Below are positions 1-64,000 of a stretch of DNA of 64,000 nucleotides, in pieces (within the stretch, counting starts at the first letter, position 1; each line of letters begins with the position of its first letter). The notes under the pieces were generated by a model. The model made no database searches. It saw only the letters and a list, made by a program, of their open reading frames with translations, and was not told the DNA's origin. Made by a program: the position numbers and the translations under genes. The stretch is from Longimicrobiales bacterium (lineage in GTDB: Bacteria > Gemmatimonadota > Gemmatimonadetes > Longimicrobiales > Gaopeijiaceae). The DNA lies in contig OZ241869.1 of the NCBI GenBank assembly GCA_965202805.1, positions 32,001 to 96,000 on the forward strand. The letters are read 5' to 3'.

Positions 1-2114
1 CGCGCCCGCGCCAGCACCTCGTCCGTGGCGTTCCCCGGATGGAGGCGCACCTCCAGGGTGCCCGTGTGCGCGCCCGAGGTTTCCTCGCTCTCCATGTAGG
101 AGCGCACGTCCTCGCCCACGCGGGAGAAGACGGTCTCGACGCCGGGGTCGGCCTGAAGCGCCCGCTCGATCTCTTCCGCGGCCAGCTCGGTCGCGGGCAG
201 CCCCGTTCCCTCCGGCAGCTCGAGGCGCACCCGGAACCCGCCCTGGTCCACGTCCGGCAGAAGGTCCCGGTCGAGGGCCAGCGCGAGCGCCAGTGTGGCC
301 GCCAGCGCGGCTCCGGAGATGGCCAGCACCCGCCCGCGGTGATCGAGCGATACTTCAAGAAGCTGGTGATAGCGGTCGGCGAAGCGCTGGAATCCGCGGT
401 CGAAGGCGGCGAGCAGCGGCCCGAAAAGGCGGCCGCACACCCCCGCCACCCCCTCCCACCAGAAGACCGCCAGCGCGCGCCCCAGCGCGAATGCTCCCGC
501 GATCAGCCGGAAGGGAAGCACCACGGCCCACAGGAACGCCCGTCCGATCCGCGCGAGCACCCCCCGCCGGCGCCCCGGCCGGACTCGTTCGGGCCGCTCG
601 GCCGCCCGCGCCCGGTCCACGAAGCGCGCCGCCATTCCCGGCAGCAGGGTCAGCGCCACCAGCAGGCTGGCCAGCAGGGAGAAGGCCACCGCCAGCGACA
701 GGTCGCCGAACAGCTCGCCTGCCACCCCCTCGATATAGATGATCGGCCCGAACACCGAGATCGTGGTGAGGGTCGAAGCCGTGATCGCGCCCTGGACCTC
801 CTCGCCTCCGAGGGCCGACGCCTCCGCCGAGGGGACGCCCGCCTCCCGGTGCCGGAAGATGTTCTCCAGCACGATGATGGAGTTGTCCACCAGCATCCCG
901 ACCCCGAGTGCCATCCCTCCCAGGCTCATGATGTTCAGCGAGACCCCGAACGCCTCCATCAGCGCGAACGCGCCCACCACGGAGATCGGGATCGCGAGCG
1001 CGATGGCGAAGGGGTAGCGCGGATCGCGCAGAAAGAAGAACAGCACAAGGAACGCCAGCATGCCCCCGAACACCAGTGCCTGCACCACGTTGCTGATGGA
1101 GTCGGAGATGAAGCCCGCCTGCGAGTAGGCGATGTCCACGGTGATGTCCGGAAACTCGACCGCCAGGATCCCGAGCGCCTCCTGGATCTGGTCGGCCACC
1201 GCCACCGTGTTGGCGCCGGATTCCTTGTACACCAGCAGACCCACGGCCTCTGCCCCGTTGTAGCGGGCGATCGACTCCCGGTCGGCGAATCCGTCCACCA
1301 CCCGCGCCACGTCGTCGAGGCGCACGAGGCGGAAGCTCCCCTCGTCCTCCTGCTGTCCGCCCGTCTCGGTCTGCTGGCGTCCCACCACCACCTGCCCGAT
1401 CTGGTCCACGGTCTGGAACTCGCCCAGCGTGCGCAGCGGGTAGCGGTAGCGCCCGCGCAGGATGGATCCGCCCGGGGCGGAGAAGTTGGCCCGGTCCAGC
1501 GCGACCGCCACGTCCTCCATCTCGAGGTCGTACGAGAGGAGCAGCTCGGGATCCACTTCCACCTGGATCTCGCGGTCCAGCCCGCCCGTGACCGCCGCCT
1601 GCGCCACACCGTCGAGCTGCTCGAGCCTGCGCCGGAACACCGTTTCCACGAAGTCCTTGGTCGCCCACAGGTCCGCGCCCCCGGCTACGGAGAGCACCAT
1701 GATGGGCTCGGACTCGGGATCGATGCGCAGGATGCGCGGCCGCTCCGATGTCTCGGGAAGGAACTCGCGGATGTTGTCGACGCGCTCGCGCACGTTGAGC
1801 ATGGCGAAATCCATGTCCGTGCCCCAGGCGAAGCGCAGCGTCACCAGGCTCACTCCGTCGCGCGATACCGACGTGACCCGCTCGACCCCCGGCACCGCCG
1901 CCCCCTGGGCTTCCACCATCTCGGTGATGAGCCGCTCGACCTCCGCGGGCGCCACGTCCGGATAGGTCGTGTAGACCACCAGGCGCGGGTAGCTCACGTC
2001 GGGCAGCAGGTCGATGGGCAGCCGCAGGAAGGAGATGACGCCCAGCAGGGAGATGGCCAGGAAGAGCATGGCCACGGCAACGGGCCGCCGCGTCGAGATG
2101 CGGGGAATCGACAT
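1..2114 (-). CDS. RND efflux permease (AcrB/AcrD/AcrF family), 3' end outside window
   Basis: Translated from ATG 2114: MSIPRISTRRPVAVAMLFLAISLLGVISFLRLPIDLLPDVSYP..., later GMLVDNSIIVLENIFR. Follows TolC and MFP genes. Not listed in the ORF track. Confidence 0.93.
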   Translation of the reverse strand, partial: MSIPRISTRRPVAVAMLFLAISLLGVISFLRLPIDLLPDVSYPRLVVYTTYPDVAPAEVERLITEMVEAQGAAVPGVERVTSVSRDGVSLVTLRFAWGTDMDFAMLNVRERVDNIREFLPETSERPRILRIDPESEPIMVLSVAGGADLWATKDFVETVFRRRLEQLDGVAQAAVTGGLDREIQVEVDPELLLSYDLEMEDVAVALDRANFSAPGGSILRGRYRYPLRTLGEFQTVDQIGQVVVGRQQTETGGQQEDEGSFRLVRLDDVARVVDGFADRESIARYNGAEAVGLLVYKESGANTVAVADQIQEALGILAVEFPDITVDIAYSQAGFISDSISNVVQALVFGGMLAFLVLFFFLRDPRYPFAIALAIPISVVGAFALMEAFGVSLNIMSLGGMALGVGMLVDNSIIVLENIFRHREAGVPSAEASALGGEEVQGAITASTLTTISVFGPIIYIEGVAGELFGDLSLAVAFSLLASLLVALTLLPGMAARFVDRARAAERPERVRPGRRRGVLARIGRAFLWAVVLPFRLIAGAFALGRALAVFWWEGVAGVCGRLFGPLLAAFDRGFQRFADRYHQLLEVSLDHRGRVLAISGAALAATLALALALDRDLLPDVDQGGFRVRLELPEGTGLPATELAAEEIERALQADPGVETVFSRVGEDVRSYMESEETSGAHTGTLEVRLHPGNATDEVLARA

Positions 2115-2117
2115 GCG

Positions 2118-3488
2118 TCAGGGGAGCGGTGTGCCGCCGCCGAGCGGCCCGCCCACGACCTGCTCAAGCTCGATTCGGGCGGCGACGAAGTCGTAGCGGG
2201 CGTTGATCGCGGTGCGCCGTTCGTTGGCCGCCCCTTCGATCGCGAGTTGCAGATCGGCGAAGGTCTCTGTCGTCAGGCGGTACCCCTCCCGGGCGAGCCT
2301 GAGGCGCTCTTCCGCGATCTCGCTCGACAGTTCCGCCAGCCGGTAGCTGTCCCAGGCGCCGCGCAGGTCGATGAGGCGGGAGCGCACGTCCCGCTCGATC
2401 TCCAGTCGGGTCTGGCGCATCTGCTCCTCGGCATTGGCCAGCTGAACCTGGGCTTCGGCGATGTTTCGCTCGGCGGAGAACCCGGTGAAGACCGGAATCG
2501 ACAGACTCAGTCGCGCGCTGGCGTAGCGGGAATCGGTGGCGAAAGGGTTGAAGGCCGCCGTGTACTCCTGCCCGTACGCGTCCTGGAAAAAGTAGGTACC
2601 GAGGCTGATCGTCGGGAGGCGCGCGCTACGAACGGCGCTCAGCGATGCCCGGCCCACATCCACCTGTGCACGGTTTTGCAGGATGGTAGGACTCTGCTCC
2701 AGGGCCCGGCCGATGAGCCCGGTCTCGTCGAGCGCCGCGGGATCGAAGGGTTCGGGAAGGGTGCCGCGGGTCGTGAATTCGCCCATGTCCGGCGCAATGA
2801 TCTCCGCGCGCAGAGCCAGCACGGCCTTCGCGTACTCGTTCTCCGCCTGGCGAACCGCCCGTTCCTGCTGCTGGATCTCCAGTTCGGCGGCCAGGACGTC
2901 GACCCGGCTGCCGACGGCGAGTTCGAACAGCCTCGTCGTGCTCTCCAGATCCAGTCGCTTGCCCTCGAGGATCTCCATCTCCAATTGGAGGAGGTCCGAC
3001 TGCCGGATGGTCTCATGGAAGCTCGTTGCGACGCGCGCCCCCGTGGCGATCATCTCCGTTGCGACCCTCCGCTCGCGCGCGATACCCCGGGCGCGCTCCG
3101 CGCCGCGCTGGTGGAAGCGCGCGCCGCCTTCGAACAGGTCGAGTTGGGCGGACACCGACTGGGAAGATGACGAAGCCGTGACCCACTCGACGTTGGGGTT
3201 GGCGATGGGGTTGCCGAAGTAGTCCTCCGCCTGCAACCGCCGGTTGAGGTTGACGTTGGTGCCCAAACTCAGGGAGAGGCTCGGGAGGAAGGCTCCCCAG
3301 GCCGCCCGCATCCCCGCCGGCGTCAACTCCAACTCGTTGATGGCCTGGCGGAGCAGGGGATTGTTCTGACTGGCCAACTCCAGGGCGTCCTCAAGCGAAA
3401 GGACGCGCGGCGCCTGTCCTTCGAGCGGAGCCGTGGCGAGCAATGCCGCGAGCATGCAGCACCGGAACCCCGCCTTCCGACGCCTCAT
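2118..3488 (-). CDS. TolC-family outer membrane efflux protein
   Basis: Signal peptide, LSLEDALELA..NNP motif, two OEP-like repeats; ATGA overlap with the MFP gene. Confidence 0.9.
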   Translation of the reverse strand: MRRRKAGFRCCMLAALLATAPLEGQAPRVLSLEDALELASQNNPLLRQAINELELTPAGMRAAWGAFLPSLSLSLGTNVNLNRRLQAEDYFGNPIANPNVEWVTASSSSQSVSAQLDLFEGGARFHQRGAERARGIARERRVATEMIATGARVATSFHETIRQSDLLQLEMEILEGKRLDLESTTRLFELAVGSRVDVLAAELEIQQQERAVRQAENEYAKAVLALRAEIIAPDMGEFTTRGTLPEPFDPAALDETGLIGRALEQSPTILQNRAQVDVGRASLSAVRSARLPTISLGTYFFQDAYGQEYTAAFNPFATDSRYASARLSLSIPVFTGFSAERNIAEAQVQLANAEEQMRQTRLEIERDVRSRLIDLRGAWDSYRLAELSSEIAEERLRLAREGYRLTTETFADLQLAIEGAANERRTAINARYDFVAARIELEQVVGGPLGGGTPLP

Positions 3489-4708
3489 TGTCCCGGCCCG
3501 GAGGAAGGAGCCGTGCCGGCCGGCGTGTCTCCGCCACCCTCCGGCATGTCCCCCTCGGCCAGCTGGACCGCCGCGTCGTGCCCCAGGAAGTGGTGACCGT
3601 CCACGAGCACGATTTCCCCGGGCCCGACCATCGAGGTCTCAGGGTTCTCCACGATTTCGACCACCTGGTCGTTTTCGAGCCCGGTGGTGACGTAGCGCCA
3701 CTCGGTGCGGCCGATCTCCCCCTCCTCCTCATTGAAGACGAAGAGCATGGTGCGCCGGTCGCGCTCAAGCACCGCCGAGCGCGGAACCAGGATGCGTTCG
3801 GTGAAGTGCTGCGCGTCCAGCGATACGCTCGCGTACATGCCGGGTTTGATCCTGCCACCGGGGTTGGGGAGCAGCACGGTCACGCGCGCCGAGCGGGTCT
3901 CGAGGTCGATGACCGGGTTGATGGTCTCCACCGTGCCGGTGAAGCTCTCGCCCGGGAACGCGGCGAAGGTCATGGTGGCGCGCCTGCCCTCCTCCAGGAG
4001 TCCTATCTCGCCCTCCAGCACCTGGGCTTCGACCTTGATGGGGTCCAGTTCCACGATGGTGACCAGCTCGTCGCCCTGTGCCACGAACTGGCCCGGCACG
4101 ACCCGCAGGTCGGCGATCCGGCCGGCGAAAGGCGCACTGATGTAGGTCCACGACAGTGCGAGTTCCGCCTCGCGGACACTGACCGTGGCCTCGTCCAGAC
4201 CGCTGCGCGACCGGGCGAGGCGCGCCCGCTCCGCCCGTACCTCCGGATCAGCGATCTCGTCATCGAAGAGGACGATCTGTTCGTAGTCGGCCCGGGCCCC
4301 GGTGAGACTGCTGTTTGCCCGCGCCAGCGCCAGCGCGTACTCGGTGGTGTCGATCTGGATGAGGAAGGCCTCGGAATCGACAGGATCGTTTTCCCGAACC
4401 GCGACATCCCGCACCTGGCCGGCAACGCGGGCCGAGAGGGTGGCGCGCCGGAACGCGGCCGCGCCTCCCGACGCCGTGATCCGGATCCACAGCGTATCGC
4501 GCTCGACGCGCGCCCCGGTCACGGGTTGTGCACGCCGCGCAAAGCTCGCAAGGGAGGCATCCGGCACTTCGAGAGTGGTCGCTTCGGAAGGGGTCGCGGC
4601 ATCCTCCTCCTCGGGAGCCGGGCGCAGCCTCAGGTAGATCCCTCCGCCGAGCAGCACCGCAATGATCGCAACGGTCGTAACTCCCAGCGTCGTCTTCGAA
4701 AAGCTCAT
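3485..4708 (-). CDS. RND efflux periplasmic adaptor (MFP)
   Basis: N-terminal TM, ISAPFAGRI, IKPGMY and VTTGL motifs. Confidence 0.92.
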   Translation of the reverse strand: MSFSKTTLGVTTVAIIAVLLGGGIYLRLRPAPEEEDAATPSEATTLEVPDASLASFARRAQPVTGARVERDTLWIRITASGGAAAFRRATLSARVAGQVRDVAVRENDPVDSEAFLIQIDTTEYALALARANSSLTGARADYEQIVLFDDEIADPEVRAERARLARSRSGLDEATVSVREAELALSWTYISAPFAGRIADLRVVPGQFVAQGDELVTIVELDPIKVEAQVLEGEIGLLEEGRRATMTFAAFPGESFTGTVETINPVIDLETRSARVTVLLPNPGGRIKPGMYASVSLDAQHFTERILVPRSAVLERDRRTMLFVFNEEEGEIGRTEWRYVTTGLENDQVVEIVENPETSMVGPGEIVLVDGHHFLGHDAAVQLAEGDMPEGGGDTPAGTAPSSGPGQ

Positions 4709-5031
4709 GGGCTCAATTCCTTCAGGTCGCTGGCTCCGCGGGCCGTTGCCCGCCCGATGCAGGTGCCGCCCAAGCCATCCTGGAGTGTACCCCGCCGCAC
4801 ACTTAAACGATCTTGTCCCCGGAGATTTGGACGGTCCGATCCCATCGAAGGGTTGCCGATCGACGGGCTACGGGCAAGGTGGCGGGGAGGCGCGGGCGCG
4901 GCCATGGCAATACGGGATTCCCTGCTTGCTCTCCACCTTCGCCCGGCCTAGTATTTCTCCCTTTCCGGTCTGCCGCGGAGTCGGTCGGCGGACCCGCCAA
5001 CGGAATCGACGGGCTCGCCGAAACACTGTCC

Positions 5032-5763
5032 ATGCCCCCACCTCCAAACGAGATTGAGCGCCGCATTCTGGACTACATGGAGTCCTATTTGCGCCGGAAC
5101 ACCTATCAGCCGTCGGTTCGCGAGATCGGGGCGAGATTCGGCATCAAGAGCACCAAGACCGTATCCGAACACCTCAAGTCGCTCGCCGCAAAGGGATACC
5201 TGGAGCGCGACCCGTCCCGTTCGCGAGGCGCGCGCATCGTTGGCCTCGATCTGAACGCCGAGACGCTCTCGGTGCCCTGCCATTCGCGGATTCCGCACCG
5301 GCGAGGCGACGTGGAGGAGGAGGAATCGGCGCAATCCTACGCCATCGACCGCCGCCTGGCGGGTGGTGCGGGTTCGTTCTTCGTCAGGGTCTCCGGCGAC
5401 GAGGCCGGCGCCCTGGGATATGAGGATGGCGATCTCCTGCTGGTGCAGCCCGTCCTCGCCCATGAAATCCGCGATGGCGATGTTCTGGCCGTGCATCTGA
5501 CCGATGGGGCGGGCTTCTATCGCTACGACGGCGCCGCCGATGCCCTCCATCCCGGTTCATCGGACGCCCCCGGCATTCCCGCGATGCGCCTGGAGGACCT
5601 GGCCGTCGCCGGCAGGGTGGCGGCATTCCTGCGGAGCGTGGGAGACGGCCCCCGCCCGGACGCATCCGGCGACGCGGCTCCAGGCCGCCGCTGGCGCCGG
5701 AGTTCGCGGCGGATCGCCGATGCCCGCGAAGGACGCGGGAGGCGTGACCGGCAGCACCGCTAG
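5032..5763 (+). CDS. LexA-like transcriptional repressor with degenerate S24 peptidase domain
   Basis: LexA wHTH (RILDYM..YQPSVREIGARFGIKSTKTVSEHLKSLAAKGYLERDPSRSRG). C-domain aligns by eye to LexA but lacks Ala-Gly, Ser and Lys. Start placed at ATG 5032. Confidence 0.85.
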   Translation: MPPPPNEIERRILDYMESYLRRNTYQPSVREIGARFGIKSTKTVSEHLKSLAAKGYLERDPSRSRGARIVGLDLNAETLSVPCHSRIPHRRGDVEEEESAQSYAIDRRLAGGAGSFFVRVSGDEAGALGYEDGDLLLVQPVLAHEIRDGDVLAVHLTDGAGFYRYDGAADALHPGSSDAPGIPAMRLEDLAVAGRVAAFLRSVGDGPRPDASGDAAPGRRWRRSSRRIADAREGRGRRDRQHR

Positions 5764-6238
5764 CCCCGCCCGGGAGACGAGCGCTTCCGCGTCCGGAGAC
5801 CGGATCTTCATGGCCCGTGCCCTGGAAATGGCGCGGCTCGCGGCAGTCCGCTCCGAGGTGCCGGTGGGAGCCGTACTGGTGATGGATGGCCGCATCGTGG
5901 CCGAGGGGCACAACCGGACGCGCGCCGATGCGGATCCCACGGCGCACGCGGAAGTCGTGGTGCTGCGCGCCGCCGCCCGCAAGCTCGGGCTCAGGATCCT
6001 CCCGGGCGCCACCCTCTTCGTCACCCTCGAGCCCTGTGCCCTGTGCGCCGGCGCGATCGTCCTGGCGCGGGTTCGCCGCCTCGTCTTCGGGGCCCGTGAC
6101 CCGAAGGCGGGGATGGCGGGCAGCCTGGAGAACCTGGTCCAGGATCCGCGTCTCAACCACTCCGTCGAGCTGACGGCGGGCGTGCTGGCGGAGCCCTCGG
6201 GGGAGTTGCTGCGGTCGTTTTTCAGGGCGCGCCGATAG
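5744..6238 (+). CDS. tadA: tRNA adenosine(34) deaminase
   Basis: EVPVGAV, DPTAHAE, TLEPCALCAGA, LRSFFRARR. GTG 5744 after GGGAGG (alternative starts 5720, 5810). Confidence 0.92.
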   Translation: MTGSTASPARETSASASGDRIFMARALEMARLAAVRSEVPVGAVLVMDGRIVAEGHNRTRADADPTAHAEVVVLRAAARKLGLRILPGATLFVTLEPCALCAGAIVLARVRRLVFGARDPKAGMAGSLENLVQDPRLNHSVELTAGVLAEPSGELLRSFFRARR

Positions 6239-6250
6239 AGCGGGGTCGCG

Positions 6251-8188
6251 CTATCCCGCGGCTTCCCCTTCGACCGACGTTCCCCAAAAGCGCAGGACGC
6301 CCCACAGCACGCCCACGCCGAGCAGCAGCGCCAGCCCCGGGGGCAGCCCGTACGCGGTGCCGATGTTGCCCAGGAGCATGCCCACGACGGCGACCAGCAG
6401 CGCATAGGGAAGCTGCGTGCGCACGTGATCGACGTGGTCGCACCCGGACGCGGTCGACGACAGCACCGTGGTGTCCGAGATGGGGGAGCAGTGGTCTCCG
6501 AAGATCGCGCCCGCCAGCACCGATCCGGTCGCCCCCAGGAGAATCACCTCCGCGCTGCCTCCGTCGAAGCCCACACCGCCCCCGAGGGTGATGGTGAGCG
6601 GGATCACCAGCGGGATCAGGATCGCCATCGTCGCGAACGAGGTTCCGGTGGCGAAGGCCATGGCCGCGGCGGTGGCGAACACCAGCACCGGGATGAGCCC
6701 GAAGGGAATGGCGTCCCCGAGGGTCTGTGCCAGGAACGCGGCCGTCCCGATCTCCCCGGTGATCGCCCCCAGCGACCACGCAAAGACCAGGACCAGCATC
6801 GCGGTCATCATCGCCTTCATTCCCGCGACCAGCGCCGACAGGGTCTCCTGGAGCGTGAGAATGCGCTGCGAGAGCGACAGCGCCATGGCCACCAGACATC
6901 CCGCGAGCGAGCCCCACAGCAGGGTGGCGTAGGGGTCCGCCTGCCCCAGGACATCCATCAGGGACGCCCCGGGTCCCGTCACCGCGCTCCCCGACACATA
7001 CAGCCCGATCAGGACCGTGAGCACCACGGTGAGCACCGGAAGCGCCGCATTCCACCAGCGCCGGGGCGCCCCCTCGGCCGGCTGCAGCAACGAATCGCTG
7101 GTGTCGGTCACCGGCGTCGAACCGGGCCGCGTCAGTCCGTCGCCGCGGGCGGCTCGCCGTTCCGCGGTGGCCATCTCTCCCAGGTCGCGGTTGGTGTAGC
7201 TCACAAGCGCCACGAGAACCAGCGCCAGCAGGGGGTAGAAGAGATACGGGATGGTCGAGAGAAACACGGTGAACGCGCTCGATGATGCGAGCGACGCCGC
7301 GAGTTCGGGGTTCGTGGCGGCGTTCTGCTCGGCTGCAAGCTGCAGTCCCTGGTCGATGAGCGAGATCTCGTAGCCGACCCAGGTCGAGATCGGAACGATC
7401 GCAGCCACGGGCGCCGCCGTGGAGTCGACCAGATACGCGAGCTTCTCGCGCGAGATGCGCAGCCGGTCGGTGATGGGCCGCATGGTCGTGCCCACGATGA
7501 GGGTGTTGGCGTAGTCGTCGAAGAAGATGGTCAGCCCCGCGAGCCAGGTGGCGAGCTTGCCCCGGCGCGGCGTGGTGGCGACCGGCGACACGGCCTCCAC
7601 GATGCCCAGCGTCCCTCCGTTGCGGGCGATGATCCCCACCATCCCGCCGAGCAGCAGGGAGAACACCACGATCTGCGTCTGCCCCGAGTCGTCGGCTAGC
7701 GCCGGCACGATGAAGGTGTCGACCGTGCGCCAGGTGGCCAGCAGGGGGTTGAACCCCGTGTACGCCAGCGCGCCCAGCCAAACCCCGGCGAAGAGCGCGG
7801 CCAGCACCTCGCGGAAGATCAGCGCGAGCAGGATCGCCACCAGCGGCGGCACGATGGAGTACCATGCGGGCGCGTAGTGGGGCCGCACCGTTTCGGTCGC
7901 CTCGCCGACGCGCACCTCCAGCGGCAGATCCGCCCGCGACTCCACGACCAGATCGGGCACCGCCAGCGACTGGTTGGCATCGACGGCTCCGGAGCGGAGC
8001 AGGGTGCCGTCGGCGGTCCGCACCTCGAACCAGCTCGACTCGTCGGGCGCCCCCGCCAGCGTGAGCGTGAACGGCAACCCTCCCATGACCACGGCCGGGT
8101 GCTCCTCGATCCCCTGCGCCGCGAGGGAGCCCGAGGCCGGAGTCAGGACGGACAGGACGAGCAGAAGAGCGAACGATGTGCGCCTCAT
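6251..8188 (-). CDS. Na+/H+ antiporter NhaC-family transporter
   Basis: IFFDDYAN, SREKLAYLVDSTAAP, GDHCSPISDTT, HVRTQLPYA. Confidence 0.9.
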   Translation of the reverse strand: MRRTSFALLLVLSVLTPASGSLAAQGIEEHPAVVMGGLPFTLTLAGAPDESSWFEVRTADGTLLRSGAVDANQSLAVPDLVVESRADLPLEVRVGEATETVRPHYAPAWYSIVPPLVAILLALIFREVLAALFAGVWLGALAYTGFNPLLATWRTVDTFIVPALADDSGQTQIVVFSLLLGGMVGIIARNGGTLGIVEAVSPVATTPRRGKLATWLAGLTIFFDDYANTLIVGTTMRPITDRLRISREKLAYLVDSTAAPVAAIVPISTWVGYEISLIDQGLQLAAEQNAATNPELAASLASSSAFTVFLSTIPYLFYPLLALVLVALVSYTNRDLGEMATAERRAARGDGLTRPGSTPVTDTSDSLLQPAEGAPRRWWNAALPVLTVVLTVLIGLYVSGSAVTGPGASLMDVLGQADPYATLLWGSLAGCLVAMALSLSQRILTLQETLSALVAGMKAMMTAMLVLVFAWSLGAITGEIGTAAFLAQTLGDAIPFGLIPVLVFATAAAMAFATGTSFATMAILIPLVIPLTITLGGGVGFDGGSAEVILLGATGSVLAGAIFGDHCSPISDTTVLSSTASGCDHVDHVRTQLPYALLVAVVGMLLGNIGTAYGLPPGLALLLGVGVLWGVLRFWGTSVEGEAAG

Positions 8189-8423
8189 CGGGAGTCCTTG
8201 GCAGGGTTTGGAGATGATCGGGCGCGGGCGCCCGCCGGAGCGCGCTCAGCTGTCAGCGACGTTCGCTGGCAAGGTATCGCCGCCGCGGACGCACGGCGAT
8301 GGTGCGGGAGGGGCATGGGCACGCGGTCCCGGTGCGGCGAACTCCCGGTCCGGGAGCGTTGCCACCAGGGAGCATGCGCCCGTATCTTCGCCCCGAGTTT
8401 TCCCCGACCAACCGGACGTTCCC

Positions 8424-8861
8424 ATGCAAGATATGACAGCTCCGCTTCGTTGCCGGCGATCCCTCCTGCCGTTCGTCGCCATCCTTCTGGGTACCGCCGC
8501 CTGCCGGGGCGATTCCGGCACCGAGCCCGCGGACAGCGACACCCTGATGCCGACGCTGTCCAGCATCCAGACCCACATTTTCACGCCGTCCTGCGCCGGT
8601 CACCATGGCCCGTCCCTCGCGGAAGCCGACCTCGACCTGTCGGCGGGCCGTTCCTTCGCCAACCTGGTGAACGTGCCCAGCACCCAGGTCGAACTCGACC
8701 TCGTGAGGCCGGGTGACGCGGAGAACAGCTATTTGATCCACAAGATGGACGGCCGCCCGGGCATCGTTGGACGGCAGATGCCGATCGGCAGGCTGCCCTT
8801 AAGCGCCGAGGAGATCGCGGTCATCAGGCAGTGGATCGACGCGGGCGCCCGGAACAACTGA
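8424..8861 (+). CDS. Putative lipoprotein, cytochrome c-like
   Basis: Lipobox-like GTAAC; IFTPSCAGHH, VRPGDAENSYL, RQMP, IRQWIDAGA resemble planctomycete-type cytochrome c domains. Confidence 0.65.
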   Translation: MQDMTAPLRCRRSLLPFVAILLGTAACRGDSGTEPADSDTLMPTLSSIQTHIFTPSCAGHHGPSLAEADLDLSAGRSFANLVNVPSTQVELDLVRPGDAENSYLIHKMDGRPGIVGRQMPIGRLPLSAEEIAVIRQWIDAGARNN

Positions 8862-8879
8862 GATCCGCCTTCACCGCCG

Positions 8880-9446
8880 GTGACCATGCCCGATCAGTTC
8901 CGCATCCCGATCATGCGGGAAGATGCAGTGGGACGAGCGGTCGCCCGCATGGCGCGCGAGATCCTGGAGCGCAACGAGGGAACGGAACGCCTCGCGCTGA
9001 TGGGGATCCACCGCCGGGGCGTCCAGATCGCGCGCCTCCTGCAGGACGAGATCGAGCGCGCGGCCGGAGTCCGGGTGCCGCGGGGGTCCATCGACATCAC
9101 CCTCTACCGCGACGACCTGATGGCGATCGGGCCCAGACCGGTGATCGGTGAGTCGAAGCTCCCCCCGGGAGGCATCGACAACCGGGCGGTGGTCGTCGTG
9201 GACGACGTCATCTTCACGGGGCGCACCGCCCGCGCGGCCATGAACGAGCTGATGGACTGGGGGCGCGCGTCCCGCATCTACTACTGCGCCCTGGTGGATC
9301 GGGCGGGCCGCGAACTGCCCATACAGCCCGACATCGTGGGCCGGGCGGTCACGGTGCTGCCGCATCAGCGGGTCGACGTGCTGGTGCCCGAGATCGACGG
9401 GGTGCTCGGCGTGGATGTCGTCACGACATCGCCGGAGGCGGCGTGA
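8880..9446 (+). CDS. pyrR: Bifunctional pyr operon regulator / uracil phosphoribosyltransferase
   Basis: [34 protein letters not shown]. Confidence 0.95.
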
Positions 9447-10423
9447 GCCGTTCGGCCGCCGCCGCTCCGGGGCTCGGGAAGGACCTCGTCGGCATCGAAC
9501 ATCTCGGCGCCCGCCGGATCACCAGCATCCTCGACACCGCGGAGCCGTTCAAGGAAATCTCCGAGCGGCGCATCAAGAAGGTTCCCACGCTGCGCGGCAT
9601 CACGATCGTCAACCTCTTCTTCGAGGCCTCCACGCGCACGCGCATCTCCTTCGAGTTCGCGGAAAAGCGTCTCGCGGCGGATACCGTCAACATCGGCGCG
9701 AGCCGTTCCTCGGTGGCGAAGGGGGAGACGCTGGTGGACACCGCCCGCAACCTGGAGGCGATGAAGATCGACATGGTGGTGATGCGGCACTGGGCGTCGG
9801 GCGCGGCCCGGTTCCTCGCGGAGCGCATTCCCTCCAGCGTGATCAACGCGGGGGACGGCGCGCACGAGCACCCCACCCAGGCGCTGCTGGACATGCTGAC
9901 GCTGCGGGACCACCTGGGCGCCATCGCCGGCCGGCGGGTGTGCATCGTGGGGGACGTGCGTCACTCGCGGGTGGCGCGCTCCAACATATTCGGGCTGCTC
10001 ACGCTGGGCGCCGAGGTTGGCGTGTGCGGCCCTCCGACGCTCATTCCCCCGCACATGAGCGAACTCGGGGTGCGCATCTTCCATCGAATCGAGGAAGCGA
10101 TCGAGTGGGCCCACGCGCTGAACGTGCTGCGCCTCCAGCTCGAGCGCATGGAAGCCGGCTTCGTGCCCAGCCTGCGCGAGTACAACCGCATCTGGGGGGT
10201 CTCGCGCGCGCGGCTGGCGGCGGCGCCCGATCCGCTCCTCATCCTCCATCCGGGCCCCATGAACCGGGGGGTGGAGATCGACAGCGACGTGGCCGACGGG
10301 CCACACTCCGTGATCCTTCAACAGGTCACCAACGGGGTCGCGGTGCGCATGGCGGTGCTCTACCTGCTGGCGGGCGGGCGGCCGGAGAAGGCCGAGGCGG
10401 CCAAGGCGGAGGAGGTCGCATGA
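9443..10423 (+). CDS. pyrB: Aspartate carbamoyltransferase catalytic subunit
   Basis: [33 protein letters not shown]. Confidence 0.97.
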
Positions 10424-10493
10424 GCCCGCGCTCGTTGGCGTTGCGGCGGACGCGTTGCGCGTCTCGGAGGATGACCGCGCCCTGGAGGGCGCC

Positions 10494-11792
10494 GTGACGC
10501 CGCGCCCGCTCTGGATCCGGGGAGGGCGGATCGTCGACCCGGCCGCGCGCTTGGACGGCATCGGCGACCTGCTCCTGCTCGACGGGCGGGTGGCCGAGTG
10601 CGGCGGCGGGGTGGAGGGCCCGGATGACGCGGAAGTGGTGGAGGCGCGCGGGCTGGTGGTCGCGCCGGGCCTGATCGACGTGCACGTGCATCTGCGCGAG
10701 CCGGGTGGCGAGCACAAGGAAACCATCGCCACCGGCGCGCGCGCCGCGGCCGCGGGCGGCTTCACCTCCGTGTGCGCCATGCCCAACACCAGCCCGCCCA
10801 TCGACGACCCGGCCTCGGTGGGGTTCGTGGTGGCGGAGGGGCGGCGGGCGGGAGGCGCGCGCGTCTACCCGCTGGGCGCCATCTCCGTCGGTCAGGAGGG
10901 CAGGAAGCTGGCGGAGGTCGGGGAGATGGTGGCGGCGGGCGCGGTCGGCATCACGGACGACGGCCATCCGGTCATGGACTCCGGCCTGATGCGGCTGGCG
11001 CTCGAGTACGCCCTCCCGTTCGGCATTCCGGTCGCCGACCACCCCGAAGACCTGGGGCTGTCCCGCGAGGGCAGCATGAACGAGGGGCTCGTGTCCGCGC
11101 GCCTCGGCCTGGTGGGCAAGCCCAACGCGTCGGAGGACATCCACATCGTGCGCGACCTGCTGCTGGCCGAGCTCACCGGCGGCCGCATCCACCTCCAGCA
11201 CGTCTCCACCGCCTGGGGGGTGGAGGCGATCCGGCAGGCGAAGGCGCGCGGGGTGCGCGCCACCGCGGAGGCCTCGCCCCACCACCTCATCCTCACCGAG
11301 GCGGCGGTCGAGGGGTACCGCACCGACGCGAAGATGAACCCGCCGCTGCGCACCGACGCGGACGTGGCCGCCGTGCGCGCGGGCCTCGCCGACGGCACCC
11401 TGGACGTGATCGCGACCGACCACGCCCCTCACCACTACGACGAGAAGGAGTCCGCCTTCGACGATGCGCCCTTCGGCATCGTCGGGCTGGAGACCGCGGT
11501 GGGGCTCGTGCTCACCCATGTCGTGGGGGAAGGGGTCATCGACCTGCCCACCGCGATCGAGCGCATGAGCCCGTCCCCCGCGCGCGCCTTCGATCTCCCG
11601 GGCGGAACCCTGACCCCGGGAAGCGTGGCCGACGTGACCCTCATCGACCCCGCCCGCACATGGGCCGTGGACCCGTCGCGCTTCCTCTCAAAGAGCCGCA
11701 ACACCCCGTTTGCCGATTACGAGCTGACCGGAAAGGCGGTGATGACGATCGTCGGCGGACAGATCGTGTGGCGGGAAGAGGAGAGCGGGTAG
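10494..11792 (+). CDS. pyrC: Dihydroorotase
   Basis: DVHVHLREPG, MPNT, KMNPPLR, ATDHAPH, SKSRNTPF. GTG start 10494 after GGAGG. Confidence 0.95.
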   Translation: MTPRPLWIRGGRIVDPAARLDGIGDLLLLDGRVAECGGGVEGPDDAEVVEARGLVVAPGLIDVHVHLREPGGEHKETIATGARAAAAGGFTSVCAMPNTSPPIDDPASVGFVVAEGRRAGGARVYPLGAISVGQEGRKLAEVGEMVAAGAVGITDDGHPVMDSGLMRLALEYALPFGIPVADHPEDLGLSREGSMNEGLVSARLGLVGKPNASEDIHIVRDLLLAELTGGRIHLQHVSTAWGVEAIRQAKARGVRATAEASPHHLILTEAAVEGYRTDAKMNPPLRTDADVAAVRAGLADGTLDVIATDHAPHHYDEKESAFDDAPFGIVGLETAVGLVLTHVVGEGVIDLPTAIERMSPSPARAFDLPGGTLTPGSVADVTLIDPARTWAVDPSRFLSKSRNTPFADYELTGKAVMTIVGGQIVWREEESG

Positions 11793-11818
11793 GAAGCCGT
11801 CCGCGTCCGCCCGCCGTC

Positions 11819-13543
11819 CTACCGTCCTCCTCCCTCCAGCGCGAACGCCCACATCCGCGGGAAGCTCCGCCCGCTCGACTGCCCGGAGCCGATCGCAACG
11901 TACTGGCGGCCGCCCGCGGAATAGGTCACCGGAGAGCCGGGACTCCCGTCCAGTTCCGCTCCCCAGAGTTCCCGCCCGTCGCGCGCGTCGAGCGCGACCA
12001 GCCGCGAGCCGGTGCCCCAGAAGACCAGACCGCCGGCGGTGGACAGGGTCCCGCCGTGGCGCCCCTCCGCCGGCACGCGCCAGACTTCCCGGTTCTCGGC
12101 CGGGTCCCAGGCCATAAGCAGGTTCGAAGGACCCTTCAGCGGCGGCCGCTCGGGGCGGGGACCGGCGTCGGAACCGCGCACCGTCCCGGTGTTCCAGACG
12201 CCCGCGGTGTACTCGAAGCCCTCCTCCTTCTCGAAGAAGGAGACAGCGTTCCTGGCGGGGAGGTACACGAGGCCGGTTTCGGGATTCCACGACATCGGGT
12301 TCCAGTTGTGCGCACCGCCGGGGCTTGGCGACAGCCACACCGCGCCCGTCTTCCCGTAGCGCGCCTCCGGCGTCTCCACCGGGCGTCCCGTCTCCAGATC
12401 GACGTGGGTGGCCCAGGTGAGGTCGTCGGCGAAGGCCTCGGCGGAAATGAGTTCGCCGGTGTGCCGGTCGATGACGTAGAAGAACCCGTTCTTGGGCGCC
12501 TGGACGATGACCTCGCGCTCGAGGCCGTCGATGGTAAGGTCCAGCAGCATCAGCGGCTGGGTCGCGGTGTAATCCCAGTCGTCGCCGGGGGTGGTCTGAT
12601 AGTGCCAGCGGAGGGCGCCGTCCGCCGGGTCGAGGGCGAGGATCGAGGAGAGGTAGAGGTTGTCGCCGCCACCCGGGCTGCGGTTGTCGCGATTCCACGG
12701 CGAGCCGTTGCCGGTACCGATGTACAGGAGGCCGGCGTCGGGGTCGCTGGCCATCCCGTCCCAGACGGTGCCGCCTCCACCGACGACCCACCACTCCCCC
12801 GTCCAGGTGTCCGCCGCGGTGCGCATGGCTTCGCTCTCGAACCCGTCCGCCGGGTTGCCGGGGACGGTGTAGGTGCGCCACAGCTGTTCCCCCGTGTCGG
12901 CGTCGTAGGCGGTGACGTAGCCGCGCACCCCGTACTCGGCGCCGGCGTTGCCGATGACCACGATGTCGCCCATGACCCGCGGCGCGCCCGTTACGGTATA
13001 GTCCGACCCGGGAGGGGTGGTCTGCGTCGACCACGCCAACGACCCGTCCGCCCGGTTGAGGGCGACCAGCCGCCCGTCCAGCAGGCCCGCGATCACCTTG
13101 TCGCCGTGCAGCGCCGCGCCCCGGTTGACGTCGCCGCAGCAGGTCCGCGGCCCGCCGCGGTCCTCGGTCGGGATCGCGGGATCCCAGCGCCACATCTCCG
13201 CGCCCGTAGCGGCATCGAGGGCAAAGACGATGCTGAACGGGCCCGTCGCGTAGAGGACGCCGTCGGCGATCAGCGGCGTGGCTTCGATTCGCGCCCCGGT
13301 CTTCGGAATCTCCCAGCTCCACGCGATCTCCAGCCCGTCGACGTTGCCGGCGTCGATCCGGTCGAGAGGGCTGTAGCGGGTTTCGGCGAGGTCGCCCCCG
13401 TGGTGCCGCCACTCCTGCTGTGCGGCGGCGGGCGCAGCGAGGAAGAGGGAGCAGACGATGGGGATGACGGTGGACGCGAGGTTGCGGGCGCCGGCGGGAA
13501 AGTCGGTCGTCGCGCGGCCCCGCGGAGCAGGCCAGTGGGTCAT
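11819..13543 (-). CDS. PQQ-dependent alcohol-type dehydrogenase (no heme c domain)
   Basis: RYSPLDRI, CCGDVNRG, GGGTVWD, YQTTPGDDWDYT, GAHNWNPMS. Confidence 0.9.
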   Translation of the reverse strand: MTHWPAPRGRATTDFPAGARNLASTVIPIVCSLFLAAPAAAQQEWRHHGGDLAETRYSPLDRIDAGNVDGLEIAWSWEIPKTGARIEATPLIADGVLYATGPFSIVFALDAATGAEMWRWDPAIPTEDRGGPRTCCGDVNRGAALHGDKVIAGLLDGRLVALNRADGSLAWSTQTTPPGSDYTVTGAPRVMGDIVVIGNAGAEYGVRGYVTAYDADTGEQLWRTYTVPGNPADGFESEAMRTAADTWTGEWWVVGGGGTVWDGMASDPDAGLLYIGTGNGSPWNRDNRSPGGGDNLYLSSILALDPADGALRWHYQTTPGDDWDYTATQPLMLLDLTIDGLEREVIVQAPKNGFFYVIDRHTGELISAEAFADDLTWATHVDLETGRPVETPEARYGKTGAVWLSPSPGGAHNWNPMSWNPETGLVYLPARNAVSFFEKEEGFEYTAGVWNTGTVRGSDAGPRPERPPLKGPSNLLMAWDPAENREVWRVPAEGRHGGTLSTAGGLVFWGTGSRLVALDARDGRELWGAELDGSPGSPVTYSAGGRQYVAIGSGQSSGRSFPRMWAFALEGGGR

Positions 13544-13580
13544 GGCGCCCTCCGGGCTGGAGTCGCCCGGCGAGTGCGTT

Positions 13581-13835
13581 CTAGCCCAGGGAGTTGACCC
13601 GGCGCGCCAGCGCGCTCTTCATGCGGGCGACGGTGTTGGGGTGCAGCAGGCGGGAGGTGGCGGCGCGATCCAGCAGGACCTGCGCCTCGCGAAAGCAGGC
13701 CTGCGCGGTCTCGGCGTCACCGGCTTCGCGCACCCTCTTCAGAGCCGTGCGCAACCGGGAACGCTTCGTGCGGTTGCGGGCATTCTGCTCCCGGCTCTTG
13801 TTCATCCGCTTTGTCGCGCTCTTGACGTTCGGCAT
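13581..13835 (-). CDS. rpsT: 30S ribosomal protein S20
   Basis: MPNVKSATKR...LLHPNTVARMKSAL; start 13835 lies within the longer ORF-track entry. Confidence 0.96.
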   Translation of the reverse strand: MPNVKSATKRMNKSREQNARNRTKRSRLRTALKRVREAGDAETAQACFREAQVLLDRAATSRLLHPNTVARMKSALARRVNSLG

Positions 13836-14047
13836 CCTGTTCCCCGGATCGTGCGGTCCTTCTCCTGCAAGCTGCGGAGGATACCCAAATCCACCACGCG
13901 AATCAACCGGTTCCGGCGACGCCGTCGCTGGCGCAGTCGCGTCTCGCGCGATCCCGTTCGATTCTCGGCGCGCGGATCGCTTCCCGCCCGTCAGGCTGCG
14001 CCCACCGGGTAGCGGGCGGGTGCAGGCGCCGGTAGCTTCCGGGTGCA

Positions 14048-14707
14048 ATGGACATTCTCCTGCTCATTCCGGTCCTCCTTCTCTCCATCATCGTCCACGA
14101 GGTCGCGCACGCATGGGTCGCGTTGCGCGAGGGCGACGACACCGCCCACAGGCTCGGGCGCATCACGTTCAACCCGCTGCCGCACATCGACCTCATCGGG
14201 TCGATACTGGTCCCGCTCGGCCTCTACTTCATGAACGCCGGGTTCCTCTTCGGCTGGGCGAAGCCCGTGCCCGTCAATCCCCGCAAGTATCACGACTACA
14301 GGCGCGGCGACATCCGCGTGTCGCTGGCCGGCATCGCGGCCAATCTGATCCTGGCGATCGGATTCACCCTCCTGGCAGCCCTGCTGGTGAAGACAGTTCA
14401 GCTGAGCGGCGGCGCGCTGGCCCGGCCGCTGGACGTGGCGGTGCGCATGGCGGAACTGGGCATCCTGATCAACCTGGTGCTCGCCTTCTTCAACCTGGTG
14501 CCCATCCCGCCCCTCGACGGATCGCACGTCTTCTACCACCTGTTGCCCCCGCGCCTGGGGGTGGCATATCGGCGCCTTGGACGCTTCGGCATGCTCATCC
14601 TCATCGCCGTGTTCTTCCTGTTCCCGGGTCCGTTCTTCTCCATCGTCCTCGCACCGGTCCGCTTCTTCATGGGAGCGGCCCAGGACTTCATCGACCTGTG
14701 GCTCTGA
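14048..14707 (+). CDS. Site-2 protease (M50) family membrane peptidase
   Basis: HEVAH, GWAKPVPVNP, FNLVPIPPLDGSH. Confidence 0.93.
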   Translation: MDILLLIPVLLLSIIVHEVAHAWVALREGDDTAHRLGRITFNPLPHIDLIGSILVPLGLYFMNAGFLFGWAKPVPVNPRKYHDYRRGDIRVSLAGIAANLILAIGFTLLAALLVKTVQLSGGALARPLDVAVRMAELGILINLVLAFFNLVPIPPLDGSHVFYHLLPPRLGVAYRRLGRFGMLILIAVFFLFPGPFFSIVLAPVRFFMGAAQDFIDLWL

Positions 14708-15480
14708 CGCCTCTCGACGCCGGCGCCGGAGAGAGCCGCGAACTGTTCGTGGTCGCGCTGGAGCGCTTTCAGGGGCCGCTGGACCTGCTTCTGCACCTCA
14801 TCCGCCAGCAGGACATCGACATCTTCGACATCCCCATCGCCGCCATCACCGATCAGTTCCTGCGTGCGGTGGGCGGGATCGGGGCGGAAGAGCTGGAGGG
14901 TGCCGGAGAGTTCGTCGAGATGGCCGCCATCCTGATCGGCATCAAGGCGCGCATGCTGCTTCCGCACCGGAGCGAGGAGGAGGACGAGGACCCGCGCGCG
15001 GAGCTGGTGCGGCGCCTTCTGGAGTACGAGCAGGTGCGCGAGATCTCGTCCCGGCTGGAGGTCATGGAGGCGCGCAGGATGCGCCGCTGGGCGAAGGGCT
15101 ACGTGCCGCCGCGTCCGCGCCCCGAGCCGCGTGACACGCCGCTGGAAACGACGTGGAAGGAAGTCTGGGAAGCCGCCCTCGCGGTCGAGCTTCCGCGGCC
15201 GCAGTCCCCGCCCAGGATCGGGGCCCGTCTGGTCTCCATGGAGGAGAAGATCGCCCTGATCCGGGAACGGCTGCGCGCCGTCGGGCGCATCGAGTTCTCC
15301 CGCCTCATTGGTTCCTGGCGTGCGCGCATGCACGGGGTCATGACGCTGCTGGCCGGGCTCGAGCTCGCCCGCCGCCGCCAGATCCGCCTGCGCCAGACCC
15401 GGCCCTTCGATGAGCTCTGGCTCTACAGGCGGGCCTCCCCGGCGGCGGAGGCCGAGAACGCCGGCGGGGAGGCCGCGTGA
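14698..15480 (+). CDS. scpA: Segregation and condensation protein A
   Basis: FQGPLDLLLHLI, IKARMLLP, EDPRAELVRRLLEY; directly upstream of scpB. Confidence 0.93.
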   Translation: MALTPLDAGAGESRELFVVALERFQGPLDLLLHLIRQQDIDIFDIPIAAITDQFLRAVGGIGAEELEGAGEFVEMAAILIGIKARMLLPHRSEEEDEDPRAELVRRLLEYEQVREISSRLEVMEARRMRRWAKGYVPPRPRPEPRDTPLETTWKEVWEAALAVELPRPQSPPRIGARLVSMEEKIALIRERLRAVGRIEFSRLIGSWRARMHGVMTLLAGLELARRRQIRLRQTRPFDELWLYRRASPAAEAENAGGEAA

Positions 15481-16052
15481 ATCCGGCCCAGGTGGTCGAG
15501 GCGATTCTCTTCTCCAGCGATGCCCCGCTGACCGCCGAAGAGATCGCGCGTGCCGACGAGAGCCTCGACGAGGACGTGGTCGCCGAAGCCATCGCGGCGC
15601 TCCGGCGCGAGTATGACGACGGCGAACGCGCCTTCCAGCTGATGGAGATCGCCGGCGGGCATCAGCTGCTGACCCGACCGGAGTTCGCTCCCTATCTGGA
15701 GCGATTCGACACGGTTCCGCGGCCGGCGCGCCTCTCGAGGCCGGCGCTCGAGACGCTGGCCATCGTTGCCTATCGTCAGCCGGTCGGACGCATCGAGATG
15801 GAGTACATCCGGGGGGTGAACTGCGCCGGCGTGATCCGGACGCTTCTCGACCGCGACCTGATCGAGGTCACCGGCCGCGGCGAGGGGATCGGAAGACCGC
15901 TGCTCTACGGGACCACCGGTCACTTTCTGGGACACTTCGGCCTGCAGTCGCTCGACGAGCTGCCGCGTCCGGCGGAGCTCCCGGTCGTGCTCCGGGAACC
16001 GGGGCCGCTCGAGGTCGGGCCGGCGGCGGAGGAGCGGTCGACCGAAGGGTGA
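15477..16052 (+). CDS. scpB: SMC-Scp complex subunit ScpB
   Basis: [32 protein letters not shown]. Confidence 0.96.
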
Positions 16053-16182
16053 ACGCCCATGGACTGGTGGGCCGGGGAGCAAACGGCCGAGAGGCGACCC
16101 GCCTGAGGCCGGCAGGCCACGGAACGACCGCCTGGAGACTGGTGGACCCGGGAACGACCGCGGGCCGCGGGTCGGTCGCGGG

Positions 16183-16944
16183 GTGACCGGGGTGCCGGAC
16201 CCGCCCGCCCGCCCGAATCGGGGCGAGCGGCTGCAGAAGTTTATCGCGCGCGCGGGCGTGGCGTCCCGCCGGCGGGCCGAAACGCTGATCGTGTCCGGGC
16301 GGGTGCGGGTGAACGGGCGGCCCGCCACCCTGCTCGGAACCCGCGTGCGCCCGGAAGTCGACGAAGTGCGCGTCGATGGCGTCCGCGTGCGGCCGGCGCC
16401 GACCCGCTGGGTGATGCTGAACAAGCCGGCGGGCTTTCTCACGACCCGACGCGACGACCGGGGCCGCAAGACCGTATACGACCTGCTGCCCGAAACGCTG
16501 CACGGGCTCGTTTACGTGGGCCGGCTGGACCAGGCCGCAGAGGGGCTGCTGCTCCTTACCAACGACGGGGAAGCGGCGAACATGCTCGCGCACCCGCGCT
16601 ATCGGGTGGAGCGCGAATACCGGGCACGGGTCGCCGGATTGCCCGCGCGCGATGTTCTGAGGCGCCTGGTGTCCGGGGTGAAGCTGGAAGACGGCCCCGC
16701 CCGGGCGAGACGCGCCCGCGTCCTGGAGCGTGGTTCACCCCGCTCCGTCCTCGAACTGGTCCTGACGGAGGGGCGCAAGCGGGAGGTGCGGCGGATGTGC
16801 CGGGCGGTCGGTCACCCGGTCCAGCGCCTCGAGCGCGTGCGCTTCGGCCCGATCCGGCTGGCCGGCCTCGGCCGCGGGGAGTGGCGGGATCTGACGGGGG
16901 CGGAGGTGGCGGCCCTGGAGGAGATGCGCGCCTCCCGCTCCTGA
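16183..16944 (+). CDS. rluB: rRNA pseudouridine synthase (RluB/RsuA family)
   Basis: S4 domain [30 protein letters not shown]; scpAB-rluB synteny. Confidence 0.88.
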
Positions 16945-17029
16945 AGCGCCAGCCGGGCCACCCGACATCCGCGCCGCATCGGGCCGGGCGTGGGGGCGCG
17001 CTCCGAGCCGGCGCCTCACTGCTGCGCCG

Positions 17030-17692
17030 CTACCAGCCCTCCGCTCCCATCAGCGGCACGAACGCGCACTCCATGAGCCGTTCCGTGGTCGTCCCGGCGT
17101 GCGTGCGCCGGATGCGCACCAGCTGCTGAATCCGCCGCGACCCGACCGGGATGACCATGCACCCGCCCTCCGGGTGGAGTTGCGCTTCCAGCGTCGGCGG
17201 GGCGGCCGGTGCGGCGGCCGTGACCAGGATCGCGTCGAAGGGCGCTTCCTCCGGCCAGCCCAGGGTGCCGTCACCGGCGCGCACGCGCACGTTGTCGCAT
17301 CCCGCATCCCGCAGCAGCGCGCGCGCTGCCGCGGCCATCCCGGGCAGGCGCTCGATGGTGAGCACCTCCTCGGCGAGGCGCGCGAGAATCGCGGTCTGAT
17401 ATCCGCTGCCGGTGCCGATCTCCAGCACGCGCTGGCCGGGAGACAGCTCCAGCGCCTCGGTCATCGCAGCCACCATGTAGGGCTGGGACATGGTCTGTCC
17501 CCCGGTCAGCGGCAGGGCGCGGTCCTCGTAGGCCATTGCGCGCTGCTCCCGGGGAAGGAAGTGCTCGCGCGGAACGTCGCCCATGGCCGCGAGCACGTCC
17601 TCGCTCAGGATGTTCCTGCGGCGCAGCTGCCTCGCGACCATCCTGGCCCGTCGATCGGCGAACCGTTCCGCTTCGGTCTTCCTCGAGAACAT
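17030..17692 (-). CDS. pcm: Protein-L-isoaspartate O-methyltransferase
   Basis: GQTMSQPYMVA, VLEIGTGSGYQTA, GDGTLGWPEEAPFDAI, FVPL. Confidence 0.95.
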   Translation of the reverse strand: MFSRKTEAERFADRRARMVARQLRRRNILSEDVLAAMGDVPREHFLPREQRAMAYEDRALPLTGGQTMSQPYMVAAMTEALELSPGQRVLEIGTGSGYQTAILARLAEEVLTIERLPGMAAAARALLRDAGCDNVRVRAGDGTLGWPEEAPFDAILVTAAAPAAPPTLEAQLHPEGGCMVIPVGSRRIQQLVRIRRTHAGTTTERLMECAFVPLMGAEGW

Positions 17693-17800
17693 GCCCGCCG
17701 GATCCTGCTCGGGTTCTTCATGGAGGCCCGGCCGCCGACCTCGCCACCGCGCTGTTCGATACCGCGGGCGCGAGTCCACCTCCTTCGCGGCCGGCCCCCG

Positions 17801-20479
17801 CTACCGCGACAGCCAGTAGCTGAGCTTAACCATGAAGACGTTGTCGGGCATGACGCCGAAGAGATCGCCGAGGTCGGAGTCGAAGTCGAACCGGCCGGTG
17901 TCGGCAGCGTGATTGCGGCCCTGCGACCAGACCAGGTAGAGCACGGACCCGGGCGAATACTCCCACCTGAGGACCGTGTTCGACCGGAACTGCCTGAAGC
18001 TGAAGTCCGGGTTCCCGAACGACACCGGGCTCCCGTCCAGCTCGGTCAGGTAGCGGCTGTCCTCCGGCCGCACCTCCACCGCCTCGAAGCGGTCGGCGTA
18101 GCGCTCCGCGCGCGGGTCGGACACGCGCTTGAACTCGCCGTAGCTGCCGGAGCCCACGAAGGGCTGCGCATACACCTGCAGCGAGAGGTCGGGCGTGAAG
18201 GCATAGTCGACGCGGGCGGTCAGCCCCACCGTCGTCTGTTGGATGCGCCCGAAGAGGTAGTTGGGCGCGCCGGTGTCGATGCGCCGGACCCACTGGCGGT
18301 CGTCGAGGTTGCGGCTGAGCATGGCGCCCAGGCTGAAGGTCGCCCGCCCCGATGGCCGCACGCTCAGCGTCGGGGCAACGCCGACGGACCACGAATCACT
18401 CTCGGGGCGAACGTTGCCCCAGGAGTTGACGTTGATCCTGACCGGCTTGCGGGCGTCGCTGCCGAATCCCGCCCAGAAGTTGGTCTGGGCCTCGGTCCGC
18501 AGGAGCGGACCCCCTCGCAGCAGGCCGTCGGACCAGGCCTCGAGCTCCTGGTTCACGCCCCCGTATCCGTACCAGAAGTTCTTGAGCTGGAAGTTGACGT
18601 TGACGTTGCCTCCGCTCCCGGCGCGATCCCGGTCGTAATTCCAGACGTTCCAGGCGTTGAGGTTGACGAACCAGTTGCGGAAGGGGCCCTGGGGCGTGGA
18701 GTTGTGATATCCGCCCCAGACCCAGTGCACCAGGTAGTCGGCGTCGCGCTGGTAGCCCAGGTCGTTGACCTCGAAGCCGGGCGTGCGCGTCTGGAACCCG
18801 GTGCCGACGCGCCAGGGGCTGCCCGCGAACTTCATGACCCCGAAGTTGGCCGCACCCCCGCCCAGGCTGGTGCGTCCGTCGTCGTAGCGCACATGCCCCG
18901 CGTCGGGACGCTGGTAGTAGCGGGCCGGCGAGCGCTGGGTCCGCGCGATGGCGTCCGCCGAACCCCGCACATGGGAGCCGAGGACGTACCCCTCGAGCTG
19001 CCACGCGTCGCCCCCGAAGCGGTGCCTGAAATCGACGCCGCCGGTGTACGCCGCCGAGCGGAGACCCAGCTCTTCGGCGACGCCGGCGTTGCGGTTGACG
19101 CTGGTGCCGATGAAGCCCACGGACGAGCGGCCTTCGCCAAAGTCCTTCTGCAGCCTCAGGACCCCCTGGTTGGAGAACGGCTCGACGGGCTGCTGGAAGG
19201 GGTCGCCCGTCGCCGGCGCGACATCGGCGCGCTCCTCGGAGGTGATCGCGTGCAGCGCCCCGATCGACCATCCGCCGGCCGTTTTGCCGGAGAGCTTCCA
19301 GGCGCCCAGAATGGTGGTCTGATCGTCGGTATCCGCGAACCCGCCCTGCGGATCCGCCCATCCCTGGGGCGCGCGCCCGATCCTCCGCGAGTAGAACAGC
19401 GATTCGTTGGCGTTGTCTCCATCACCCAGGGCGATGCCGAAGTTGAAGATGCCCGCGCCCTCGACGAAGAATGGCCGCCGCTCCGGGAAGAAGGTCTCGA
19501 ACGCGGTCAGGTTCACCTGGGCGGGATCCGCCTCGACCTGCCCGAAGTCCGGGTTGATGGTCACGTCCAGGGTGATGTCGGAGGTCACCCCGTACTTGAG
19601 GTCGGCGCCGACCGACCCCAGCGCGTCGTTCCGCCGGTAGAAGGGGTTGGCCTCGTCTCCCGGAGCGCGCCGCAGACGGGCCAGCGAATAGGGCAGGACC
19701 TCCAGCCGCCTCGGCGGATCGAGGTCGCGCAACCCGCGCAGTTCGCCGAAGCGCGACACGATGCCGCCGTCGGCGCGGGTCGTGGGCGCCCACGCCGAGA
19801 GTTCCTCCCGGCGCGCGAGCTGCCGCACGAAGTTGATGCCCCAGGTCTGCTCCTCCCGATCCCGGAAGCGCAGCTGCGAGTAGGGGATGCGGAACTCCGC
19901 GCTCCATCCCGCCTCGTCGCGCGCGGTCGCGACGTCCCAGACCGCGTCCCACCCCGTGTCCTCGCTGGTGTCCTCGAACCGGTAGACGTCCTGCTTCACG
20001 CCGGCGGGGTTGACGGTGAACTGGAAGGCCGTGCGCCGGTCGAAGTAGGAGTCGATGACCACGCCCAGCATATCCGAGTACGACTGCTGGTCGCGCCTCG
20101 TCAGCTGGCTCGCGATCTCGTCCGGGCTGGCGTCATGCGCCCGCATGAACACGAACAGGGCCGCGGCGCCGTACATGACGCGAGCCTCGGTGCGCTGGGT
20201 CGCCGGCTGGCCTTCGTCAGGCTCGAACTGGGTGAACCCGGTGGCGACCGCGGCCGCGCCCCAGGCGGCCTCCTCCATCAGGCCGTCGATCGAGATCTCC
20301 GCATCGGCGACGCGCGTCGCCGGAAGGATCGGCACATTCTCGGCGCCACAGCATCCGGGCACCACCAGCGCGCCCCCCGACGTTGGTCCGGATCCCTGCT
20401 CCTGGGCCTGCATCCCGGCGCCGGAGCCCGCCAGCGCCAGCATCAGCCCGAGCATGCGTCTCATGTATCTCTTCTTCAT
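17801..20479 (-). CDS. Secreted/outer-membrane CBM9-like + DUF5916-type protein
   Basis: Signal peptide, IDG..EAAW, WSAEFRIP, TINPDFGQVEADP, FFPERRPFF, C-terminal VKLSYW. Confidence 0.8.
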   Translation of the reverse strand: MKKRYMRRMLGLMLALAGSGAGMQAQEQGSGPTSGGALVVPGCCGAENVPILPATRVADAEISIDGLMEEAAWGAAAVATGFTQFEPDEGQPATQRTEARVMYGAAALFVFMRAHDASPDEIASQLTRRDQQSYSDMLGVVIDSYFDRRTAFQFTVNPAGVKQDVYRFEDTSEDTGWDAVWDVATARDEAGWSAEFRIPYSQLRFRDREEQTWGINFVRQLARREELSAWAPTTRADGGIVSRFGELRGLRDLDPPRRLEVLPYSLARLRRAPGDEANPFYRRNDALGSVGADLKYGVTSDITLDVTINPDFGQVEADPAQVNLTAFETFFPERRPFFVEGAGIFNFGIALGDGDNANESLFYSRRIGRAPQGWADPQGGFADTDDQTTILGAWKLSGKTAGGWSIGALHAITSEERADVAPATGDPFQQPVEPFSNQGVLRLQKDFGEGRSSVGFIGTSVNRNAGVAEELGLRSAAYTGGVDFRHRFGGDAWQLEGYVLGSHVRGSADAIARTQRSPARYYQRPDAGHVRYDDGRTSLGGGAANFGVMKFAGSPWRVGTGFQTRTPGFEVNDLGYQRDADYLVHWVWGGYHNSTPQGPFRNWFVNLNAWNVWNYDRDRAGSGGNVNVNFQLKNFWYGYGGVNQELEAWSDGLLRGGPLLRTEAQTNFWAGFGSDARKPVRINVNSWGNVRPESDSWSVGVAPTLSVRPSGRATFSLGAMLSRNLDDRQWVRRIDTGAPNYLFGRIQQTTVGLTARVDYAFTPDLSLQVYAQPFVGSGSYGEFKRVSDPRAERYADRFEAVEVRPEDSRYLTELDGSPVSFGNPDFSFRQFRSNTVLRWEYSPGSVLYLVWSQGRNHAADTGRFDFDSDLGDLFGVMPDNVFMVKLSYWLSR

Positions 20480-20664
20480 CAGTCCCCTCCCTGGTCACGC
20501 CCGCCCATCCATCGATCGAAGAATCGGCGGCTCGTACGACGCCGGGTCCCGGTCGGTTTCGCGCGCCGGGCGGCGATGGCTTCAGAGCGGGCTCTGTCGC
20601 CCCGGGAAGGCCGGGCCTAACTTGCTGCCGAGTCCACGAAGCGGCCCGGGAAGGAGAGCACGTC

Positions 20665-21669
20665 ATGACGAGAATCAGGCAGCAGTCGGCCAGTGGGAGA
20701 TCTGCCGGAGAACGCGGATCTGCGAAGAGATGCTCCCGGTACGGGGGCGCCTTGCTCGCCGCCGTCCTGCTGGCGGCCGTCTGGACGGCGCTGCCCCGCG
20801 ACGCCTTCGCGCAGGCCCCCGCAGTCCCCGCGTCCGATCAGGAGGTGGCGCTCGTAACGGGATCGACGTCGGGGCTGGGAACGGAACTGGCCCTGCGGCT
20901 CGGCGCCCGGGGTCATCACGTCATCGTGCACGGACGCAACGAGGAGCGGGGCGCCGAGGTGGTGGACGCCATCAACGCGGAGGGGCCGGGCAGCGCCCGC
21001 TTCTACCGCGCCGACCTGGCTTCGCTCGCGGACGTGCGGCGGTTCGCCGAGACCCTGCTCGCCGACTACGACCGCCTGGACCTCCTCATCAACAACGCCG
21101 GCTTCGGGTCGGCGCCGGACGAGAGGCTGCTGACGGAGGATGGCCACGAGTATCGGTTCCAGGTCAACTACCTCTCCACCTTCCTGCTCACGCACATGCT
21201 CATGCCACGGCTGCTTGACAGCGCGCCGGCGCGCATCGTGAACGTGTCCTCGGGGGCCCAGACGCCGATCGACTTCACCGACGTCATGATCGAGAGGGAC
21301 TTCAGCGGCCGGCGCGCCTACGCGCAGAGCAAGCTGGCCCAGGTGATGTTTACGCACGACCTGGCCGAGGAGCTGGAGGGCACCGGCATCGTGGTCGGCT
21401 CGTTGCATCCGGCCACCTACATGCCCACCGGCATGGTGCGGCGGGCGGGCGTGGAGCCGCGCTCGACCATCGACGAGGGCGCCGACGCCGTGATGCAGCT
21501 CGTGGATTCCGACGACTACGAGAGCGGGCAGTATTTCAGCGGGCTCAGGCCCACCAGGGCCAACGACCAGGCCTACGATGCCGGGGCCCGCACCCGCCTC
21601 AAGAGGCTGAGCCAGGAGCTGACCGGGATTCGCTGCCGGATGGGCCGCTGCCGCTACGTCGGCGGTTGA
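20665..21669 (+). CDS. SDR-family oxidoreductase with signal-like N-terminus
   Basis: TGSTSGLG, LINNAG, YAQSK. Confidence 0.92.
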   Translation: MTRIRQQSASGRSAGERGSAKRCSRYGGALLAAVLLAAVWTALPRDAFAQAPAVPASDQEVALVTGSTSGLGTELALRLGARGHHVIVHGRNEERGAEVVDAINAEGPGSARFYRADLASLADVRRFAETLLADYDRLDLLINNAGFGSAPDERLLTEDGHEYRFQVNYLSTFLLTHMLMPRLLDSAPARIVNVSSGAQTPIDFTDVMIERDFSGRRAYAQSKLAQVMFTHDLAEELEGTGIVVGSLHPATYMPTGMVRRAGVEPRSTIDEGADAVMQLVDSDDYESGQYFSGLRPTRANDQAYDAGARTRLKRLSQELTGIRCRMGRCRYVGG

Positions 21670-21738
21670 CTAACTGGACTTAGGCTAATTAGTCAATGCC
21701 TTCCCGGTTGAACGCCGGGGGAGTTCGCCCACGGACCG

Positions 21739-24162
21739 CTAGAGCAGCGAGTCGAGGTAGAACGCGATCCAGAACCGCCGCGCGGGCCCGTTGAGCCCGT
21801 AGGACACGTCGGCGCGGATGAGCCCGTCGAGGAGACTGCCGCCGACCCCTGCCCCCCAGAGAAGCCTGCCGTCCGCCGGCGGCCGGTCCGTCCCCGGGCC
21901 GTCCGCAGAGCCATCCGGGTCCATCGCGTCTTCGTCGGCATCCGCGGAATAGTACCCGCCAACGTGGCTGGCCCATCCCGCGTCGGTGAAGATGCTCCAG
22001 CCACCGAAGTCGCTGGTGCGGGCGACCTCGACGCGGCCGCGTGCGAACGACGGGCCCCATAGCACCGAAGGTGCGTGACCGCGCAGGGTGCGCGTACCCC
22101 CGAGGAACCACGCCCGCTGGGCCGTCGGCTCGCCGAACGTGGTCCCGCCCGCCAGCTCCACGCCCAGGCGCCACCTCCGCGCTACCAGCGGCACGGCTGC
22201 CCGGAGCGTGGCGCTGGCGCGCGCGTAGGTTGCCGGGTCGCCCGCCCCCGCGGGCCACAGCCGCGCCGCGTGTCCGTAGAGCTCGACCCCGATCTGCGTC
22301 AGGAAGGGGTCGGTCCCGCGCCAGGGCGAGAGCCGCACCTCCGCTCCCAGCTCGTCGACTCCGTCGGCCGCCAGGTTGGGCCGGAAGTCCCAGTCGTCGG
22401 CGAGCATGTGAAAGAGGGCAAACCCCGCTTTCCGCTCCAGCGTCGACTGGCGTTCCGCGTAGGCCCGGACCTCGAAGGACTGCCGCGCGTCAGCCGGAGG
22501 ACGCCAACTCAGGTCGGCGCCCAGCGCCTGGTAGTACTCGCCCTCGTCGCGTCCCAGGAACAGGGCGTTCAGGGAATTGCCGAACCCCAGGTTGCCGGCG
22601 CGCGGATTGGCGGACGCCAGTTCGCGGTACACCCCGAGCTTCATCCGGCGCCGGCTGGTCTCGCGTTCGATGTCGAAGCGCGCCCTGGGCTCGAGATCGG
22701 AGAGTCCCAGGAAGGCCGTCGCGTCCAGCCTGTAGGACCCGGAGACGGCGGTCTCGAAGTTCACCCCGGCCGCCAACCCCTCGACCCGGTTGTAGCGCAC
22801 CAGCCCCGGACGGCCCCATCCCCAGTCGAGGGACCAGGGGATTCCGGGCACGTCGGGCGTTGGGAGACGGGCGAGGCTCTCCACGTAGTCGCCGATCCGT
22901 TCGTCCGACGGGAATCCCGTGGCTTCCTCCCAGATCGGCGGTGGGAGTTCCGGGCTGGTCGCCACCAGGCTCCGTTCCCGCGGCGCGATGATGAACGCAT
23001 CCCGCTCAGCCGCGAAATCGTCCTCCTCGGCGCTCTCGTACTCGACGCCACCCTCCCGCGACAGCAGTTCGGCGACGAACGCCATGGCTTCGTCGCGCGT
23101 CTCGAAGTGCCGTTCGACGAGTTGCGGGGTCTCGTCCGGCTCGGGCGGAGCAACCTCCGTCCGCGCAGCTTCCCGCCGGGCCGCCTCGAGCCGCTCGATA
23201 TCCTGGCGCGTCGTCACCGACTCCATCTCGTACGCAATATCGAAGTTGACCGGGAACTTGAGGATTCCGGCACGGGCGAGTCCCTCCATCCGCATGTACA
23301 GGGGCAGCCAGACCTCGAAATTCCAGAGGCTGTAGTCGATGGCGATCATGGAGAGATCGAAGGTCCAGGGTTTCAGCAGGCCGGGTACGTATCTGAACGA
23401 ACCCTCCTCCTCTTCCTCCTGGAGATCGGCAAGGTCGCGGATGGCGTCGAACTCGCGGCTCAGCCGGTAGACCGCGCGGACCAGCGCGCCGGATTCCGGC
23501 TCGATCCAGAGCGTGCCCACGATGCGATGGGCGTCCGCTTCGCGCGGAAGCACGTCGAGCTGCACGGTGCGAAGACGGCGTTCGTCGGGGAGCGAAAGGG
23601 TCAGGGTGTCCCCGCTCGCGTACCGGTACACGCTGTCGGCGCCCTCCGCCAGCGGATGCTGGATCCTGAAGTCGTCGTCGGGCTGCTCCTCCGGATCGGA
23701 CCATCCCAGCATGAGGCGGTCGTCACCGGGGTCGAAGGGTTCGTCGAAGGCGAGGTCGTCGAGCCACTCCAGGTCGCCTTCGCTGCGCGCCGTCGCCTGC
23801 CCCGGATACTGGGATTTCGCGCCCAGCACCTGCACCACCGCGTCGTATTCGTGATCCCAGAAGGCGCGCACCGCGGTTTCGTCCCGGTAGAGGACGCGGT
23901 CCTTGAGCGGGGCCCGGATCCTGGCCGCCATCCTCTGCCGGATCACCGCCTGGTAGCGCAGAACCGACTGTTCGACCGACTTCCAGTTCGCGTGGGCGGC
24001 CTCGAAGATCGCGCGCGCGGCCGGGTCGGCGAACGCGTCGTCGGCGAATTGCGCGGGCTCGGCATCCGTCTCCTGCCCCGATGCCGGGACGGCGAGCGCG
24101 CCAAGCAGCGGCAGGGCCAGGCTCGCACACGCAAGGCCGCGAACGGCGCCTCGCCCGTTCAT
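21739..24162 (-). CDS. Uncharacterised outer-membrane beta-barrel protein (Omp85-like C-terminus)
   Basis: Signal peptide, RYNRVEG, FLGGTRTLRG loop, FTDAG, terminal beta strands. Confidence 0.6.
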   Translation of the reverse strand: MNGRGAVRGLACASLALPLLGALAVPASGQETDAEPAQFADDAFADPAARAIFEAAHANWKSVEQSVLRYQAVIRQRMAARIRAPLKDRVLYRDETAVRAFWDHEYDAVVQVLGAKSQYPGQATARSEGDLEWLDDLAFDEPFDPGDDRLMLGWSDPEEQPDDDFRIQHPLAEGADSVYRYASGDTLTLSLPDERRLRTVQLDVLPREADAHRIVGTLWIEPESGALVRAVYRLSREFDAIRDLADLQEEEEEGSFRYVPGLLKPWTFDLSMIAIDYSLWNFEVWLPLYMRMEGLARAGILKFPVNFDIAYEMESVTTRQDIERLEAARREAARTEVAPPEPDETPQLVERHFETRDEAMAFVAELLSREGGVEYESAEEDDFAAERDAFIIAPRERSLVATSPELPPPIWEEATGFPSDERIGDYVESLARLPTPDVPGIPWSLDWGWGRPGLVRYNRVEGLAAGVNFETAVSGSYRLDATAFLGLSDLEPRARFDIERETSRRRMKLGVYRELASANPRAGNLGFGNSLNALFLGRDEGEYYQALGADLSWRPPADARQSFEVRAYAERQSTLERKAGFALFHMLADDWDFRPNLAADGVDELGAEVRLSPWRGTDPFLTQIGVELYGHAARLWPAGAGDPATYARASATLRAAVPLVARRWRLGVELAGGTTFGEPTAQRAWFLGGTRTLRGHAPSVLWGPSFARGRVEVARTSDFGGWSIFTDAGWASHVGGYYSADADEDAMDPDGSADGPGTDRPPADGRLLWGAGVGGSLLDGLIRADVSYGLNGPARRFWIAFYLDSLL

Positions 24163-25475
24163 CGTTCGTTCTCCGGTCCGGCATCCGGCGGGCCGGGCCG
24201 AAAGCGGACCTCCCGGATGTCCTCCCACGGGATAAGTCGCCAGGCCGTGTCGCCCGTCGCGCCGGCGCCTCGCGGGCCCGACGCGACCATCACGCCCTTG
24301 TTGTCCGGATCGACATCCCGGGATCCGCTCAATTCCAGCGTGCGTCCGTCGGCGAGCGTGACGATGGCTCCATCCTCCTCCAGGGGCGCGATGCGCTGGA
24401 CGAATCCGAACTCGATGCCGTACCTGACACCATCGGATTCTCCGTTCAGGATCTCCCAGCTCCCGGCTTCGTCCGCGTCCCAGCGCAGCTCGCCTTCGAG
24501 CTCCCCTTGCTCGCGGGTCACGACGGTGCCGAAGAGAAGGCGACCGCCGTCGAACTGCCCGTACTCCCCGCTGCCGCCGGCGGGCTCGTGGAAGCGCACC
24601 CGCTCCAGCCGTTCCCAGGGGACCACCACAACCCCGAGTTCCGGATCGGCGATCTGCACGCCGCGGTTGCCGTCGGCGACATCGTTTCCGCCCCCCAGGT
24701 CCATTGTCTCACCCGCCCAGAGTTCGACCCGCGTGCCACCGGGGATGCGCGTCAGCGAGCGAATGCGCTCGAAGCGGACCTCGCGGTCGTTCGGGCGCCT
24801 CATCTCTTCGCCGTCCAGCACGTCCGATTCAAGGACTTCGTCCTGATCCCATGCCAGAAACCCGGTGAACCGATTGCCGCTCCGGTCCTCGACGGTGCCG
24901 TGCAGCCGGCGTGCTCCGGCAACCGCGTCCGGTGGCGGCTCCGAGAAGACCACCCGCTCGAGTTCGTCCCAATCGAGTTCGACCTCCGTGCCCCGAGGCT
25001 CATCCAGCACGACCTGGCGCAGGGAGGAGCCCAGGTTGCGGTCCCGGGCCTCCATCTCGTAACGCCGCCCCGAGCGCAGGATGAGCTCGACGCGGTCGGA
25101 GGCCAGGACGACCAGCGAATCCAGCTGCCCGAAGCGAACCCCGGAAAGCACCTGCATCGGAAAATCGGGGTCGACCTCGTACCAGCTGATGCGATGGCCG
25201 CGCAACTCGATGGTGCGTGTGGCGCGTTCCCTGTCGTGCGCTTCCAGCCAAGCGAAGTAGTTCTCGTCGGGAAGCGTTCTGGCTCCGTCGAGGACATCGG
25301 CCCAGCTGGCCTCCTTCCGGTCCCAGCGAATGAAGCCGGTATGCACTTCGCCCTCGGTGGTGTGCACCCGGCCCCAGATGCGGTCCGCGCTCTGGGCGGA
25401 CGCGGGCGCCGCGGGAAATGTGACGAAAACGAGGGTCCAGCAGAGGAGCGTCCAGCACTTCGCTTGTGGATGCAT
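24159..25475 (-). CDS. Secreted hypothetical protein with three internal repeats
   Basis: Signal ASA-Q; repeats GxV..G...G(F/E)(I/L)xWDxxE....(D/E)(V/I)L(D/N)G; ATGA overlap with the next gene. Confidence 0.7.
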   Translation of the reverse strand: MHPQAKCWTLLCWTLVFVTFPAAPASAQSADRIWGRVHTTEGEVHTGFIRWDRKEASWADVLDGARTLPDENYFAWLEAHDRERATRTIELRGHRISWYEVDPDFPMQVLSGVRFGQLDSLVVLASDRVELILRSGRRYEMEARDRNLGSSLRQVVLDEPRGTEVELDWDELERVVFSEPPPDAVAGARRLHGTVEDRSGNRFTGFLAWDQDEVLESDVLDGEEMRRPNDREVRFERIRSLTRIPGGTRVELWAGETMDLGGGNDVADGNRGVQIADPELGVVVVPWERLERVRFHEPAGGSGEYGQFDGGRLLFGTVVTREQGELEGELRWDADEAGSWEILNGESDGVRYGIEFGFVQRIAPLEEDGAIVTLADGRTLELSGSRDVDPDNKGVMVASGPRGAGATGDTAWRLIPWEDIREVRFRPGPPDAGPENER

Positions 25476-25630
25476 CGCTTGCCTGGCGGGGGAATGGGTT
25501 CGGGACGGCCTTGTGTGATACGATTCCGCGGGGGCGCCGGGTTCCGGCGCGTCCTGGCCCGGGTGCGTAGATTGCCCGCATGGCTGCCGGGAATCGCGCC
25601 GCTGGCAACGCACACAGGAGGAGCGCCGAC

Positions 25631-26728
25631 ATGGGCAACGCACATCGAGCCGGCTGGGCTCTTTCGGTCATTCTTGCCGCGTCCCCCGGGCTGGTCGGTG
25701 GCGCGCTCAGCGCCCAGACCAGCGCCGCGCACCCGTACCGGGCCACCCTGGGCTGGGAACAGCTCCCGGGGGGCCGGACGCTGGGGATTGTGAGCGGGGC
25801 CATCCCGGACCCGGATGGCGAGCACCTGTGGATCCTGGACCGCTGCGGCGCCAACCAGTGCGCGGGCACCGACATCGACCCGATCCTCAAGTTCGATCTG
25901 GAGGGCAACCTGGTTGAGAGCTTCGGGGCGGGGCTGTTCGCCTTCCCGCACGGCTTCGCGCTGGACCACGAAGGATACCTGTGGGTGACGGAGGGCGGGG
26001 CGCACGGCGACCCGCGCGGGGCGCTGGGCGAGAGCATGGGGATGGGCCACCAGGTCTTCAAGCTCACCCGTCAGGGCGAGGTGGTGATGCGCATCGGGGA
26101 AGCGGGGGTGCACGGCGACGACGAGACGCACTTCAACGGGCCATCGGGCGTCGCCATATCACTGGAAGGGGACATCTGGGTAGCCGATGGCCACAGGGGC
26201 GGCAACAACCGCATCGTGAAGCTGGCGAGCGACGGGAGTTTCGTGCTGGCGGTGGGAGGCGGAGTGGGGTCGGAGAGCCGGGAGCCGGGGCGCTTCAGCG
26301 ACCCCCACGACATCAAGATCGACTCGCGGGGACGGGTCCTGGTGGCCGACCGCGGCAACAGCCGCATCCAGGTCTTCGACGACGACGGGAATCTGCTCTA
26401 CATCTGGACCCACTTCGGCAAGCCCAGCGGCCTCTTCATCGACAGGGACGACATCCTGTATGCCGGCGACGGGCTGTCGGGCGACCTGCGCACCGGGCCC
26501 CCGGACCCCTGGCGCAGCAACTTCGGCTGGGAGAAAGGCATCCGCATCGGCGACCTCAGGACCGAGCAGGCCTGGGTGACCTGCTTCGTGCCCCAGCACG
26601 ACGTGAACGTGGGGCCGGGGATCGAGTTCCTGGGGGTCGATTTCGGCGGCAACATCTACGCGGGCGAAGTCAACCGCATGCGCCTGGTGCGCTACGTGCC
26701 CTCGCGGCCCCTCCGGGGGGGCTGCTGA
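25631..26728 (+). CDS. NHL-repeat beta-propeller (peptidyl-alpha-hydroxyglycine lyase-like)
   Basis: FAFPHGF, FNGPSGVAI, FSDPHDI, VADRGNSRIQVFD; signal peptide; AGGAGGAG RBS. Confidence 0.85.
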   Translation: MGNAHRAGWALSVILAASPGLVGGALSAQTSAAHPYRATLGWEQLPGGRTLGIVSGAIPDPDGEHLWILDRCGANQCAGTDIDPILKFDLEGNLVESFGAGLFAFPHGFALDHEGYLWVTEGGAHGDPRGALGESMGMGHQVFKLTRQGEVVMRIGEAGVHGDDETHFNGPSGVAISLEGDIWVADGHRGGNNRIVKLASDGSFVLAVGGGVGSESREPGRFSDPHDIKIDSRGRVLVADRGNSRIQVFDDDGNLLYIWTHFGKPSGLFIDRDDILYAGDGLSGDLRTGPPDPWRSNFGWEKGIRIGDLRTEQAWVTCFVPQHDVNVGPGIEFLGVDFGGNIYAGEVNRMRLVRYVPSRPLRGGC

Positions 26729-26806
26729 CCCGAGCTCCCGCCGTCTGGACGGGACGTTCGACGGCGTTACTGATGTCTACTGACAACTAGACTGACATCT
26801 ACTGAT

Positions 26807-28492
26807 CTAATCGAGCCCGAACACGAAGAGCGTGCCGCCGGCCGAACTCACGATGCGCTGGCGCCCGTCGACCTCGTAGGACATGGGGCCGCTGCGCACG
26901 GCCCCGCCCGACTGGAAGTTCCACAGGGGCTCGCCGGTCTCCGCGTCCAGGGCGAAGATGTTGCCCTCGTTGTCCCCGCCGAAGACGAGGTCGCCCGCGG
27001 TCGCCATCGCCCCCGACCACGGGGGGGAGAGCAGAGGGAACTCCCACACGAGCTCGCCGGTCAGGGCGTCGAGCGCCTTGATCGCTCCGCTGGCCTCCTC
27101 GCCCCGCAGCGCCTGTTCGCCGCCGCCCGTGTAGGGCTGTCCGGGCACGTACTCGACGTCCGCCTTGAAGTAGACGGCGCCCATGATGCGGGTGGGCTGG
27201 TAGAAGAGTCCGGTCCGGGGGCTGTAGCTGGGGCTGAACCAGTTGGCCGCGCCCTGCAGGCTGGGCCAGACGAGCACGCCCTCCTCGGTGGGGTCGGTGC
27301 CCGGAATCACGATCGGGCGCCCGTTCTCGTCGAGCCCTTCCGCCCAGGTCTGCTTCGAGTACTCCCTGCCGTGGAGGAACTCCCCGGTCTCGCGGTCGAG
27401 GACGTAGTAGAAGGCGTTTCGGTTGGCGGTCACCACCAGCTTGCGCGGCTCGCCCTCCCATTCGGCGTCCAGCAGCACCTGGATCTGGTTCGCGTCCCAG
27501 TCGTGGGTGTCGTGGGGGGTGAACTGGAAATACCAGATCATCTCCCCGGTGTCGGGATCGAGGGCGAGCAGGCAGTCCGTGTAGAGGTTGTCGCCGGGGC
27601 GGACGTCGCCGTTCCAGTCGGGCGCCGGGTTGCCGATGGGCCAGTAGAGCAGGTCGAGTTCCGGATCGTAGGAGCCGGTGAGCCAGGTGGACCCGCCGCC
27701 GGTCTCCCAGCTGTTGCCGCCCCAGGTCTCGCTCCCGGGCTCCCCGGGCGCGGGGATGGTGTAGGTGCGCCACGCCAGCTCGCCGGTCGCGGCGTCGTAG
27801 GCGTCGAGGTAGCCGCGCACACCGGCCTCCGCCCCGGACACGCCCACGATCACCTTGTCCTTGACCACCAGCGGGGCCAGGGTGAGCGAGAACCCGATCG
27901 CGTTGTCGCCCACTTCGACGTCCCAGCGAACGGCGCCGGAGCGCGCGTCGAGGGCAACGAGGTGTGCGTCGAGCGTACCCACGAACACCGTCGAGTCGAG
28001 CACCGCGACCCCCCGGTTCACTTCCGGAAACCCGATGTTGAGCACGTCCGGTCCCATCTCCGGCGACCAGGTCCAGATCCGGCGCCCGGAGCGCGCGTCG
28101 AGGGCGCTCACGGTGCTCGGGGGCTCGGTCACGTACAGGATGCCGTCCACGGCGATGGGCGTGGTCTCGATGATGCCGTCGTCCATCTGATAGGCCCACA
28201 GCACGCGGAGGTCGCCGACGTTGGAGCGGTCGATCCGGTCCAGCCGGGAGTAGCGGTGCGACGCATAGTTGCCGGAATACGTCAGCCAGTTGTGGGGTTC
28301 GGCGTCGGCGTTGACCAGGCGCTCGAAGGGAACCCGGGTCTGGTCGGGCGTGCCTTCGGGGGCGCTGTCTTCCGGGGCCGGCCCGCATCCCGCAGCGACG
28401 ATCGCGCAGGCCAGCAGTCCGTGGATGAGGGTCGCGGGGGGAGTTCTTCCATGTCCTGCAGGGGCGAGGGATGCGAACCGGTTCATGCTCAT
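26807..28492 (-). CDS. PQQ-binding dehydrogenase-like lipoprotein
   Basis: WLTYSGNY, RYSRLDRI, GGGSTWLTGSYDPEL, FQFTPHDTHDWD, GAANWFSPSY; start 28492 overlaps the cytochrome stop. Confidence 0.88.
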   Translation of the reverse strand: MSMNRFASLAPAGHGRTPPATLIHGLLACAIVAAGCGPAPEDSAPEGTPDQTRVPFERLVNADAEPHNWLTYSGNYASHRYSRLDRIDRSNVGDLRVLWAYQMDDGIIETTPIAVDGILYVTEPPSTVSALDARSGRRIWTWSPEMGPDVLNIGFPEVNRGVAVLDSTVFVGTLDAHLVALDARSGAVRWDVEVGDNAIGFSLTLAPLVVKDKVIVGVSGAEAGVRGYLDAYDAATGELAWRTYTIPAPGEPGSETWGGNSWETGGGSTWLTGSYDPELDLLYWPIGNPAPDWNGDVRPGDNLYTDCLLALDPDTGEMIWYFQFTPHDTHDWDANQIQVLLDAEWEGEPRKLVVTANRNAFYYVLDRETGEFLHGREYSKQTWAEGLDENGRPIVIPGTDPTEEGVLVWPSLQGAANWFSPSYSPRTGLFYQPTRIMGAVYFKADVEYVPGQPYTGGGEQALRGEEASGAIKALDALTGELVWEFPLLSPPWSGAMATAGDLVFGGDNEGNIFALDAETGEPLWNFQSGGAVRSGPMSYEVDGRQRIVSSAGGTLFVFGLD

Positions 28493-29331
28493 CCTCCGAG
28501 GCTGGCCAGGTATGCGATGAGGTTGTCGATGTCCTCGCTGGAGAGATTCATCGTTGCCGGCATGAGTGAGTGCCCGAAGCGCTTCTCGAGCTCGGCCAGG
28601 TCCGCCTTGCGCAGCGACACGATCGAACCCGTTCCGGTGATGAGCTGGACGGTGAAGGCGTCCTCGTTGGCGCGCATGCCCTCGTAGACCGTGCCGTCGC
28701 GGGTGACGGCGCGCAGGGGAAGGTACTGGGCGAATCCGCTGCGCGCCCCGGAGCGGAAGACCGGCAGCTCCGCCGAGGGGTCGACCAGGGACGCACGCAG
28801 GTACTCGGGGCCCCGGCGCATGCCGATGCCGGTCAGTTCCGGACCGATGCCGACCCCCCGCCCCTCGACGATGTGGCACGAGTAGCACACGCCCGCGGTC
28901 TCGAAGACCTGGCGGCCGCGCTCCGGGTCGCCGGGGATCTCGACGAGCTGTGCCTGGCGGAGCGAGATGACGTGGGCGGCGACCAGGGCGGCTTCCTCGT
29001 CGGGCAGGATGGTGTCGCGCAGACCGGGCATGCCGGTGCCGGGGATGCCGTCGCGGATGATGTCGATGACCGCTGCGTGGTCCGGCGCGCGCGGCAGGCG
29101 GCTGACCGCCAGCCCCGGTCCCTCGCCACCCAGCCCGAGGACACCGTGGCAGCGCCCGCAGTGGGCCTGGTAGAGCCGCTGCCCGCGCTCGAGTTCCTCG
29201 TCGGAGAAGGAGAGCGCCTCCTGGGCCGCCAGCGGCGCCGTCGCGAGACCGGCGGCCGCGACAAGCGCGAAAGCTGTGGCGAAGGCCAAACGCGTCCTGC
29301 AAATCGATCCTTGCCGCATATCCGCCTCCAT
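28489..29331 (-). CDS. Di-heme c-type cytochrome
   Basis: CGRCH and CYSCH, GTGMP, IGPELTGIG, SLMP. Confidence 0.88.
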   Translation of the reverse strand: MEADMRQGSICRTRLAFATAFALVAAAGLATAPLAAQEALSFSDEELERGQRLYQAHCGRCHGVLGLGGEGPGLAVSRLPRAPDHAAVIDIIRDGIPGTGMPGLRDTILPDEEAALVAAHVISLRQAQLVEIPGDPERGRQVFETAGVCYSCHIVEGRGVGIGPELTGIGMRRGPEYLRASLVDPSAELPVFRSGARSGFAQYLPLRAVTRDGTVYEGMRANEDAFTVQLITGTGSIVSLRKADLAELEKRFGHSLMPATMNLSSEDIDNLIAYLASLGG

Positions 29332-29524
29332 TCGAACTCCCCTGCGGCCGTGCCGCGGTGCCGGACGGTCAACCGCCGTGGCGCCGCGGGCCGATCCTCA
29401 TTCTAGGGCGAGCGCGGGGGACGCGCACACGCGAGATGATCGCCGCCGGACCGTGGGCGTGCGCGCGGAGCGCCGGCCTCCGGGACCGGGGGGCCCGCGG
29501 CAGGCGGGACGGCGAAGTACGCGC

Positions 29525-30346
29525 TCAGCCCGCCGCCTGGAATCCGGCGACCCGCCGCAGCGTGCCATCGTAGTCGGCGCGCAGGTGGTTGAAGCCTTCC
29601 TGGACCCCCTGACCCTGAGCCGAGGAGCGCCATCCCACCAGCGCCTCGCCCCGGCACACGCGCACGTCGCCGGTGGGCTCGATGCTCCAGCCGGGCATGA
29701 AGCGGTGGCAGTTGGCGATGTGCAGGCTGAGGCGCTCGATGCCCCGCAACACCGCCCAGTCGTCGCGGAATTCGAGATCGGGGGCGCAGCAGGCGCGCAG
29801 CGACTTGAGCCGGGCGGCCTCGTCCGGTTCGTTCCAGGCTGCCCACCAGGCGGGCAGTGCGCGCGCCAGCCCCGCCGCCAGATCGGTCCTGTTCGCGGAC
29901 AGGGCCAGGCGGCCCAGATGGAAGCGCCAGCCGTCCTCGTGCTCGCGCGCCGTGCGGGCGCTGAGAAAGCCACTGTGGCGGACCTCCACGTGCGCACCCC
30001 CCTGGCCGTCGTTGACGCGGAACTCCACCCGCGACGACGCGGCCGGCATGGTCTCCGCCTGCGGGCCCGACTCGATGCCCCAGGAGAGCGCGAACCGGCG
30101 CCCGAGGTCGTCGAAGTCGAGCACCTCGCCGGCGAGCACCAGTTGGTACTGGGGGAACCGGGCCCGGTAGGGGCTCCCGACCCGGGTCTCGAAGGAGACC
30201 TGACCGCCCATCCAGGCCGAGAAGGGTTCCGGTCCGGAGAGGATGCCCCAGACGGTGTCGGCGCTGGCCTCGATGTGGATGGAAAGCGCGACTTCGGGGG
30301 GTGCGGAATCGCTCCCCTGGCTCGCGTCCGCGCGGCGCTCGCTCAT
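29525..30346 (-). CDS. SRPBCC (AHSA1-like) + SnoaL-like two-domain protein
   Basis: IHIEASADTVW...HSGF...GWRFHLGRL followed by WWAAWNEPD...RGIERL. Confidence 0.7.
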   Translation of the reverse strand: MSERRADASQGSDSAPPEVALSIHIEASADTVWGILSGPEPFSAWMGGQVSFETRVGSPYRARFPQYQLVLAGEVLDFDDLGRRFALSWGIESGPQAETMPAASSRVEFRVNDGQGGAHVEVRHSGFLSARTAREHEDGWRFHLGRLALSANRTDLAAGLARALPAWWAAWNEPDEAARLKSLRACCAPDLEFRDDWAVLRGIERLSLHIANCHRFMPGWSIEPTGDVRVCRGEALVGWRSSAQGQGVQEGFNHLRADYDGTLRRVAGFQAAG

Positions 30347-30545
30347 CGATTCTCTCCCGGGTGGGGGTGGTCCAGGTCCGGACGGGTGTCTTCCGGGTCG
30401 AGTGTTCGTCGGAGGGTGGTCCCGGTGTGCGGGAAGCTTCACGACGGGGGAAGGGCGGCCTCCCTCGCGCCCCGCCGCGGATGCCGGGCCGCCCGCGGGC
30501 TCCTATTGTAGGTTGCCCGTCCGGCGCAACCAACCCGGGAGACCG

Positions 30546-33500
30546 ATGATGGACCTCAGTGCATGGATGCGCGTCAGAACCCGCTGGAAGATCCGGTCCG
30601 CGTTGGCCGTGGCCTTCCTGGCCATGGCCGCGCACTCGCCTGCGTGCGCGCCACCCGCCGCTGAAGTCGAAGACGAAGCCCTGACCCTCACCTGGGAGAA
30701 CATCTTCACCCGCAACCGGGGCGCCCGTCAGGCTGCGCTCTCGCCCGACGGCGCATGGGTCGCGGTCACTGCGCGCACGGCGGACTTCTCGGGCATCTTT
30801 CTCGTTGCGGTGGATGGTGATCCGGCGCCCGCGCCGTGGGTGGAGGGCTCGTCGCCGGTCTGGTTCAGCGACGGGTCCGGCATCGTCTTCTCGCGGGGCG
30901 GGGACCTTTGGCGGGCGGCGGTGGGATCGAGCGAGCCGACCCGCATCACCGACGACCCGGACGACGAACGGGCCGCGCGGCCATCGCCGGACGGCAGCAC
31001 CATCGCCTTCTACAGCGGGCGCTCGGGCCACCAGGACATCTGGACCGTGCCGGCCGACGGTTCCGCTCCGCCAGCGCAGCTCACGCGCGCCTCCATGGCG
31101 GCGGACGACTTCCGCTTCGCCCCCGCCTGGTCGCCGGACGGGACCCGCGTCGCCTACTACTCCAACCGGAGCGACTACTGGGAGGACGACATTTGGGTGG
31201 TAGAGGTCGCGACCGGCGAGGAGCGGCAGATCTCCAGCAGCCTGATGGCCTCTTCCGCGCCGGTCTGGTCGCCTGACGGATCCCGCATCGCCCTTCTCGG
31301 CACCTCCAAGGACGAGTACTGGTACGAGGACCTCGCCTACATCTACCTCCTCGACCCGGAAGCGGGCACGGAGGAGATCGTTCCCATGCAGGTTCACGCC
31401 ACCGACTGGCTGCACAACCACACCGTCACCTGGGCGGGCGACGGCTCGGAACTCTTCTTCCCCTATCACGAGCGGGCCGAGGTGGAACTGTGGCGGGTGC
31501 CCGTGACCGGGGGCGTTGCGACCCGGGTGACGAACATGGGCGGGTCCTTCCGCGCCTACCACGCCACCCCGGACGGCTCCGCGTTCGTCTTCCTGCGCTC
31601 GACCTCGACTCGCGGTACGGAGGTGGACTACGTCCCGGCCGCGGGCGGGGCGGCGCGCCGGCTCACCCGATTCTCGACCCGGTGGAGGGGGCTGGTCGAG
31701 GCGGAGGAGGTCAGCTACCGCAGCTGGGACGGCCTCTATATCCAGGGCTTTCTATTCCGGCCGCCGGGCTTCCCCGAACACTATGGTACGACAATATCAG
31801 ACGACTATGCGACATATCCCGCACTGGTCATGGTCCATGGGGGCGGCACCAACTCCTATCTCAAGGGGCTGAGCCTCACCGAGCAGTATCTGGCGCAACT
31901 GGGGTATGTGGTCCTGGCCGTCAACTATCGGGGCGGCTCGGGCTTCGGGCGCGAGTTCCAGGACCTGGGCGTGGGGGACTGGGCCAACGGGCAGGCCCTC
32001 GACGCGGCCGCGGCCGCCGATTTCCTCAGGGCGCAGCCATGGTCCAACGGGAGGATCGGCATCTACGGGTACAGCTACGGGGGCATTCAGAGCATGGCGG
32101 CCATCGCCCGCGCGCCCGACGCCTTCGACGCCGCCGTGCCCATGGCGGGGATCTACGACTTTGCCGACGCCTACACCAACGCGGACCGGCTGGGAAAGAT
32201 CTTCATCAGGACCGGACACGGGGGCGCACCCGGGGAGCGGCCCGGCGTCTACGCCGTCAGCAATACGCTGGCGCGCGTGCCCGACATCGTCACGCCAACC
32301 CTGATCATGCACGGAGAGGAGGACGTACGCGCCCCGTTCCGCCAGTACGAGCTGGCCGTGGAGATCCTGGAGAGGGAAGGGAAGATCTACGAGAGCCACT
32401 CCTATCCCGGCGAACCGCACGGCTTCCGCAATCCGATGAACCGGGTGGACATGTACCGGCGCCTGGAGGGGTGGTTCGCGCGATGGCTGAAGGAGGATGC
32501 CGGCGACCCGGTCTGGCCGGGCGAGGAATGGCCGGTCTCCAACCCCGGGGCGGAGGGGCTTGATCCCGCGGCCATCGATTCGCTCATCGCCGATATCGAC
32601 GCCGGCCGGTTCGGGCTCATCGACCACTTCCTGCTGATCCGCAACGGGCGCGTGGTCGCGGATCGGCAGTGGGATCACGGCGAGGAGCATGCGCGCATCC
32701 TGGCCGGGCAGGAGGATACGGTCAGCCACCCCTACAACTACGATCATCCCGACTGGCACCCGTACTACCGCGACACGCCGCTGCACACCCTCCAGTCCGT
32801 CACCAAGAGCGTGACCTCGGTCGCCTTCGGCATCGCGGTCGACGCGGGATACATCGACGGGGTCGACGTGCCGGCATGGCCGTTCCTGGTCGCGTACGGT
32901 CCGGACCTGGGCGAGCCGCGGCGGGCGAAGGCGACGCTGGCCGACTTCCTCACCATGCGCAGCGGCATCGACTGGGCGGTTCCCGGGCAGACCTACGCCG
33001 ACGACACCCACCCGACCAGCGAACTCGAGGCGAGCGACGCGTGGATCGACTATGTCGTGCGCCGTCCCGTGGGAACCGAACCCGGAACCCGCTTCGACTA
33101 CAACGACGGCGTGAGCGTCCTCCTGGGGAAGATCCTGCGCGAGGCGACCGGACAGCGCCCCGACGCCTGGGCGGAGGAACATCTGTTCCGGCCCATCGGC
33201 ATCGAGGCGCATTACTGGAAGATCACCCCGGACGGAGAGGCGGACACGGAGGGCGGGCTCTACCTCGCCCCCCATGACCTGGCGCGAATCGCGTACCTGA
33301 TGCTGCGCGAGGGCGAGTGGGAGGGACGGCGGATCGTGTCCCGCGAATGGGTGCGGGCGTCCACCTCGCCCGTAATCCCCGACCTCAACCCCCGCAACGG
33401 CCGCGATGACGGAGGCTACGGATACCAATGGTGGGTGCCGTTCCACGAGGACGGGGAGACCCGGGTCTTTTCGGGCAACGGCTACGGCGGCCAGTTCCTG

Positions 33501-33620
33501 CACATCGTCCCGGAGCACGATCTGATCGTGCTTTTCAACGGATGGACGCTGCACCAGCGCGCGGAGTTCTCGAGCTGGACCGCGCTCCAGGACCGGATTC
33601 TGCCCGCCATTCGGGGCTGA
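30546..33620 (+). CDS. S9 peptidase (PD40 propeller + alpha/beta hydrolase) fused to a beta-lactamase-family serine hydrolase
   Basis: WSPDG repeats; VHGG, GYSYGG, HGEED, EPHGF; then SVTKS, FLTMRSG, FDYND, YGYQWW, GYGGQ. Confidence 0.88.
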   Translation: MMDLSAWMRVRTRWKIRSALAVAFLAMAAHSPACAPPAAEVEDEALTLTWENIFTRNRGARQAALSPDGAWVAVTARTADFSGIFLVAVDGDPAPAPWVEGSSPVWFSDGSGIVFSRGGDLWRAAVGSSEPTRITDDPDDERAARPSPDGSTIAFYSGRSGHQDIWTVPADGSAPPAQLTRASMAADDFRFAPAWSPDGTRVAYYSNRSDYWEDDIWVVEVATGEERQISSSLMASSAPVWSPDGSRIALLGTSKDEYWYEDLAYIYLLDPEAGTEEIVPMQVHATDWLHNHTVTWAGDGSELFFPYHERAEVELWRVPVTGGVATRVTNMGGSFRAYHATPDGSAFVFLRSTSTRGTEVDYVPAAGGAARRLTRFSTRWRGLVEAEEVSYRSWDGLYIQGFLFRPPGFPEHYGTTISDDYATYPALVMVHGGGTNSYLKGLSLTEQYLAQLGYVVLAVNYRGGSGFGREFQDLGVGDWANGQALDAAAAADFLRAQPWSNGRIGIYGYSYGGIQSMAAIARAPDAFDAAVPMAGIYDFADAYTNADRLGKIFIRTGHGGAPGERPGVYAVSNTLARVPDIVTPTLIMHGEEDVRAPFRQYELAVEILEREGKIYESHSYPGEPHGFRNPMNRVDMYRRLEGWFARWLKEDAGDPVWPGEEWPVSNPGAEGLDPAAIDSLIADIDAGRFGLIDHFLLIRNGRVVADRQWDHGEEHARILAGQEDTVSHPYNYDHPDWHPYYRDTPLHTLQSVTKSVTSVAFGIAVDAGYIDGVDVPAWPFLVAYGPDLGEPRRAKATLADFLTMRSGIDWAVPGQTYADDTHPTSELEASDAWIDYVVRRPVGTEPGTRFDYNDGVSVLLGKILREATGQRPDAWAEEHLFRPIGIEAHYWKITPDGEADTEGGLYLAPHDLARIAYLMLREGEWEGRRIVSREWVRASTSPVIPDLNPRNGRDDGGYGYQWWVPFHEDGETRVFSGNGYGGQFLHIVPEHDLIVLFNGWTLHQRAEFSSWTALQDRILPAIRG

Positions 33621-33630
33621 CCCGCCGACC

Positions 33631-34752
33631 ATGGGCGCGTTCGGCCTTCGAGCCAGCTATCGGCTGAGCTGCCGGAGCCTGGGCGAAGCAGTGTCCCTCG
33701 CGGGAGCCGTCGCGCGCGAGCAGACCGTCGAAGCCCCTCCCGGCGTCGGCGGTGACAGGCTTCAGGCGCGGATGCTGGGACGCATCGAGCGGATCGAGCG
33801 CGGACGCGGAGGAGGATGGCGGACACGGATCGCCTACCCGCGGGACGCCACCACGACGGAGCTCACCCAGCTCCTCAACGTTGCATACGGCAACGTGTCG
33901 CTCATGGACGGGGTGCGTCTGGTGGGACTCGACTTCGCGCCGGCCGTTCTGCGGTCGCTGCCCGGGCCACGGTTCGGGATCGGCGGCATCCGCTCGCTGG
34001 TCAGGGCGCCGCGGCGGCCGCTGGTGAGCGCGGCCATCAAGCCGGTCGGGCTGTCGTCGCGCGGACTTGCCCGCCAGGCCGCCGCCTTCGCCCGCGCGGG
34101 AGTGGACATCGTAAAGGACGACCACGGGTTGGCGGTCCAGGGTTCGGCTCCGTTTTCGGAGCGCACGCGGATGATCGCGGAGGCGGTCGCGGCCGCGAAT
34201 GCACGGGTGGGAGGGCGCACCGCCTATTTCCCCAACGTCACGGGTCCGCTGGATACCCTCGGCGAGCGACTGGAGCAGGTGGCCGCGCTGGGGCTCGCCG
34301 GCGTCCTGCTGTGTCCGAGCCTGATGGGGCTGGATGCGCTCCGCCGGGTCGCCGCCGGCTCCCGCGCGCTGGCGGTCATGGCCCACCCCTCCCACGCGCA
34401 GACCGCGCCCCGCCGGGCGGAGGGAATCGCCCCGGATGTGCTGCTCGGCACCCTTTACCGGGTTGCGGGCGCCGACATCGTGGTGTACGTAAACGCGGGC
34501 GGGCGCTTCTCGTGGCCCGAGGAGACCTGCCACGCGGTCAACAGGCGCCTGCGGGAGCCGTTGGAGCCGCTTCGCCGTGCTCTCCCCGCTCCTGCAGGAG
34601 GCGTGAACGCCGCCGAGGCCGGCCACTGGTTCGCCTGCTACGGGCCGGACACCATGCTGTTGATCGGGGGAAGCCTCCTGGTGCAGCGGGACCTGGAGGG
34701 CGCGGCGCGGCGTCTGGTGGAAGCGGCAGTCCGAGGAGGGATGAACAGGTGA
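33631..34752 (+). CDS. RuBisCO-like protein (form IV RLP)
   Basis: EQTVE, GNVSL, PGPRFG, IKPVGLS, DIVKDDH (KDDE in true RuBisCO), YFPNVT, MAHP, PAPAGG, IGGSL. Confidence 0.92.
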   Translation: MGAFGLRASYRLSCRSLGEAVSLAGAVAREQTVEAPPGVGGDRLQARMLGRIERIERGRGGGWRTRIAYPRDATTTELTQLLNVAYGNVSLMDGVRLVGLDFAPAVLRSLPGPRFGIGGIRSLVRAPRRPLVSAAIKPVGLSSRGLARQAAAFARAGVDIVKDDHGLAVQGSAPFSERTRMIAEAVAAANARVGGRTAYFPNVTGPLDTLGERLEQVAALGLAGVLLCPSLMGLDALRRVAAGSRALAVMAHPSHAQTAPRRAEGIAPDVLLGTLYRVAGADIVVYVNAGGRFSWPEETCHAVNRRLREPLEPLRRALPAPAGGVNAAEAGHWFACYGPDTMLLIGGSLLVQRDLEGAARRLVEAAVRGGMNR

Positions 34753-35222
34753 GCAGGTCTCGCGTCATTCGCGGAGGCGCCGGGGAGTGGGGGGACATCG
34801 AGCCCCGGCGCTACAAGCACGAGGAAGACGGTCTTGCCCGGTTCCGCGGCGTGACCCGCCACACGCTGCTCGGAGCCGGTCCGGGCGGCGAGGCCGGACT
34901 GGGCTTCGAACTGCGGTACTTCGAGGTGGCGCCCGGAGGCCATTCCTCGCTCGAGCGCCACGAGCACGGTCACGCGGTCGTGATCGTGAAAGGGAAGGGC
35001 GCGGTGCGCCTGGGCGAGGCTACGGAGCCGGTCTCGGCGCTCGATGTCGTGTATGTGGCTCCGCACGATGTCCACCGCTTTTCGGCCGACGCGGGGGAAG
35101 GGCTCGGCTTTCTCTGCGTCGTGGACCGCGTGCGGGACCGCCCGGTCGCGGTGGACGAGGACGGTCCCGGCGGCTCCGCTTCCCGGGGCGCGACCGGGCC
35201 ACGGCACCGGGGGGCCCCGTGA
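34749..35222 (+). CDS. Cupin protein, putative methylthio-xylulose-5-P methylsulfurylase
   Basis: LRYFEVAPGGHSSLERHEHGHAV, HDVHRF, FLCVVDRVRDRP; GTGA overlaps with RLP and mtnA. Confidence 0.8.
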   Translation: MSRSRVIRGGAGEWGDIEPRRYKHEEDGLARFRGVTRHTLLGAGPGGEAGLGFELRYFEVAPGGHSSLERHEHGHAVVIVKGKGAVRLGEATEPVSALDVVYVAPHDVHRFSADAGEGLGFLCVVDRVRDRPVAVDEDGPGGSASRGATGPRHRGAP

Positions 35223-36334
35223 AGGTCGGCGGCGTTCCCTATCGCAGCATCTTCACGGAGGGCGAGGGCACGGACGTCCAGGTCATCGACCAGACCCTGC
35301 TGCCGCACCGCTTCCGGATCCGCCGGCTCACCAGCGCCGCGGACGCGGCTCACGCCATCTCCGGAATGGTGGTGCGGGGTGCGCCTCTCATCGGCGCGAC
35401 CGCCGCCTACGGGGTCGCGCTCGCAATGCGCGCCGATCCTTCGAACGCATCGCTCGCCGCCTCCGTGAGCCGGCTGATGGCGACGCGCCCGACGGCCGTC
35501 AACCTGCGCTGGGCGCTCGAGAACGCCGGAGCCCTGCTTCGGTCACTGCCTCCCGCTCGGCGCACCCGAGCAGCCTATCGGTTCGCCGACGCGCTCTCTG
35601 AAAACGATGTGCGCATCAACCGAAGCATCGGTGACATCGGACTGGCCATCTTCCGGGAGATCCACGGGGCCGGGAAGGGTGGGGCACGCGAACCCGGCCG
35701 GCCCCTGAACGTGCTCACCCACTGCAATGCGGGGTGGCTGGCGACGGTGGATTGGGGAACCGCCACCGCCCCCATGTACCGGGCCCACGACGAGGGGCTC
35801 GACCTGCACGTCTGGGTGCGCGAGACGCGTCCGCGCTTTCAGGGAGCGGGTCTCACCGCCTGGGAGCTCGGCGAGCACGGGGTGCCGCACACGCTCGTCT
35901 CGGACAGTGCCTCCGGCCATCTGCTGAGTCGCGGGGAAGTCGATGTCGTGATCGTGGGCACCGATCGCACAGCCGCCTCCGGGGACGTCGCCAACAAGGT
36001 GGGAACCTATCCCCTGGCGCTCGCCGCCCGCGACAACGGCGTCCCCTTCTATGTGGCGGTGCCCTCGCCCAGCATCGACTGGAAGACCGAAGACGGAGCC
36101 GATATCCCCATAGAGGAGCGGGATGCGGACGAAGTGACGCTGGTGCGCGGCGTTGATGAAGCCGGGGTGGAGCGCACGGTCCGGATCACTCCCGAGCGCA
36201 CGCGGGCGGCCAACTATGCGTTCGACGTAACGCCTCGCCGGCTGGTCACGGGGCTGGTAACCGAGCGGGGCGTGTGCCCCGCCGACGGGCACGCGCTGAG
36301 AAGGATGTTCGGAAGGGAGGCGGGGTCCGGGTAG
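35219..36334 (+). CDS. mtnA: S-methyl-5-thioribose-1-phosphate isomerase
   Basis: IDQTLLP, VRGAPLIG, TRPTAVNL, LTHCNAGWLA, ETRP, GDVANKVGTY, AFDVTP. Confidence 0.95.
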   Translation: MKVGGVPYRSIFTEGEGTDVQVIDQTLLPHRFRIRRLTSAADAAHAISGMVVRGAPLIGATAAYGVALAMRADPSNASLAASVSRLMATRPTAVNLRWALENAGALLRSLPPARRTRAAYRFADALSENDVRINRSIGDIGLAIFREIHGAGKGGAREPGRPLNVLTHCNAGWLATVDWGTATAPMYRAHDEGLDLHVWVRETRPRFQGAGLTAWELGEHGVPHTLVSDSASGHLLSRGEVDVVIVGTDRTAASGDVANKVGTYPLALAARDNGVPFYVAVPSPSIDWKTEDGADIPIEERDADEVTLVRGVDEAGVERTVRITPERTRAANYAFDVTPRRLVTGLVTERGVCPADGHALRRMFGREAGSG

Positions 36335-36402
36335 GCTCGACATCCCGGCGCTGCAGAGCGGTACGGGAGGCGCGGAGGAGTTCTTGCAGCAGCGTCGGTG
36401 GA

Positions 36403-36588
36403 TTACGCCGAATCGGCCCCGCGCTGTCGGGCGTAGAGCCAGGCCCGTGCCGAGGCCCTGGCGCGCTCCCGGCGCATCTCCCGGTCCCGGTCGGCCCGGG
36501 CGCACTTGGCGCGGCAGGTGGTGCCCCCGCGCGCGGCCGGAAAGGGCTTGCCGCACACCACGCACAGAGTTTCCGATGCCGACGCCAC
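36403..36588 (-). CDS. Small putative Zn-binding protein (C-x2-C-x12-C-x3-C)
   Basis: GTG preceded by GAGGG; CVVCGKPF...TCRAKC followed by a basic helix. Confidence 0.5.
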   Translation of the reverse strand: MASASETLCVVCGKPFPAARGGTTCRAKCARADRDREMRRERARASARAWLYARQRGADSA

Positions 36589-36829
36589 GTTCCCTCGTTG
36601 TCTACGGCGATCCTTCATGCTCAGTTATCCGGCTGTATAGTCCCAAAAAGCCATCGCACTTTCCAGCGTCCGGCTGCTGTACGCAACATGAGCCCCACCG
36701 CGTCTCGCGCGGCACGTCTTGAACGTGCTGTATTGTCTCCCGGACTGGATAGACTAATATATGCACCCTGGGCAACGCCGCGTCAAACGACCGTGGCGTT
36801 CCTCTCTGTTCCGTTTCGCTGGAGGTCCA

Positions 36830-38539
36830 ATGCACCGCAGTTTCCTCGCGCTCCCGTGGGTACCGGCATTCCTCCTGCTCACGGCGACGCCCGTTTCCCG
36901 CGTCGCCGAGCGGCCTCATGCCGGGGTCGTCATCGAGCGGCCTCATGCCGCGGCCGTCATCGAGCGGCCTCGCCCCGGGATCGACATAGAGGCGTATCGC
37001 TTCGAGCTGACGCTCCGCGACGACACCGACCAGATCACCGGACGAGCCACGGTGACGTTTCGTTTCACGGCGGAAGGGGTCGTGGAGCTGCCGCTCGACC
37101 TGGTGGGGGTGAGGCCCGACGGCGAGGGGATGGAGGTCACCGGCGTCCGGGCGGCGGAGCGCCCCCTCGACTACCGCCACGAGAACGACCTGCTCACGGT
37201 TCGGTTTCCCCGGGCCGGTCGCCCCGGCGAACGGGACTCGGTGACGGTGAGCTACCGGGGTGCGCCTGCGTCCGGCCTCCGCATCGGACCCAACAAGTAC
37301 GGCGAACGCACCTTCTTCAGTGACAACTGGCCCAACCGGGCGCGCAACTGGCTGCCGACGGTCGACCATATCGCGGAGAAGGCGGCGTGCGAATTCGTGA
37401 TCACCGCGCCGGCGCACTACCAGGTGGTTTCCAACGGCGTCATCGTCGAGCAAACGGACCTCGCCGGGGGCATGCGCCGCACCCACTGGAGGCAGTCGGC
37501 GCCCATCTCCCCCTGGCTCTTCGTGGTCGGCGTGGCGCGCTTCGCCGTTCACAACCTGGGCGAGTTCGACGGCCGTCCGGTCCAGACCTGGGTGTACGCG
37601 CGCGACCGCGACGCCGGCTTCCACGACTTCGCGGTCCCCACCCTGAGCGTGCTCGCCTTCTTCGACGACTACGTGGGTCCCTTCGCCTACGACAAGCTTG
37701 CCAACATCACCTCGCCGGCAACCGGCGGGGGCATGGAAGCCGCGACGGCCCTCATGTACAGCGAGAACGCGGTCACGGGCGACAGGCCGGTGCGCTGGCG
37801 CAACGTCGTCATCCACGAGATCGCGCACCAGTGGTTCGGCAACGCGGTCACCGAGTCCGAGTGGGACGACGTGTGGCTGAGCGAGGGCTTTGCCACCTAC
37901 TTCACGCTGCTCTTCCGCGAGCACGCCTACGGCAGGGACGACTTCGTCACGGGCCTCCGGCAGGCGGCGGAGCGCGTCGACTTCTGGTACGCGCAGAATC
38001 CCGATTACCGCATCGTCCACGACGGCCTCGAGGACATGTCGCGGGTGACCAGCGTGGCGACCTACCAGAAGGGCGCCTGGGTGTTGCACATGCTCAGAAA
38101 GCGGGTCGGCGACGAGGCCTTCCAGCGCGGCATCCGCACCTACTATGCCCGCCACCTGAACGGCACCGCCTCCACCGACGACTTCATGAGGGCCATGGAG
38201 GAGTCCTCCGGCGACGACCTGCAGGCGTTCTTCGACCAGTGGCTCCGGCACGGGGGCAATCCGGTCTTCGAGGGGACGTGGCTTTACGACTCCGAAGCCG
38301 GAGCGGTGCGCGTCGACCTGCGCCAGGCGCAGGAGACGGGGCTGTTCCGAATGCCCCTCGAAATCGGGGTCTACACGGGGCGTGACCGGCTTCCCGCCCA
38401 GGTGGTCACCGTCGAGGTGGACGCGGCCTCCCACAGCTTCGTCATCCCGGTCGACGCGGAACCTTCCGATGTCCGCCTGGATCCGGATACCTGGGCGCTG
38501 TTTGCGGCGGAGTTCTCGCGCGCGCAGGAGGATCCCTAG
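36830..38539 (+). CDS. M1-family aminopeptidase
   Basis: GGME, HEIAHQWFGN...WLSEGFATY, YQKGAWVLHMLR; GGAGG RBS. Confidence 0.93.
   Translation: MHRSFLALPWVPAFLLLTATPVSRVAERPHAGVVIERPHAAAVIERPRPGIDIEAYRFELTLRDDTDQITGRATVTFRFTAEGVVELPLDLVGVRPDGEGMEVTGVRAAERPLDYRHENDLLTVRFPRAGRPGERDSVTVSYRGAPASGLRIGPNKYGERTFFSDNWPNRARNWLPTVDHIAEKAACEFVITAPAHYQVVSNGVIVEQTDLAGGMRRTHWRQSAPISPWLFVVGVARFAVHNLGEFDGRPVQTWVYARDRDAGFHDFAVPTLSVLAFFDDYVGPFAYDKLANITSPATGGGMEAATALMYSENAVTGDRPVRWRNVVIHEIAHQWFGNAVTESEWDDVWLSEGFATYFTLLFREHAYGRDDFVTGLRQAAERVDFWYAQNPDYRIVHDGLEDMSRVTSVATYQKGAWVLHMLRKRVGDEAFQRGIRTYYARHLNGTASTDDFMRAMEESSGDDLQAFFDQWLRHGGNPVFEGTWLYDSEAGAVRVDLRQAQETGLFRMPLEIGVYTGRDRLPAQVVTVEVDAASHSFVIPVDAEPSDVRLDPDTWALFAAEFSRAQEDP
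36907..36971 (+). repeat. 27-bp in-frame tandem repeat (about 2.4 copies)
   Basis: cgagcggcctc at 36907, 36934 and 36961; encodes ERPHAxxVI. Confidence 0.85.
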
Positions 38540-38548
38540 GCAGGGGCG

Positions 38549-41500
38549 CTAGGCAGACCCGAGGTCGAGGAGGGCCGTCCCCCGATTCGTCACCCGATGG
38601 TGCACCATGGTCAAGGCGGGCACGATCATCATCAGTACCGCCGTCGCAAACAGGATTCCGAATCCCAGCGAAGCCGCCATCGGAACCAGGAACTGCGCCT
38701 GCAGGCTGCGCTCGAAGACGAGCGGCGCCACGCCCAGGAAGGTGGTCACGGACGTAAGCATGATGGGACGGAAGCGTGCCTTGGCGCCGTCGATGATCGC
38801 CTCCCTGCCGGGCATTCCCCGCCGGAGGCGATCGTTGATGAAGTCGATCATCACGAGGGAATCGTTCACCACGACGCCGCTCAGCCCGATCACGCCGAAC
38901 ATCGACATCATGCTCATCGGCAGCCCCAGCAGCAGGTGACCCGCAAACGCGCCGATGATCCCGAAGGGGATCGCGGCCATGATGATCAGGGGTTTGGTGT
39001 ACGAGCCGAAGGGGATCGCGAGCAGGGCGTAGATGGCCAGCAGGGCCAGGGCGAATCCGCTGGCGAGCGCGCCGAAGGAATCGACCTGCTCCTGCTGCTC
39101 GCCGCCGAAACTGTGGGACAGGCCCGGTTCGCGGGCCGACAGCTCCGGAAGAACGGAGGCGGCAAGCTGGTCCGTCACCTCGGGCCCGGTGACGACCTCG
39201 CGGTCGACATCGGCGGTGACCGTGATGACGCGTTCGCCATCGGTGCGCCGGATGGTGGTGGGCGAGCTTCCCAGGCGAACGGAGGCGACCTGGCCCAGCG
39301 GCACCTCGCCTCCCATGGGCGTGCGCACCAGGTACTCCTCCACGTCCGCGATCGTGTTGCGTTCCTCTTCCGGCAGGCGGACGTACACGCGCACCTCCTC
39401 GCGGCCCCGCTGTACGCGCACCGCCTCGTTGCCGAAGAAGGCGGAGCGCACCTGGCGAGCCAGGCCATCGAGGGTCAGGCCCATGGTACGGGCTTCCGGG
39501 CGCAGATCGAGCTGGATCTCCCTGAGCCCCCGATCCTGATCCGCGCGCACGTCGAACACGCCCTCGAACGCACGCAGCCGCTCCATCAGGGTGTCGGCGA
39601 CCGATGCCAGACGCTCGGGATCGGGGTGGGAGAGCTCGACGTGGACCGGAAGTCCGAAGTCGAGCAGCTCGGCCGTGATGGTGAGCGCCCTGGCTTCGGG
39701 CAGGGGACCCAGCTCCTCCCGCCACGCCTGCTGGAAGTCGGCTGCGGACACGTCGCGGAGTTCGGCGGTCACGAGCTTGAATTCCACCGCCGCCAGGTTG
39801 GCGCGCGGATCGGCTTCGGGCCCGCCTCCCATGGGCCGCATCTGCCGGGCCTCCTGACCCACCGTCACGTTCACGCCCTCAAGCAGCGATCCCGAGCCGT
39901 CGGGCGCGAGCCGTGTGATGGCCCGGTGCCCTGCCGCCTCCATGTAATCGGTCATTTCGGAGGTTCGTCCCGCAGTCGTGCCTTCCGGCATCTCGAGCGT
40001 CGCCGTGACCAGGTCCGCTTCCACCGTGGGCATGAAGTTCACCCTGATGATGCCCGCGGGCACCATGGCCACGGAGAGAATGATGAGCGCGACCCCGGTG
40101 GCGATGACCAGCCCGGGCTGAGCCGTGGCGACCCTCAGGGATCGGTCGAGAGGTCCCCGCACGAAGCTCTTCAGCGTCCGGTCCACGCCCTGCTGTATGC
40201 GAGTGACCAGATGTTTCCGGGCTCGATGCCGGCGCGTTGCCTGCGGCGGCAGGTGAGAGAGGTGGTTCGGCAGAACCAGCAGCGACTCGACGAGCGAGAA
40301 CAGGAGGACGGAGATCACAATGACGGGGAGCATCGTCATGAGCTTCCCCGTTACGCTCGGGACGAAGAAAAGCGGGCAAAAGGCCACCACCGTGGTCAGA
40401 ACGGCGAAGATGACGGGTCCCGTGATGCGACGGGTCCCGCGGATGGACGCGTCCACCCCGCGCCAGCCCCTTTCTCGCTCGGCGTAGATGTTCTCGCCCA
40501 CCACCACGGCGTCGTCGACGACGATGCCGACGGCGAGAATGAAGGCGAAGAGCGTCATCATGTTGATCGACACGCCCAGCCAGTTCATCACGGCGAAGGT
40601 GCCGACAAAGGACACCGCGATGCCGACCGCCACCCAGAAGGCGAGCCGCAGATCCAGGAACAGGGTGAGGGAGAGGAGGACGAGCGCCAGGCCGATGAGG
40701 CCGTTCTTCACCAGCAGCCCCAGGCGGCTCTCGAAGATCCGGCCGGTGTTGTTCCACACCTCCAGGCCCACCCCGGCCGGCAGCGCGGGGATGACTTCCT
40801 CCTCCAGGTGCTCCTCGACGGCCTCGACGATGTCGAGCACCTTTTCGTCGGAGGTCCGGAAGACCTCCACATAGACCGCGGGCCGGCCCTGGTAGCGGGC
40901 GATCAGGTCCACGTCGCGGAAGCCGTCGCGCACGTCGGCGATGTCTCCGAGACGCACCACGGTGCCGTCGGCCCGGCTGAGGACGATGATCTCCTCGAAG
41001 TCGTGCTGGGTGTAGTTCTGCCCGGTGGTGCGGATGCGTACTTCCTCGTCCCGGGTGTCGATGCTTCCCGCGGACAGGTCCAGCGAGCCGCCCCGCACGG
41101 CGTTGGCGACGTCCCCGAGGGTCAGGCCCAGCGCCCGCAACTGGTGCAGCGGCACCTCGACGGAGATCTCGTAGTCGCGAATGCCGGTCGTCTCGACGTA
41201 GGAGACCACCGGAAGCGCCGACAGCCCGTCTTCGGTGCGGTAGGCCAGCTCCTTGAGCGTTCGCTCGCCGACATCGCCGAACAGCACCAGGCGGATGACG
41301 CTCTGTCGGTTGGTCAGTTCGCTGACCTCGGGGCGCTCGGCTCCCGCGGGGAACGTCTGGATGCGGTCGACCTGCGCCTTGATGTCGTCGAGCGCCCGTC
41401 CGACATCCGCGCCAAGTTCGAGTGCGACCGCCACCGAGCCTCGCCCCTCGGCCGCCGTCGAACGGACCTCCTTGATGTCGTCGACAGCCTCGATCTGTTC

Positions 41501-41767
41501 CTCGATCTTGCGCAGGATCGACTCTTCGACCTCGTCGGGGGTGGCGCCGGGATAGGGAACCGAAATGACTACCTGGTCCAGGGAAATCTCGGGGAAGACC
41601 TCCTGGACAAGGCCACCCAGGGAAAAGAAGCCGGCGGCCAGAATGAAGAACATGAGCAGGTTGGCGGCGACCCCGTTGCGCGCCATGTAGGCGATGGGGC
41701 CGCGCGCCACCTGCGAAGGGTCGTTCGACGAGTGCTCGTCCGGCGAAGGCTCGTCGGGGCGGTTCAT
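38549..41767 (-). CDS. RND efflux permease
   Basis: NGVAANLLM, GIVVDDAVVVGENI, GVVVNDSLV, RFRPIMLTS; start 41767. Confidence 0.94.
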   Translation of the reverse strand: MNRPDEPSPDEHSSNDPSQVARGPIAYMARNGVAANLLMFFILAAGFFSLGGLVQEVFPEISLDQVVISVPYPGATPDEVEESILRKIEEQIEAVDDIKEVRSTAAEGRGSVAVALELGADVGRALDDIKAQVDRIQTFPAGAERPEVSELTNRQSVIRLVLFGDVGERTLKELAYRTEDGLSALPVVSYVETTGIRDYEISVEVPLHQLRALGLTLGDVANAVRGGSLDLSAGSIDTRDEEVRIRTTGQNYTQHDFEEIIVLSRADGTVVRLGDIADVRDGFRDVDLIARYQGRPAVYVEVFRTSDEKVLDIVEAVEEHLEEEVIPALPAGVGLEVWNNTGRIFESRLGLLVKNGLIGLALVLLSLTLFLDLRLAFWVAVGIAVSFVGTFAVMNWLGVSINMMTLFAFILAVGIVVDDAVVVGENIYAERERGWRGVDASIRGTRRITGPVIFAVLTTVVAFCPLFFVPSVTGKLMTMLPVIVISVLLFSLVESLLVLPNHLSHLPPQATRRHRARKHLVTRIQQGVDRTLKSFVRGPLDRSLRVATAQPGLVIATGVALIILSVAMVPAGIIRVNFMPTVEADLVTATLEMPEGTTAGRTSEMTDYMEAAGHRAITRLAPDGSGSLLEGVNVTVGQEARQMRPMGGGPEADPRANLAAVEFKLVTAELRDVSAADFQQAWREELGPLPEARALTITAELLDFGLPVHVELSHPDPERLASVADTLMERLRAFEGVFDVRADQDRGLREIQLDLRPEARTMGLTLDGLARQVRSAFFGNEAVRVQRGREEVRVYVRLPEEERNTIADVEEYLVRTPMGGEVPLGQVASVRLGSSPTTIRRTDGERVITVTADVDREVVTGPEVTDQLAASVLPELSAREPGLSHSFGGEQQEQVDSFGALASGFALALLAIYALLAIPFGSYTKPLIIMAAIPFGIIGAFAGHLLLGLPMSMMSMFGVIGLSGVVVNDSLVMIDFINDRLRRGMPGREAIIDGAKARFRPIMLTSVTTFLGVAPLVFERSLQAQFLVPMAASLGFGILFATAVLMMIVPALTMVHHRVTNRGTALLDLGSA

Positions 41768-43002
41768 CCGGGTCCGGCCGCGCCCGTCCGGACCACCATG
41801 CCCTCGGTGGCGAACTGGAGACCGGTCAGCACAACCGCCTGTCCGCCCACCAGCGGGCCGGTGACGTAAACGAGCTCGTCGGCGCGCTGCAGGACGCCCA
41901 CCGGGACGATGGTGACCAGTGTGTCCTGGCGGAGCGCCCAGACCTCGTTGCCGGTCCGGAGCGCCGCACGCGGTACGGTGAAGTACTGTTCGGGTGCGGC
42001 TCCTTCGATGCGCACCTCCACGAACTGGCCGACCAGGAGCGGTGGACCGCCCCGGCCGTCGTCGGACGATGCCCCGGCGGCGCCGTCCTCGAGGGTAGTG
42101 GCGCGACCGCCCGCGAACGGGTCGGGTACGCGCACCACCACGTCGATGGTGCGTGTCTGCTCGTCCAGTGCGGCCTCGGCCCGATCCACGTATCCCGACC
42201 ACGCCCAGGCGCGGTCCCCGTACTCCGCGATCACCGTAGCCTGGACGCTGGCATCCCCGTCACCCGCATCCAGCATCCACAGGTCCGGGATGAGCGCCGC
42301 ATCGGCGTCCGACAGCGGAACCACCACCTCCACGGCGTCGTCGGCGTAGAGCCTGCCCACGCCCTGCCCGGCGGCCACGAACTGCCCGACATCCACCACT
42401 TCGGTCCGGACGATGCCGCTGAAGGGGGCGCGCACCTCCGTCCGCGAAAGCGCCAGTTCCGCGTCGGCCAGCGCGGCGCTGTCCCGCGCCAACGCAGCCC
42501 GGGCGGCGGCCAGTTGCGGCTCCCTGAGCGTCAGCGGGCTCGCTTCGCCCGGAGGTGCGCTGCCCCCCCGCCTGCGCAGGAACCCCTCGTACTCGGCGCG
42601 CGCGATGCGGGCCTCCTCCTCGGCCTGCAGGAGAGCGACCAGCTGGGCGGCGACGTTGGCGCTCGCCTGTTGCACGCGGTTCAGGTAGTCCGCGTCGTCG
42701 ATGCGGAAGAGGACCTCGCCCGCGCTCACGCGCCCGCCGCTCTGGAAGGCGGGCGCGACCGAAGCGACCTTGCCGTTGATCTGGGCGGCGACGTCGATCT
42801 CGGCGCGCGGACGCACCGTGCCCGCGCTGTAGACGGGGATGGCGCCGTCCCGGCCCGTGGCGGGCGCGGTCGTGACGAACGGCGCCTGCGAGGTCGGCTC
42901 GCGCAACGGAGGGTCGGGACGCAGGGCGATCATGACGGCTGCCAGGACGACGGCGCCGCCGAGGATGCCTGCGGCGATCAGAAAACTGCGGCGGCGGCTC
43001 AT
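41764..43002 (-). CDS. RND efflux periplasmic adaptor (MFP)
   Basis: RTEVRAPFSG, LLVGQFV; position in operon. Confidence 0.92.
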   Translation of the reverse strand: MSRRRSFLIAAGILGGAVVLAAVMIALRPDPPLREPTSQAPFVTTAPATGRDGAIPVYSAGTVRPRAEIDVAAQINGKVASVAPAFQSGGRVSAGEVLFRIDDADYLNRVQQASANVAAQLVALLQAEEEARIARAEYEGFLRRRGGSAPPGEASPLTLREPQLAAARAALARDSAALADAELALSRTEVRAPFSGIVRTEVVDVGQFVAAGQGVGRLYADDAVEVVVPLSDADAALIPDLWMLDAGDGDASVQATVIAEYGDRAWAWSGYVDRAEAALDEQTRTIDVVVRVPDPFAGGRATTLEDGAAGASSDDGRGGPPLLVGQFVEVRIEGAAPEQYFTVPRAALRTGNEVWALRQDTLVTIVPVGVLQRADELVYVTGPLVGGQAVVLTGLQFATEGMVVRTGAAGPG

Positions 43003-44540
43003 CTGTTTTGCCTCTGGGTTGGCGTGTCGGCCTGTTCTTCGGATTCGGTGGCGGGCACCATGCGCGGGCCTTCGAGTTCCTCGGGCGGAACGGTCCAGTC
43101 ACCGCCGAGCGAGCGGTGTACCGCCAGGCGCGCCAGGGCGAGATCGCGCCGGGCGCCGGCGAGCGTCGACTCGACGTTGAGCAGCCCCCGCACGGCATCC
43201 AGATAGTCGATGTAGCCCCCCACTCCGGCTGCGTAGCGGCGCGACTGCAACTCGACCGAAGCGAGAGCCTCCTCGCGCTGGGATGTGAGGAAGTCGTGGC
43301 GCCGCCCTTCGTTGCCGAGCGCGGCCAGCGCCGCTTCCACCTCGTGCACGGCTGTCACCACGGTGCGGCCGTAGGCGGCGGCCGCCTGGCCGAAGCGGGC
43401 GTGCGCGAGGGCGATGTTGCTGCGGATGCGGCCACCCTGGAAGATCGGCGCGGTGAGGTTGCCGAGCAGGTTGCGGAACCACTGGTCGACGTTGAAGAGC
43501 CCGTCGGTGTCCGCGGCCTGCACTCCGATCGTGCCCGAGAAGGAGAGGGATGGGAGCAGTTCGGCCCGGCGCGCGCCGATGGTGAAGCGGGCCGCGTCGA
43601 GCCGCAGCCCCGCCGAGCGCACGTCCGGCCGCTGGACAAGGAGGTCGGCCGGGACGCCGGCGGAGACGGGATCGCTCGACGGCAGCGGCGCCAGCGAGTC
43701 GGGGAGGATCGCGTCGAGCTTCTCGCGGAAGCCGCCCAGCAGGACGGCCAGGCGCCCTTCGGCATTGACCAGCTGGCTCTCGATCTGGGGCAGCGCGGCC
43801 TGCGTGTTCCGGAGTTCCTGGCGAACCTGGTAGAGCTCGAAGGACGTCACCAGCCCGCGGTCATAGCGGGTCTCGGCGAGCTCCTCCCTTTCCAGGAGAA
43901 CGTCGACGGTCTCCCGGGCGAGGGCCGTGCGCCGGCGCAGGTCGGCGATCTCGAAGTAGGTCGTGATGGTCTCGGACAGCACCCCGATGCGCGCCGCGTG
44001 GTAATCGGACTCCGAAGCCAGATACTCCTGTCCGGCCGCCCTCGAATCGTTGCGGGCGCGTCCCCAGAAGTCGAGCTCGTAGGCGAAGTCGACGCCCAGC
44101 GACCAGGTCTCGATTCCGAGGCGCTCGGGGAACTCGAAGCCGGGAAGGCGGTCGCCCGCGATTTCGCGGAACTGCTGGCCGAAGCCGGCGTTGGACGGGT
44201 TGTCCGTGTCGCTGACGTTTGCGCTGGCCTGGATGGAGGGCAGCAGGGAGGCGCGCGCGATCCCGGCCTGAGCCCGGGCCTGCTGCACCCGGGCCACGGC
44301 TTCGGCCAGGTCGAAGTTGGCGGCCAGCACCGAGTCGATGACGGTGTTGAGCGCCGGATCCTGGTAGGTGGTCCACCACTCCCTGGCCTCGTACGCGCCC
44401 GATTCCTCGCTGCCATCGAAACTGTCGGGAAGCTCGGCGACAGGTTCCGGCACCGATGGCGCCGGCGCGAGAGAGCACCCTGCGGCGAGGAGCAGGGAGG
44501 ACAGCGCCCCGAGAGGCGCAAGCGTCTGCTGAACGTTCAT
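42999..44540 (-). CDS. NodT/OprM-family outer membrane efflux lipoprotein
   Basis: Lipobox LAAGC, YELDFWG, DLLVQRPDV, PIFQGG, SLGGDW. Confidence 0.93.
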   Translation of the reverse strand: MNVQQTLAPLGALSSLLLAAGCSLAPAPSVPEPVAELPDSFDGSEESGAYEAREWWTTYQDPALNTVIDSVLAANFDLAEAVARVQQARAQAGIARASLLPSIQASANVSDTDNPSNAGFGQQFREIAGDRLPGFEFPERLGIETWSLGVDFAYELDFWGRARNDSRAAGQEYLASESDYHAARIGVLSETITTYFEIADLRRRTALARETVDVLLEREELAETRYDRGLVTSFELYQVRQELRNTQAALPQIESQLVNAEGRLAVLLGGFREKLDAILPDSLAPLPSSDPVSAGVPADLLVQRPDVRSAGLRLDAARFTIGARRAELLPSLSFSGTIGVQAADTDGLFNVDQWFRNLLGNLTAPIFQGGRIRSNIALAHARFGQAAAAYGRTVVTAVHEVEAALAALGNEGRRHDFLTSQREEALASVELQSRRYAAGVGGYIDYLDAVRGLLNVESTLAGARRDLALARLAVHRSLGGDWTVPPEELEGPRMVPATESEEQADTPTQRQNR

Positions 44541-44657
44541 GGCCGCGTCACCTGCCTGTCTGCACGGAAGCTGTCCGACGAGATGTCGAAAAGCTGGTCC
44601 GGGGACGGGGTCGGCGCAAGCGGAAATGGGGCGTCAACCCGGGGCTTTGTGAGCCCG

Positions 44658-45011
44658 TCAGGCCGCCCGTGGCTCGATTTCGCGCTCGATCGTGGGCCGG
44701 ATCGTGCGTTCGGCTACATCGAGATCGTAGCGAGTCTGAAGGTGGATCCAGAACTCGGGGGTCGTCCCGAAGTAACGCCCCAGCCGAAGCGCGGTGTCAA
44801 CACTGACGGCGCGCCGGCCCAGGACGATATCGTTTACCCGCGGGCGCGAGATCTTCAGCGCTCGTGCCAGCCCGTACACGCTGAGTCCCATCGGCTGCAG
44901 GAAGTCGTCCCGCAGTATTTCGCCGGGATGTACCGGGGGAAGCCTCTGCCCGGACGCGACATCGGAGAAATCCACTCGTCTGCGATCGATGTCTTCGCGC
45001 CTGATGGTCAT
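44658..45011 (-). CDS. higA: HigA-family antitoxin
   Basis: PVHPGEILRDDFL...TALRLGRYFGTTPEFW..LQ..YDL. Confidence 0.93.
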   Translation of the reverse strand: MTIRREDIDRRRVDFSDVASGQRLPPVHPGEILRDDFLQPMGLSVYGLARALKISRPRVNDIVLGRRAVSVDTALRLGRYFGTTPEFWIHLQTRYDLDVAERTIRPTIEREIEPRAA

Positions 45012-45027
45012 GAGCCGGTGGATCCCT

Positions 45028-45165
45028 TCAATGGTAATCGACGATCTCTACATCCCATGCTTCACTGTCACGCCACCGGAAGCAGATGCGCCATTGCTCG
45101 TTGACACGGATGCTGTGGAGCCCCCTCCGGTCGCCCCGCAGGGCCTCGAGCCGGTTGCCAGTCAA
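45028..45165 (-). pseudogene. higB: 5'-truncated HigB (RelE-like) toxin
   Basis: Manual translation: GNRLEALRGDRRGLHSIRVNEQWRICFRWRDSEAWDVEIVDYH*; in-frame TGA three codons upstream of the TTG. Confidence 0.85.
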
Positions 45166-45204
45166 AGGGCCCCCTCAAGCTGACCAGAGGCTCATACGCG
45201 ATCC

Positions 45205-45822
45205 CTACCGCGCGACCGCGAACGGCGCCGTCGCCACCTGGTCGTCCCACCAGATCGTGAACACCCCGCCTTCCTGGGTCATTTCGGTGAACATGATGGT
45301 CAGCTGGTCGGCGGACATCGCGATGGTCGACACGTCCATGGTGGTGCGCATTACGTCGCGGTCCGGGGTGTAGCCGTAGGAGCCCCAGAGCGCATCGGGG
45401 TTCTCCTCGCGGAAATCGTTCTTCACGCCCCAGTTGGCGAAGATGAGCGTCCACTCGTCCTCGGTGAGCTCGGCGAAGATGCTGTATTCGCCGGCGGGAA
45501 GGCGCTCGCCGCCGAACATCAGGTCGGTCTCGGTCATGAAGCGGGTCGACTGGTCGGCCCCGATGCGCCAAACCGGCGCGCCGCGCAGGAACGCCTGGCC
45601 GTACTCGTCTCCCGAGCCGAACAGGTCCCGGCCGCGCAGGATCGGGCGACCGTAGGTCACCACGACCCACGAGCCGTTCTCGTAGCTGCCTTCCGCGTTG
45701 TACGCGCCGCCCACATGGGTGGCGGCCTCTCCGCGGGGGCTCAGCGGCCTGTCCTGAGCCTGAACGGTGGTGGCGAAGGCGAGCGCCAGGGCGAGACAGC
45801 AGAGCGGGCGAAGCATCTTCAT
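45205..45822 (-). CDS. DUF2911-family secreted protein
   Basis: LSPRG, YGRP, VWRIGADQST, LPAGEYSI. Confidence 0.82.
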   Translation of the reverse strand: MKMLRPLCCLALALAFATTVQAQDRPLSPRGEAATHVGGAYNAEGSYENGSWVVVTYGRPILRGRDLFGSGDEYGQAFLRGAPVWRIGADQSTRFMTETDLMFGGERLPAGEYSIFAELTEDEWTLIFANWGVKNDFREENPDALWGSYGYTPDRDVMRTTMDVSTIAMSADQLTIMFTEMTQEGGVFTIWWDDQVATAPFAVAR

Positions 45823-46027
45823 CGATCTCTCCGGGGTTGGGTGAACTCCGAGGTCAAGGGGCAAAACGCGCTCAATCCTAAATGAGCCGGTCGCGTGGAG
45901 AAAGGGGGAGGGCGCTCGGACCTGGAGGTCGTGGGCGAGTTCGACCGCGGCGGGCGCCGCCCTATTGGCATCTCCTGTGCGGAAGACCTGGTCTGGGAAG
46001 TGCGAGGCCCGAGGGTGCCGGTTGCGA

Positions 46028-46058
46028 CATCTCATAAAATATCATATCATATGAGATG
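46028..46058. promoter_or_regulatory. Inverted-repeat operator of the PIN TA operon
   Basis: CATCTCATA-N13-TATGAGATG, AT-rich, overlapping the toxin ATG. Confidence 0.65.
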
Positions 46059-46499
46059 CGCTTAGTCCTCGACACCAATGTGGTCGTCGCCGCTCTGCGA
46101 AGCCCGTCCGGAGCGTCGGCGGCACTGCTCGAACAGGCGCTGGACCGCCGATTCACCCTGCTGCTCTCGGTACCGCTTGTGCTGGAATACGAAGGAACCT
46201 GCCGTGATCCAGCCCAGCGGATCGCCTCCGGCCTCTCCGAGTCGGAAGTCGGAACGATCATGTCAGCGCTGTGCGCGGTTGCCGAACCGGTGCAGGCGTG
46301 GTTCCTCTGGCGGCCGCAACTGCGCGATCCCGCGGACGAAATGGTACTCGAGACGGCGGTCAACGGAACCGTGGACGCCCTTGTAACCTTCAACAGGCGT
46401 GATTTCGGCGATGCTCCCGGCACCTTCGGGATCGAGGTGCTGTCGCCTCGCCGCGCACTGAGCAGGATCGCCGAGGCGCGGAAAGGGAAATCGAAATGA
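46056..46499 (+). CDS. PIN-domain toxin
   Basis: VLDTNV, LEYE, WRPQLRDPADEMVLETA, LVTFNRRDF. Confidence 0.9.
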   Translation: MRLVLDTNVVVAALRSPSGASAALLEQALDRRFTLLLSVPLVLEYEGTCRDPAQRIASGLSESEVGTIMSALCAVAEPVQAWFLWRPQLRDPADEMVLETAVNGTVDALVTFNRRDFGDAPGTFGIEVLSPRRALSRIAEARKGKSK

Positions 46500-46768
46500 C
46501 CGGACGAAAAAAGCAGCCCACCGTCTATCCCCTGCGAATGCCGGCGTCGCTGAAACAGGCCGTCAGGGAAGTGAGCCGCCGGGACGGGACGAGCATCAAC
46601 CAGTTCGTCACCACCGCTGTCGCGGAGAAGCTATCCGCCATGCGGACTGCGGACTTCTTCGCGGAGCATGGTTCCCAGGCGGACATCGACGCCGCGCGGC
46701 GGCTCCTGCGGCGGCGCGGAGGCCAGCCACCGGAACCGCGGGATCAGTTGGACGAGACGAAGGTGTGA
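46496..46768 (+). CDS. Ribbon-helix-helix antitoxin (HicB-like)
   Basis: YPLRMPASL..DGTSINQFVTTAVAEK; ATGA overlap with the toxin. Confidence 0.85.
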   Translation: MTGRKKQPTVYPLRMPASLKQAVREVSRRDGTSINQFVTTAVAEKLSAMRTADFFAEHGSQADIDAARRLLRRRGGQPPEPRDQLDETKV

Positions 46769-46785
46769 TGTCCCGCCGCTAACGG

Positions 46786-48255
46786 CTAACGGTCGGTTCC
46801 GCCCGCCGACAGGCGGTAGTCGAGCGGCGGGTCGCGGTCGCCCAGCAGCGGCTCGTAGACCCAGCCCTCGGGAATGCGGTCCGAGTGCTCCGCCTTGGCC
46901 GCCGCCACCAGATCGGGGCGGGTGAACACGTCGATCGCGGTCATGGCCAGCGTCTTGGCCGCCACCACCATCCCCTTGTCGCCGATGGGCGTGCCGCCCG
47001 CCGCGATGGCGTGCCACGAATGCGAGGAGGTGCCGGGCACCCAGGTGGCGGTTCGGACCCCGCCGGTGGGCACCGCCCAGCTCACGTCGGCCACGTCGGT
47101 CGAGCCCCCGGTGCCCGCCTCGGTGACGAAGAAGGGCTGGATCTCCGCCGCCGACTCGATGGGAAGCGCGTCGTCGGGCAGGTGCCTGGCCAGCGCCTCG
47201 GCGAAGCGGCGGTCCTGCTCGCTGTAGTGGACGCCCCCGACCCGCTCGAGGTTGGCGTGCATCGCCTCCTGCAGTTCCACGTTGATGAGCATGTTGTAGA
47301 GGCCGTGGATGACCTCGTACTCCATCCCGGTTCCCGTTCCCTGCGCGGCGCCCTCGGCGGCCTGCACCACCCGCTCGAAGATGGCGTGCACGTTGGCGGG
47401 GTCGGGGTTGCGCACGTAGTAGTAGACCTCGGCGAAATCGGGGACGACGTTGGGGGCCGCACCGCCGTAGGTGATCACGTAGTGGATGCGGGTCTCCTGG
47501 GGGACGTGCTCGCGCAGCAGGTTGACCATGTGGTTCATGGCCTCGACGCCGTCCAGCGCCGACCGGCCGCGCTCGGGGGCCCCGGCGGCATGCGCGGACA
47601 CGCCGGAGAAGCGGAATTTGGCGGACTTGTTGGCCAGGCTGCTCGACGCGCCCGCGGAATTCCGATCCGCGGGATGCCAGTGGAGCATGATGTCCACGTC
47701 GTCGAAGAGGCCCTCGCGCACCATGTAGACCTTGCCCGCGCCGCCTTCCTCGGCGGGCGTCCCGTAGACGCGCACCTCACCGGCCTGGCCGGTCGCCTCC
47801 ATCCACTGGCGCACGGCGATGCCTGCCGCTGCCGAGCCCGTGCCGAACAGGTGGTGACCGCAGGCATGTCCCTGCGGCTTCCCGAAGATGGGGGTGAGTT
47901 CGGGGCTCCGGTCCTGCGTGATGCCGGGGAGCGCGTCGTACTCCGCCAGGATGCCCACCACCGGTCCGTCGCCGTTGCGGTAGCTGGCGACGAAGGCGGT
48001 GGGAATGCCCGCGACTCCCATCTCCACCTCGAAGCCGGCGGACTCCAGCGTACTTGCCAGCAGGGCGGAGCTCTCCGTCTCCAGATAGCCGAGCTCGGCG
48101 AGGTCCCAGATTTCCTGGGCTATGCTCGCATAGGAGCCCGCGTTCTCGTCGATGAAGGCGGCGACCATGTCCTTGCCGTCCTGCGCGTCAACCGGAGCGT
48201 GCGCCAACCCGAGGGCCATTGCCGCGGCGATGATGATGAGGGCACGAGCGTTCAT
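46786..48255 (-). CDS. M20 amidohydrolase (AbgB-like), secreted
   Basis: AEYDALPG, HACGHHL, GTPAEEGG, GSTDVADVSW; signal peptide. Confidence 0.9.
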   Translation of the reverse strand: MNARALIIIAAAMALGLAHAPVDAQDGKDMVAAFIDENAGSYASIAQEIWDLAELGYLETESSALLASTLESAGFEVEMGVAGIPTAFVASYRNGDGPVVGILAEYDALPGITQDRSPELTPIFGKPQGHACGHHLFGTGSAAAGIAVRQWMEATGQAGEVRVYGTPAEEGGAGKVYMVREGLFDDVDIMLHWHPADRNSAGASSSLANKSAKFRFSGVSAHAAGAPERGRSALDGVEAMNHMVNLLREHVPQETRIHYVITYGGAAPNVVPDFAEVYYYVRNPDPANVHAIFERVVQAAEGAAQGTGTGMEYEVIHGLYNMLINVELQEAMHANLERVGGVHYSEQDRRFAEALARHLPDDALPIESAAEIQPFFVTEAGTGGSTDVADVSWAVPTGGVRTATWVPGTSSHSWHAIAAGGTPIGDKGMVVAAKTLAMTAIDVFTRPDLVAAAKAEHSDRIPEGWVYEPLLGDRDPPLDYRLSAGGTDR

Positions 48256-48394
48256 GTCTGCTTCCTGTATGTGAGCCTGTATGGATCCTGTCTTTCCGTC
48301 CCGTATTGCCAGTCGCGCAGAGGGTTCGCGATCCCACTCCGCATACATCCATGGTAGCGAAACAGGGGGACTCCGGCACTCCCGGGGCTTCGCG

Positions 48395-48781
48395 TTATCC
48401 GGACCTGCCCCGGTCGCGCAGGTTCAGCGCCACCGAAAGCCCGAACGCTGCCAGCCCCCAGCCCATCACCACCGCATCGACGAGCCCCGCGTTCCAGTCG
48501 ATGCCCGTGACGGCGTCCAGGTGGTACTTGATCCACGATGCGGGCAGGCCGGTCTCGCCCAGCGCCCGCTTCACATCCCAGTGCCAGTCCGTGAGCGGAC
48601 AGTATCCCCACCCGTACGCCATGCCGGCGCCGAACCAGAACAGCAGCGTCGCGCCGATGGTCAGCAGGTGGAGCCGCCGAGTCCTTCTCCACGCCCATCC
48701 GAGCATGTTGAAGCCCACCAGCGCCGTGTGGAAGGCGACGAACAGCAGGTCGAGAAGCCGATAGAGGGCGGTTTCGGTCAT
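48395..48781 (-). CDS. DUF2784-like membrane protein
   Basis: HTALVGFN, GWGYCPLTDWHW. Confidence 0.75.
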   Translation of the reverse strand: MTETALYRLLDLLFVAFHTALVGFNMLGWAWRRTRRLHLLTIGATLLFWFGAGMAYGWGYCPLTDWHWDVKRALGETGLPASWIKYHLDAVTGIDWNAGLVDAVVMGWGLAAFGLSVALNLRDRGRSG

Positions 48782-49140
48782 GGGCGGCGTGTTATTCCCG
48801 GGTGAAGCGGCGCGAGCAACGGGCGCGGTGAGGGGCGGTTGCGTGTGTCCTTCCCCGGGGACCCGGCATGCGGCCGGCAACGCGCGGACGATCCGAAGAC
48901 AATCCCATAGTACGCCGGGATCAGGCGATCCCGACACCTGGCCGCGCCACCTGCGTAGGCAGGAGCTGCAGGCCGGATATTCCGGCAACATGGCCGCGGC
49001 TCCCGGTCGCCGGGGCTGGACCGGAGCCGTTGATGGCGAGACATTGAATGGCCGCCGGGGCTTCGCACTTCTGGGAGTTTTCAGTTCACCAGGGCCGCGA
49101 CCCCCTGTTTCACGCCCACCCTCACCGCGCAGCATCGCCG

Positions 49141-49710
49141 ATGGAACAGGACTCCATGCAGGGCGCCCGAGACCCGAGAGACATCTCGGTGAACGTCAAC
49201 CTCAGTCTCCCGGACGCGTCGGCGGCCTACGAGCCCGTATACAAGGATGTCCTGGGATACGGACTCTGGTGCCTCTGCCTCGCGGGCGTCTGCGGCGCCC
49301 ATCGCATCTACATGGGCAAGTGGGGAACGGGAATACTCTGGCTATTGACCTTCGGCCTCGCGGGCGTCGGCCAGCTGGTCGACCTGTTCCGCATGAAGGC
49401 GCTGATCCGCGACTCCAACGTGCGCAAGGGCTACATCCCCCACCCCATGCTGGCCGCCCGCGCTGCAACCGGCTCCGCGCCGCCCGCCGCCCTGCCCAAA
49501 CCCGCGGACCTGAAGCTCGTGCTGCTCCAGGCCGCGGAGAAGAAGGGCGGCGAACTCACGGTCACGCAGGGGGTGATGGCCTCCGGGAAGTCCTTCGAAG
49601 AGGTCGAGAAGTGTCTGCGCGACATGGTCGACCAGGGCTACGTGGATGTCGACAACGCCCCCGGCAGCGGCGTCATCGTTTATCGCTTCCCGGAGCTGTC
49701 CGGGAAATAG
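49141..49710 (+). CDS. TM2-domain protein with C-terminal winged-helix-like domain
   Basis: GAHRIYMGKWGTGILWLLTFGLAGVGQLVDLF; GGELTVTQGVM..YRFPEL. Confidence 0.8.
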   Translation: MEQDSMQGARDPRDISVNVNLSLPDASAAYEPVYKDVLGYGLWCLCLAGVCGAHRIYMGKWGTGILWLLTFGLAGVGQLVDLFRMKALIRDSNVRKGYIPHPMLAARAATGSAPPAALPKPADLKLVLLQAAEKKGGELTVTQGVMASGKSFEEVEKCLRDMVDQGYVDVDNAPGSGVIVYRFPELSGK

Positions 49711-49727
49711 CGCCGGCCGGAGGCGCC

Positions 49728-50363
49728 ATGACCGAGCTGCCCAACCTCACGGTACTCGATCACCCGCTGATCGGCGACAAGGTCACCCGCCTGCGCGACC
49801 ACCGCACCGGGCACCGGGAGTTCAGGGGTCTGGTCCGCGAGATCGGCGCCCTCATGGCCTCCGAGGTCCTGCGCGATCTGCCGGCGGAAGAGGTCGAGGT
49901 CGAGACTCCGCTCGAGACCACCACCGGAACCCGGGTGCGCGAGGGCAACGTGGTGCTCGTGCCCATCCTTCGCGCCGGCCTGGGGATGCTCGAGGGCTTC
50001 ACCACAGTGCTGCCGGGCGCGCGCATCGGGCACGTGGGGCTCTACCGCAACGAGGAGACGCTCCAGCCGGTCCGGTACTACTTCAACGTCCCGAAGCCGG
50101 AGAGCCGGTATTTTGTCGTGGTCGACCCCATGCTGGGCACGGGCGGGTCGTCCGCCGCGACGATCACGATGCTGAAGGAACACGGAGCCCGCGACATCCG
50201 CCTCGCGGTGCTGGTGTCGTGTCCGGAAGGGGTAGAGGCCCTGGAGAACGCCCATCCGGACGTGCCGGTCTTCACGGCCGCCATGGACCGGCGCCTCAAC
50301 GAGCACGGCTATATCCTGCCCGGGCTGGGAGACGCCGGAGACCGGATCTTCGGATCGGACTAG
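49728..50363 (+). CDS. upp: Uracil phosphoribosyltransferase
   Basis: HPLI, VPILRAGLGM, VDPMLGTGGS, YILPGLGDAGDRIFG. Confidence 0.96.
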   Translation: MTELPNLTVLDHPLIGDKVTRLRDHRTGHREFRGLVREIGALMASEVLRDLPAEEVEVETPLETTTGTRVREGNVVLVPILRAGLGMLEGFTTVLPGARIGHVGLYRNEETLQPVRYYFNVPKPESRYFVVVDPMLGTGGSSAATITMLKEHGARDIRLAVLVSCPEGVEALENAHPDVPVFTAAMDRRLNEHGYILPGLGDAGDRIFGSD

Positions 50364-50472
50364 ACGCAACCCGCGCTGCCGCGGCTGGAGTTGTCCTGGA
50401 CAGCTCCCCACGCCTGCGGATCCGTGGCCATCTCCCCGTCGCGCGATGGCGCCCGATCGCCTGCGGTCGCCG

Positions 50473-53181
50473 CTAGGGCCGTTCCACCCTCACAGGGCAC
50501 ACCTTAAGCTCGGCCGTGTCCGTGACGGGATCGTAGCCTCCGCCCGTGAGCACGTTGACGGGAGCATCGTTGAAGCTGAAGGTGGTGAAGACGGTCCCGC
50601 GCGGGGATCGCGCGTTGGCCTCCACCTTGACCATCATGCACCCCCGCGAGCTGGTCATCTTGGCCCAGCCGCCGTCCTCGAGCCCCCAGTCCACCACGTC
50701 GTCCGGGTGGATCTCCAGCCGCTCGCCGGGCGCCAGGTAGTCGATGCCGGCCGCGCGCCCCGTCTGGGTGCGGGTGTGGTAGTTGGGAAGGCGTCGGCCC
50801 GTGGTCAGCCAGACCGGGAACTCGTCGCTGATGACCTCGGCGGGATCGCGGTAGCGGATCAGCTTGAAGATCCCGCGTCCGTTCTCGAACACCCCCTGGT
50901 GCAGAATGGGCGTGCCGGGATGGTCCTTGTGCGGAACCGGCCACTGGTACTCGCCGCGGTCGATGCGGTCCCAGTCCAGCCCCGCATACAGGGGCGATAG
51001 CTCGCACAGCTCGTTGAAGACGTCCTTCGCGCTCTCGAAGTCGAACCCGGGAGTCCCCATGCGGCGGGCGATCTGCGACACGATCCACCAGTCGGGCATG
51101 GCTTCGCCGGGAGGATCCACCGCCTTGCGCAGCCGCTGCACGCGCCGCTCGGTGTTGGTCTGGACGCCGTCCGTCTCGCCCCAGGCCGTGGCCGGGAACA
51201 CGACGTCTGCCAGCTCCGCGGTCTCGGTGAGGAAGATGTCGATCACCACCAGGATGTCGAGGCTCTTGAGGGCCTCCTCGCAATGGTGCCGCTCGGGGTC
51301 GGAGACGACGGTGTTCTCGCCGTTGATGATCATCCCGTGGATGCCGTCGCCGCACGCCTCCAGCGCCCGTACCTTGGTGGGCCCGATCTCGAGGTCCACC
51401 TTGCGCCCGTACACCGCCTCGAACTTCTTCTGGTACGCGGGATCCAGAACCGACTGGAAGCCGGGGTAGTTGTTGGGCAGGGCGCCGCAGTCCCCCGCGC
51501 CCTGGATGTTGTTCTGCCCGCGCATGGGGTTCACCCCGGTGCCCTCGCGGCCGATGTTGCCGGTCATGAGCGCCAGGTTGCAGAGGCTCTGGACGTTGTC
51601 GACGCCGCAGATGTGCTCGGTGATGCCCAGGGTGTAGTAGATGGCGCCGCGCTCGGCCTTTCCGTAGAGCAGGGCGGCGCGTTCGATGTCGGCCGCGGGC
51701 ACCTCGGTGATGGGCTCGGCCCACTCGGGCGTAAACTCCTCGATGTGCTCGAGGAAGGCTTCCGCCTCGGTGGTGCGCCCCTCCACGAAGCCCTTGTCGA
51801 TCAGACCCTCGCGGTGGATGACGTGGGCCATGGCCAGCAGGAGCGAGACGTCCGATCCCACCCGGAGGGGCAGGTAGACGTCGGCGAGTTCCGCGAGCCC
51901 GATGCGGCGCGGATCCGCGGTGATGAGCTTCGCGCCGTTTGCGATGGCCCGCTTGAGGCGGGTCGCGGCCACCGGGTGGCACTCGGTCATGTTGGTCCCG
52001 ATGCAGAAGATCACATCGGGCTTTTCCATGTCCTCCAGCGGGTTCGACATTGCGCCGCGACCGATTGTTGCCGCCAGACCGGCGACTGTGGGAGCGTGTC
52101 AGGCACGGCTGCAGTTGTCGATGTGGTTCGTTCCGAACCCCCCCCGGATGAACTTCTGCATGGTGTAGGCGGCCTCGTGCGGCGCCCGCCCGGAAGCCAC
52201 CCCGTAGGCCGCGTGGCGCCCGTAGCGCTCGCGCACGCGCAGGAAGCCTTCCGCGGCGCGGTCGAGCGCCTCCTCCCAGCCGGCTTCGTGCAGCTCGCCG
52301 TCCTCCCCCCGCACCAGCGGGTGGGCCAGGCGGTCGGGGTGCTGCACGAAGTCGAAGGCGAACTGGCCCTTCACGCACAGCGCCCCCAGGTTGGCGGGCC
52401 CGTCCATGGCGGGTTGCACCCCGACGAGCTGGTTGCCGCGGGTGAGGAGGTCCACCGAGCACCCGACCCCGCAGTAGGGGCAGACCGTGCGGGTCTTCTT
52501 CGTCTCGCCGGGGACGTCCCGGTGGGCCAGCGCCTTCAGGTCGCCCAGCGCCCCGGTCGGGCAGGTGTGCACGCACTGACCGCAGAAGGTGCAGGCGGAC
52601 TCCTTGAGATGGCCGTCGAACTCGACCGTGATCTGCGTGTCGAAGCCGCGTCCCTTCACCGATATGGCGTAGTCGCCCTCCTGCTCCGCGCACACGCGCA
52701 CGCAACGGTAGCAGGAGATGCAGTTGTCGTAGTCGCGCATGATGAAGGGATTGGGATCGTCGGGGCGGCTCGCGCCCGACTTCCTGCCCTGGAAGCGCCC
52801 GGTGCGCGCCTCGTAGCGGTCCACCAGCTCGGTCATCTCCTGCGACGCGAGGCTGGTGAGCTCGTCGACGTCCACTTCCCGGTTCTCGGAGGCCAGCATC
52901 TCCATCAGCGTGCGCCGGTGCACCTCCACGCGCGCGCTCCGGGTGCGCACCTCCATTCCCGACTGGCAGCGGGCGGTGCACGACGCGACGGGCGCGCGGG
53001 CGCCCTCCACCTCCACCACGCACAGGCGGCAGCCGCCGAACGGCTCCAGCCGCGGGTCGTAGCAGAGGGTGGGGATGTCCTTGCCGTGCCGCGTGGCGGC
53101 CTCGTAGACGGTCTCTCCGGGGGTGAAGGCGACTTTTTCCCCGTCGAGAACGATGGTGGGCCCTGTCCCGTTCGTGCTCAT
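50473..53181 (-). CDS. fdhF: Selenocysteine-containing formate dehydrogenase alpha subunit (Fe-S N-terminus + Mo/W-bisPGD domain)
   Basis: Two ORF-track entries share one frame, joined by TGA 52099-52101: IDNCSRA-U-HAPTVAGLAATIGRGAMSN. Also CPYCGVGC, RGQNNIQG and multiple Fe-S Cys motifs. Confidence 0.93.
52069..52101 (-). promoter_or_regulatory. Sec UGA codon and bacterial SECIS hairpin
   Basis: UGA CAC GCU CCC ACA GUCGCC-GGUCU-GGCGGC; stem 12 nt after the UGA with an fdhF-like GGUCUG apex. Confidence 0.85.
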
Positions 53182-53215
53182 CGGTGTCGTCCTGTTTCGA
53201 GTTCCAGCCTGGACC

Positions 53216-54934
53216 CTAGGGTCCCGTCCCATGCCGCCCGCCCGAGCCCCGCCCCGCCATGGGGAGGGCGCCCTGTGCGGTCACGTGGCGCGAAACCGCC
53301 TCGGGAAAATAGCGCATCAGGCTCTCGGTGATCAGCGGGGCAGCGGTTCCCAGCCCGCACGCGCTGGTTTCCTTCATGGTATACCCAATGTCCGCAACTT
53401 CGTCCGCCCACGCCACCACCGCGTCGGGTCCGGCCTCGCCGGCAAGCCGCTCCGTCAGCCGCTGGGTGCCGATGCGGCAGGGGAAGCACTTGCCGCAGGA
53501 TTCGTGGGCGAAGAACTCCATCGCGGCGTGCGCCACCGCGACCATGTCGCGCGAGTCGTCGAACACCATGATCCCCCCCGCGCCCAGGAACGACTTGCGC
53601 GCGCGGATCGCGGGTTCGTCCAGCGTGACGAAGAGATCGTCGCCCGCCAGGAATCCCCCGGAGAGCCCCGCCATCGTGACCGCCTGAATGGTGCGCCCCT
53701 CGAACGGGCCGCCGGCCCAGTCGTAGAGCAGCCTCTCGAGCGGGAAGCCCATGGGGACCTCGTAGTTCCCGGGCCGCAGGATGTCCCCCGAAAGCGAGAT
53801 CACCTTGGTGCCGGCGTGTCCGTTCATCCCGAGCCCCGCATACCACTCGGCCCCGAGCGCGAGGATGTGCGGGACGGAGGCGAGCGTCTCGACGTTGTTG
53901 ACGACCGTCGGCAGGTCTTCGAAGCCGTGGGTGACGGGGAAGGGGGGGCGGTTGCGCGGGAAGGGATGTTTCCCCTCCATGGAGTTGAGGAGGGAGGTCT
54001 CTTCGCCGCAGATGTAGGCGCCGGCCCCGCGGCGGATGTGGAGGTCGAAGGCGAAGCCGCTGCCCATCACGGACGCCCCCAGGATTCCCGCTTCCTCCGC
54101 TTCGCGGATGGCTTCCGCGAGGATGTCCTCGGTCTCGGGATACTCGTAGCGCAGGTAGATGAAGCCGCGGTGCGCCCCGGTCGCATAACCCGACGCGATC
54201 ATGCCCTCGATGACCGCGTGCGGGTCGTAGTCCATGAGGGCGCGGTCCTTGAAGCACCCCGGCTCGCCCTCGTCCGCGTTGCAGACGATGGACTTCGGGG
54301 TTCCGTCCGCCTCGGCGACCGCCCGCCACTTGCGGCCGGTGGGGAAGCCGGCGCCGCCCCGGCCGGCCAGCCCGCTCCGGTCGATGGCCTCCACCACCTG
54401 CCCGGGCGTCATTTCCCCCACCGCGCGCGCGAGACCGTCGTAGCCACCGTCGCGGCGGTACCCGGCCAGGGTGGCGTGGCCCGGCTCGCGGATGGTGCGG
54501 AAGACGCACTCGGCCGCGCCGTCGGGGGCGGGCGGAGGGAGCGGAGCGGGCCGGGCCACCAGGTCGGCGGCCGAGCGCCCGGCCAGGGTCAGGTGGCCGC
54601 GCAGGACCGGGACGGGGTCGTCGCAGCGGCCCGAGCACGGCATCCCGGTCGCCCCCTCCGGCGCGAGCTCCCGAAGCAGGTCCAGCGCGCCCTCCTGCAC
54701 GCACACCGGTCCCGTGCACACACGCGGGCAGTCGAGCCCGCCGGGGACACGCGCGAAGTGGTGGTAGAAGGTGATGGTGCCGTACAGGTCGGCGAGCGGG
54801 ATGCGCAGCCCCCGCGACACCGCGCGGATGGCGTCCTCCGAGAGGTAGCCGTCGCGCGCATGGAAGGCGTGCAGCACCGGAAGGAGCGGGCCGGGCTCCT
54901 CCTTCCACCGGGCCAGGATCTCCTGGTCGGTCAT
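53216..54934 (-). CDS. NuoE-NuoF-like fused NADH/FMN-binding subunit of the formate dehydrogenase
   Basis: YGTITFYHHF..CTGPVC..CSGRCD (NuoE-like); GRGGAGFPTG, NADEGEPG, GAYICGEET, ESCGKCFPCR, SACGLG (NuoF). Confidence 0.9.
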   Translation of the reverse strand: MTDQEILARWKEEPGPLLPVLHAFHARDGYLSEDAIRAVSRGLRIPLADLYGTITFYHHFARVPGGLDCPRVCTGPVCVQEGALDLLRELAPEGATGMPCSGRCDDPVPVLRGHLTLAGRSAADLVARPAPLPPPAPDGAAECVFRTIREPGHATLAGYRRDGGYDGLARAVGEMTPGQVVEAIDRSGLAGRGGAGFPTGRKWRAVAEADGTPKSIVCNADEGEPGCFKDRALMDYDPHAVIEGMIASGYATGAHRGFIYLRYEYPETEDILAEAIREAEEAGILGASVMGSGFAFDLHIRRGAGAYICGEETSLLNSMEGKHPFPRNRPPFPVTHGFEDLPTVVNNVETLASVPHILALGAEWYAGLGMNGHAGTKVISLSGDILRPGNYEVPMGFPLERLLYDWAGGPFEGRTIQAVTMAGLSGGFLAGDDLFVTLDEPAIRARKSFLGAGGIMVFDDSRDMVAVAHAAMEFFAHESCGKCFPCRIGTQRLTERLAGEAGPDAVVAWADEVADIGYTMKETSACGLGTAAPLITESLMRYFPEAVSRHVTAQGALPMAGRGSGGRHGTGP

Positions 54935-55330
54935 GCGGCGCGCGGATCGGTCATGCGTTGCTCCCTGTCGGTCATGCGGCGGTCGCTCATGGACGGCTTC
55001 CAATCGGCACCTGGGGGAGAACAAAGTGGGCAAGAGATCGCGCAAAGGGAAATCCCTCGGCTCCAGAGCGCCGTAAACATATGCACTCGGGGGACTTCTC
55101 GCTCGCTTGGCACGGGTAGCGCTCGCCCGCCGCCATCCGGGCCTCGCCATGCTGCCGCGACGCCCTTGGTCGGCGGCCCTCGTTTGTCCGCCATCAAGAC
55201 CCGGATTTGTCCAACAAACCCGGCCAGGCCCTGTCCTTCGCTCGTGCGCCCGGATCGCGGTTGTACGCCGGGGTTTCGATTGCGTACCTTGGTGGCGAGG
55301 GAAGCGCGGACGGGCGAGCAGGTGCCGGAC

Positions 55331-55404
55331 GGGCCCATAGCTCAGTTGGTCAGAGCAGCGGACTCATAATCCGACGGTCGCAGGTTCGAGTCCTGCTGGG
55401 CCCA
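55331..55404 (+). tRNA. tRNA with CAU anticodon, probably tRNA-Ile2 (lysidine); CCA not encoded
   Basis: GGGCCCA/TGGGCCC acceptor stem, D arm GCTC/GAGC, loop CTCATAA, GGTTCGAGTCC. Resembles the ileX type; lacks initiator features. Confidence 0.9.
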
Positions 55405-55426
55405 TCGCCCGTCCGCCTCTCCTGCA

Positions 55427-55468
55427 GAACATCGGCCCCGCCGGAGCGCTCCGGCGGGGCCGATGTTC
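55427..55468. terminator. Perfect 42-bp palindrome between convergent tRNA and TonB receptor genes
   Basis: gaacatcggccccgccggagc|gctccggcggggccgatgttc. Confidence 0.65.
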
Positions 55469-55505
55469 CCGGAGCCGAAACTCTTCCGAGTCCCGGCCAC
55501 AAGCG

Positions 55506-58316
55506 CTAGAAGATGATCTGGAATCCCACGTTCAGATTGCGCGGGTAGCCGAGGAAGACCTCTGCCGAGTCCGCGTCGTGGCGGTCGCCGTCGTCGTGGT
55601 AGCCGTTCCACCTGGACGCGTCGGTGGCATCCTGGATGTACACCGTGTCGAACAGGTTGTAGACGTTCGCGAAAAGGCGCAGGCTGCCGCCGTTCGCGAT
55701 CGGCAGGACATCGCCGAGCGAATACGAGGTGTGCAGGTGGAAGACCGAGTACCCTGGCGGCTGCCAGGACTGGACGCCCCGGTCGTCGGCGTTCGTGCGG
55801 CTGAAGGGCTCGAACTGGGCGAAGTGATCCCCGTAGAACAAGCCCACGAGCGACACGTAGGCGGCGTCCGACGGATAGACGGAGGCCATGAGCGCCATCT
55901 GGTGCTGGGGCGCGTCGGCGACCTTCAGACCCTCGATGTAGAAGTCGTAGGACTCCGTTTCGGAGGATTGGTCGTCGGGGCGATAGGTACCGGAGACGTC
56001 CTCCAGGTACTTCCAGTTTGCGACCGAGACGGACCAGTCGAAGCGCAGCACGTTGCTGGGCTGGTACGCGCCCTCGGCCTCGACGCCCATGTGGCGCGCG
56101 TCGACGCCGAGCAGGTTGACCAGGCCGTCCACCCCCTCCACGCCGCCGATGTTCTGGACGAATCGGGTCAGGGTCCGGTTCCTCCAGGTGGTGTGGTAGA
56201 GGTTAACGTCAAGAGAGACCTGACGGTCGTTCGAACGGAACTGGGTTCCGACCTCGTACGAGAGAAATTTCTCGTTCTTCGGGTCGGCGTTGAGCGTGCC
56301 GTTGTTGTCGTCGATCACGCCGTCGAAGATCGGCACCTTGGAGATGACGCCCGCGTTCCCGAAGATGGACCACTGGTCGTTGAGGTTGCGAACCGCGCCG
56401 CCCTTGATCTGGTAGCCGCCGATGTTGCCGCTTTCCAGCGTGCGGTAGCCCCCGGATGCGGCATCATGCCTGAAGAAGTCCACGAAGGTGTAGGAGTTCT
56501 GGGCCCACCCGGCCATGCCGTAGAGCGAGCCTGCGGTGGTGCTTTTTTCAGCCTGAACGTAGGCGCCCAGCCAGTCCACGGTGTTCTCGTTGTGGTAGTT
56601 GATCTTGTCGCCCAGGCCCCGGTTCTCCTGGGCTTCCGTCCAGAAATCGGAGCTGCAGCCGCGGAAGCAGTCGTTGTAGTAGGAGCCGCCAAGGAGGTCC
56701 CGCACCTCCCGGTAGTGCTCGATGGTGGCCGTGCGCCAGTCGACACCGACCTCGGCGGTCAAGCCCCCTTCGAAGCTCTTCCGCAGCTTGGAGATAGCGC
56801 CCAAGGTGTTCTGGTTGTTGACCGAGTTGCGGAGAATTCCGCGCGACCCGGATGAGCTCGACCTGTTGCGTTCGATGGTCGCGTCCCAGTCGGCGAATCT
56901 CTGACCGTAGCTGCTGTTCCACCTGAGCGACCCGTACGTGCCGGTACCGCCTCCGCGACCGCCGGAGTAGTACCCCACCGTGGTCAGCTGCAGGCCGTCA
57001 CCGAAGTAGGAATACCAGTTCAGGTTGACCTGCGGCTTGTGGAAGTAGTTTTCCCGTTCGTTGAGGTACCCACTGTTGTAGCGGTCCCGCTGTCCCGCGT
57101 CCGGGCCTGTGCTGTTGTACTGGGTTCCGCCGTAGCTGGAGCTGACCGGGGCGACGTTGGGGCTGCGGCCCCTGCCCACCGCCGGATAGTCCTCGAAGGC
57201 CCCGGCGTCGAATCCATCCAGCGACCGCGCAAAGTCCGGATCAAGGCTCGCGAGGTTCAGCTTGTAGAGGTTCTGGCCGTGGCGCTGCGGCGCGCCCACC
57301 GCATAGGCCTCGATCCGGTTGCCGGGATTGAGCTGGAACGAGGTGGCCAGGTAGTAGGCCCACGCGTCCATCCAGAGCGCGTCCCCGCCGGTGAAGCCCT
57401 GGTACATCCCGCTCCCGGTCTTGCGCACCACCGAACCCGTGGCGGCGAACGCCCCCATGGGCCCCGTGTTCACCACCAGGGTCTCCTTCAGCATGTTGTT
57501 GCCGAGCCCCCATCCACCGCTGTCGTCCAGGCTGCCGAGCCCGAACTCCTGCTTGTACATGAGGCCGGCGCCCCGGTCCGCGGGATCGGTGATGACGTTG
57601 ACCGTGCCTCCGATCGATGGCGTGGCCAGGTTGACCGCCGACAGGCCACGCTGGACCTGTATGTCGGAGGCCGCGTCGCCCACTCCGTCCCAGTTGGACC
57701 AGTAGACCCATCCGTTCTCCATGTCGTTGACGGGCACGCCGTTGATCATCACGGCGGTGTTGCGCTGGTTGAAGCCGCGCACGTTGACGCGGGCGTCGCC
57801 GGCGCCGCCCCCCTGCGAGGTCGCGTAGACGCTGGGGGTCACGTTGAGCACCATCGGGAGGTCCCTGGAGCCCAACTGATTCTGGATCTGCGTCTTGCTC
57901 ACGTTGGTGAAGGCCACCGGGGTCTGCCGGTCCTGGGCGCGGGTGGCGAAGACTTCGAGGGCATCGAAGGCGATCGCCTCCTGACTCAGGCTGAAGTCCA
58001 GCGCCAGCGACTGGCCCGCCTCCAGCGAGACGCCGGTTGCGGACTGGGGGCCGTAGCCGATCATGATCACTTCGACCGTGTAGGGTCCGCCCGGACGAAC
58101 TCCCTCCACCACGAACCCGCCGTCATTTCCCGACAGCGCTCCGGTCTGGACCCCGGTCACCTCGTGCGTCACCACCACCTGCGCGCTGGCGACGCCGGCA
58201 CCCCCCTCCCCGGTCACGCGTCCGGTTATGGTAGCGGCCTGCTGCGCGGCCAGATCGCTGGCGCACAGGGCAACCAGCACGGCGAGAACTGCATTCAGAC
58301 GAATTCTGGACAACAT
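55506..58316 (-). CDS. TonB-dependent receptor
   Basis: Signal peptide, carboxypeptidase-regulatory-like N-domain, plug (NVRGF..INGVPVND), C-terminal GFQIIF. Confidence 0.92.
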   Translation of the reverse strand: MLSRIRLNAVLAVLVALCASDLAAQQAATITGRVTGEGGAGVASAQVVVTHEVTGVQTGALSGNDGGFVVEGVRPGGPYTVEVIMIGYGPQSATGVSLEAGQSLALDFSLSQEAIAFDALEVFATRAQDRQTPVAFTNVSKTQIQNQLGSRDLPMVLNVTPSVYATSQGGGAGDARVNVRGFNQRNTAVMINGVPVNDMENGWVYWSNWDGVGDAASDIQVQRGLSAVNLATPSIGGTVNVITDPADRGAGLMYKQEFGLGSLDDSGGWGLGNNMLKETLVVNTGPMGAFAATGSVVRKTGSGMYQGFTGGDALWMDAWAYYLATSFQLNPGNRIEAYAVGAPQRHGQNLYKLNLASLDPDFARSLDGFDAGAFEDYPAVGRGRSPNVAPVSSSYGGTQYNSTGPDAGQRDRYNSGYLNERENYFHKPQVNLNWYSYFGDGLQLTTVGYYSGGRGGGTGTYGSLRWNSSYGQRFADWDATIERNRSSSSGSRGILRNSVNNQNTLGAISKLRKSFEGGLTAEVGVDWRTATIEHYREVRDLLGGSYYNDCFRGCSSDFWTEAQENRGLGDKINYHNENTVDWLGAYVQAEKSTTAGSLYGMAGWAQNSYTFVDFFRHDAASGGYRTLESGNIGGYQIKGGAVRNLNDQWSIFGNAGVISKVPIFDGVIDDNNGTLNADPKNEKFLSYEVGTQFRSNDRQVSLDVNLYHTTWRNRTLTRFVQNIGGVEGVDGLVNLLGVDARHMGVEAEGAYQPSNVLRFDWSVSVANWKYLEDVSGTYRPDDQSSETESYDFYIEGLKVADAPQHQMALMASVYPSDAAYVSLVGLFYGDHFAQFEPFSRTNADDRGVQSWQPPGYSVFHLHTSYSLGDVLPIANGGSLRLFANVYNLFDTVYIQDATDASRWNGYHDDGDRHDADSAEVFLGYPRNLNVGFQIIF

Positions 58317-58550
58317 CGGCTATCCTCCCATTGCAAGGCGTTGGATGACGATACCAAAATATCACGTAATGCCAGCCGAAGCAGCACCTTAAGCGGTCAC
58401 TATCTCGTAACGGAGAAACAGAGCTGTGCGGGCGAGACGCGAAACGCCCTGCGGCCCGGAGAGAGCGGGGGGGCGCTGGCGAATGCCCGGTCCGCGACTC
58501 GGCGCCGGATCGGGCGATCAGCACGCGAGGGACGAGGCCCGGATACCGGA

Positions 58551-59498
58551 TCAGCCTCCCGAGGATGGTCTCGCGATGAGGTAGCGCCCGAAGATCCACG
58601 CTGCGGTGAGCAGGGCGAGTCCGGCGAGCGCCAACAGTCCGAGAGTCCGGTTCACAACGTCGGATGCCTCCGAACTGATCTGGCCTTCCGGCCGCCCGAT
58701 GGCGATGTACCCCTCGGGAGTCGCCCCCTCGCCCGTCAGCGGCGCGACCGCGAAGACCGACATGCTCCCGTCCAGATCGGCGCCGTGCACGATGCCGGGC
58801 TCGTCGACCGCCTCGGGGAATCCCTCCGTCCGCATGGCTCCGATGGTGTCACCCTCGCTCTGCCCGGCCGGGAAACGAACCAGGACGCGGCCTTCCCGGT
58901 CCAGCACGGTGAACGTGGAAGACTCGGGCAGTTCCATGTCCTGCGCGATATCGCTCAGGGCACGCAGGTCGATGCTCGCGATCAGAACCCCTTCGGGCAT
59001 CCCGGTTTCATCGGGAATCGGGATGGCCGATCCGACGCCCGGACGACCCGTGACGCGTCCGATCTGGTAGTTGCCGATCACGTGGCGGTTCTCGTTCATG
59101 GCGCGGATGTAGTAGGTGCGGTCGCCCAGGTAGAGCAGTCCGTCGGGCTGCACGGAGCCGCACCCGACGTACCCGTCGAGTCCGATCACCCAGATCCCGT
59201 TGAGGTGGTTCGCCTGGTCGAAGACGCGCCCGAGGACATCGGTGCAATCCGGCTGCTGCATCCCGCTCACCTGCGGGAACTCCGCGAGCGTCGCCAGCAG
59301 TACCCGGCTCTCTTCGAGGAGCCGATTATACTCCACCGACGTCTCCCTCGTGGCGCGCAGAAGTTCCTGCTCCTGATTGGCCAGCTGGAGTGAGCGGATC
59401 TCGCCGTTCGCGTACAGGTAGATCCCGACCGCCGGAAGAAAGGCGATCAGCACGAGCAGCAGGACACGGCCGGTGAACCCCGGGTTCGACGTTGACAT
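58551..59498 (-). CDS. Membrane-anchored Cache-domain sensor lacking a cytoplasmic domain
   Basis: TM1, LGDRTYY..IGRVTGRP..ASIDL..VLDREGRVLVRFP..DLDG, TM2, then stop. Confidence 0.75.
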   Translation of the reverse strand: MSTSNPGFTGRVLLLVLIAFLPAVGIYLYANGEIRSLQLANQEQELLRATRETSVEYNRLLEESRVLLATLAEFPQVSGMQQPDCTDVLGRVFDQANHLNGIWVIGLDGYVGCGSVQPDGLLYLGDRTYYIRAMNENRHVIGNYQIGRVTGRPGVGSAIPIPDETGMPEGVLIASIDLRALSDIAQDMELPESSTFTVLDREGRVLVRFPAGQSEGDTIGAMRTEGFPEAVDEPGIVHGADLDGSMSVFAVAPLTGEGATPEGYIAIGRPEGQISSEASDVVNRTLGLLALAGLALLTAAWIFGRYLIARPSSGG

Positions 59499-59657
59499 CA
59501 GATCGGCTCTCCTCGTTGGGTGCGGTGTGATTGCTCCGCAAATGTAGCACGTCCGTCCGGATTGCGCTTCGCCTCGCGGCGAGGTGTCCCGGGACTCGCC
59601 GGATCACTAGTTTTGGCCGCGGGCCATGCTTCCTCTCCCGGTTGTGCCGACTGAACC

Positions 59658-60185
59658 ATGAACCTCGAATCCCTGGGGAATCTTGCGGAGATCGTCGGCG
59701 TCCTCGTCGTGATCGCAGGCTTCCTCTTCGGCTACCTGCAGATTCAGCAGTACGGCATCCAGCGCCGTGCCACGGCCGCCATCGAACTCGCGCGCTCGCT
59801 GCAGAATCCCCCCCTGGCGCGCGCCCTGCGCCTGATCCTCACCCTTCCGCCGGGTATCGACGGGTCCGAGATTCGCGCGCGCGGAAGCGAGTATGAGGAC
59901 GCCGCGATGCTGGTTTGCCTGACCTTCGAGTCGGTGGGCCTCATGGCCCATCGCCACATGGTTTCCCTGGAGCTGGTGTGGGAGTTCATGGGCGGGGCGC
60001 TGCTGGGTGCCTGGGAGCGGCTCGAGGACTGGACGCACGAGATCCGCGACATGAGCGGCGACGAGAAATTCAACGAGTGGATGCAGTGGCTGGTGGAGCA
60101 GTGCTATCGCCGGTACGGCCGGGAGGAACCGGCGTACCGGCGGTATGCGGAGTGGCTCCCCAGCGGGCGGGACCGCGTGGCTTGA
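59658..60185 (+). CDS. Hypothetical protein (DUF4760-like)
   Basis: N-terminal TM (LAEIVGVLVVIAG..LQI), FESVGLMAHR, EWMQWL. Confidence 0.65.
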   Translation: MNLESLGNLAEIVGVLVVIAGFLFGYLQIQQYGIQRRATAAIELARSLQNPPLARALRLILTLPPGIDGSEIRARGSEYEDAAMLVCLTFESVGLMAHRHMVSLELVWEFMGGALLGAWERLEDWTHEIRDMSGDEKFNEWMQWLVEQCYRRYGREEPAYRRYAEWLPSGRDRVA

Positions 60186-60186
60186 G

Positions 60187-60212
60187 GGGAGGCCGCGGCC
60201 CCGCGGCCTCCC
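60187..60212. terminator. GC hairpin between convergent genes
   Basis: gggaggccgcgg-cc-ccgcggcctccc. Confidence 0.5.
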
Positions 60213-60235
60213 GGGATGTGGTCGACCGGCTCCGG

Positions 60236-60874
60236 TCAGCCCGAACGGATCGGGATGCTGATGCTGGTCTGCTCCCACTCCATGACCAGGTCGGCGCCGC
60301 CCTCGGCCTCCATGAAGCTGTAGCGCAGCTGATCGACCGCCTCCTCCACCATGCCCGGCGTCACCATGAAGCTGCCCACGTCGTTGGCGGTCACTTCGGG
60401 ACCGATGGGGATGCCCCAGCGTTCGTTGACCGAGTTGATGTGGACGGTCCAGTCACCCATGGTGGGGGTGGCGTAGAGGGAGTATGCGCCCGCGTCCAGG
60501 GCGACGCCTCCGACGCTGGCGCCCGCGCTCAGGTAGATCGCGGTGGCTTCGTTGGCTCCCATGCGCCAGGGGGCGTCGTAGGGGACCAGGGCGCCCATGA
60601 TCTCACGGGTCACCTCGGGGTTGTTGGGGTCCCTGCGCAGGGGCGCGCCGTAGCAGACCTTGACCATCACGTCGCCGAACGACGTGGAGGCGGACTCGAG
60701 CGAGCTGAGCCGGCCCTCCAGGTCGCCGCTCACGAAGCAGTCCGGTTCCATGGCCTTTTCTTCGGACTCGGCCATCTCCATGTCTGAAGCAGCCTCTTCC
60801 GCCGCCTCCTGCGCGCAGGCGGGAAGGAGAAGGAGAAGGGCGAACACGGCGGTCAGGGGCGTGAAGAGCTTCAT
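60236..60874 (-). CDS. DUF2911-family lipoprotein
   Basis: LPAC lipobox, CYGAP, LVPYDAPWRMGANEAT, AGAYSLY. Confidence 0.82.
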   Translation of the reverse strand: MKLFTPLTAVFALLLLLPACAQEAAEEAASDMEMAESEEKAMEPDCFVSGDLEGRLSSLESASTSFGDVMVKVCYGAPLRRDPNNPEVTREIMGALVPYDAPWRMGANEATAIYLSAGASVGGVALDAGAYSLYATPTMGDWTVHINSVNERWGIPIGPEVTANDVGSFMVTPGMVEEAVDQLRYSFMEAEGGADLVMEWEQTSISIPIRSG

Positions 60875-61082
60875 GAAGTTCCTCCAGCAGAGGGAATACA
60901 TCACAGGAGGCGTGCCGCGGCAGCGGTCGGGCCACCGCGCGGCGTGCCCCCGCACAACTCGCACGGCAAGGCGGCTTCGGATAGGATGATGCGCGCCGGA
61001 AGTCCGGTCAAGTCGGACGGCGCGTTCCGGGGCGCCTCCACGAGGAGCGCCCGCGGGGACTGAACTCGCCCGGGGAGACGCC

Positions 61083-62072
61083 ATGAAGGCCGTATTGATG
61101 GACGGTTTCGGGGATGCCGGGGTGTTGCGCCGGGGCGATGCTCCGGTGCCCGAGCCCGCAGCGGGCCAGGTGCTCATCGAGGTGGTGGCGACCACCGTGA
61201 ATCACGCCGACATCAGCCAGCGGAAGGGGAAGTACCCCCCGCCTCCCGGCGAGTCGGAGATCCTCGGGCTCGAGGTGGCGGGCGTGGTGCGCGAGACGGG
61301 CCCCGGGGTCGAGCGCTTCGGTCCCGGCGACCGGGTCATGACGCTGGTGGCCGGCGGGGGATACGCGGAGTTCGCGTGCGCCTACGAGGGCCACCTGGTA
61401 CGGATCCCGGAGGCGCTGTCGTGGGAGGAGGCGGCATGCGTCTGCGAGACCTACGTGACCGCGTACCTCAACCTGTTCATGCTGGGCCGCCTCGGCGACG
61501 GCGACGCAGTGCTGCTGCACGGCGGCGGAGGCGGGGTGAACACGGCCGCCATCCACCTGTGCCGCACGCTGGTGCCCGACACCCGCATGGTCGTGACCTG
61601 CTCACCCGGCAAGGTGGAGCGCGTGCGGGCGATGGGCGTGCACTGCGTGGTGGACTACACGGCCGAGGAGTTCGCCCCGGCGGCGCGCGCCTTCACGGGG
61701 GGCCGGGGGGTGGATGTGGTGCTGGACCACATCGGCGCGGCCTACCTGAAGGGCAACCTGAAGGCCATGGCGCCCGGCGGCCGCCTGGTCGTGATCGGGC
61801 TGATGGGCGGGCTCAAGGCCGAACTCAACCTGGCCCTGCTGATGGTCAAGCGGCACACGATCATCGGTTCGGTGCTGCGCTCGCGTCCGGTGCCCGAGAA
61901 GGCCGACATCATGGCCGAGTTCGAGCGGGTGGTGGTGCCCCACTTCGCCGCCCGCCGCATCGTGCCCCTGATCGACGCGGTCTATCCGCTGCGAGAGGCG
62001 GCCGAAGCACACCGCCAGATGGAGGCGAGCGCCCACTTCGGCAAGCTGGTGCTCAGGGTGCGGGAGGATTAG
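61083..62072 (+). CDS. NAD(P)H-quinone oxidoreductase (PIG3/zeta-crystallin family)
   Basis: GKYPPPPGESEILGLE, HGGGGGV, GSVLRSR, HFGKLVL. Confidence 0.92.
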   Translation: MKAVLMDGFGDAGVLRRGDAPVPEPAAGQVLIEVVATTVNHADISQRKGKYPPPPGESEILGLEVAGVVRETGPGVERFGPGDRVMTLVAGGGYAEFACAYEGHLVRIPEALSWEEAACVCETYVTAYLNLFMLGRLGDGDAVLLHGGGGGVNTAAIHLCRTLVPDTRMVVTCSPGKVERVRAMGVHCVVDYTAEEFAPAARAFTGGRGVDVVLDHIGAAYLKGNLKAMAPGGRLVVIGLMGGLKAELNLALLMVKRHTIIGSVLRSRPVPEKADIMAEFERVVVPHFAARRIVPLIDAVYPLREAAEAHRQMEASAHFGKLVLRVRED

Positions 62073-62079
62073 CGGCGGC

Positions 62080-62565
62080 TCATGTGCTCTTCAGGACCCT
62101 GGGATCGTAGCGGTATGCCATGATCTCACCCGGCTCGAGCCTGCAGAAATCCGCATGGGCGGGATTGACGATGTAGTTGACCTCGCCGATGACCACGGCG
62201 CTCGGCACCGCGAGGACGGCGGACTCCAGCGAGGCGAGCCATCGGTCGCCGATGCCCTGGGTGGCGGGGTGCAGGCTCGTACGGGCCCAATCGGCGGGCA
62301 ACTGCTGACGATCCACCGCCTTGACGAGATCCGGCGGGATGCCCACGCGGAGCTTGCGGTACGCTTTCAGCACATCGCTATCTCGGAGACGAACGAGCAG
62401 CTCCAGGCTCGCCAGTGCCAGACTGCCTGCCAGGTAGACCACCCTCCGCCCCGGGCTGCTCCAGCGCCCGCCATTCCGAAGAGTGCCGTCCCCGGAGAGC
62501 ATGTCTTCGACGGTGCGAGAATACTCCGGCGCGGCCAGTCGCCATCCATGGATCAGGCTCGCCAC
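62080..62565 (-). CDS. RES-domain toxin (MbcT/ParT-like)
   Basis: WRL, SGDG..GGRWS, VVYLAGSLALASLE, VPSAV, NYIVNPAH. Confidence 0.9.
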   Translation of the reverse strand: MASLIHGWRLAAPEYSRTVEDMLSGDGTLRNGGRWSSPGRRVVYLAGSLALASLELLVRLRDSDVLKAYRKLRVGIPPDLVKAVDRQQLPADWARTSLHPATQGIGDRWLASLESAVLAVPSAVVIGEVNYIVNPAHADFCRLEPGEIMAYRYDPRVLKST

Positions 62566-62569
62566 ACCC

Positions 62570-62986
62570 TTAGCTGAAGATCCCGTGGCGAATCCGTCCG
62601 ATGACCTGTTCCACTTCGCGGCTCCCCACCTCAGTGGATGCCCGTTCGAGCGGTGACTCGCCCTCAAGCAGCTCGTGCGGATCCCCGAGCCACCGCCGGG
62701 CGGCTTTGCCATCGCCCAGCATCATGTCGTGGACCAACGCCACCAGACGGGCTACGCGCACCAGTCGATCCGACTCCTCCTCCGTCAGCCGCTCCGCCTT
62801 TCGCCTCCGGGCGAGAGTCGTGGAGGGCAGTCCGATCACTCGGGCGAGCGCGAGGCGCCCGACCCCTGCGGCGGCCGCGACCTCGTCCAGCATCGAAAAC
62901 GGCAGGCCGCTCCGAACCATCGCCACCGCCCCCTCGCGAACGAGAAGAGGCTTGAGAGCCTCCGGCTTCTTGTATCTCATCGGCAT
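62570..62986 (-). CDS. Xre/MbcA/ParS-type antitoxin
   Basis: TLARRRKAERLTEEESDRLVR, ARRWL..P, RIRHGIFS. Confidence 0.9.
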   Translation of the reverse strand: MPMRYKKPEALKPLLVREGAVAMVRSGLPFSMLDEVAAAAGVGRLALARVIGLPSTTLARRRKAERLTEEESDRLVRVARLVALVHDMMLGDGKAARRWLGDPHELLEGESPLERASTEVGSREVEQVIGRIRHGIFS

Positions 62987-63022
62987 TCACCAAATGGTAT
63001 CTATCCACATTCCATTTGGTGA
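62987..63022. promoter_or_regulatory. Inverted-repeat operator of the Xre-RES operon
   Basis: TCACCAAATGG-N14-CCATTTGGTGA abutting the antitoxin start. Confidence 0.7.
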
Positions 63023-63197
63023 CATTCTAACGTGATTCACCCGCGCCGCCAAGCTTTCGGATCCGCCCCTCCCCCGGCATTGCAACCCACGCGTCTTCGC
63101 CTTCCTTGGCAGGCCGCAGCCCGCTCCCTAGCTTTGCTCGGACTCGCGGGGAGGCCCGCGCGGCTCGATTCGCAAGCCATCACGGAGGATGAAGTTC

Positions 63198-64000
63198 ATG
63201 ACGACCGCGACCGCACTGAAATCCAGGACCGCCGAAGACACCCTGGCGCGCAAGAGCCGCGAGGAAGACGTCATCTCGGGCGGGCACCTGGCCGCCCGCG
63301 CGCTGGCCAACGAGGGTGTCGACACCGTTTTCACGCTGTGCGGCGGGCACATCATCGACACCTACGACGGGTGCATCGACGAGAACATCCGCATCATCGA
63401 CGTGCGTCACGAGCAGGTCGCCGCCCACGCCGCGGACGGGTATGCGCGGCAGACCGGCGGGCTCGGGTGCGTGATCACCACGGCCGGCCCGGGGTTCACC
63501 AACGCGCTCACCGGCATCGCGACCGCGTTCCGGTCGGAGAGCCCGGTGCTGCACATCGGCGGGCAGGGCGCGCTCACCCAGCACAAGATGGGGTCGCTTC
63601 AGGACCTGCCCCACGTCAACATCGCGCGCCCGATCACCAAGTTCGCGGGCGGGGTTCGCTCCACCGAGCGCATCGCGGACATGGTGTCGATGGCCGCGCG
63701 CGAGTGCTTCGCCGGCACGCCGGGGCCGAGCTACCTCGAGATCCCGCGCGACATCCTCGACCGGGAGATTCCGCTCGCCAGCGCGACCATCCCCGAGCCG
63801 GGCCGCTACCGCGCCTCGACCCGCTCCGTGGGCGATCCGCGCGACATCGAACGCCTCGCCGATCTGCTGGTCAAGTCCGAGCGCCCCGCCATCCTCTTCG
63901 GGCAGCAGGTGTGGGGCTGCCGCGCACACCAGGAGGCCTGGGACCTGGTGCGCACCCTGAACATCCCGACCTTCACCAACGGCGCCTCGCGCGGCCTGCT
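63198..64000 (+). CDS. Thiamine pyrophosphate-dependent enzyme (acetolactate synthase / 2-hydroxyacyl-CoA lyase-like), partial
   Basis: Manual translation: GGHLAARALANEGVDTVFTLCGGH, DVRHEQVAAHAADGYAR, TAGPGFTN; runs off the window. Confidence 0.9.
   Translation, partial: MTTATALKSRTAEDTLARKSREEDVISGGHLAARALANEGVDTVFTLCGGHIIDTYDGCIDENIRIIDVRHEQVAAHAADGYARQTGGLGCVITTAGPGFTNALTGIATAFRSESPVLHIGGQGALTQHKMGSLQDLPHVNIARPITKFAGGVRSTERIADMVSMAARECFAGTPGPSYLEIPRDILDREIPLASATIPEPGRYRASTRSVGDPRDIERLADLLVKSERPAILFGQQVWGCRAHQEAWDLVRTLNIPTFTNGASRGL

What the first reader, a model, noticed from the sequence alone, without database searches (positions are those of the whole stretch)
33631..36334. RuBisCO-like protein + cupin + mtnA operon: candidate MTA-isoprenoid shunt
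Seen: three genes coupled by GTGA overlaps, namely an RLP with KDDH in place of KDDE (so not a carboxylase), a cupin with a His cluster and FLC..RDRP, and mtnA. Known: in Rhodospirillum rubrum, MtnA, an RLP isomerase and a cupin methylsulfurylase convert the MTA sugar to 1-deoxyxylulose-5-P and methanethiol, linking SAM salvage to isoprenoid synthesis. Inference: the same route runs here, in an apparently heterotrophic and probably non-proteobacterial host that may release methanethiol. No MTA phosphorylase or kinase is in the window.
Basis: partly seen in the sequence, partly recalled or inferred. Interest (0 to 1): 0.78.

Follow-up and report, generated by a model that had tools for sequence, protein, structure and literature searches.

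The report
RuBisCO-like, cupin, MtnA salvage operon
A sponge-associated Gemmatimonadota bacterium carries, as one tightly packed operon, the three signature enzymes of a known route that turns the S-adenosylmethionine by-product methylthioadenosine into an isoprenoid precursor and methanethiol, so this is a new host for a known pathway, with an unusual and unresolved entry step.

Summary
Three + strand genes overlap by GTGA: a 373-aa RuBisCO-like protein (RLP, KDDH motif), a 157-aa cupin and a 371-aa MtnA.

The reading is supported. The RLP's best solved relative is the Rhodopseudomonas palustris RLP 3qfw (222 bits; best MtnW 138), and it fails all MtnW, OiaX and RuBisCO cut-offs. The cupin matches Rru_A2000, the R. 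rubrum methylsulfurylase (E 8e-28, 42% identity). MtnA passes its curated cut-off.

RLP and cupin are adjacent or fused in 58 of 80 related loci from many phyla. In 201 Gemmatimonadota genomes they co-occur (31 both, 5 RLP only, 1 cupin only).

The 98%-complete genome has dxs and dxr. Not found: MtnB, C or D over cut-off, MtnP, MtnK, MtnN, spermidine synthase, SAM decarboxylase or glutathione synthetase. The entry step, the source of methylthioadenosine and the thiol co-substrate therefore differ from R. rubrum and are unknown. Candidates are an Asp-type PunA phosphorylase, or a deaminase plus a second PunA.

The RLP lies in a sister subclade of the proteobacterial enzymes (36% identity to 3qfw). 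No activity or expression data exist.

Verdict: a new member of a known kind. The scan found related RLP-cupin systems before on other DNA.

The parts
33631..34752 (+). RuBisCO-like protein, 373 aa; predicted 5-methylthioribulose-1-phosphate 1,3-isomerase of the cupin-linked (DeepYkr-like) RLP clade; KDDH at residues 162-165
   Evidence: Scores 221.8 bits to 3qfw against 137.7 to the best MtnW. A profile of 19 cupin-linked RLPs hits 3qfw at 452.6 bits. A betaproteobacterial RLP profile scores this protein at 315.9 bits.
34749..35222 (+). Cupin, 157 aa, GTG start; predicted 1-methylthioxylulose-5-phosphate methylsulfurylase (Rru_A2000 family)
   Evidence: 3ibm E 1.7e-32; 3jzv (Rru_A2000) E 8.1e-28, Z 17.7, 42% identity; 3kgz (R. 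palustris) Z 18.5. His/Glu cluster and Cys123 are invariant.
35219..36334 (+). MtnA, 371 aa, GTG start; S-methyl-5-thioribose-1-phosphate isomerase
   Evidence: TIGR00512 400.6 bits (cut-off 279); NF004326 447.4 bits (cut-off 271).
34749..34752 (+). GTGA overlap of the RLP stop and the cupin start
   Evidence: read directly from the sequence.
35219..35222 (+). GTGA overlap of the cupin stop and the mtnA start
   Evidence: read directly from the sequence.

Best explanation
The three genes form one translationally coupled operon that encodes the core of the MTA-isoprenoid shunt. MtnA isomerises 5-methylthioribose-1-phosphate to 5-methylthioribulose-1-phosphate. The RLP moves the carbonyl (a 1,3-isomerisation) to give 1-methylthioxylulose-5-phosphate. 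The cupin, with a thiol co-substrate, removes the methylthio group and leaves 1-deoxyxylulose-5-phosphate (DXP). DXP enters the MEP pathway through Dxr, and the methylthio group ends as methanethiol. What is shown here is gene anatomy, homology to the characterised R. rubrum and R. palustris proteins, conserved synteny and co-occurrence, and absence of the canonical downstream route. What is inferred is all catalytic activity. Also inferred is that 5-methylthioribose-1-phosphate is supplied either by the Asp-type PunA-family phosphorylase (genome C1:3951114-3952010), or by a TRZ/ATZ-family deaminase (C1:3711547-3713118) followed by the Asn-type PunA next to nupC (C1:1377424-1378284). The thiol is inferred not to be glutathione. 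Methanethiol is either lost or re-used by one of three cystathionine-gamma-synthase-family enzymes.
For: Anatomy. MtnA passes its equivalog cut-off.

RLP: the best PDB match is 3qfw (E 1.5e-64, 221.8 bits), titled RLP from R. palustris (Z 46.3, rmsd 1.6, 350 aligned). 3qfw shares KDDH, whereas MtnW 2oek has KDDE in the same alignment. A profile of 19 cupin-linked RLPs hits 3qfw end to end at 452.6 bits, against 247 for the best MtnW. An HMM built only from 8 betaproteobacterial RLPs scores the window protein at 315.9 bits, against 168 and 131 bits for the MtnW models.

Tree of 90 rows: the window RLP sits in an 83-row clade (SH-aLRT 89). That clade also holds proteobacterial RLPs, one of which JGI names S-methyl-5-thioribulose 1-phosphate isomerase. 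Transketolase-linked RLPs, a Thiodictyon RLP, OiaX and form I RuBisCO lie outside it.

Cupin: E 8.1e-28 to Rru_A2000; Z 17.7 and 42% identity.

Linkage: the cupin is directly downstream of the RLP or fused to it in 58 of 80 loci, and the two are one ORF in L072. In 201 Gemmatimonadota genomes, 31 have both, 5 have the RLP only, 1 has the cupin only and 164 have neither. MtnA is present in 35 of the 36 RLP genomes. The congener G007, 100% complete, lacks all three.

Genome: none of mtnB, mtnC or mtnD reaches its cut-off (mtnB: one 28-bit class II aldolase; mtnC, mtnD: no match). dxs scores 782 bits and dxr 416 bits.

Literature: PMC5893883 and PMC4334135 (passages read) describe the pathway and name the reference genes.
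Against: No MtnP over cut-off, and no MtnK or MtnN, in this genome. Its only PNP_UDP_1 genes are two PunA-type phosphorylases. 0 of 41 related genomes have an MTAP over cut-off. The PunA pair also occurs in relatives without the operon, so it is not dedicated to it.

No spermidine synthase, SAM decarboxylase or DTW enzyme was found, so the usual enzymatic sources of methylthioadenosine are missing. No glutathione synthetase was found, yet glutathione is the co-substrate in R. rubrum (PMC4334135). No O-acetylhomoserine sulfhydrylase reaches its cut-off.

The RLP is only 36% identical to 3qfw. It lies in a sister subclade (support 85) that carries a 5-6 residue insertion after the AHP motif, which 3qfw and the proteobacterial subclade lack. 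Neither an R. rubrum RLP nor an MtnW sequence could be put in the tree. A normal dxs is present, so the route is not needed for DXP supply.
Confidence: 0.75

Rival explanations
1. The operon mainly salvages 5'-deoxyadenosine, the universal by-product of radical SAM enzymes. A PunA phosphorylase would give 5-deoxyribose-1-phosphate and MtnA would give 5-deoxyribulose-1-phosphate. The same 1,3-isomerisation by the RLP would then yield DXP directly, with the cupin needed only for the minor methylthio analogue.
For: The genome lacks the enzymes that normally make methylthioadenosine. It also lacks Pfs and MTAP, which normally clear 5'-deoxyadenosine. MtnA of other bacteria is described as acting on 5-deoxyribose-1-phosphate (PMC10986504, enzyme list in a figure legend). 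In a sister clade of five loci (L036, L037, L039, L040, L057) mtnA directly follows the RLP with no cupin. 0 of 6 genomes of that clade hold a methylsulfurylase-type cupin above 100 bits. The chemistry follows from the known RLP reaction; this is inference.
Against: In this window the cupin is kept between the two genes, with translational coupling and an invariant Cys and metal site. That makes sense only if a methylthio group has to be removed. No paper I could search reports RLP activity on 5-deoxyribulose-1-phosphate. Erb 2012 and Warlick 2012 were not held, so a published test cannot be excluded.
Confidence: 0.15
2. The RLP and cupin act on another sugar phosphate or organosulfur compound of the sponge habitat, for example a DMSP-related substrate, and the neighbour annotated MtnA serves as a general aldose-ketose isomerase.
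For: After the Rru_A2000 group, the next best structural relatives of the cupin are DddK DMSP lyases (Z 16.3-16.5, 23-24% identity). The RLP is only 36% identical to the nearest characterised enzyme. RLPs are known to be functionally diverse: OiaX and transketolase-linked clusters are seen.
Against: The cupin is much closer to Rru_A2000, 3kgz and 3ibm (37-46% identity, E down to 1.7e-32) than to DddK (E about 1e-7). MtnA passes the equivalog cut-off for MtnA specifically. RLP-cupin linkage is conserved across both subclades of the tree, including the one with the proteobacterial proteins.
Confidence: 0.07
3. The RLP is an MtnW-type 2,3-diketo-5-methylthiopentyl-1-phosphate enolase of the canonical methionine salvage pathway.
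For: The MtnW models are the best-scoring NCBIfam families (168 and 131 bits). MtnW structures are the second-best PDB group.
Against: Both scores are far below the cut-offs of 409 and 513.6. The motif is KDDH, not the KDDE of MtnW. No MtnB, MtnC or MtnD was found in the genome, so the enolase would have no substrate.
Confidence: 0.02

Closest known systems
MTA-isoprenoid shunt of Rhodospirillum rubrum (MtnP Rru_A0361, MtnA Rru_A0360, RLP Rru_A1998, cupin Rru_A2000)
   Same: The same three enzyme families: MtnA, a KDDH-type RLP and an Rru_A2000-type cupin at 42% identity. RLP and cupin lie together, and Dxr is present to take up DXP.
   Different: Here mtnA is inside the operon, whereas in R. 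rubrum the tags Rru_A0360/0361 lie elsewhere (PMC4334135). No MtnP was found. No glutathione synthetase or spermidine synthase was found. No MetY-type sulfhydrylase reaches its cut-off. The host is a non-phototrophic-looking Gemmatimonadota. The RLP belongs to a sister subclade with a loop insertion.
Rhodopseudomonas palustris RLP1 (RPA2169; PDB 3qfw) and cupin (RPA2170; PDB 3kgz from the same species)
   Same: Best solved relatives of both window proteins. The genes are adjacent. RLP1 is shown in vitro to be the 1,3-isomerase (PMC5893883).
   Different: 36% (RLP) and 37% (cupin) identity only. R. palustris has MtnP and MtnA at another locus, and a parallel DHAP shunt.
Bacillus/Geobacillus MtnW (YkrW-clade RLP enolase)
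   Same: Same fold (Z 44.7-44.8) and a role in salvage of the same SAM by-product.
   Different: MtnW keeps KDDE, works after MtnB, and is about 410 aa long. The window protein fails both MtnW models, and the genome lacks MtnB, C and D.
RLP-cupin fusion proteins of uncultured bacteria
   Same: The same two domains in the same order. They fall in the same clade of the tree.
   Different: Here the two are separate, overlapping genes followed by mtnA.
Transketolase-linked RLP clusters (Agrobacterium sp. MA01 plasmid mtnA-split transketolase-RLP; Vibrio plasmid)
   Same: An RLP next to mtnA, presumably acting on the same ketose phosphate.
   Different: They fall outside the cupin-linked clade and are partnered with a split transketolase, not a cupin.

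Membership tests
DeepYkr-clade RLP (5-methylthioribulose-1-phosphate 1,3-isomerase) | RuBisCO large-subunit fold, about 370-380 aa | tested here: met
   PF00016 at 54.4 bits. Model pLDDT 88.6. Z 46.3 to 3qfw, 350 of 352 residues aligned. 373 aa against 378 aa.
DeepYkr-clade RLP (5-methylthioribulose-1-phosphate 1,3-isomerase) | Closer to a characterised clade member than to any other RLP or RuBisCO group | tested here: met
   221.8 bits to 3qfw against 137.7 for the next group, MtnW. Profile A4: 452.6 against 247. A betaproteobacterial profile scores it at 315.9 bits.
DeepYkr-clade RLP (5-methylthioribulose-1-phosphate 1,3-isomerase) | KDDH in place of the KDDE of RuBisCO and MtnW | tested here: met
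   K162-D163-D164-H165 is invariant. 3qfw has KDDH and 2oek has KDDE in the printed alignments. That this motif defines the clade is my inference from those alignments.
DeepYkr-clade RLP (5-methylthioribulose-1-phosphate 1,3-isomerase) | Monophyly with Rru_A1998 and RPA2169 in a tree that also holds MtnW, Photo and other RLP clades | tested here: inconclusive
   The tree of 90 rows puts it in a sister subclade (support 85) of the proteobacterial cupin-linked subclade (support 100), joined at support 89. The reference and MtnW sequences could not be obtained. 3qfw shares the short loop of the proteobacterial subclade.
DeepYkr-clade RLP (5-methylthioribulose-1-phosphate 1,3-isomerase) | 1,3-isomerase activity giving a 3:1 mix of methylthioxylulose-5-P and methylthioribulose-5-P | not testable with these tools
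   This needs an enzyme assay.
MTXu-5-P methylsulfurylase cupin (Rru_A2000 family) | Sequence and fold homology to Rru_A2000 | tested here: met
   E 8.1e-28 over residues 14-134. Z 17.7, rmsd 2.0, 128 aligned, 42% identity.
MTXu-5-P methylsulfurylase cupin (Rru_A2000 family) | Conserved metal-site Glu/His residues and the GFLC...RDRP segment | tested here: met
   E69, H71, H73, H75, H109, C123, R129, D130 and P132 are invariant in 18 of 18. The same segment is seen in 3jzv, 3ibm and 3kgz. The catalytic roles of these residues are recalled, not read; Warlick 2012 is not held.
MTXu-5-P methylsulfurylase cupin (Rru_A2000 family) | Gene next to a DeepYkr-type RLP | tested here: met
   4-nt overlap here. 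Adjacent or fused in 58 of 80 loci.
MTXu-5-P methylsulfurylase cupin (Rru_A2000 family) | Glutathione available as thiol co-substrate | tested here: not met
   No match to GshB (TIGR01380) in G000 or one congener. gshA and GshF were not searched. Another thiol may serve.
MtnA (S-methyl-5-thioribose-1-phosphate isomerase) | Score over the curated equivalog cut-off | tested here: met
   TIGR00512 400.6 against 279; NF004326 447.4 against 271.
Complete MTA-isoprenoid shunt as in R. rubrum | MTA phosphorylase MtnP (or MtnN plus MtnK) to make 5-methylthioribose-1-phosphate | tested here: not met
   The best MTAP score is 88 bits against a cut-off of 275. There is no MtnK or MtnN match. Only two PunA-type phosphorylases are present.
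Complete MTA-isoprenoid shunt as in R. rubrum | Dxr to take DXP into the MEP pathway | tested here: met
   TIGR00243 at 415.6 bits, cut-off 315.7.
Complete MTA-isoprenoid shunt as in R. rubrum | O-acetylhomoserine sulfhydrylase to re-use methanethiol | tested here: inconclusive
   Three Cys/Met-metabolism PLP enzymes are present. One passes the MetB cut-off; none passes TIGR01326.
MtnW enolase (YkrW-clade RLP) | Score over the curated equivalog cut-offs, and partner genes mtnB, mtnX and mtnD | tested here: not met
   168.4 against 409 and 130.8 against 513.6. No MtnB, MtnC or MtnD.
Carboxylating RuBisCO (forms I-III) | Score over the curated cut-offs, and the KDDE metal and carbamate motif | tested here: not met
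   111.5 against 497 (form III), 105.1 against 438, and 26.3 against 489. H165 replaces the Glu.

The most novel reading that the evidence does not exclude
In Longimicrobiales and their kin the RLP-MtnA pair is a general salvage route for the sugars of SAM waste that starts without MtnP, MtnN or MtnK. An Asp-type PunA phosphorylase, or a deaminase plus PunA, would cleave both 5'-deoxyadenosine and methylthioadenosine. The RLP would turn 5-deoxyribulose-1-phosphate directly into DXP, so that radical-SAM waste becomes isoprenoid precursor. The cupin, using a thiol other than glutathione, would handle only the methylthio analogue, some of which may be taken up from the sponge host through the NupC transporter next to the second PunA.
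Probability: 0.15. Interest if true: 0.7.

Novelty: new member of a known kind. Interest (0 to 1): 0.35.

Why it matters
The pathway has been demonstrated only in two purple alphaproteobacteria. Here its signature genes sit, more compactly than in either model, in an uncultured sponge-associated Gemmatimonadota. The same RLP-cupin pair turns up in at least nine phylum labels.

[quoted passage not shown] A functional name would correct carbon-fixation inferences from metagenomes.

It would also point to a possible source of methanethiol in sponge holobionts. The missing entry enzymes and missing glutathione synthetase mark concrete, testable gaps in how SAM by-products are cleared in this lineage.

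Tried and rejected
1. Bringing R. rubrum, R. palustris or MtnW sequences into the session for a full phylogeny failed. Two protein searches listed only the best 120 hits, all uncultured or betaproteobacterial. The genome-contig scan kept the best 80 of 486 loci, none from these species.

2. Erb 2012, both Warlick 2012 papers, Tabita 2007 and Tabita 2008 are not held. Active-site roles and any published test of 5-deoxy substrates could therefore not be read.

3. Fold comparison cannot separate RLP clades: Z is 46.3 for 3qfw, 44.8 for MtnW and 41-43 for true RuBisCOs. Only sequence scores discriminate.

4. Expression: no RNA holder was listed among 24 runs. Read laying was not used because contigs cannot show expression.

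5. The promoter and terminator scan of 33000-37000 gave 0 promoter-like sites and 1 terminator-like site on the minus strand, no more than in shuffles, so it is uninformative.

6. A four-gene operon with the upstream S9 peptidase/beta-lactamase gene (10-nt gap) was considered and rejected. That neighbour is kept only in close relatives (15 of 80 loci matched) and not in the more distant loci that keep RLP-cupin-mtnA.

7. The single class II aldolase (28 bits to the MtnB model) was considered as MtnB or Ald2 and rejected. It matches generic aldolase II models below their cut-offs.

8. The 58-67 bit cupins in genomes of the cupin-less RLP-mtnA clade were considered as hidden methylsulfurylases and rejected. 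They lack the E/H/H pattern and RDRP, and they resemble TM1459-type cupins.
Full report
**What is there.** The window is about 69% G+C, so spurious ORFs abound. One coherent + strand set stands out:
- an RLP at 33631-34752 (373 aa);
- a cupin at 34749-35222 (157 aa, GTG start);
- MtnA at 35219-36334 (371 aa, GTG start).

The raw sequence shows GTGA at 34749-34752 and at 35219-35222. Each start codon therefore overlaps the preceding stop by 4 nt, which is the classic arrangement for translational coupling. Pfam finds RuBisCO_large, Cupin_2 and IF-2B.

The flanking genes are unrelated. Upstream is a 1125-aa PD40/S9-peptidase/beta-lactamase protein that ends 10 nt before the RLP. Downstream is an M1 peptidase. 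These neighbours are kept only in close relatives, so the conserved unit is the three genes.

**Identity of the three proteins.**

*MtnA* passes the curated equivalog cut-offs: TIGR00512 at 400.6 against 279, and NF004326 at 447.4 against 271.

*The RLP* passes no curated model:
- MtnW: 168.4 against 409, and 130.8 against 513.6;
- form III RuBisCO: 111.5 against 497;
- OiaX: 74.1 against 700.

Against solved structures its best match is 3qfw (E 1.5e-64, 221.8 bits), well above the MtnW entries (137.7 bits and below). The entry title of 3qfw is 'Rubisco-like protein from Rhodopseudomonas palustris', and 2qyg is 'rlp2' of the same species. R. palustris has two RLPs, and RLP1 (RPA2169) is the DeepYkr enzyme shown in vitro to be the 5-methylthioribulose-1-phosphate 1,3-isomerase (PMC5893883, passages read). 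So 3qfw is RLP1 by elimination.

In the printed alignments 3qfw has KDDH like the window protein, whereas Geobacillus MtnW has KDDE.

*The cupin* matches three structural-genomics entries:
- 3ibm (E 1.7e-32; Halorhodospira halophila);
- 3jzv (E 8.1e-28; 'Rru_A2000 from Rhodospirillum rubrum');
- 3kgz (E 5.6e-23; R. palustris).

A model of the cupin (pLDDT 83.1) aligns to 3kgz at Z 18.5 and to 3jzv at Z 17.7 with 42% identity. PMC4334135 (passages read) names Rru_A2000 as the MTXu-5-P methylsulfurylase and Rru_A1998 as the RLP isomerase.

**Family context.** A scan of one genome per species found 486 loci that encode a relative of the RLP; the best 80 were kept. The nearest are labelled Gemmatimonadetes or Longimicrobiales. 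Four are labelled Gammaproteobacteria but are 86-89% identical and syntenic, so they are probably mislabelled bins. More distant loci come from Acidobacteriota, Eremiobacterota, Betaproteobacteria, Myxococcota, Chloroflexota, Bacteroidota, Balneolota, Rhodothermota, Verrucomicrobiota and Desulfatiglans.

Over these 80 loci:

| Arrangement | Loci |
|---|---|
| Cupin directly downstream of the RLP (57) or fused in frame (1, L072) | 58 |
| Of those 58, full RLP-cupin-mtnA order | 26 |
| RLP directly followed by mtnA, no cupin | 5 |
| Neither gene within 5 kb | 17 |

One of the 17 (L083) has only 299 nt of sequence downstream of the RLP.

Several independent scores tie this family to the characterised enzyme:
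- A profile of 19 cupin-linked RLPs from all these groups hits 3qfw end to end at 452.6 bits, against 247 for the best MtnW.
- An HMM built only from 8 betaproteobacterial members scores the window RLP at 315.9 bits.
- JGI names one betaproteobacterial-type member 'S-methyl-5-thioribulose 1-phosphate isomerase'.
- A KEGG-based survey already uses orthology models for both enzymes (PMC10663253, passages read).

**Tree.** I built a tree of 90 rows: the window, 79 loci (L050 left out as too short), 4 stored proteins and 6 plasmid-borne references. The method was quick IQ-TREE, rooted on Cupriavidus form I RuBisCO. The results are:
- An 83-row cupin-linked clade has SH-aLRT support 89.
- Within it, a 27-row subclade (support 100) holds Proteobacteria, Eremiobacterota, Chloroflexota, Myxococcota and others.
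- A 55-row subclade (support 85) holds Gemmatimonadota, Acidobacteriota and Bacteroidota/Balneolota.
- The window lies inside a 36-row Gemmatimonadota clade (support 100).
- Outside the 83-row clade fall transketolase-linked RLPs (Agrobacterium sp. MA01, Ensifer, Vibrio plasmids), a Thiodictyon RLP and OiaX.

The second subclade has a 5-6 residue insertion after the AHP motif. The first subclade and 3qfw lack it. The window enzyme is thus a sister-group relative of the characterised enzymes (36% identity to 3qfw), not a close orthologue. I could not add R. rubrum, R. palustris or MtnW sequences, so formal clade membership stays inconclusive.

**Co-occurrence.** I searched an even draw of 201 Gemmatimonadota genomes, G000 included.

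| Query | Genomes with a match |
|---|---|
| RLP, E <= 1e-40 | 36 |
| Cupin profile, E <= 1e-20 | 32 |
| MtnA | 147 (144 over cut-off) |

Combining these, 31 genomes have both RLP and cupin, 5 have the RLP only, 1 has the cupin only and 164 have neither. 35 of the 36 RLP genomes have MtnA. In the window's own genus 6 of 7 other genomes have all three. The seventh (G007, one contig, 100% complete) has none, which fits gain or loss as a unit.

Related genomes are not independent, so I give no statistic. The draw behind includes the unpublished genomes G095, G188 and G209. The 41-genome tally includes the unpublished G025.

**Rest of the pathway in this genome** (one contig, 4.02 Mb, 97.98% complete).

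| Function | Result |
|---|---|
| MtnB | only a 28-bit generic class II aldolase |
| MtnC | no match |
| MtnD | no match |
| dxs | 782.5 bits, present |
| dxr | 415.6 bits, present |
| Other RuBisCO-family genes | none; the RLP is the only one |
| MTAP (MtnP) | none over cut-off |
| MtnK | no match |
| MtnN | no match |

Canonical downstream salvage is therefore missing, and there is no carboxylating RuBisCO. The entry steps differ from R. rubrum. 0 of 41 related genomes have an MTAP over cut-off.

The only PNP_UDP_1 genes are two PunA-type phosphorylases, 46% identical to each other.
- One (C1:3951114-3952010) has Asp260 where the other has Asn239. Its best solved relatives carry the same Thr-Asp.
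- The other (C1:1377424-1378284) lies next to a NupC transporter.

In human PNP, Glu201Gln plus Asn243Asp lets the enzyme cleave adenosine-type substrates (PMC2799393, passages read). That Asp260 is the equivalent position is my recollection of the motif, not a tool result.

A TRZ/ATZ-family deaminase (C1:3711547-3713118) scores 413 bits on NF006549, 328 on the 5'-deoxyadenosine deaminase model and 262 on the MTA/SAH deaminase model, all below their cut-offs.

Two routes to 5-methylthioribose-1-phosphate are therefore plausible and untested: direct phosphorolysis by the Asp-type PunA, or deamination followed by the Asn-type PunA.

The genome also gave no match to several other expected enzymes:
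- spermidine synthase;
- SAM decarboxylase;
- a DTW aminocarboxypropyl transferase;
- glutathione synthetase.

The origin of methylthioadenosine is thus open. Possibilities are minor enzymes, spontaneous SAM decay (from my own knowledge) or uptake. The thiol co-substrate is also open.

Of three Cys/Met-family PLP enzymes, one passes the MetB cut-off and none passes the O-acetylhomoserine sulfhydrylase cut-off. Methanethiol re-use is therefore possible but unproven.

**Habitat.** The DNA is held at more than half of its sampled words by 14 runs, mostly labelled sponge metagenome; 20 holding runs span 9 studies. No RNA holder was listed, so I have no expression evidence.

**Comparison and novelty.** In mechanism this is the R. 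rubrum/R. palustris MTA-isoprenoid shunt core. The differences are:
- mtnA is fused into the operon;
- the RLP belongs to a sister subclade;
- MtnP, the polyamine-derived source of methylthioadenosine and glutathione synthetase were not found;
- the host phylum is different.

[quoted passage not shown] My literature searches found no paper that assigns this pathway to Gemmatimonadota. Those searches cover only the held library.

This scan has noted related systems before on other DNA: RLP-cupin fusions, transketolase-linked RLP clusters, and an RLP-free cupin route. I rate the finding a new member of a known kind: a sound annotation of moderate interest. The open entry step and the cupin-less RLP-mtnA clade are the parts worth following.

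Noticed in passing
L072:5001-6530 (uncultured Desulfatiglans MAG): The RLP and the methylsulfurylase-type cupin are one open reading frame of about 510 aa with no stop between them, a Rosetta-stone fusion of the two window genes.
   Followed up: partly
L036, L037, L039, L040, L057 (and L038); genomes G227-G232: This is a well-supported Gemmatimonadota subclade in which mtnA follows the RLP directly with no cupin. None of the 6 genomes has a methylsulfurylase-type cupin above 100 bits. Four have only a 58-67 bit TM1459-like cupin without the E/H/H and RDRP residues. What removes the methylthio group there, or whether the substrate is the 5-deoxy sugar, is unexplained.
   Followed up: partly
L116:1-4107 (Agrobacterium sp. 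MA01 plasmid) and L117:1-3843 (Vibrio nigripulchritudo plasmid): Here an RLP lies directly after a split transketolase (a DXS-N-terminal-like gene plus a transketolase C-terminal gene). It is preceded by mtnA in Agrobacterium and followed by an FGGY kinase in Vibrio. These RLPs fall outside the cupin-linked clade.
   Followed up: partly
L118:1-3105 (Candidatus Thiodictyon syntrophicum plasmid pTs485): A distant RLP sits between idi plus a YjbQ-family gene and a phytoene/squalene synthase gene, that is, in an isoprenoid neighbourhood.
   Followed up: no
Genome C1:3951114-3952010 (+) and C1:1377424-1378284 (-), outside the window: These are two PunA-type purine nucleoside phosphorylases, 46% identical. 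One has Asp and the other Asn at the aligned base-recognition position. The Asn form lies next to a NupC nucleoside transporter. Most of the 41 related genomes show two matches to the MTAP model, whether or not they carry the RLP operon; only G000's two were checked to be PunA-type.
   Followed up: partly
Whole genome G000: No match was found to spermidine synthase, SAM decarboxylase, DTW-domain aminocarboxypropyl transferase or glutathione synthetase. That is unusual for an aerobic-looking heterotroph and leaves its polyamine and low-molecular-weight thiol chemistry open.
   Followed up: no
L012, L013, L016, L022: Four records titled 'Gammaproteobacteria bacterium' carry the operon at 86-89% protein identity; L013, L016 and L022 also share both flanking peptidase genes with the Longimicrobiales records (L012 is too short to show its flanks). 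The bins are probably mislabelled.
   Followed up: no
window 30243-33620 (+): A 1125-aa protein combines PD40 beta-propeller repeats, an S9 prolyl-oligopeptidase domain and a beta-lactamase-family domain. It ends 10 nt before the RLP start. In several relatives only its first 750 residues or so match as one piece.
   Followed up: no
L033:5001-6158 and proteins P0031, P0059: Some Longimicrobiales RLPs carry extra low-complexity insertions: about 17 residues in the N-terminal domain, and about 40 residues before the last phosphate-binding segment in P0031.
   Followed up: no
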